From the IMG/VR virus record IMGVR_UViG_3300037601_000035: 20,000 nucleotides of DNA; one strand, 5' to 3'. Positions 1 through 20,000 of this stretch are shown here, one piece after another. Position 1 is the stretch's first letter. Each line of letters begins with the position of its first letter. The stretch is from an uncultured virus (IMG/VR IMGVR_UViG_3300037601_000035). Taxonomy: Duplodnaviria; Heunggongvirae; Uroviricota; Caudoviricetes. The notes beneath the pieces were generated by a model. The model saw only the letters and a program-made list of their open reading frames with translations, had not been told where the DNA came from and did no database searches. Position numbers and translations under genes: made by a program.

Positions 1-624
1 TTAACAGAAAATAATGCTTATGATGTTTGTAGGTATTTTAAAAATAGACCGGGCAGAATTCTTTATCACTATAAATATTCTAATTTAGATGTAGATACAG
101 TTAAAGAATATTGTATAGATCATGGAGTTCCTGAAAATCTTGCTAATGAATTAGCTTCTATGTCTAGTAGTATAGTAGACTTTAATTTTGATATTCTACA
201 AGCATTGGTAGATGATTACAAAATTCACAGAGAACCAAAGTTTTATAATTCATTTAAACATTTAAATGTTGAATTTATAGATAGAGGATATACTAAATTC
301 AAAGTATCTAAATTATATTTAAATGATAAAGAAGTTAAATTTAAACAAAAAAGACTTTTTGAAGATTTCATTGGAAATGGATGGAACACGAAGCTTCGTA
401 AAGGATATTTAGAATTTGAAGATGAAAAAATAGAAAAGATTTTATTCGGAGAAGAGTTAAACAGAGGATTTTCTTTAGATTCAGAAAACATTATTGAAAG
501 ACGGGAAGATAAATATGTACTAGAACGTAAATTAGAAAAAGATACTTTGATATTTATTTTAGAAGAAGATCCCGATTCAAAAGATAATTATATGCGTAAA
601 CCCTATTTAATAGAAGGTGTTTAA
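1..624 (+). CDS. AAA+ ATPase, C-terminal part (5'-truncated by the window edge); paralog of 1185-2258
   Basis: Frame +1 is open from base 1 (LTENNAYDVCRYFKNRPGRILYHYKY...), so the ATG at 160 is internal. It contains the NRPGRI arginine-finger/SRH motif and NFDILQALVDDY, matching NRPGRIYYHF and NFDILQTIVEDY in the downstream ATPase. Confidence 0.8.
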   Translation, partial: LTENNAYDVCRYFKNRPGRILYHYKYSNLDVDTVKEYCIDHGVPENLANELASMSSSIVDFNFDILQALVDDYKIHREPKFYNSFKHLNVEFIDRGYTKFKVSKLYLNDKEVKFKQKRLFEDFIGNGWNTKLRKGYLEFEDEKIEKILFGEELNRGFSLDSENIIERREDKYVLERKLEKDTLIFILEEDPDSKDNYMRKPYLIEGV

Positions 625-625
625 A

Positions 626-1195
626 ATGGAAGTAAGAAATTTATTTAGAAAAATAAAATATCCTATAGAATTATACGATAAAAATGGAAATCTAATATAC
701 CATGAAAATAGTTCAGGTTTCTGGACAAAGAGAGAATATGATAAAAATGGCAATCAAATTTATATGATAAATTCTATGGGACTTTGGGCAAAAAACGAAT
801 TTGACGACCAAGGAAATCAAATATATTGGGAAAATAAATATAAAGTTTTTCAAGATGATAGAATAAACAAAGGAGTAAAAATGAGTACTGAACTAAAACA
901 AAAATTACAAGAAAAAGTAGCTAGAAATGAACCTATACGTAAAGATCGTATAGAATTGGACATATATCACTTTATGTCTAAAGCTGCTGAAGAAGGAGCA
1001 ATTTCTACTGTTATAGAAGGAGTAGAAGTTTCTACTCAAAAATATAATCAATCTCAATTTCAAATAGTGAAAGAATATTTAGATGAAAATGAAATCTATT
1101 ATCGCGTTCTAAATACTTATAAAAACACAAATGGTAATGATACAAAGGATATTTTTATACAATGGGGAGAAAAAGAAGTAACCGATGAAAACTAG
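626..1195 (+). CDS. Hypothetical protein with N-terminal 21-aa (Y/F)DxxGNxIY repeats; probably two genes fused in frame (second start at 881)
   Basis: The ORF track starts at GTG 617, but ATG 626 has AAGGTG upstream. Three repeat units start at 674, 737 and 800. An internal AGGAGTAAAA-ATG lies at 871-883. Confidence 0.65.
   Translation: MEVRNLFRKIKYPIELYDKNGNLIYHENSSGFWTKREYDKNGNQIYMINSMGLWAKNEFDDQGNQIYWENKYKVFQDDRINKGVKMSTELKQKLQEKVARNEPIRKDRIELDIYHFMSKAAEEGAISTVIEGVEVSTQKYNQSQFQIVKEYLDENEIYYRVLNTYKNTNGNDTKDIFIQWGEKEVTDEN
674..835 (+). repeat. Degenerate coding tandem repeat, 63-nt period, about 2.6 units
   Basis: YDKNGNLIYHENSSGFWTKRE / YDKNGNQIYMINSMGLWAKNE / FDDQGNQIYWEN. Confidence 0.8.
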
Positions 1196-2258
1196 ATACA
1201 TCCACGATAACGATAAAATATCTGTTATTAACTTTGCAGATAATTCGATTAAAGAAAAAATTTCACCTGGAGTTTATTCGGTAGAACATAGTCTTTCTTT
1301 AGGATATTTTTTAAAAATAAATAAACCTAAATTTGAGCTTCCTGAAAAAATATACGGAGATGTAGATAAAAGAATTTCTAGAATTATGAAAACTTATGAA
1401 TCAAAAGATACTTCTTTAGGTGTTCTTTTGACAGGACTTAAAGGTTCTGGTAAAACTTTGTTAATTAAGAAATTAGCAAACACTTTTATAGAAGAAAAAG
1501 AACTCCCTATAGTTCTTATAAATTCAAACTATACAGATGAACAATTTTTAAATTTTCTAAATTCGTTAAAAGAATGTGTTCTAGTATTCGATGAATTTGC
1601 AAAAAATTATCCTGATTTATATTATGATGAAGAAGGTGGACAGAGTAAACTACTTTCATTATTTGATGGTGTAAATAGTTTTAAAAGATTAATTCTTCTT
1701 TCTGAAAACAAACTTCATAAAATAAATGAATTTTACTTAAATAGACCAGGAAGAATTTATTATCATTTTACTTATGAAGAACTTTCAACTGATGTTATTA
1801 GAGATTATTGTGAAGATTTAAATGTTCCAGAATCAATGATTCAAAAAATTATTCAAGTTTCTCCGTTAATTGAAATGAATTTTGATATTTTACAAACTAT
1901 TGTAGAAGATTATTTAATTCATAAAGAAGAAAATATACATGAAATGTTAAAGATTCTAAATATTAGATATAGAAATTCTTTAATCAATTTTGAGTTGGCA
2001 AAAGTTTTAATCAATGATAAAGAAATAGAATATAAACTAAAACAAAAAAGCATTCCAGATTTTATAACAGAGGATGATTCTATTTGGGTATCTTCTCTAA
2101 TAGAATGTGAAGAAGATATATCCAATCGCGATGGAAGATTTGATAAAAAACATATCATAGAACGAAAAGGCGATATTCTTATTTTAAGAAACGCAGAGAT
2201 AACAATTCATTTAAAAAGAATAGTTCCTAATTTTATGAACTATAACACAATTTTATAA
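1185..2258 (+). CDS. AAA+ family ATPase
   Basis: Walker A GLKGSGKT, Walker B LVFDEF and SRH/arginine finger NRPGRI. Confidence 0.9.
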   Translation: MKTRYIHDNDKISVINFADNSIKEKISPGVYSVEHSLSLGYFLKINKPKFELPEKIYGDVDKRISRIMKTYESKDTSLGVLLTGLKGSGKTLLIKKLANTFIEEKELPIVLINSNYTDEQFLNFLNSLKECVLVFDEFAKNYPDLYYDEEGGQSKLLSLFDGVNSFKRLILLSENKLHKINEFYLNRPGRIYYHFTYEELSTDVIRDYCEDLNVPESMIQKIIQVSPLIEMNFDILQTIVEDYLIHKEENIHEMLKILNIRYRNSLINFELAKVLINDKEIEYKLKQKSIPDFITEDDSIWVSSLIECEEDISNRDGRFDKKHIIERKGDILILRNAEITIHLKRIVPNFMNYNTIL

Positions 2259-2275
2259 AAAGAGGAGAATAAAAA

Positions 2276-3682
2276 ATGAGCGCAGATGTTGGAATAATTG
2301 TTGGAAGATTTCAGGTTCCTTATTTACATGAAGGACATAAAAATACTATTCAAACAGTATTAGATAATCATAAACAAATTGCAATATTTTTAGGGGTAGG
2401 ACATACGAGAGGACTTCCTAAAAATCCTTATGACTACAACACTAGAAGAAATATGATGCAATCTACTTTTCCAGAAGTAGGACTTTCTATTCATTCTATA
2501 GGAGATAAAAGAAGTGATAAAGAATGGTCTATTGAATTGGATAAAAGAATTTCAGAAATCTTTCCTGGAAGGTCAATAGTTCTTTATGGATCAAGAGATT
2601 CATTTATAAGTAGGTATCACGGAGTTCATGAAACTTTAGAACTTGAAACAGATGTATTTGTATCCGGAACAGAAATTAGAGAAGAACATAAAAATAGTTT
2701 ACTTGCTGAAGAAGCATTTAGAATTGGTATTAACTATTCAGTAAATGATAGATATTTTAATCCTATTCCAACTGTAGATATAGCAGTAATTAAAAGACAA
2801 GAAGAAAAAGTATTACTTGCTAGAAAGGACGGAGAAACTAAATATAGATTTATTGGAGGTTTCGTAGATACTACAGATGAAAGTTTAGAAAGAGCAGCAA
2901 TAAGAGAATTAAAGGAAGAAGCAGGAAATGATATTGAAGTAAGTCAAGATATAAAATATGTTACTTCTAGATTAGTAGATGATTGGAGATACAGTGGTGA
3001 AGCTGTAAAGCCTTTAACTACTTTATATGCTGTAGAATATATGTGGGGAACCCCGAGACCTAGTGATGATATAGTTGAATTGAAATGGTTTGATTTAAAT
3101 TCTTTAAGTTCTGATGATCTAATGGATGAACATTTTATTTTAGCAGAAAGACTAAAAGAAAAACTGCATGATATTGATCTTTATAAAATTAAACAATACG
3201 AACCTACTTTAGATTTTGAAGATGAAGATTTTACTCCAAAGAAAAGCATAGCAGAACGTTATGGCAAAAAGGAACCTACATGGAAAGAAAAATTAGATTT
3301 AAAAAATAATTCAAAAGAAATAGTAAAAGAAAATCTAAAAGATATTTTAAAAATAGCAGGAACTTATAAAAAAGCTGCTCAAATATCAGGACTTACTAGA
3401 GATCAAATACTATATAGAGCTAGAAAGTTAAAGGTAGGTGGTAAAAAAGGAAGACCTTCTTCAAAAAAGGATTCTACAAATGGAAGACTTTCAAACAGTC
3501 AACTTAATTGGAATATCAAACTGAGTACGAAGTTAAATAATCATTCTGAAATGGCTAGTAATTTAAGAGAGCTTTCTGACAAAGCAGATGGAAAAATTGC
3601 TAAAATGGCTAAAATATCAGGGATGAGCTATGGACAAATCAATTATAGACTAAATAAATATGTTTATAATAATTTTATTTAA
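2276..3682 (+). CDS. nadM: Bifunctional NMN adenylyltransferase / Nudix (ADP-ribose pyrophosphatase-like) hydrolase with a C-terminal extension carrying two Fis-like HTH motifs
   Basis: N-terminal GRFQVPYLHEGH (HxGH nucleotidyltransferase motif) and SGTEIR. Nudix box GGFVDTTDESLERAAIRELKEEAG. The basic tail has ILKIAGTYKKAAQISGLTRDQILYRARKL and LSDKADGKIAKMAKISGMSYGQINYRLNKY. Confidence 0.88.
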   Translation: MSADVGIIVGRFQVPYLHEGHKNTIQTVLDNHKQIAIFLGVGHTRGLPKNPYDYNTRRNMMQSTFPEVGLSIHSIGDKRSDKEWSIELDKRISEIFPGRSIVLYGSRDSFISRYHGVHETLELETDVFVSGTEIREEHKNSLLAEEAFRIGINYSVNDRYFNPIPTVDIAVIKRQEEKVLLARKDGETKYRFIGGFVDTTDESLERAAIRELKEEAGNDIEVSQDIKYVTSRLVDDWRYSGEAVKPLTTLYAVEYMWGTPRPSDDIVELKWFDLNSLSSDDLMDEHFILAERLKEKLHDIDLYKIKQYEPTLDFEDEDFTPKKSIAERYGKKEPTWKEKLDLKNNSKEIVKENLKDILKIAGTYKKAAQISGLTRDQILYRARKLKVGGKKGRPSSKKDSTNGRLSNSQLNWNIKLSTKLNNHSEMASNLRELSDKADGKIAKMAKISGMSYGQINYRLNKYVYNNFI

Positions 3683-3693
3683 AGGTACATATC

Positions 3694-3888
3694 ATGTCAC
3701 AAAAACATAATTTTAAAATAGGTGATATAGTGGTATTAAATTCAGGAGGACCTGATATGAAAATAATTGGAATACTTGAAGAAGATTTAGTATATCGCTC
3801 TATTGAATGTATGTGGAAAGATAATAGAGAAATTTCTAAATTTCACAATTTTCATCCAGCAACAATACATTTAAAAGAGGAGAAATAA
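3694..3888 (+). CDS. YodC/DUF2158-like small protein
   Basis: FKIGDIVVLNSGGPDMKI...ECMW...FHPATI matches the recalled family pattern FxxGDxVxLKSGGPxMTV...CxW. Confidence 0.75.
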   Translation: MSQKHNFKIGDIVVLNSGGPDMKIIGILEEDLVYRSIECMWKDNREISKFHNFHPATIHLKEEK

Positions 3889-3890
3889 AA

Positions 3891-4082
3891 ATGAAAAAAT
3901 ATTTAATTTTAATCGCTTTATTATTTTTAATAAGCTGTAATGATAATCAAAATTCTAAAGAAGATTCTACAAAAGAACCTCAACAAGAATTACAATTTGA
4001 TGAAAGAGATACTTTAGAAGCAACTAGTCCTGAAGGAGAACTTCCTGAAGGAGAATATGAACACAATGGGCCTATTGCCTAG
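3891..4082 (+). CDS. Small lipoprotein
   Basis: MKK, then hydrophobic YLILIALLF, then lipobox LISC, followed by an acidic low-complexity mature region. Strong RBS AGGAGAAATAAAAATG. Confidence 0.75.
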   Translation: MKKYLILIALLFLISCNDNQNSKEDSTKEPQQELQFDERDTLEATSPEGELPEGEYEHNGPIA

Positions 4083-4094
4083 GAGAAATAAAAA

Positions 4095-5588
4095 ATGAAG
4101 TTTGAATTATTATATGGATCGGACTCTTATAAAGTCGGTCATCACCAACAATACCCAGAAGACGTAACTAAAATATACTCTTATTTTGAAGCAAGAGGAT
4201 TTAAAGAACCTTTTATAACTGAACCGTCTGTAGTAGTATATGGATTGGACTATCTTTTAGAAAATCTAGAAGGAATTCAATTTACTAAAGAAGGTATTGA
4301 AGAAGCAAAAGAATTCTATAAGAATCATTTTGGTTATGAAGTATTTAATGAAGAAGGATTTAACTATCTTTTAGAAAAACATAACGGAACTTTACCTTTA
4401 AAAATTAAAGCAGTTCCGGAAGGATCTGTAGTTCCAATTGGAAATGTTTTAATGACAGTAGAAAACACCGACTCTGATATGCCAGGAGAAACAGCTAAAT
4501 GGTTAACTAATTACGTAGAAACTTATTTGACACATCTTTGGTATACTACTTCAGTAGCTACACTTTCAAGAGAAATTAAAGCACTAATTTCAGCTTTTGC
4601 TTTCTTAACTCTTTCTGCAGAAGAAATGGAAGCATATCTTCCTTTTGCATTACATGATTTTGGAATGAGAGGATCTGTTGGACACGAATCTGCATATCTT
4701 GCAGGAGCTGCTCATCTTATAAACTTCTTAGGAACTGATACAACATCAGCTATGAGATTTATAGAAAAATTTCATGGAAAGGAAGAGCAAATTCCTGGTT
4801 ATTCAGTAATGGCTTCGGAACATTCTGTAATGACAATTAATGGAAAAGAAGGAGAAAAAGATCAATTCAAAAAATTAATTGACCTTTGTCCTGAAGAGAA
4901 AATAGTTTCTATAGTATCAGATTCTTATAACATTTATAATGTTGTAGAAAATTGGGTTTGTGGAGAATTTAAAGATGAAATTCTTTCAGGAACTAAAAAG
5001 ATAGTTATTCGACCGGATTCAGGAGATCCTAAAAAAGTACTTACTAGAATACTAAATATCCTAGAAGACAATTTAGAAATATCTATAAATGAAAGAGGAT
5101 ATAAAGTCCTTCCACCTCAAATAGGTTTAATCTGGGGAGACGGTATTGGATTAGAAGATATTCGAAATATTTTATCTATGATGACTACTTCTAATTGGGC
5201 AACTTCAAATATAGTATTTGGTATGGGTGGAGGACTTCATCAAAAAGTAAATAGAGATTCTTTAAAGTTTGCTTTTAAAGCATGTTATGCAGAAAAAAGA
5301 GATGGAACAACAATTGATATTTACAAAGATCCTATTACTGATCAAGGAAAGTCTTCTAAGAAAGGAAAACTAAAACTTATAGAAGATTCTAAAACAGGAG
5401 ATTTAGTAACTGTTTCTTCTTCTACAGATCCTAAACTATATGCAATGTCCGAAGAACTAGGAGATGATCAACTAAAAATTGCTTTCTTAAATGGAAAAAT
5501 AGTTAGACAAAAATCTAAATTTTCTGAAATAAGAGAAAGAGCAAAGTTAACTCCACCTAAAACAACTATTATAGATATAACAAATTAA
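4095..5588 (+). CDS. nadV: Nicotinamide phosphoribosyltransferase (NAMPT)
   Basis: Motifs DSYKVGH, LHDFGMRG, GTDT, ASEHS, SIVSDSYN, IRPDSGDP, GDGI, FGMGGGLHQKVNRD and KDPITDQGKSSKKG. Confidence 0.93.
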   Translation: MKFELLYGSDSYKVGHHQQYPEDVTKIYSYFEARGFKEPFITEPSVVVYGLDYLLENLEGIQFTKEGIEEAKEFYKNHFGYEVFNEEGFNYLLEKHNGTLPLKIKAVPEGSVVPIGNVLMTVENTDSDMPGETAKWLTNYVETYLTHLWYTTSVATLSREIKALISAFAFLTLSAEEMEAYLPFALHDFGMRGSVGHESAYLAGAAHLINFLGTDTTSAMRFIEKFHGKEEQIPGYSVMASEHSVMTINGKEGEKDQFKKLIDLCPEEKIVSIVSDSYNIYNVVENWVCGEFKDEILSGTKKIVIRPDSGDPKKVLTRILNILEDNLEISINERGYKVLPPQIGLIWGDGIGLEDIRNILSMMTTSNWATSNIVFGMGGGLHQKVNRDSLKFAFKACYAEKRDGTTIDIYKDPITDQGKSSKKGKLKLIEDSKTGDLVTVSSSTDPKLYAMSEELGDDQLKIAFLNGKIVRQKSKFSEIRERAKLTPPKTTIIDITN

Positions 5589-5595
5589 AGGGAAA

Positions 5596-6015
5596 ATGGA
5601 AATAAAAGGAAAAATAGGTAGAGGATCATCTGTAAGTTTAACATGTTGTACCGATATAGAAGACATTACAATTGATGATAAATCACTTTATCAGATGTTA
5701 ATGGAATTATTCGATGAAGATGAACAAGAGCATTGGGAAAATCACGTAAACGGTAAAAGACTTTTTATGAGGTATGTTGTAACAGAAGAAAAATTTGATG
5801 AAACTTATTCTTTTGAACAAGTAGTTGCCGAAACAGTAAATTCAATGTTATATTCTGAACATATTTCAGGATGCTATTCTGAATGGACATGTGGATATGG
5901 TGGATTTGATTATATTGTACAAGACGGACGTTCTATATTTACAGAATTAGAAAGTCATATTGGAAAACATTTACATTTAAAATTAGATTTCAATGAGGAA
6001 TTTGAAGATGAGTAA
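5596..6015 (+). CDS. Hypothetical acidic protein
   Basis: 139-aa ORF in the tightly packed operon. It contains GCYSEWTCGYGG but no recognised family. Confidence 0.7.
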   Translation: MEIKGKIGRGSSVSLTCCTDIEDITIDDKSLYQMLMELFDEDEQEHWENHVNGKRLFMRYVVTEEKFDETYSFEQVVAETVNSMLYSEHISGCYSEWTCGYGGFDYIVQDGRSIFTELESHIGKHLHLKLDFNEEFEDE

Positions 6016-6457
6016 AATTTGGAAATTTGGAAACGAAGACGATAATATTAATGTAGTAAAGATATTAGTAGAAATTGCAAATGCTATGGAAAAAGATACA
6101 GATGGTGAATTTAAATGTTCTGTTTCATTTTTTGATTCAAATACTTATAGTGACTCGTGTAGAATTTCATATATTCTTAGTATATCTGATAAACATTCTA
6201 CATATTCTTTATTAAAATTAAATTTTAATTATTATACGTCTAAAAACAATATAGAAATACAAATTGCACCAGCTGAGTTAATTAATCCAAATAAAATTAG
6301 TTACGTATTTTGGGTTAAAACAGAAGAAGAATTGAAAAGTAAATTAATTGAATGGATCCAATGTGATGAAATAGCAAACCCTATATCAAGTATGATTCAT
6401 CATCTACGCGCTATATCAAAAAGTAAAGAAGAATACGCAAAATTAAATACTAAGTAA
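6008..6457 (+). CDS. Hypothetical protein
   Basis: ORF track 5993-6457. ATG 6008 gives a short overlap with the previous stop and is the more likely start. Confidence 0.65.
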   Translation: MSKIWKFGNEDDNINVVKILVEIANAMEKDTDGEFKCSVSFFDSNTYSDSCRISYILSISDKHSTYSLLKLNFNYYTSKNNIEIQIAPAELINPNKISYVFWVKTEEELKSKLIEWIQCDEIANPISSMIHHLRAISKSKEEYAKLNTK

Positions 6458-6469
6458 AATGGAAATACA

Positions 6470-6795
6470 ATGAAAATTTCAAAAATTAAACAAAAATTAG
6501 AACACACCATATAGAAAATTCTGTTATTAGTGATTCAGAAATAAAAGAAGGATTAAAACAATCTCTCGATTCTGAAACTATAAATGCTCTAAAAGAAGCT
6601 CTTAAAATAGTAAATAATTATGAACTTATGAAAGACATCTCAAAAATAGAAGCAAAAATAAAAGAAACAAAACAAAAGAAAATATTTTTCGTAGATGTTC
6701 AAAATTTTGATACTGCCTCCAAATTAAGAACTATTGAACTTGATCTAGAAAAAGAACTTACTAAAAAACGAGATTTATTAGAAAAATCAGAATAA
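6470..6795 (+). pseudogene. Frameshifted small coiled-coil gene with a UVR (UvrB/UvrC/ClpC-type) motif
   Basis: ATG 6470 reads MKISKIKQKLEHTI* in frame +2. Frame +1 continues IENSVISDSEIKEG...KKIFFVDVQNFDTASKLRTIELDL...KSE* to 6795. Removing 2 nt at ACACACCATATAG (about 6502-6514) joins the two parts. Confidence 0.6.
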
Positions 6796-6817
6796 TAAAA
6801 AATAATTTCCTCCTCTG

Positions 6818-6853
6818 GGCCTCATAGATTAATTCTGGAGGCCTTTTGTTTTT
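6818..6853 (+). terminator. Rho-independent terminator
   Basis: GGCCTC (6818-6823) and GAGGCC (6838-6843) form a stem followed by TTTTGTTTTT, at the end of the operon. Confidence 0.75.
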
Positions 6854-6949
6854 AATACAGTTACATACATCATCACACATAAAATTAAACCTGATGCTCC
6901 TCTGCACTCCCTAGTGCATTTAGAATAAAACTTTAGAAATATTTAAAAT

Positions 6950-6990
6950 TTAATTTTTTTATTTAAAAAATTTTTCTTATATTACATCAT
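6950..6990 (+). promoter_or_regulatory. Putative promoter for the 7022-12058 gene run
   Basis: This is the only long non-coding gap on the plus arm, just after a terminator. An AT tract ends in TTTTTCTTATATTAC about 35 nt before ATG 7022. A small hairpin TGCACT-ccct-AGTGCA lies at 6903-6918. Confidence 0.4.
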
Positions 6991-7021
6991 ATTCAATTAA
7001 CAATTATAGGAAAAGTAAAAT

Positions 7022-7420
7022 ATGGAAAAGACATTACAAGAAATGTTTGATGAACTTACCTTTAAGTTTGCACAGTATACAGAAATTACTGATCTTGCCT
7101 TTAAAGCAAATCAAGGTTATGATGACGGAAATTACAAAAGATTTTTTCTTTGTTTAGATACTCATGATTTTTGGTTGGTTAGAATCCAAGAAGGATGGAA
7201 CCAAGAATATGAAAGACAGGAAGGAATGTGGTTATTAGAAAGAGACAAAATCGAAAAAGATTTTAAAGGTGAAGATGTTACTTTTGAGAAGCTTATAGAT
7301 ATATTGGAAAACGATTCGTTTGAGAATTGGGACGTCTATGAAAGTGAAGATTTAGACGAATTACTTACTGATTATGTTGACGGCGGTTACGGTATTAATA
7401 ACTTTAAAATAGAGGTTTAA
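7022..7420 (+). CDS. Hypothetical acidic protein
   Basis: 132-aa ORF with AGGA upstream; first gene after the intergenic gap. Confidence 0.75.
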   Translation: MEKTLQEMFDELTFKFAQYTEITDLAFKANQGYDDGNYKRFFLCLDTHDFWLVRIQEGWNQEYERQEGMWLLERDKIEKDFKGEDVTFEKLIDILENDSFENWDVYESEDLDELLTDYVDGGYGINNFKIEV

Positions 7421-7421
7421 A

Positions 7422-7757
7422 ATGAATTTATTAGATGAAAAATTAGAATTGTATAAAAAAGAAGTAGAGACTTTAGAAAAAAAGAATTTTAATAAATTGA
7501 AAGAAGAATTTGTTGGTCGCTATATAGAAACATCTTTTATCGTAGGTAAAATTAAAGATATTACTACTAATGGACCATTCTTTAAAGAATCTTTGAGAGA
7601 TGTTGTTTTGGTTATTTCAGGAATTGATAGAAATGGACAACGTACATCTTTTGATTTACTAGTAAACAAAGTAGGATTTTCTCTTATATCTGAAGAAGAA
7701 TTTATGACTGCTACTAAGGAAATATTTGAAGAAGCGATTGAAAAAGTAAAAGGATAA
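7422..7757 (+). CDS. Hypothetical protein
   Basis: 111-aa ORF with a GAGG RBS, abutting the previous gene. Confidence 0.7.
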   Translation: MNLLDEKLELYKKEVETLEKKNFNKLKEEFVGRYIETSFIVGKIKDITTNGPFFKESLRDVVLVISGIDRNGQRTSFDLLVNKVGFSLISEEEFMTATKEIFEEAIEKVKG

Positions 7758-7773
7758 TTTAGGAGAAATAAAA

Positions 7774-7986
7774 ATGAAATTTAAGAAAATAGATTTTTTA
7801 GTAGGTATTTTTCTTCCTCCTATTTTAATGCTTTTATGTTTTTTAATTATTACAGGATCTCTAAATGAAACTTTTAGTCTGTTAAAAAATTTTAATCATA
7901 CGTTTTTATTAGTGCTTTTATGGATAGTAGAATCCATAGTATTTACAATAGTTAGTTTTAATGTAAGAATTGGATGGAGAAAATAA
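7774..7986 (+). CDS. Small membrane protein (2 predicted TM segments)
   Basis: Two long hydrophobic stretches and an AGGAGAAATAAAAATG leader. Confidence 0.7.
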   Translation: MKFKKIDFLVGIFLPPILMLLCFLIITGSLNETFSLLKNFNHTFLLVLLWIVESIVFTIVSFNVRIGWRK

Positions 7987-7987
7987 A

Positions 7988-8440
7988 ATGCTTGCAATAG
8001 TTTTAAGTATGTTAATTGGTAGTTTTGCTGTTTCTCTATTTGATGATAAAAAAAGATTTGAGGTTATAGCTGTTACTCTTATTATTCTTACTTGTATTAA
8101 TGTTTTTTTATCCCTTTGTGTAAGTGCATTTAATACTGAAAAAATAAAAGTACAGGAATTTCCTTGTAAAATTTCAAATATAAAAACAGTAATTGACGAA
8201 CGAGACAACCTTTCGTATGTAATACTGAATAAAAATGAAACATACTCTGTAGAAGAGAAAAAAATTAAATTTATTTTTGGTTCTACTAAGTATGATAAAA
8301 ACACAATTGTTCAATTTAAAGATAGAGTAAAACCTTCTATACAAAAATTAGATGATAGAGAATTGTTATATTTATTTAATTTAGATAGCTATGAATATGA
8401 AGTTCACCTAGTGGAGAAAAACAATGGAAAAATTAAATGA
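7988..8440 (+). CDS. Membrane-anchored hypothetical protein
   Basis: The ORF track starts at 7970, but ATG 7988 has GGAG upstream. Two N-terminal hydrophobic segments precede a soluble domain. Confidence 0.65.
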   Translation: MLAIVLSMLIGSFAVSLFDDKKRFEVIAVTLIILTCINVFLSLCVSAFNTEKIKVQEFPCKISNIKTVIDERDNLSYVILNKNETYSVEEKKIKFIFGSTKYDKNTIVQFKDRVKPSIQKLDDRELLYLFNLDSYEYEVHLVEKNNGKIK

Positions 8441-8621
8441 AATAATTCTAGAAGATTCTTATAGAGTCTATTATGGACAATTATTTGTAGCAGATGGAAA
8501 AATTATAAGATGCGATATTATGGGAACGGTAGCAGATCTTAAAGAAAAATTAAATGCGAAAGAAATTAAAAACTGTGATATAAGTTCTAGGTACACTAAT
8601 CAATTAAAAAAAGAAAAATAA
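8424..8621 (+). CDS. Hypothetical protein
   Basis: 65-aa ORF with a GGAG RBS, overlapping the previous stop. Confidence 0.65.
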   Translation: MEKLNEIILEDSYRVYYGQLFVADGKIIRCDIMGTVADLKEKLNAKEIKNCDISSRYTNQLKKEK

Positions 8622-8628
8622 TAGTTGT

Positions 8629-8892
8629 ATGAGTATTAATGATAAAAATGATTTAATAAAATCTGTTCTAAAACTAATTGATAAAAAACAAATAACTTTA
8701 AATACAATGATTTGGAAAGTGTTTACTTCATTTGTATTTGCTCATATTTATACATTTCTTGCAGTTGCTTTAAATAAAGAACATTCTATAGCATTTTGGG
8801 TATTCTGGGGAATGGGCGCACTATTAGTATTAGTAAGATTATTGATGGCAAGTTTAATATTGTGGGTGCAAATAAATTATGGAAAAAATTAG
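8629..8892 (+). CDS. Small membrane protein (2 predicted TM segments)
   Basis: Hydrophobic stretches IWKVFTSFVFAHIYTFLAVAL and IAFWVFWGMGALLVLVRLLMASLILWV. Confidence 0.65.
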   Translation: MSINDKNDLIKSVLKLIDKKQITLNTMIWKVFTSFVFAHIYTFLAVALNKEHSIAFWVFWGMGALLVLVRLLMASLILWVQINYGKN

Positions 8893-8901
8893 AGATAAAA
8901 A

Positions 8902-9369
8902 ATGAAAATATTATTAACACGAGAAGATTTACTTGATATAGATAAAGATATAGAAGATATACAACTATCTGATTTTAAATCCTGGTCTCCAGATACAAAG
9001 ACAGTAATTAATGCTGATATTATAACATTTGTAGATGACAATGGTGAAACTAAAGATTTAAAACATAGGTGGAAAACTAACCCAGATATGGAATTTTTTA
9101 GAACCGTAGTAGAAGGTTATGAAGGTAAATATAATTTTTCATGTTTTAAAAATACAGAACCTATAGAAATTGGAGATTATTTTCTAATGTTTTTTGGTGG
9201 TATAGCAGATGTTCAAATATGTGACTCAGAATCTATCAAAGAAGAAATTAATAAAAATGATAGGCAGTCGTCAGGACTTGGCGATTTTGTCACAGGTTTT
9301 TGGAGAAATTGTTATAAAATTGAACAGACAGATTTTAATATCGAAGACAAAGTTTCGCAAGAACAATAA
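8902..9369 (+). CDS. Hypothetical protein
   Basis: 155-aa ORF in the packed gene run. Confidence 0.7.
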   Translation: MKILLTREDLLDIDKDIEDIQLSDFKSWSPDTKTVINADIITFVDDNGETKDLKHRWKTNPDMEFFRTVVEGYEGKYNFSCFKNTEPIEIGDYFLMFFGGIADVQICDSESIKEEINKNDRQSSGLGDFVTGFWRNCYKIEQTDFNIEDKVSQEQ

Positions 9370-9403
9370 AATCAAAAAGAATGGTAAAAATTAAGGGATT
9401 TTT

Positions 9404-9886
9404 ATGGGAATAACTAAACCACCAAGAAAGGGACCATCTTTGAAATATATCCAATTAATGGAAAAAATATTTCATAAAAAAGAAACTTGTTCATTTAGAA
9501 CAAATAAGTATAAAGAATGGGAAGAAAAATACGAAAAAAATAAACGATCTTTAATAAATTTCCAAAATAAAATAGAAGTTCTTTTAGCAGATCTTTATTA
9601 TGAAGAATATCTATCTTTACAAGAATCTTCTTTAAGTCAATTGGAAAAAATTGAAATTTTAGAAAGTATTTTAAAGGATTCATTATCTAAAGAATATGAA
9701 GAAGAAAAGAAAATACTGAAATCTAATAAATCAAATCAAAAAGGTTTATTTAATTTGTTGCTTGAAGATGATTTTAATTTTAATAAATTTTTATATTTTA
9801 GAACATTCATTGATGAAGTAACAGATAAAAAGATTTTAAAGGACTATGGAAAACCTGACGAATTACACCCAAGAAAAATAAAATAA
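9404..9886 (+). CDS. Hypothetical helical/coiled-coil protein
   Basis: 160-aa K/E-rich ORF; its stop overlaps the next start (TAATG). Confidence 0.65.
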   Translation: MGITKPPRKGPSLKYIQLMEKIFHKKETCSFRTNKYKEWEEKYEKNKRSLINFQNKIEVLLADLYYEEYLSLQESSLSQLEKIEILESILKDSLSKEYEEEKKILKSNKSNQKGLFNLLLEDDFNFNKFLYFRTFIDEVTDKKILKDYGKPDELHPRKIK

Positions 9887-10290
9887 TGAATATTTTTAAA
9901 ATAGAAGAAATACAAAATAAAATAAATTTTTTAATAACTGAGTTATCTAAACCTACTTCAACAGAAAAAGAAAATCTTAGAATTATTTGTAAAGAATTTA
10001 TAGAAAATCTTATTGTATATTTAAATGTATCAAAAAATCCAGAGTTAAATATTTATTCATTAGATGAAGAATGTATTTGTATTTCTGCATGGTTAGATTG
10101 TGTCGAAGTAAATGCTGAATTATTCTCGTTTGAAAAAGAACCTGAAGTAGAATTAATAGTTAGAGCAACACAAGGAAGACATATTGAAAATGAATTTAAA
10201 GAAGGATATTTTAAAAGTATAAATAGAAAACAATTTAAAGAATTATTTGATTTTATATCAATAGAAATTAATAAACATATAGGAGATTAA
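9886..10290 (+). CDS. Hypothetical protein
   Basis: 134-aa ORF, translationally coupled to the previous gene. Confidence 0.65.
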   Translation: MNIFKIEEIQNKINFLITELSKPTSTEKENLRIICKEFIENLIVYLNVSKNPELNIYSLDEECICISAWLDCVEVNAELFSFEKEPEVELIVRATQGRHIENEFKEGYFKSINRKQFKELFDFISIEINKHIGD

Positions 10291-10291
10291 C

Positions 10292-11053
10292 ATGTTAACA
10301 ATAGACTTAGAACAGAAATTATTAAAAATGAGAGAGAAAGAAACTGAAGAAAGTTCTTTTATAGTAGAACATTTTAAAGATGTTTTAGAAGATGCAGTAG
10401 AAGAAGATAAAGAGATTTTGTCTGAAGCAGGTTTTTCTTTTTCTCATTATGAGAAAGCAAAAGAAAATACTGAAAGAAAATTTGGTAAAAATTTAGATAC
10501 TAAAAGAATTTTTAGTAAATCAGAAATTAAAAAGCTTTGTTTAAATTATAATTTAAGATTTGTTGAAACTCAATATTATAAAGGAACTATCCCACCAGAG
10601 CTTCCTCAAAAAATAAAAGAAGCAAAAGAAAATATTGGAACAGATATTAACCATGATGATTACTTTATAGTTGCTCCTCTGAATTCTTTAAAACTGGAAA
10701 AAGAACCAAAGGATCCTTTAATGTTTATAAAATTAACCGATGAATTTTATTATTTAGTTCATAAATGGGGAAATGATCTTTCTATAACAAATAGAATTTC
10801 AGGATTTATTGATAGTGGATATTTAATGAGATATTTTCTATTATTTGTTCCTTTACTTATTCTTATTGCATCAATACTAGGAACTATGGGAATTATTCCT
10901 TATATAATTTCTTATGAGGATATATTGATAAAAAGAATAGCAGGAAACGTAGGTTTCAGTTTAATAGGGTTATTAATTGTAGGATATATCACATATTTCA
11001 TAGGATCAGATCCTGAAATATATCATAGAAGGTGGAACACTCATTATGAATAA
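10292..11053 (+). CDS. Conserved hypothetical protein with two C-terminal TM segments
   Basis: Motifs IKKLCLNYNLRF...YKGTIP, IVAP and DPLMF...YYLVHKWGNDL resemble an uncharacterised family I recall from Flavobacteriaceae and their phages (not verified). Confidence 0.7.
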   Translation: MLTIDLEQKLLKMREKETEESSFIVEHFKDVLEDAVEEDKEILSEAGFSFSHYEKAKENTERKFGKNLDTKRIFSKSEIKKLCLNYNLRFVETQYYKGTIPPELPQKIKEAKENIGTDINHDDYFIVAPLNSLKLEKEPKDPLMFIKLTDEFYYLVHKWGNDLSITNRISGFIDSGYLMRYFLLFVPLLILIASILGTMGIIPYIISYEDILIKRIAGNVGFSLIGLLIVGYITYFIGSDPEIYHRRWNTHYE

Positions 11054-11435
11054 AAAATATATTGAAATAAAAGATTGGAAAGATTTTGTCGACACTCCAG
11101 GTGAATATGAAATTGTTTTTGCTGATGGTGTTTTAGAGAAGTATATCGAAAAAATTAAAAATGGAATGGCATTTTTATATAATGATCCAGACGCTGCACA
11201 ATACGGTGCACTGTTAAAAACATGCGGTACTTTAAAATTTTACGGAGATTCAACACAAAAAGAAAGTACCCATTTAGAACTTGAAATATTTGAAAATCTT
11301 CCTACTACTGAAATTCTTTCTAATTTAAAAGATATTAGAGAAAGAATGAAACTTTTTGTGTATGCAAGTGCAGAAGAAGGTATTTATAGAATTAATTACA
11401 TTCGTAATATGTATATAAATTTTTATGAAAATTGA
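11046..11435 (+). CDS. Hypothetical protein
   Basis: 129-aa ORF overlapping the previous stop. Confidence 0.65.
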   Translation: MNKKYIEIKDWKDFVDTPGEYEIVFADGVLEKYIEKIKNGMAFLYNDPDAAQYGALLKTCGTLKFYGDSTQKESTHLELEIFENLPTTEILSNLKDIRERMKLFVYASAEEGIYRINYIRNMYINFYEN

Positions 11436-11454
11436 TATGAAAAAAGGATAAAAA

Positions 11455-11604
11455 ATGATAGAAAGAATTTCAAGCAAGTAATATTACAAATGCTGTCTTG
11501 CTGGATATAAACCATATCAAATTGCTCCATTTTTTCAAAGTGCTATAGAAGTTGAAAATATTTATTTACCACAAAGATTTTGGGAGGTCCTGAATGGACA
11601 GTAA
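11455..11604 (+). pseudogene. Possible small gene interrupted by an in-frame TAA
   Basis: AAAGGATAAAAA-ATG at 11455 reads MIERISSK*YYKCCLAGYKPYQIAPFFQSAIEVENIYLPQRFWEVLNGQ*. It fills the gap between its neighbours and overlaps the next ATG. Confidence 0.4.
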
Positions 11605-12058
11605 AACTAAATGGGAAGAAATTTCTGATGCTAACCAAAAGTATCACGACCTTAAAGATGATTACATGAAGGTACAATTAGAATTGAATGGACATAGTTC
11701 AATTAGAGAAGATAGAGAAGCCTTTGGTGAGTTTATTTCAAATAAGCGTAGAGTAAATAAAAAACGAAAAGATTTAGAAGAGATAATTTTAAATAATATT
11801 GATGAACTACTTGAAAAAGGAAAGTATTACAGCTTCAGATTTAAGTATAATCAAATGAACATATACTACATACATCTTAGAAATTTTGACAAAGATAATC
11901 GTATATTATCTGGTGACATTTATGAATTCACAAGAGATCAAAAAACTATGACATTCTTTAGAGAGGCTAAGTTTGTCCCAGGTGAAACCTTTTTACATGA
12001 AATATCAAAACAAAGATTTAACTATATGTATGATAATCACGAGTTAATAATTCCTTAA
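11594..12058 (+). CDS. Hypothetical protein
   Basis: 154-aa ORF with a GGAGG RBS. It is the last plus-strand gene, and its stop overlaps the convergent stop (TTAA 12055-12058). Confidence 0.7.
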   Translation: MDSKTKWEEISDANQKYHDLKDDYMKVQLELNGHSSIREDREAFGEFISNKRRVNKKRKDLEEIILNNIDELLEKGKYYSFRFKYNQMNIYYIHLRNFDKDNRILSGDIYEFTRDQKTMTFFREAKFVPGETFLHEISKQRFNYMYDNHELIIP

Positions 12059-12354
12059 ATAACTAGAACAAATCCAGTAGAACTTACGTAATCTACTTTA
12101 TAGTGCAAATTAAATTTTTCTTCCATCAAAGAAATTACTTCTTCAATTATTTCATTTGCTTCTACCTTTGGAATATTAGGAGAAGTAAATCCTATATCTA
12201 GTTTAGTTCCTACATTAAATCTTTCATCTTCTTCAATAGAAACTTTATTTAATTCTTCTAATATTTCTTCTTCTGTTATTTTTCTTTCTGATCTTTCTTG
12301 ATAAAAATCTTCATTTACTGAAAAATCTTTAAAATTTTTATATAGTTTTTCCAT
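12055..12354 (-). CDS. Hypothetical acidic protein at the end of the structural operon
   Basis: 99-aa ORF directly after the baseplate-like gene; N-terminus MEKLYKNFKDFSVNE. Confidence 0.7.
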   Translation of the reverse strand: MEKLYKNFKDFSVNEDFYQERSERKITEEEILEELNKVSIEEDERFNVGTKLDIGFTSPNIPKVEANEIIEEVISLMEEKFNLHYKVDYVSSTGFVLVI

Positions 12355-12355
12355 G

Positions 12356-14035
12356 TTATCTTCTATTTCTTATTTGTGTTACTAAACTTTTATTTTTAAT
12401 TCTATTTGAATTCTTTTCGACTTCTTTATTAAATGTAATATTTAAAGATGAAGGTAAATTTTCTGAAAGATCTTCTAAGTAAGTTACTCCAGTATCATCA
12501 GTCCATCCACCTCTAATTATAGGATAATCTTTTTTACCTATTTGAATGTCTCCCATTTCAGTAATATAAGTATCATCATTTACTGAATAATTAGCAGGAT
12601 CTTCTTTAAAATAAACATTTACTGAATCTACTCCGTCTACATATTCAATCATTGCAATTATATCAGATTTAGGAATAGTATCTCTTCGAGTATAATTAAT
12701 AAAATAATCAGAAAGCTGATCAATAATATTTGTTCTAATTAATTCTTTAGAATGTCCTTTAAAGTAATTAATAATTACATGTAATGTGAACTTCTTAATA
12801 GTAGGTTGAATTATTTCAAATTCTGTTCCTATCATTACTTGTCCAGATCCTTCAATAGTTTCTAATAACTGAGTAGTCTCTTGTCCTGTCATTAAAAATG
12901 AACTCAAAGGAGCAGTAAAATAATTGTACTTAGGAGAAATTCTTAATGATAAATTAGGAATTAAGAACATATAAACAACATTATCGTCATCTAAATTATC
13001 ATCTTCAAATGTATTAAATACATCTACAGTAGAAAAATAATTCATTCTATTTAAATAAGATTCATAAGCATCTGTATTTGAAAGAACAAATGATCTTGAG
13101 TGTTTAGGTCCTGAAATTACAGTTACGTCTATAGGTTCTGGATTAGATCCTAATACTAAACCTTCTTGTGCTTCTACACTTAAATATTCATTTAAATCTA
13201 TAGAATTTCCTTGATTATCAAAACCTTCGTCTACAAATTCAAATCTTAAATCTCTAGCATCTATAATATTTCCAGCAGATCCTGAATTTTTAATATATGA
13301 AACAGAAATAGTAGCTCCTGGGGGTGGTGGAGTTCCATTGTAAAGAGTTCCAAAAAATATATCTATTCCTCCTCCTACAGAAGTTCTAACTTGATAACCA
13401 AGTTCTCCTAAAGGAATATCATTTAATCCATAATATCTTTTACTTACTAACCCGTTTACTTTTACTACTAAACTATCTAAATCTACAAAGTCAGAAAATC
13501 TTTCATTTATTCTAAAACTTTGTAATGATAATCCAGTTCCTGTAAAAGTTTGTTCAAATATTTCACCTTGAATAAGTTTTACGGAAATCGTTTTTTCTTT
13601 ATCATTTGAATAAAAACGTATTTCGGAATTCGATTGTGTTAAATAATATAAATTATTAGCAGGACAAAAAACTCTTGTATAATTAGGAAGTATTATTTGA
13701 TTTACTTGAGAATCTAAAGGTTGCTTTCCGTTATATCTTATTGTTGCTAAACCTGAAGCAGATGTAGCGTTTTTAGGTTGATAACCAGTTAAAGCAATTA
13801 ATCCTCTTTTAGAAGAAGATCTAGAAGCAGAATTAATATTGTTTTCTGAAATAGCATCTTCAATATAATAAAAAACTTTCTCTGTTAACCCTACTACTGC
13901 AGTAAGAATTTGTCCAAACGGAGAAGCAGGAGTATATGTCTTATTATTTTGATTATGAACTTCAGTTAAATACGTTCTTGCGTCAGAAAGTAATTCACTA
14001 AACTTGATTCTTGATTCTTTAAATATTTGTTTCAT
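12356..14035 (-). CDS. Baseplate wedge protein (T4 gp6 / baseplate J-like)
   Basis: 559 aa. The pattern (TPASPFGQIL, ENNINSA...LIALTGYQPK..TSASG, LIQGE, IFFG...G..PPPGATISVSY...G..GN, GSNPE) resembles contractile-tail wedge proteins. It lies next to a fibre gene. Confidence 0.7.
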   Translation of the reverse strand: MKQIFKESRIKFSELLSDARTYLTEVHNQNNKTYTPASPFGQILTAVVGLTEKVFYYIEDAISENNINSASRSSSKRGLIALTGYQPKNATSASGLATIRYNGKQPLDSQVNQIILPNYTRVFCPANNLYYLTQSNSEIRFYSNDKEKTISVKLIQGEIFEQTFTGTGLSLQSFRINERFSDFVDLDSLVVKVNGLVSKRYYGLNDIPLGELGYQVRTSVGGGIDIFFGTLYNGTPPPPGATISVSYIKNSGSAGNIIDARDLRFEFVDEGFDNQGNSIDLNEYLSVEAQEGLVLGSNPEPIDVTVISGPKHSRSFVLSNTDAYESYLNRMNYFSTVDVFNTFEDDNLDDDNVVYMFLIPNLSLRISPKYNYFTAPLSSFLMTGQETTQLLETIEGSGQVMIGTEFEIIQPTIKKFTLHVIINYFKGHSKELIRTNIIDQLSDYFINYTRRDTIPKSDIIAMIEYVDGVDSVNVYFKEDPANYSVNDDTYITEMGDIQIGKKDYPIIRGGWTDDTGVTYLEDLSENLPSSLNITFNKEVEKNSNRIKNKSLVTQIRNRR

Positions 14036-14058
14036 TTATTTTCTTTTTAATATTCTAC

Positions 14059-17000
14059 TTATAGAATTTTTTCAACTGAAATATCAGCATCATATAATAG
14101 AGCTTTAAAATCGTCCATTTGTCCTAAAGACTGAACGGTTAACTCGTTTGATTTTCTACGATAAACATCTATATAAGTTCGAGCAGGTCCAGTAACAACA
14201 CCAAAGACGTATTTTTCATCTTCTGTTAATTCTAAAATAGTTGTTCCTCCTATTCTAGTACATGTTGCAAGACTTACTCTATCAGGAGAACCGTTTTTAT
14301 TCCAAGTTCTCATTATATCTATAGGAGTACTTGCAGATCCTAACATTTTTACTAATGAAGCAGATGCAGTTCCTAAACCAGTTTTGATTGTATATGATCC
14401 GCCTCCACTTAATTTAAATAAACCAATTCCAGCGTGACCTAAATCATTTGTTGTATAATTTACAACCGGACTAAATGCTTCATTAAACATTACAAAATCA
14501 ATTCCAACGTTTGTAGATATTGAATATTTAGCAGTTTCTTCTGGTACTAATACAATACCACCAGTTAAATCTCCATGAGAAATTGCGCCTAAATCAGAAT
14601 CTAAAATTTCTTCTCCTACTGATCTATATCTAATTCCAGCAGCCGCAGCATTTGAAAACGTATTATAGTTTAAAATACCTGCTTGAATATCTTCATTTGT
14701 TCCTGATTGAATAGTACTTAAATATCCATAATAATTTGTACTTAAATGAATAACATTATGTTTTCCTCCAGAATTACTCGTATTCATTGAAACAGAAACT
14801 TTACCACCTGCTTCAGTAACTGAAAATTCTGAACTAAAATCTATATTGTCGTAAGTAGAAGCAACATTTGCTCCATCGCTTTGTACTGTAGGTTTAGGAG
14901 CCGTAGAGTTTATAGTTAATTGATTATCAGTTAAACTTAAACTAACATTATCTCCAGAAATAAATTCTAATTCACTATCATTATCAGAATTATGAGTAAA
15001 TGAAGTATCTACTCTAATAGTAGAATAAGAATTTGTTAAAATTGTAGAATTAGGATCTAGTGCTGCTTGTAAAGCTGTTATATTTGCATCTATCTTTAAA
15101 TAAGTATCATCTAAAATTTCATACGTAATGTATTGAGGTAACGCAAGTTTTAAATGTCCATCATTTACAACAGATACTAGATTTGCTGTTTCTACATTTG
15201 AAACGTCATGTAAAGTAACTTCAGTAAATGCTGTATTAGATGATAACAAATAAGCATCTACAGAATCTTGAGTAACTGATGTTATTCTATGAATAGCTAC
15301 CGAAGAATCTCCCATTGAAAGGCTTCCTGTCCCAGAAGAAGTTCCAAAATCAACTACAACACCAATTTTAAAACTGTTTGAACAATCTTGCGTATCACAA
15401 GCAAAATCAACTAAATCGGTTCCTTGTAATTCGTATTCTTTAGAATTATTATGTGTAATGTCATAAGAATCTCCAGTCGTTACAGAATTTAAAACAGAGA
15501 TAACTTCATTATCTTTAAATACACAAAGTTTTACCGATGCCAAAGTTCCGCCAGGATAAGTATCAATAGTAAATCTTACTCTCGCTGAAACGCTATAATA
15601 TCCATTTTGTCCTTTTTCTACTTCTATAGTTAAAGGATCTTTAGAAGTAATATTACAATTTGCATCAAAATCTTTTGTTTCAAATGAAAGATAAGAATAA
15701 TGTCCACCATAAGCAGCTGAATATTCTAAATCGGGAGTAGCAGTATCACCAGTATATCTAGCTGCTGCAGGTTGAGTTTCTTGTAAGCCTGCTCCAGGGG
15801 AAACTTTTAAATCCCAATATGTTTTTTCATCTGAAGGTGGATTTGCAATAACAGTTCCATCAGAAGATCTAAGATCAAATGCACCATTTACAGCATCTTT
15901 AAATTTAGATGAATCAGATAATTTAAGTTGATAGTTTATTTTTCCATCAGAAATGTTTTTATCTACTTGAATGTCATCTGAATTAATATCAAATCCTTTT
16001 ACTGAAATAGGATTTCCTTCTGAATCTACTGCACCAAATATTCCATTAGATGATAAATCAACTACTGAATATTTAGATTCTAATACACTTTGATTTAAAG
16101 TAACTGATCCGTCTTCTGATGTTAATACTAATCCTTCATAAATAGGATTTCCTGCATTTAAAGGATCATTAGTATTTACAGCAATCTTAGAATTTATTGG
16201 ATCTCCGTTTTCGTCTACAAAATTTCCTGTTCCGCCTGGACCACCAGGTTCTCCTGGACCACCAGTACTTCCTAAACTTACTTTATTATTTAAAACAACC
16301 CAAGAAGTTCCATTGTAACCTTCAAAATCTCCTGTGCCTGAATTATATCTAACAGCTCCTGCTTTTAATGTTCCAACAGAAGACATGTCGCCAAATATAA
16401 CTCCTCCATCTCCTGAAGTATCTATTACTTTATCATTAAATGATGCTTGATTTGTTTTAATTAAATCAACTACTTCTTGTGCAGTAATTGAAAGATCTAC
16501 CCATTCTGTTCCATCAAAACCTTGAAATTCTCCATCTTTAAATCGAATAGAACCGTCTGTTTCAATAGAAGTATCTCCTATTCTAATTCCACCGTTTATT
16601 TCTAATTTTTGTGTTGGTGTATAATCATCTGCAAAACCTACAGAAGTAGTTCCGTTCTTTCCTATTCTAAAAGTATTTACCCAAAAATCAGCATTTTCAA
16701 TTTGAAGTCTATGTAAATGCTCTGGATTTCCTGATGTTCTACCTTCAATAGATAAAATTTCTCTTCCTTCTCCTGTATCATTTATGTCATCTATATGTAA
16801 ATCAACTCCTATAGTAAATCCTGAATTTGTTAACCATCCAGATTTTTGAGTCATTGCAAAAGAATTTCCTAAATGAATATGACGACCATACATTTGGGTA
16901 GTATCATCTTCTGAATTACCTGAGTTGTAAATTTTTAATTTATAGTCATATAAATCTTTATAAAGAGAATCACTTCCTTGAATAAAAGGATACGAATCTC

Positions 17001-17505
17001 CTGGACTATCGTGTGTAGGAATTTGAAGTCCTAATGAAGAATCAGGTTTATCTATATTTGTAAGTAATAAAGTATTATTTGTCTTAGCATTAATTAAAGT
17101 TTTTAAACTTGTTTCTGCTTCTCCATCTGCTGAAGTATAACTTATGTCTTCTAAATCAAATGTTAATCCTTGAGAAAAATTAAAAGTTCCTTGCTTTATC
17201 CACCCATCATTTTTAAGCTCATAAAAATCTCCGTTAGTAGATATTACAGCATAGTCTCCTACAATTGCTGCATTTGGAAGTAAAGCAGTATTTGCTATGT
17301 TCCACCATTTAGATCCTCTTTGACCCGTCGGACCTGTTAAACCTACAGGGCCTCTAGGACCTGGTAATCCAGCACCTCCAGGATTTCCTGATTTTCCTTC
17401 AGGTCCTCCATTAGAATTTGCTATTAATTGAAAATTTTCATTTAACTTATCTACCAATACTTGAGTAGATTCGGTTACTTTTATTTCGTTTAAATTTAAT
17501 GCCAT
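14059..17505 (-). CDS. Collagen-like tail/baseplate fibre protein
   Basis: 1148 aa, G/S/T/D/N-rich. It has 11 G-X-Y triplets near the N-terminus followed by RGSKW...GDY, two G(S/A)(I/V)R(F/Y)...F(Q/E)G(F/Y)xGTxW fibre repeats, a second G-X-Y run and beta-rich C1q/BclA-like segments. Confidence 0.75.
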   Translation of the reverse strand: MALNLNEIKVTESTQVLVDKLNENFQLIANSNGGPEGKSGNPGGAGLPGPRGPVGLTGPTGQRGSKWWNIANTALLPNAAIVGDYAVISTNGDFYELKNDGWIKQGTFNFSQGLTFDLEDISYTSADGEAETSLKTLINAKTNNTLLLTNIDKPDSSLGLQIPTHDSPGDSYPFIQGSDSLYKDLYDYKLKIYNSGNSEDDTTQMYGRHIHLGNSFAMTQKSGWLTNSGFTIGVDLHIDDINDTGEGREILSIEGRTSGNPEHLHRLQIENADFWVNTFRIGKNGTTSVGFADDYTPTQKLEINGGIRIGDTSIETDGSIRFKDGEFQGFDGTEWVDLSITAQEVVDLIKTNQASFNDKVIDTSGDGGVIFGDMSSVGTLKAGAVRYNSGTGDFEGYNGTSWVVLNNKVSLGSTGGPGEPGGPGGTGNFVDENGDPINSKIAVNTNDPLNAGNPIYEGLVLTSEDGSVTLNQSVLESKYSVVDLSSNGIFGAVDSEGNPISVKGFDINSDDIQVDKNISDGKINYQLKLSDSSKFKDAVNGAFDLRSSDGTVIANPPSDEKTYWDLKVSPGAGLQETQPAAARYTGDTATPDLEYSAAYGGHYSYLSFETKDFDANCNITSKDPLTIEVEKGQNGYYSVSARVRFTIDTYPGGTLASVKLCVFKDNEVISVLNSVTTGDSYDITHNNSKEYELQGTDLVDFACDTQDCSNSFKIGVVVDFGTSSGTGSLSMGDSSVAIHRITSVTQDSVDAYLLSSNTAFTEVTLHDVSNVETANLVSVVNDGHLKLALPQYITYEILDDTYLKIDANITALQAALDPNSTILTNSYSTIRVDTSFTHNSDNDSELEFISGDNVSLSLTDNQLTINSTAPKPTVQSDGANVASTYDNIDFSSEFSVTEAGGKVSVSMNTSNSGGKHNVIHLSTNYYGYLSTIQSGTNEDIQAGILNYNTFSNAAAAGIRYRSVGEEILDSDLGAISHGDLTGGIVLVPEETAKYSISTNVGIDFVMFNEAFSPVVNYTTNDLGHAGIGLFKLSGGGSYTIKTGLGTASASLVKMLGSASTPIDIMRTWNKNGSPDRVSLATCTRIGGTTILELTEDEKYVFGVVTGPARTYIDVYRRKSNELTVQSLGQMDDFKALLYDADISVEKIL

Positions 17506-17521
17506 TTTTATTTCTTATTTT

Positions 17522-17779
17522 TTAAATGTACTTAAAACTAATTTTAATATTAAATTTAAGTTTTCTTCCTTTTTCTAAAGGTCTTTTTAATTCAATAATT
17601 TCTTTGCTTGTATCTTCAACGTTAAAATTAGAGTCTATAATTAAGTCTAAATCACTTTCAGTGTACTCTGTTGATGTAGAATCTTTACTTAATATGTTAA
17701 TGCTATCAATTGAATAAAGCTTCTCTAAGTCATTGAAAATTAATCTTTTTAAACTATCTTCTATTTCCACATCATCTAA
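17522..17779 (-). pseudogene. Detached second copy (copy B) of the 3' end of the 19166-20000 gene
   Basis: 17522-17766 aligns to 19166-19413 as a 115-nt block with 4 mismatches, a 40 vs 43-nt variable block and a 90-nt block with 5 mismatches. The reading frame is intact to the same stop. There is no convincing own start (GTG 17770, no RBS). Confidence 0.85.
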
Positions 17780-17900
17780 GTTATACTGTATTTCTTATTT
17801 TAACTATAAGAAACTTCTTGGGCTGACCTTGTAACCTCAGTCATATCTCCACAAGCGTAACTTTCTGTCCAGCCGACAGTAGAATTTTTATATACAAGGT
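17760..17900 (-). ncRNA. Putative TnpB omegaRNA (reRNA) scaffold plus guide; boundaries approximate
   Basis: It overlaps the tnpB 3' end, as is typical. Hairpins are CTGTC-ggctg-GACAG (17865-17879), TGAC...GTCA (17824-17843) and TTTCTTAT-agttaaa-ATAAGAAA (17791-17813). The tail encodes the STVGWTESYACGD peptide typical of omegaRNA-overlapping tnpB ends. Confidence 0.6.
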
Positions 17901-19023
17901 TTATTCCTTGTTTTACTAGTTCACCAACGCCTTCTCGCTTTATATTACGAGCAGCATTAATGTCTCTATTAATTGTGTGTCCGCAATCACATGTATACGT
18001 TCTATCCTTTAAAGACAAATCTTCTTTAATAGTTCCGCATTCGTTACATAACTTGCTTGAAGGGAAAAATCTATCTATTTTTATAAAATGCTTGTTTTCT
18101 TTAAAACATTTCCATTCAAGAAAAGAAAGGAATTTTGACCAACTAAAATCAGAAGCAATTGTTTTAGAAATACCGGAATTAAATTTCTTTATTCCTTCAA
18201 CGTTTAAATCTTCAAATACAAAGACATCAAATTTAGAAACTAACATGTTAGCAAGGTTTCTTTGATATTCTTTCCTCTGATTCTTTATCTTTTCATGTAA
18301 TCTTGCAATCTTCAATTTTGCTTTGTTTCTGTTGTTTGAACCTTTCTTTTTCCTTGCTAGATTTCTTTGTTTCCTTTTTAGTTTATTTTGTACTTTTCTA
18401 TAGAATTTTTGGTTTTCAAATTCCATTTCTTCACTCACCATCATGTCTTTACAAGACATGTCGGCAGCAAAAATATTTGAGATGTTTATTTTATTTTTTG
18501 GCTGAGACGTAAAATCATATTCAACCAAAACTGAAGCAAAATACTTTCCAGTTGGAGTCCTAGATACCGTTACATATTTAATCTTTCCCTCAATGGTTCT
18601 AGGGTCCCTGAATTTAATGTAACCTAATTTAGGTAACTTTATCTTAGAACCTTTAGTATGAATTGCTCCTCTAATATTATTGGTTCTATAAATATTTTTT
18701 CCATGTTTAGATTTAAATTTTGGAAATCCTCTTTTATTTTTAAAGAAATTCTGGTATGCTCTATCCATATCTATAAGTGACTGCTGAAGAGCAACTGAAT
18801 CAACTTCCTTTAACCAAGAGTATTCTTCAATTTTCTTGATTTTAGTTAAATCATTTATTGAATCATACTTAGTGTACCTTTGTTTAGAATGTGCATAAAG
18901 TTCTTCTTTATAGGCTAAAGCATTATTGTAAACAAACCTCACGCAACCAAAAGTCTTATCAAGTAAAACTTTTTGTTCTTTGTTTGGATATATCCTTAAT
19001 TTATATGCTTTATTCTGCTTCAT
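17800..19023 (-). CDS. tnpB: IS200/IS605-family RNA-guided endonuclease TnpB
   Basis: N-terminal KAYKLRIYPNKEQ...FGCVRFVYN HTH, GFPKFK, IKLPKLG, RuvC-I AADMS, RuvC-II FEDLN, FPSSKLCNECG...CDCG zinc finger and RuvC-III RDINAARNI. Confidence 0.95.
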   Translation of the reverse strand: MKQNKAYKLRIYPNKEQKVLLDKTFGCVRFVYNNALAYKEELYAHSKQRYTKYDSINDLTKIKKIEEYSWLKEVDSVALQQSLIDMDRAYQNFFKNKRGFPKFKSKHGKNIYRTNNIRGAIHTKGSKIKLPKLGYIKFRDPRTIEGKIKYVTVSRTPTGKYFASVLVEYDFTSQPKNKINISNIFAADMSCKDMMVSEEMEFENQKFYRKVQNKLKRKQRNLARKKKGSNNRNKAKLKIARLHEKIKNQRKEYQRNLANMLVSKFDVFVFEDLNVEGIKKFNSGISKTIASDFSWSKFLSFLEWKCFKENKHFIKIDRFFPSSKLCNECGTIKEDLSLKDRTYTCDCGHTINRDINAARNIKREGVGELVKQGINLVYKNSTVGWTESYACGDMTEVTRSAQEVSYS

Positions 19024-19026
19024 ACT

Positions 19027-19053
19027 CTATATATATTTTGCAGAAATATATAG
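19027..19053. promoter_or_regulatory. Near-palindromic AT element (possible bidirectional promoter or left-end hairpin) immediately upstream of tnpB
   Basis: CTATATATATTTTGCAGAAATATATAG contains AAATATATA on both strands. It ends 3 nt before the tnpB ATG and 22 nt before a divergent ATG at 19076. Confidence 0.45.
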
Positions 19054-19165
19054 TTTATAAAAAACGATTAAAAAGATGACAAAATTACAAATTAAATTAG
19101 AACAACTTTTTGAAAATACCCTTGTTTCTGAAAACGGAGTATCTATTAATGAAAGTGTAAATTTA

Positions 19166-19413
19166 TTAAATATACTTAAAACTAATTTTAATATTAAATT
19201 TAAGTTTTCTTCCTTTTTCTAAAGGTCTTTTTAATTCAATAATTTCCTTACTTGTATCTTCAACGTTAAAATTAGAATCTCTTATCATATCATTTTCAAA
19301 AATATTAACATAAGTAGTTTCTATAGAATCTTTACTTAATATGTTAATACTATCGACTGAATAAAGATTCTCTAAGTCATTAAAAATTAATCTTTTTAAA
19401 CTATCTTCTATTT
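19166..19413. repeat. Direct repeat copy A (partner of 17522-17766)
   Basis: 196 of 205 nt are identical outside a central variable block. Confidence 0.95.
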
Positions 19414-20000
19414 TTGCTTCTATTGAAAGAGGATATATCCTTTCATAATAAGGAAGTATTAAAGAAAGTAATTCATCTCTTAACGCTTCTTTAACGTTTA
19501 CGTTTACTGTTAATTGTTCTTTAACTTGATTAAACGTTACGTGTTTACTTAGAATATTTAAATCAATTTCTGTAGAACTATTAATAAGTTGAGAATTAAA
19601 ATAGTTTCTATTTAATAATGGATCAAAGAATCCCGAAAGCTTTTGTTCATTTGTATTTGAATAATAAGAATACGAATCCTGATCTAAAACAGAAGAATAT
19701 AAAGTTTTTAAGTTATTTGCAAACTTCTGAGTTTTTTGATACATTGAAAATTCATTTTCTTTTACATTTTGTTTCAATTGATCGGAAGGTCCCATCTTTT
19801 TAATTAATTCTTCGTACTTAGCAAAATTTAAATGGTTCCATAAAAACTTAGTATTCAATTTATAAAAATCTATTTGAAATAATGTAGATAAATTATAATC
19901 TTCTCTTAAAGAAAAATAAGTTAATTTATCTGTCATTGGGTCGTATTCACCTTCTGCTCTAAGTAATGAAGTATTTACTTGTGCTTCTTCTAATTTAAAA
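19166..20000 (-). CDS. C-terminal part of a large gene, probably structural (5'-truncated by the window edge); ends in copy A of the duplicated segment
   Basis: The frame is open from the window edge (FKLEEAQVNTSLLRAEGEYDPMTDKL...), so ATG 19936 is internal. It is co-oriented upstream of the fibre and baseplate genes. Confidence 0.8.
   Translation of the reverse strand, partial: FKLEEAQVNTSLLRAEGEYDPMTDKLTYFSLREDYNLSTLFQIDFYKLNTKFLWNHLNFAKYEELIKKMGPSDQLKQNVKENEFSMYQKTQKFANNLKTLYSSVLDQDSYSYYSNTNEQKLSGFFDPLLNRNYFNSQLINSSTEIDLNILSKHVTFNQVKEQLTVNVNVKEALRDELLSLILPYYERIYPLSIEAKIEDSLKRLIFNDLENLYSVDSINILSKDSIETTYVNIFENDMIRDSNFNVEDTSKEIIELKRPLEKGRKLKFNIKISFKYI

Follow-up and report, generated by a model that had tools for sequence, protein, structure and literature searches.

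The stretch of DNA analysed here (20,000 nt, referred to below as the window) comes from an uncultured virus whose source record in IMG/VR is 211,581 nt long, with 27% G+C and a CheckV completeness of 82. To judge from its baseplate-wedge, fibre-like and NAD-salvage genes, the virus, which is from a pond, is a large tailed phage. The order of features on the minus strand is gene X, a 137-nt spacer, a tnpB gene, a second version of the gene X 3′ end (copy B), 16 nt of intergenic DNA and a fibre-like gene of 1148 aa. The first version of this gene end (copy A) forms the terminus of the complete gene X. The features are as follows, P0008 being an uninterrupted relative of gene X and 8bf8 the TnpB of ISDra2.

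14059-17505, minus strand: tail-fibre-like gene, 1148 aa; an ORF with weak PHROG tail-fibre matches (6e-4 and 1e-3)
17517-17785, minus strand: copy B, the native terminus of gene X in its displaced position (87 codons, beginning with Y), recognized by comparison with P0008; stop codon at 17522-17524
17760-17779, minus strand: predicted template of the guide, comprising the initial ~20 nt of copy B, adjoining the scaffold 3′ end; its start may lie anywhere from 17785 to 17775
17780-17917, minus strand: omegaRNA scaffold, overlapping the 3′ end of tnpB, from covariation and a model match; 3′ end within 17775-17786
17800-19023, minus strand: tnpB, 407 aa, predicted RNA-guided RuvC nuclease of the IS200/IS605 (ISDra2-like) type, from Pfam, PHROG and alignment to 8bf8
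19024-19160, minus strand: spacer of 137 nt between copy A and tnpB, from sequence comparison
19161-19432, minus strand: copy A, the foreign 3′ end that completes gene X, codons 1830-1917; stop codon at 19166-19168, plus 5 nt
19166-20000, minus strand: in-window part of gene X, which continues beyond the window (ORF 5006-10759 of L002)

Gene X has 1917 codons and lies upstream of tail fibre and baseplate genes. Its product contains a Peptidase_M10 domain (3.5e-9, residues 1217-1374), and its homologs are 1892-1936 aa long. The neighbour of the fibre-like gene encodes a baseplate wedge protein (PHROG match 1.5e-20). A 13-nt repeat, AAAATAAGAAATA, was also seen at 17509-17521 and 17789-17801; it was estimated, for 3 kb of the local composition, that about one exact repeat of this kind is expected by chance.

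The protein cluster of gene X has three members, P0001 (this phage), P0007 and P0008. P0007 shows three differences and has an A-type end. P0008 is uninterrupted, 1915 aa long and 97.5% identical, has a B-type end at the protein level, and reads ERIYNLDDVEIED across the insertion point. P0001 and P0008 differ at 47 of 1917 positions, with 25 of the differences in residues 1-1829 and 22 in residues 1830-1917, from P1830N on. Relative to P0008, 3 of 87 residues are changed in copy B and 22 of 88 in copy A. These differences indicated that copy B is the native end of gene X, that copy A is a foreign allele, and that ~1.65 kb comprising copy A, the 137-nt spacer, tnpB and the scaffold was inserted. 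The insert lies between codons Y1829 and N1830, or within 6 nt of that point, with no loss of native sequence; the insertion point is exactly where the foreign allele begins to differ. Because P0008 is uninterrupted and has a B-type end, B-type alleles are real.

By one comparison the duplication consisted of two segments, D1 (125 nt, 94%) and D2 (97 nt, 92%), and by a second of 116 nt at 96.6% and 90 nt at 94.4%; as a whole, the diverged flanking duplication measures 263 bp. In-frame stops were found upstream of copy B, and downstream of it the native intergenic spacer is followed by the fibre gene. Copy A, with 88 codons, is a codon longer in each of two divergent patches, both of which are variable across the gene X family. 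In both patches the length of copy B is that of all homologs, and the two extra codons of copy A are absent from P0008 and from five distant homologs. The original prediction had the identity of the two copies rising to ~95% beyond the first bases of the guide. A value of 92-97% was indeed obtained there, but the high identity is interrupted by the second divergent patch (17642-17669 in B, 19286-19316 in A), which is as divergent as the first and unrelated to the guide. Outside the patches, seven codon differences between A and B were synonymous and five non-synonymous, three of the latter at the edges of the second patch, whereas 82% non-synonymous changes were expected (P = 0.002). This ratio implies that A and B both evolved as working genes before they met. 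To judge from the same differences, copy B is not a copy decaying in situ.

A second IMG/VR contig was found to match the locus over 6148 nt at 100% identity. The junction between scaffold and copy B was bridged in independent runs by record 4 of X10 (17707-18589) and record 10 of X12 (17736-17849), and that between copy A and the spacer by record 28 of X14 (19107-19257). Because of the identical second contig and the bridging of both junctions in independent runs, an assembly artefact was ruled out.

The spacer contains a phage promoter-like motif at 19030-19064; this 35-mer recurs at C1:39528 (97%), and its core of 13-16 nt was found at seven more places in the genome, so that by recurrence the 35-mer looks like a phage promoter. 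A short divergent plus-strand ORF begins within the spacer (ATG at 19076) and is cut off by copy A. No IS left end was found in the spacer, which could not be aligned to the left end of tnpA-bearing relatives, and tnpA was absent from both the window and the genome neighbourhood. Because there is neither tnpA nor a left-end hairpin, transposition is not expected: the cassette no longer looks able to transpose, and would spread by homing only. As it lacks the hallmarks of an autonomous IS200/IS605 element, it can be classed at most as an IS1341-like derivative with tnpB only.

The tnpB gene, whose stop codon is at 17800-17802, is the only one in the genome. All three Pfam matches of its product were above cut-off (Cas12f1-like_TNB, 1.5e-20; HTH_OrfB_IS605, 1.5e-19; OrfB_IS605, 1.5e-17), it matched PHROG 506 at 2.9e-114, and it could be aligned end to end with the ISDra2 TnpB of 8bf8 (E = 7.4e-72). 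The RuvC residues D/E/D are kept, as the D of AADMS, the E of FVFEDL and the D of NRDINAA. They are aligned to the catalytic columns of 8bf8 in VDVG, GTEHL and DRDENAA, which we take to be D191/E278/D361. Both CxxC pairs of zinc-finger cysteines are present as well. On this conservation TnpB is judged to be intact and catalytically competent. A second tnpB variant was observed in run X13. Because 10 of its 11 listed differing sites are third codon positions, tnpB is under purifying selection in the population, and a selected, expressed pair of TnpB and omegaRNA seems a reasonable reading. A look for RNA among the 16 listed runs gave none.

Relatives of the scaffold were gathered by a conserved motif pair of the tnpB 3′ end, from 8 IMG/VR stretches, 30 metagenome sequences and 3 genome sequences. 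Among the 36 distinct sequences, 7 were unrelated chance matches and 29 had the same scaffold core; 20 of the 29 were aligned, nine near-duplicates being omitted, and 18 were folded. For these 18 sequences, 19 consensus pairs were predicted, with compensatory changes in 8 of the 19 and almost no broken cells. A covariance model of the scaffold alignment (R1) gave a single match in the 211.6-kb genome, at 17806-17917 (E = 2.2e-14). The covariation and the single model match argue that the omegaRNA scaffold is real. At E ≤ 1, no omegaRNA family of Rfam was matched within 17000-20000 of the window; a miRNA match in the same search was rejected as chance. The fold energy of 17760-17917 (z = –1.58) was uninformative on its own. 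The scaffold consists of the core (17806-17917), a terminal hairpin (17791-17813) and a tail (17780-17790). The hairpin, read on the minus strand, has 8 bp with the arms TTTCTTAT and ATAAGAAA and overlaps the tnpB stop. It is followed 3′ by the 11-nt tail TACAGTATAAC (17790-17780) and then by TTAGATGATGTGGAAATAGA (17779-17760). The hairpin, the tail, the 20-mer and its counterpart at 19426-19407 were thus all confirmed on the minus strand where the original prediction had placed them. Support was likewise obtained for the proposal that the start of copy B serves as template of the putative guide, lying as it does directly 3′ of the scaffold.

For the 3′ end of the scaffold, the original prediction had noted that the canonical terminus was missing. 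Comparison of the 3′ ends of tnpB relatives agreed with this, the family's usual ...TTCA[AC] being absent. In tnpA-bearing relatives (L004 type) the right end is fixed, reading ...GGTAGTTCAA before 11 different flanks, with TTTAT at the end of four left flanks. Right ends in TTCAC, CTCAC or TTCGC were found in other relatives; the scaffold in the window terminates in none of these. The tail closest to that of the window was that of L006 (ACAGTATGAACG vs ACAGTATAACT). In L006, homology to a distant uninterrupted allele, L066 (57% aa identity), resumes directly after GAACG; L066 was used because no naive allele of the site was found among close relatives of L006. The same GAACG stands before a duplicated gene start in L035. 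From these GAACG ends, the boundary in the window is to be placed at 17780|17779 or 17779|17778. The boundary TAAC|TTAG proposed originally is therefore plausible. However, the last six bases of the scaffold, TATAAC, are also the Tyr-Asn codons of gene X itself, the gene X family and P0008 reading ...I-Y-N-L-D-D-V-E, and the boundary is for this reason ambiguous by up to 6 nt. This allows either a joint formed across 6 nt of microhomology or a scaffold whose last bases are ...ACAG or ...ACAGTAT. As a ruler for the boundary, a helix pairing the invariant AAGTTAC with the 3′ tail over a long range was tried and rejected, as random flanks scored equally well or better (20 sequences).

It could be supposed that the scaffold ends somewhere else altogether, so that the guide falls in the region identical between A and B (17766 or lower) or upstream of copy B, in which case an argument from seed mismatches would be void. 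The missing ...TTCA[AC] would fit such a reading, as would the hairpin-to-end spacing of relatives, which ranges from 2 to 24 nt, and the indistinct fold energy given above. But the tails of L006 and L035 place the end in the window at TAAC or TAACT. Moreover, homology to gene X covers everything from 17785 downward, so that the scaffold can extend no further than ~17775. We consider this alternative very improbable, and a guide within the identical region, which the original prediction had named as an outcome that would overturn it, very unlikely on the same homology.

With the boundary at the start of copy B, the predicted guide has one perfect match in the genome, namely itself, and the next best sites have four mismatches. 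The ungapped counterpart in the complete gene, TCAATAGAAGCAAAAATAGA (19426-19407), is mismatched at positions 2, 4, 5, 6, 9, 11, 12 and 13, that is, at 8 of the first 13 and 8 of all 20 positions. The count of eight mismatches in the first 13 nt, as originally given, was reproduced; with a divergence of 6.7% over 210 well-aligned coding bases, the probability of at least 8 of 13 was 3.7e-7. Because copy A has one extra codon here, the ungapped counterpart is not in the homologous register, and 14-15 of 20 positions were mismatched when codon-aligned or shifted starts were used. For guides starting at 17785, 17782, 17779 and 17778, the mismatches to copy A were 14/20, 15/20, 8/20 and 8/20, respectively, and the TAM-proximal guide bases were mismatched at all plausible boundaries (17775-17786). 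With 8-15 of 20 mismatches, mostly in the first 13 positions, copy A, the functional allele of the carrier, is predicted not to be a target.

The seed mismatch, originally read as immunity of the carried allele, thus stands for every plausible boundary, and a natural B-type allele that could serve as a target exists in P0008. Selected immunity is more doubtful, because copy A is divergent along its whole length and the second patch is irrelevant to the guide; the divergence of A may simply reflect its foreign origin. A mismatched guide also bears on a different use of the protein. A domesticated, nuclease-dead TnpB might act as an RNA-guided, TldR-like repressor of gene X or of the fibre gene, in keeping with the loss of tnpA and of the left end and with a gene placed behind a phage-type promoter motif. 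Yet the protein is full length with its RuvC D/E/D and zinc-finger cysteines present, and the guide is mismatched to the resident functional gene. Repression of this kind is barely credible, and on the presence of the catalytic residues it was rejected.

The layout was found again in L005, an unrelated phage with a TnpB of 50% identity. There, 23 nt from the very end of the upstream gene are present in two copies; copy A ends at the tnpB ATG, and copy B begins directly after the right end ...TAGTTCAC. The site is uninterrupted in seven loci of relatives, representing three distinct alleles. Copy A of L005 is mismatched to the guide at positions 2, 3, 11, 18 and 23, and the uninterrupted alleles have 6-7 mismatches in 23, none of them being a perfect target. 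L035 has a 12-16-nt duplicate of the start of its downstream gene, the duplicated copy matching the guide in the first 12 nt. Flank repeats at L037 and L041 were considered as insertion duplications and rejected, being recurrent promoter-like motifs. Among cultured phages, no flanking duplication was found at any of six tnpB loci (chosen from 226 records with a relative). On this evidence, the layout occurs where a cassette lies within a gene and is no common property of phage tnpB loci. Candidate TAMs suggested by the 5′ flanks of relatives, whose proteins are other than the TnpB of the window, were TTTAT (L004 type), ATTAT (L006) and TATAC/TATAT (L005 site).

These loci also bear on an origin by ordinary transposition. 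An IS200/IS605 element, with TnpA acting in trans, might have been carried by two related genomes at two sites, after the stop of gene X and inside the gene, unequal crossing-over between the IS copies then giving the present arrangement. The many insertion sites of the tnpA-bearing relatives, seen in the 11 right and four left flanks described above, make such a history conceivable, and exchanges of this sort classically yield tandem duplications that have an IS at the joint. However, the 137-nt spacer contains neither a left-end hairpin nor a remnant of tnpA, and the genome has a single tnpB and a single scaffold. Copy A has diverged from the native lineage far more strongly than other parts of gene X, a pattern not predicted by unequal exchange within the lineage, and L005 has no left end either, its copy A abutting the ATG. 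Unequal crossing-over is thus regarded as quite improbable.

We are inclined to favour, with confidence only modestly above even, the reading that the insert is a transposase-less TnpB/omegaRNA cassette residing inside gene X together with a foreign spare gene end. Its anatomy, in which the cassette brings along a spare gene end and draws its guide from the displaced native end, we regard as highly probable. The first ~20 nt of copy B would become the guide because they abut the scaffold. In a mixed infection with related phages, the uninterrupted B-type alleles of the latter would be cut by TnpB and omegaRNA, and repair templated by the carrier genome would then bring in the whole cassette (copy A, tnpB and scaffold), with gene X as the left homology arm and copy B plus the fibre gene as the right one. 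Alternatively, the rival might simply be destroyed. The carrier would be spared for two reasons: scaffold DNA takes the place of the TAM before copy B, and copy A, which keeps gene X whole, is mismatched to the guide at 8-15 of 20 positions, mostly TAM-proximal. The main weakness of this mechanism concerns the TAM: since TATAAC ends the scaffold, a rival with the same Tyr-Asn codons would be like the carrier 5′ of the target, and the TAM would then be unable to separate self from rival.

Findings on other TnpB proteins fit the proposed mechanism: according to the accessible part of PMC12803034, Ymu1 TnpB forms no R-loop when the first 1-4 nt are mismatched, and cleavage by Dra2 TnpB requires a heteroduplex of ~12-16 bp. 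On the other side, ChIP data in the portion of PMC10055086 at hand suggest that guide mismatches are tolerated in TnpB binding. Homing also requires that relatives have an element-less allele bearing the target, and P0008 is such an allele at the protein level.

That the cassette acts now as a homing or rival-excluding nuclease is, to our mind, slightly on the probable side. The main competitor is a passive relic, in which the cassette and the foreign end arrived once, through an old homing event or through recombination with a different phage lineage, be it illegitimate or microhomology-mediated. On this view the guide would be incidental, TnpB would be inactive on gene X alleles today, and the difference between A and B in the guide would be ordinary allelic divergence in a hypervariable loop. 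The TATAAC common to the scaffold end and the gene fits a microhomology joint, and the spacer is a patchwork of phage promoter motif and truncated divergent ORF rather than an IS end. The second patch, having diverged as much as the guide patch, is also in line with a relic. DNA with an empty site was found neither in IMG/VR nor in the runs: IMG/VR, queried with the C-terminus of X and a 26-nt stretch of copy B, gave only the same phage and no uninterrupted DNA, and the low-share runs X10, X12, X13 and X14 gave no empty-site joint, their low shares being due to fragmentary assemblies, all with tnpB. Loose ends in X13 at 19030/19064, considered as a joint, were rejected since they stem from the second place in the genome where the 35-nt promoter motif stands. 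Against a relic, TnpB and the scaffold are intact with purifying selection, the cassette is identical across several samples, the layout recurs independently in L005, and the insertion point coincides with the start of the foreign-allele differences. We therefore consider a relic unlikely, while giving it serious weight.

TnpB preserves its transposon by cutting the emptied donor site. IS200/IS605 TnpB-omegaRNA elements (ISDra2 type) are reportedly the subject of Karvelis et al. 2021. Compared with these elements, the phage cassette has the same protein family, domain order and catalytic residues, an omegaRNA over the tnpB 3′ end and a predicted guide just past the right end. The proposed role is also alike: cutting of the allele that lacks the element would lead recombination to copy the element in (Meers et al. 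2023, PMC10055086; PMC13565253, as far as the accessible parts of both go). Unlike them, the phage cassette has no tnpA and no recognizable left end, which makes transposition unlikely; it is flanked by a 263-bp diverged duplication of a gene end, whereas IS200/IS605 elements make no target duplication; and it lies inside a gene of the structural module. Because the gene end is duplicated, a second self-protection, the guide-mismatched spare allele, is needed beside loss of the TAM.

A close parallel in architecture is offered by the fungal mitochondrial mORFs (mobile endonuclease ORFs) with a foreign C-terminus, such as those in Allomyces macrogynus atp6 (as cited there) and Glomus atp6/atp9/cox2/nad3 (PMC3630166, accessible portion). 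In both cases an in-frame foreign C-terminus is followed by an endonuclease gene and then by the displaced native C-terminus. The native piece is in both the nearer to relatives than the inserted one, here with 3/87 differences from P0008 for B and 22/88 for A. The enzymes described in the same portion are protein-only (LAGLIDADG or GIY-YIG) and the setting is the mitochondrion, whereas here an RNA-guided RuvC nuclease, predicted to take its specificity from the displaced native end, is found in a bacteriophage. The free-standing homing endonucleases Seg and Mob of T-even phages are likewise encoded between conserved phage genes, flanking markers are co-converted, and self and rival are separated by substitutions in a nearby conserved gene, a behaviour known as intronless homing or localized marker exclusion (PMC13565253, sections available). 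In the T-even case recognition is by protein, as opposed to the putative guide RNA and TAM here; a further difference is that the present carrier holds the sensitive sequence in copy beside an allele predicted to be resistant. IStrons, which combine a group I intron with IS605/IS607 tnpB, similarly place tnpB in a gene without killing it, but the gene is restored there by RNA splicing and here by a duplicate gene end in the DNA (PMC10690162, in the part consulted).

In the accessible text of review PMC13565253, 'non-restorative homing' into co-infecting phages or plasmids is held to be theoretically possible, and the spread of TnpB between co-infecting phages is treated as only theoretical. 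Our literature search gave no description of such a cassette, supplements and subscription journals lying outside its coverage. At the present locus all parts of the pure homing version are seen in the sequence: an intact nuclease with its scaffold, a putative guide derived from the displaced native end, a spare end, predicted to be resistant, by which the invaded gene stays complete, and a near-identical relative whose allele is uninterrupted and of the guide type. It is tempting to suggest, at a confidence just short of even, that phages harbour a class of RNA-guided 'cleave-and-rescue' homing cassettes. As read here, such cassettes would consist of TnpB and omegaRNA, having lost both transposase and left end, and would reside inside essential virion genes, with a guide-resistant spare gene end as the built-in rescue and the displaced native end as the guide. 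They would spread and exclude rivals purely by cutting uninterrupted alleles in co-infection.

If this is true, the cassette would link transposon-encoded guide RNAs, the homing endonucleases and marker exclusion of phages, and the mitochondrial mORFs. It would be nature's equivalent of synthetic gene drives and the RNA-guided equivalent of the mORFs, and would represent a compact natural design for cleave-and-rescue drives. It would also account for the survival of tnpB in a phage without transposase.

The TnpB cassette at L005, a locus in a contig other than that of the window, is independent of the window's cassette, and the end of its upstream gene is duplicated over 23 nt:

L005:2467-2489 and L005:3703-3725, the two copies of the 23-nt duplicate, repeating the upstream gene's end

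Copy A of L005 provides a GGGAG Shine-Dalgarno-like motif 5 nt ahead of the tnpB ATG. The uninterrupted L005-type site was found in seven relatives (L058-L061 and L063-L065), near position 2470-2500.

In the window, an exact 13-mer was found twice on the minus strand:

17509-17521, minus strand, AAAATAAGAAATA after the stop of copy B (the displaced native end of gene X) and before the fibre gene
17789-17801, minus strand, AAAATAAGAAATA forming the 3' arm of the omegaRNA's terminal hairpin, right behind the tnpB stop

This two-fold occurrence may be due to chance, or may represent a vestige of joint formation. Comparison of the L006 site (L006:3727-3790) with its distant uninterrupted counterpart (L066:2254-2330) showed that 20 nt were absent beside the L006 cassette, and in the L066 allele these 20 nt follow a TAM-like ATTAT. 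Their absence could reflect a target-length deletion, or merely spacer divergence.

Complete IS605-type elements, with tnpA overlapping tnpB, were observed at numerous sites in phage and metagenome contigs (L004, L025, L040, L047 and L051). The element of the L004 group has a right end of ...GGTAGTTCAA, a left flank of TTTAT and GC-rich hairpins at both ends, and further right ends of this type were found at L023, L027, L031, L039, L048 and L054. At five loci the scaffold core was not spanned by any ORF of at least 150 aa, and these may therefore represent isolated right ends or remnants that keep only the omegaRNA.

Immediately upstream of tnpB in three relatives lies a small ORF ending in ...SESDILRR(L/I)(I/L)D...:

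L008, ~2400-2500, small ORF
L037, ~960-1084, small ORF
L052, ~300-390, small ORF

The small ORF resembles 'Arc', the ribbon-helix-helix proteins that a 2026 preprint reportedly names for IS605 elements.

In pond run X13, a second tnpB variant (window 18406-18655; 16 differences in 145 nt) was present together with the reference type, and 10 of its 11 listed differences fell at third codon positions. Elsewhere the window carries an NAD-salvage-type gene cluster:

1185-5588, ATPase, cytidyltransferase/NUDIX fusion and nicotinamide phosphoribosyltransferase (the last matching PHROG 448, 1e-144)

Upstream of the window's tnpB lies a 35-mer that is 97% identical to a single other locus of the phage genome:

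19030-19064, 35-mer motif with core TATAAACTATATATT
G000:C1:39528-39562 (the phage's own genome contig), second locus

At both loci a divergent ORF starts ~15 nt from the 35-mer, and the core is repeated across the genome, at C1:39528-39562 and seven other sites. In the relatives' phages, TTTACTAATAAA recurs close to gene starts, and lies up- or downstream of tnpB in L004, L033, L035 and L041; apparent flank repeats at L037 and L041 were explained by this recurrent motif. TTTACTAATAAA is probably a promoter of these phages, and the TATAAACTATATATT-core motif probably serves as a phage promoter or as a region of bidirectional control.

Follow-up and report, generated by a model that had tools for sequence, protein, structure and literature searches.

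A TnpB–omegaRNA locus inside a phage tail-module gene as a candidate RNA-guided homing cassette with built-in rescue

TnpB nucleases are known to hold their transposons in place by cutting the vacated site. For ISDra2-type IS200/IS605 elements, homing directed by a guide RNA through TnpB and omegaRNA has been described (PMC8612924; 10.1101/2023.03.14.532601; PMC13565253). TnpB without TnpA is also reported to promote the spread of its insertion sequence among plasmid copies (PMC11870625), and a 2026 review treats homing into co-infecting phages as theoretically possible (PMC13565253). A different solution is described for fungal mitochondria, where mobile open reading frames (mORFs) insert together with a foreign C-terminus, as in atp6 of Allomyces and atp6, atp9, cox2, and nad3 of Glomus (PMC3630166).

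Here we analyze a tnpB locus of a jumbo phage from a pond (record G000, 211,581 nt, estimated to be 82% complete). The window is a 20,000-nt stretch of this virus (IMG/VR IMGVR_UViG_3300037601_000035). The reading that we favor, with moderate confidence, is that the locus is an IS605-type derivative lacking both transposase and left end, which acts as an RNA-guided homing cassette with built-in rescue.

Architecture and authenticity of the locus

The minus strand carries, in order, a 1917-codon gene, its A-type end, a 142-nt spacer, tnpB, an omegaRNA-like right end, a B-type version of the same gene end, 16 nt, and the ATG of a fibre gene at position 17505 (Table 1). This is the arrangement given in an initial annotation of the sequence, and all of its parts are present. 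The 1917-codon gene encodes a matrixin-like metalloprotease domain (Pfam Peptidase_M10, E 3.5e-9, residues 1217–1374). It is housed in a tail/baseplate module, with genes for a collagen-like fibre and a baseplate wedge subunit downstream.

The duplicated gene end was originally described as ~82 codons long with a left edge at 19430. The duplication itself holds, at 279 bits versus 21.8 bits for the best reversed-sequence control, and its extent has to be revised. Local alignment pairs 248 nt of A with 245 nt of B. A codon alignment guided by the empty-site joint, which sets the left edge of A at positions 5989/5992 in the numbering of this locus (L002), gives 90 codons for A and 88 for B including the stops, and thereby a true left edge at 19435/19432. 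The first codon of A, TAT, is common to B.

Table 1. Positions of the features of the locus within the 20,000-nt window
Feature	Position	Strand	Basis or remark
1917-codon gene, 3' part	19166..20000	-	ORF lists; whole gene (G000 C1 71005-76758) extends beyond the window
A-type replacement gene end, 89 codons + stop, in frame with the gene	19166..19435	-	codon alignment
Patch 1 of the A-type end, codons 2-8 (PLSIEAK; NLDDVE in B)	19412..19432	-	codon alignment
Spacer, 142 nt, from A stop to tnpB ATG	19024..19165	-	DNA fold; BLAST of sibling locus against genome
Promoter-like motif, 30 nt (TATAAACTATATATTTCTGCAAAATATATA), 6 nt upstream of tnpB ATG	19030..19059	-	putative function
tnpB, 407 aa, apparently intact	17800..19023	-	Pfam
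omegaRNA-like scaffold and right end	17783..17913	-	core overlapping tnpB 3' end; terminal hairpin 17814-17790; terminus ACAG(TAT)
Predicted guide template, first 20-23 nt of the B-type end (TAT AACTTAGATGATGTGGAAAT)	17763..17785	-	lies immediately 3' of the right end
Orphan B-type gene end, 87 codons + stop, frame open, without upstream gene body	17522..17785	-	codon alignment
Collagen-like tail fibre gene, 1148 aa	14059..17505	-	ORF lists; weak PHROG tail-fibre matches

Parts typical of transposition were sought in the spacer and in the whole record. The DNA fold of the spacer has no left-end hairpin resembling the right-end hairpin, whereas the related loci L005 and L009 do have left-end hairpins, and no transposase remnant was recognized in the spacer. 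Y1 transposase (PF01797) and resolvase (PF00239) models gave no matches in the 211,581-nt record while controls matched, although this record is an estimated 82% complete and a host-encoded TnpA is possible. Neither the left end nor the TnpA or serine recombinase of a canonical IS200/IS605 insertion sequence was therefore found. An Rfam scan of window positions 17300–19500 with E values up to 10 returned three chance-level matches, none of them to an intron as expected for an IStron. These results agree with the original description of a cassette with neither transposase nor intron.

The only match of the spacer when the sibling locus was compared with the genome by BLAST is a 35-nt stretch that includes the promoter-like motif. 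An exact second copy of this motif is located upstream of a giant collagen-like gene at ~39.5 kb of G000. A contig from run X15 with 4 mismatches over L002 6361–6395, whose flanks resemble the 39.5-kb locus, suggests that the element-free relative described below also has this second copy. A scan for promoters and terminators found nothing above shuffled sequences (7 sites found versus 11.5 expected), and a 48-codon antisense open reading frame of the spacer does not clearly resemble the gene next to the second copy of the motif. The locus appeared in none of the RNA runs.

A layout of this kind could be produced by an assembler that joins a strain with an A-type end to another with a B-type end, which was the first objection raised in the initial annotation. 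Strains do co-occur in the pond runs, with two variants of L002 5569–5690 in both X5 and X8, and a second IMG/VR contig (L003) ends 260 nt upstream of A. However, this contig is 100% identical to G000 over 8148 nt that include A, tnpB, and B, and the unique junctions recur in Logan contigs from three further pond runs. Record 12 of X5 covers L002 6223–7896 with 0 differences and joins the A-specific base at 6253, the spacer, tnpB, the right end, and both B patches. Record 30 of X8 covers L002 7532–9304, likewise with 0 differences, and joins tnpB, B, and the fibre gene. The two IMG/VR contigs also agree with the protein of a third contig (P0004), which has the identical A end and 3 differences elsewhere and thus represents a second carrier background. 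Given unique junctions on single contigs from independent runs, the probability of a chimera is close to negligible.

Three further observations concern the contigs of these runs. No contig of X5, X7, or X8 is placed at L002 6003–6169, the interior of A; the interiors of A and B are flanked by two shared stretches, and the assembler may have collapsed them as a bubble. The depth of the cassette contig is about twice that of flank contigs in X5 (42.6 versus 16–20) and X8 (22.1 versus ~9) but not in X7; this could mean that one cassette is common to several strains, contig depth not being a copy number. Finally, the end of record 28 of X8 coincides with L002 5989, a possible sign of a branch, although its depth is 5.6 and a branch would be expected 3 nt later.

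An element-free relative and the two gene ends

The initial annotation predicted that a relative without tnpB would have a single gene continuing into a B-type end. A contig of an unrelated aquatic run (X15; 16,124 nt, depth 45) fits this prediction. It joins L002 5989 to 7640 in frame, skipping exactly 1650 nt, and its flanks are ~97% identical to those of the carrier (42/1488 and 57/1861 positions differ). The encoded protein (P0005, 1915 aa) reads ...YERIY NLDDVEIEDSLK... and is B-type, whereas P0001 and P0004 share the same A-type end. The joint is ACAG/TAT/AAC, in which the three letters TAT are ambiguous. A presence/absence polymorphism with a precise joint at the same site in close relatives (X15; P0005 versus P0001 and P0004) is a pattern expected of a homing element. 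The target-adjacent motif (TAM) had been expected just 5' of TTAGATGATGTGG; the predicted guide start has to be moved 3–6 nt upstream of TTAGATGATGTGG.

The known lineages are one carrier, from the pond samples, and one element-free relative. The fibre gene is contiguous with B both in X8 record 30 and in the X15 contig, and no A-type end directly before a fibre gene, which the initial annotation had named as counterevidence, was found. A query of the 200 aa that precede the joint hit 173 pattern stretches in metagenome contigs, with no relative among them. In viral contigs, neither the C-terminal 500 aa nor the B peptide recovered anything beyond the sibling contig. Fragments of 109–349 aa searched with the last 199 aa yielded none among 282 candidates, and a nucleotide search of phage records gave three short matches, all inside tnpB.

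Comparison of the ends indicates which one is native. B differs from the P0005 end at 3/87 residues, whereas A differs from it at both variable patches and by two 1-codon insertions. Judged by this comparison, B, which is retained 16 nt ahead of the fibre ATG, is the native end, as had been proposed from operon spacing. B could be intact merely through the recency of the event, with 3/87 differing residues compared to 25/1828 in the gene body between P0005 and the carrier.

One variable patch had been reported between A and B, with 9 of 205 nt differing elsewhere. The count was accurate, and the number of patches is two: codons 2–8 at the joint and codons 38–52. The differences outside the patches (9 of ~205 nt) fall in 8 codons, 6 with synonymous and 2 with conservative changes (N/K and V/I). 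Relative to random single-base changes this ratio has P ~0.002 under a crude model with equal rates, which suggests selection on both gene ends. Divergence peaks in the 7 codons right after the joint, the site of the predicted guide template, where A matches only 3 of the next 16 nt of B after the common TAT. At patch 1 the sequence IYN[LM][DN]D of the homologs P0002 (60% identical) and P0003 (39%) resembles B, and both homologs have the length of B at both patches. These distant homologs make A the odd, derived allele at patch 1.

Would a foreign allele be needed to explain A? If A had been copied in place from the phage's own B end, then it could have diverged to escape self-cutting. The 9 differences outside the patches are similar to the ~3% strain divergence, and A and B agree against P0005 at two positions (S-x-DS and GRK). 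Escape leaves patch 2 unexplained, however, since this patch spans 15 codons with a 1-codon indel and is far from the target. Moreover, A is closer than B to P0002 at patch 2 (SIExxY), and the sequence after the A stop is unrelated to that after B. We consider an in-place duplication very improbable.

TnpB, its predicted guide, and recurrence of the layout

The TnpB protein matches the Pfam domains HTH_OrfB_IS605, OrfB_IS605, and Cas12f1-like_TNB, and thus has the helix–turn–helix, RuvC, and zinc-ribbon parts of an IS200/IS605 TnpB. Its alignment to ISDra2 TnpB structures 8bf8/8exa (E 7e-72) places D188, E271, D354, and the zinc-finger cysteines at corresponding positions; the catalytic residues of ISDra2 TnpB are D191/E278/D361. 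The three acidic residues and four cysteines are invariant among 5 phage relatives, and the presence of the RuvC catalytic residues distinguishes the protein from the nuclease-dead TnpBs of the TldR type. TnpB is apparently intact. Its best bacterial relative, from a Tangfeifania MAG (4 loci in all), is only 52% identical, and these bacterial loci yielded no source IS, left end, or TAM.

The omegaRNA-like scaffold overlaps the 3' end of tnpB and ends at the right end, as is characteristic of the TnpB family. Its core is kept at the nucleotide level in 6 elements whose TnpBs are ~50% identical, and 7/20 predicted pairs show compensatory changes (8/22 in another count). The single-sequence fold has a z score of -3.15, and there was no match to an Rfam family. 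An inactive TnpB had been named as a possible weakness of the homing idea; the catalytic and zinc-binding residues together with the covarying core suggest otherwise.

From the biology of IS200/IS605 TnpB, we infer that the start of B is used as the guide. This start is the only site within 3 mismatches of the guide 20-mer in the 211.6-kb record, and even a limit of 5 mismatches does not bring in the A site. The right end terminates in TAT, and the empty allele has the same triplet before its target. The junction between right end and B would therefore owe its protection to TAM positions further upstream. The sequence GATATA(T/C) precedes the joint in both L002 and L006, which offers a lead to the TAM from two sites.

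If the layout serves homing, then it might recur. Long gene-end duplications were found at L002 and L021 only among 79 viral tnpB loci with enough flank, and were absent in 77/79. The two loci score 279 and 52.6 bits at the DNA level and 130 and 54.7 bits at the protein level, compared to maxima of 31.5 and 23.1 bits in reversed controls over the tnpB loci. At L021, the end of a MazF/PemK gene is duplicated and a truncated tnpA remnant is kept. At L006, the last 24 nt (8 codons) of a gene are duplicated with 19/24 matches, a level reached by 0 of ~2000 random 24-mers. These two loci answer the objection, also raised in the initial annotation, that no other tnpB locus might show this layout. 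Among sampled GenBank phage records, gene-end duplication was seen at 0/10 tnpB loci, and the layout is a minority state of phage tnpB.

Other candidates were rejected. L007/L008, where tnpB lies 9 nt after a gene, were considered as a short orphan end, yet have 14/24 matches (p 0.71). The flank repeats of L011 and L071 (35 and 19 nt) are palindrome-containing and short AT-rich stretches rather than gene ends. A genome contig scan with the MazF-like protein of L021 gave only homologs of 47–56% identity among the best 80 of 592.

The truncated tnpA of L021 points to an ordinary IS605 insertion, followed by illegitimate rescue recombination, as the origin of such loci. This raises the question of whether the phage locus is the relic of a one-off rescue, in which a single recombination restored the frame and deleted the left end of an IS605-type insertion that was then inherited vertically, with TnpB idle in spread. 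Besides the evidence from L021, a single carrier lineage is known, and the identity of G000 and L003 over 8148 nt fits recent common descent. In addition, the X15 flanks are ~3% diverged up to the joint (differences at L002 5911 and 5914), with no co-conversion tract visible. On the other hand, the locus retains an intact tnpB, with its catalytic residues, and an intact omegaRNA core, divergence is focused on the predicted target and is derived in A, and the layout recurs at independent loci and genes. Once formed, the structure lacks nothing required of a homing cassette, and it could be passive only if the nuclease were inactive. We regard a purely passive passenger as unlikely, at roughly one chance among several. 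The rescue event invoked in the initial annotation as an alternative is, given what L021 points to, probably how such cassettes are born.

Proposed mechanism and comparison with known systems

The unit that is present or absent between related phages is the 1650 nt comprising the A-type end, the spacer with its promoter-like motif, tnpB, and the omegaRNA/right end. In the homing mechanism that we favor, the omegaRNA would run into the first ~16–20 nt of the retained B end and thereby carry a guide against B-type alleles. During mixed infection, TnpB would cut the element-free allele beside a TAM within ...GGATA(TAT). Repair of the break from the carrier genome, with the upstream gene body as one homology arm and the B end plus fibre gene as the right arm, would copy the whole cassette. 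The carrier should be safe, since the TAM context would be missing at its right end–B junction and the guide would not match the A-type end that it expresses. The gene would stay functional because A supplies a complete C-terminus. The retained native end might combine three roles, those of guide template, of right homology arm, and of expression context for the gene that follows. The cassette could have originated by IS605 insertion into the gene, after which two recombinations with a diverged allele, one homologous and one illegitimate, would have swapped the left end (and tnpA) for a foreign gene end. To survive this step, an allele would have had to be mismatched to the guide.

The same anatomy would serve a weapon that destroys co-infecting B-type rivals, with the A end as self-immunity and no copying of the cassette. 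Competition between co-infecting phages is one setting in which phage homing endonucleases reportedly act (PMC11620839; PMC13565253), and the promoter-like motif is common to a virion-type gene. However, long homology on both sides (the gene body on one, the B end and fibre gene on the other) means that repair would copy the cassette automatically. A weapon that does not home is improbable, although the two roles are not mutually exclusive.

We found no such layout in print. The proposed homing cassette may exemplify a class of natural RNA-guided "home-and-rescue" drives in phages, a generalization that we offer tentatively and rate at slightly less than an even chance. These would be TnpB–omegaRNA units without transposase and left end that carry a guide-resistant gene-end replacement, spread among co-infecting relatives, and swap a hypervariable tail-module stretch. 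If the proposal is true, then the locus is a concrete natural case of TnpB entering the genomes of co-infecting phages, and sequences of both the carrier and the empty allele are available. This pair provides a defined target, a resistant allele, and a compact 1650-nt unit for testing transposase-less RNA-guided homing. Such cassettes could also move alleles of virion-module proteins between phages, and L021 adds a plausible mechanism for their birth.

Among described systems, ISDra2-type elements share with this locus a TnpB with catalytic residues, an omegaRNA over the tnpB 3' end, a right-end hairpin, and a guide (predicted here) from DNA just outside the right end, and in both the nuclease would cut the element-free site (PMC8612924; 10.1101/2023.03.14.532601; PMC13565253). 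They differ in that the phage record has no left end and no TnpA, which would make transposition and restorative homing after excision impossible. Furthermore, the cassette carries coding sequence of the host gene, and its target would be the allele of a rival genome rather than the sister copy left by excision. In IStrons, where TnpB of IS607 or IS605 type is described inside group I introns, a TnpB element likewise occupies a gene without destroying it (PMC10690162). No intron is detectable here, and gene function would be kept by duplication of the gene end rather than by splicing.

The mORFs resemble the locus most in layout, with a foreign in-frame C-terminus, an endonuclease gene, and the native C-terminus kept downstream. 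In both, the inserted copy has diverged further, and the native copy is the one nearest to the element-free relative (PMC3630166). The enzymes described for mORFs are protein-guided, of the LAGLIDADG or GIY-YIG type (PMC3630166), whereas the only gene in this cassette is tnpB. Its RNA-guided specificity would be written by the retained native end itself, and the host is a phage and not an organelle. If the proposal is true, then the use of a foreign C-terminus by organellar homing endonucleases is paralleled in an RNA-guided system.

Free-standing homing endonucleases of T-even phages (SegF, SegG, Mob), known from intronless homing and localized marker exclusion, similarly place a nuclease gene between conserved phage genes, tell self from non-self by sequence differences in a nearby conserved gene, and spread by break repair in mixed infection, as summarized in the 2026 review (PMC13565253). 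In contrast, recognition here would be by a guide RNA, and the cassette lies inside a gene that it repairs with its own gene end. Lastly, the synthetic CRISPR drive HomeR is described as an RNA-guided nuclease in a needed gene combined with a recoded, cleavage-resistant 3' part, and its design logic is identical (PMC7968924). HomeR is engineered, uses Cas9, and operates in diploid animals, whereas the phage system would be natural, use TnpB, and operate between co-infecting viral genomes, with essentiality of the 1917-codon gene as an assumption. If the proposal is true, then evolution reached the design of engineered home-and-rescue drives independently.

Gene ends and setting of the tnpB cassette

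A 211,581-nt IMG/VR virus record (27% G+C; CheckV completeness 82%) contains the window, which corresponds to its positions 75,924-95,923 read on the reverse strand. There is only one tnpB copy in this record, and the cassette that contains it sits within the tail/baseplate module. Most of the work was conducted on L002, the main locus (record positions 70,500-82,500), whose plus strand is the minus strand of the window. Here tnpB comes after a 1917-codon gene, and downstream of it lie a collagen-like fibre gene (1148 codons) and a baseplate wedge gene. All parts listed in the initial annotation are present: a gene end in frame with the 1917-codon gene (A-type), a spacer of 142 nt from its stop codon to tnpB, the right end of the element, and an orphan copy of the gene end (B-type) whose stop codon lies 16 nt before the fibre ATG. 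The duplication itself stands, with 248 nt of A paired with 245 nt of B in a local alignment, and its extent is revised: judged by the joint in an element-free relative, the true starts lie 22-25 nt further upstream.

The two ends diverge in two patches, each with a one-codon length difference. Patch 1 spans codons 2-8, right at the joint, and the other spans codons 38-52. Outside these patches there are nine nucleotide differences in eight codons, of which six are synonymous and two are conservative (N/K and V/I). This synonymous excess has P ~0.002 under a crude model in which 82% of random single-base changes are non-synonymous. Two homologs of the large protein are more distant (P0002, with 60% identity over the last 468 residues, and P0003, with 39%). 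At patch 1 they carry IYNLND and IYNMDD, respectively, and both have the length of B at both patches. Because these homologs are B-like at patch 1, the A-type PLSIEAK is the derived or foreign form. It takes up exactly the 21 nt that directly follow the joint; of the 16 nt that come after the common TAT, just three are identical in A and B (hand count). The predicted 20-nt guide template has no site within three mismatches anywhere in the record except beside the right end.

Assembly artefact as the source of the A-tnpB-B order was ruled out by agreeing contigs of independent assemblies. A second contig from IMG/VR has 100% identity over 8148 nt spanning A, tnpB and B, and the protein of a third contig (P0004) has an unchanged A end and three differences elsewhere. 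At least half of the words of the stretch were contained in 13 of the 17 runs listed with the stretch or part of it, and contigs of four runs were aligned to L002. Record 12 of pond run X5 matches L002 6223-7896 with no differences, from an A-specific base 6 nt before the A stop codon through both B patches, and so joins spacer, tnpB, right end and both B patches on a single contig. Record 30 of pond run X8 matches L002 7532-9304, also with no differences, and connects tnpB, B and the fibre gene. No RNA run containing the locus was found among the runs listed.

These runs also reveal diversity. A 122-nt stretch of the large gene (L002 5569-5690) occurs as two variants together in both X5 and X8, with 0 and 6 differences (depths 8.1 and 20.5 in X5), which indicates that several phage strains live together. 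Coexisting strains of a phage in ponds are the setting that a homing element needs. Fragments of tnpB that are ~87% identical are also present in the pond runs (X5 records 13 and 14), and their unlike continuations indicate that this community also harbours related elements. Among bacteria, the closest tnpB copy found lies in a Bacteroidota (Tangfeifania) MAG and is just 52% identical.

Elsewhere in the window, an AAA ATPase gene, a NUDIX/cytidylyltransferase-like fusion gene and a nicotinamide phosphoribosyltransferase gene (1185-5588 as a trio) look like an NAD-salvage set. Such sets are used by some phages for restoring NAD after host defence.

Coordinates of the cassette, neighbouring features and comparable loci
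Feature	Position	Strand	Description
A-type end	window 19435-19166	-	90 codons with stop
B-type end	window 17785-17522	-	88 codons with stop
1917-codon gene	extends beyond window end	-	matrixin-like metalloprotease domain
Variable terminal hairpin	window 17814-17790	-	closes conserved block; then 4-7 nt, then joint
30-nt motif	window 19030-19059	-	6 nt upstream of tnpB ATG
30-nt motif, exact second copy	G000 (virus record) C1 ~39,533-39,562 (L010 1534-1563)		divergent intergenic region
Antisense 48-codon ORF	window 19076-19222	+	spacer into A-type end
AAA ATPase gene	window 1185-2258	+
NUDIX/cytidylyltransferase-like fusion gene	window 2276-3682	+
Nicotinamide phosphoribosyltransferase gene	window 4095-5588	+	PHROG E 1e-144
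L021	IMGVR_UViG_3300010273_000008, 2403-4351		MazF/PemK-type toxin gene with replacement C-terminus, cassette downstream
L006	IMGVR_UViG_3300032046_000868, 2466-2489 and 3702-3725		short gene-end duplication around tnpB
Prevotella phage Lak-B1 (L181)	MK250020.1, 2430-2475 and 3775-3820		46-nt stretch just before tnpB and just before next gene

Element-free allele, nuclease and missing transposon parts

If the cassette is a mobile unit, a relative lacking tnpB was predicted to carry a single gene continuing in frame into a B-type end. Such an allele was found in X15, an aquatic metagenome from another study and year. A contig of 16,124 nt (depth 45) matches L002 4502-5989 with 42 differences and 7640-9500 with 57 differences; L002 position 5989 is directly joined to 7640, and 1650 nt are absent. 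The three letters TAT at the joint fit either side. The 1915-residue protein of the corresponding 16,124-nt Logan contig (P0005, from the protein collection) reads ...LILPYYERIY NLDDVEIEDSLKRL... across the joint and then runs into a B-type end that differs from orphan B of the window at 3 of 87 residues. This empty site defines the presence/absence unit as A-type end, spacer, tnpB and right end. A shallow search, with just three clusters of full-length homologs in the protein collection, found no A-type end directly before a fibre gene.

The nuclease and its RNA scaffold are apparently intact, as judged by sequence. TnpB contains the three Pfam domains of its family and aligns with the solved ISDra2 TnpB over 370 residues (E 7e-72). 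The alignment retains the RuvC residues aspartate, glutamate and aspartate as well as the four cysteines of the zinc ribbon, and none of these catalytic and zinc residues varies when four phage relatives (~53% identical) are aligned with TnpB. At the nucleotide level, six elements share a conserved block made up of the final ~110 nt of tnpB plus the 17 nt past its stop codon. In a comparison of these elements (L002, the viral-contig loci L005, L006, L007 and L009, and the Bacteroidota MAG copy L091), 7 of 20 predicted pairs have compensatory two-sided changes (8 of 22 with four sequences). The right-end RNA matches no Rfam family, so the omegaRNA call is based on position, conservation and covariation.

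The cassette had also been proposed to lack both a transposase and an intron, and this description holds. Neither a Y1 transposase nor a serine recombinase was detected in the record by searches whose controls were positive, and no intron signal was found with Rfam. The fold of the spacer has no hairpin resembling that of the right end; left-end hairpins are clear in the relatives L005 and L009. With no left end and no transposase, two defining features of IS200/IS605 elements are missing, and the unit is therefore not classed as an insertion sequence.

A 30-nt motif just before tnpB recurs exactly at ~39.5 kb of the record, where a very long collagen-like gene (GNQGWQG repeats) has its GTG start codon ~25 nt downstream of the motif. 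For another ~25 nt the two sites remain weakly similar, as far as the point where the opposite-strand gene starts. An X15 contig matches the motif with four mismatches and its flanks resemble those of this second site, which suggests that the element-free phage also carries the second copy. Seemingly a phage promoter or operator, the motif would have been copied before tnpB and may now drive it. At its start, the antisense ORF in this region resembles the beginning of the opposite-strand gene next to the motif's second copy; it is probably not a gene.

Recurrence of the layout at other tnpB loci

To what extent the layout recurs was assessed at 85 viral-contig tnpB loci, 79 of which have enough flank for a DNA test. 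The 1.5-kb upstream region was compared with the downstream region, 253 upstream open frames were used in a protein test, and reversed sequences served as controls (maxima 31.5 bits for DNA and 23.1 bits for protein). Only L002 (279 bits DNA, 130 bits protein) and L021 (52.6 and 54.7 bits) are clearly above these controls. At L021 the order is the MazF end, a Y1 tnpA remnant (its final ~55 codons, with neither the start nor a left end), an intact tnpB, a right end finishing in ...GGTTCAC, and an orphan that corresponds to the last 37 MazF codons (68% identical). L021 is thus the same layout in another gene, and it keeps the scar of a lost transposon half.

A shorter form is present at L006, whose TnpB is 53% identical to that of L002. 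Its tnpB begins at the base following the stop codon of a phage gene, itself beside a baseplate-spike-like gene. The 24 nt past the right end match the last 24 nt of that phage gene at 19 positions with the stop codon in register, a score reached by none of ~2000 random 24-mers. The ribosome-binding site and ATG of the next gene come after this orphan end. L006 is an 8-codon version of the layout, in which the tnpB frame continues into the stop codon of the orphan. L007 and L008 were considered as further short versions and failed the 24-mer test that L006 passed.

These two loci bear out the claim that the arrangement is not a one-off, L021 by DNA and protein and L006 by the 24-mer test. Among GenBank phage records, a sample of 10 tnpB loci includes no gene-end duplication. 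In Prevotella phage Lak-B1, a megaphage with more than one tnpB, copies of an intergenic stretch (93% identical) flank one of them; this repeat may be a duplicated control region and not a gene end. The layout is real and recurrent, yet it is a minority state among phage tnpB loci.

Proposed mechanism and known systems

The omegaRNA of TnpB elements is described as continuing past the right end into adjacent DNA, so that TnpB is guided to the same sequence where it stands beside a TAM, the motif that flanks the element on the left (PMC8612924; 10.1101/2023.03.14.532601; PMC13565253). During mixed infections, TnpB would cut B-type alleles after ...GGATA(TAT), and the motif ahead of the target would be compatible with ...GGATATAT. 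Repair from a carrier would use the gene body as left arm and the B end plus fibre gene as right arm, copying the 1650-nt unit, and the A-type end would keep the 1917-codon gene whole. Two features would spare the carrier: mismatches between the guide and the gene end that it expresses, and the lack of left-flank context at the junction between right end and B. A weak point is that the right end closes with TAT, the letters found just before the target in the empty allele, so that junction protection would have to come from TAM positions farther upstream. The unit could have been born by an ordinary insertion, followed by recombination with a diverged allele that replaced the left end; the truncated tnpA in L021 suggests this kind of birth. 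Only alleles unable to pair with the guide would survive that step, which alone would explain the strong divergence of patch 1.

The structural expectations of the homing model (anatomy, empty site, A/B polarity, an intact-looking TnpB and RNA scaffold, and absence of transposition parts) agree with the locus, which supports the initial interpretation in part, and we consider a homing cassette with a built-in rescue gene end to be the probable reading of these sequence features. The same insertion and recombination might have left a unit without any present-day drive, which would share the birth suggested by L021 and dispense with cutting and copying. The known lineages are one carrier and one element-free, and no conversion tract was seen near the joint, where the X15 flanks are ~3% diverged up to ~75 nt from it. 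We regard this alternative as rather unlikely. A pure weapon role, in-place duplication and artefact are improbable even when taken jointly.

The homing-cassette reading has partial precedents. The cassette has the parts of an ISDra2-like IS200/IS605 element, and as a unit it lacks the left end and transposase of such an element. Its architectural counterpart is the fungal mitochondrial mORF, which brings in a foreign C-terminus and leaves the native one downstream (PMC3630166), its behavior would match intronless homing in T-even phages (PMC13565253), and its design equals that of an engineered home-and-rescue drive (PMC7968924). In a 2026 review, copying into co-infecting phages is called theoretically possible (PMC13565253), and in a preprint on cyanophage A-1(L) a homing-like role of its tnpB is speculation only (10.64898/2026.02.14.705889). 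In the titles and abstract openings of top-ranked work on phage TnpB, homing, coinfection and domestication, no description of a TnpB cassette with a replacement gene end was found.
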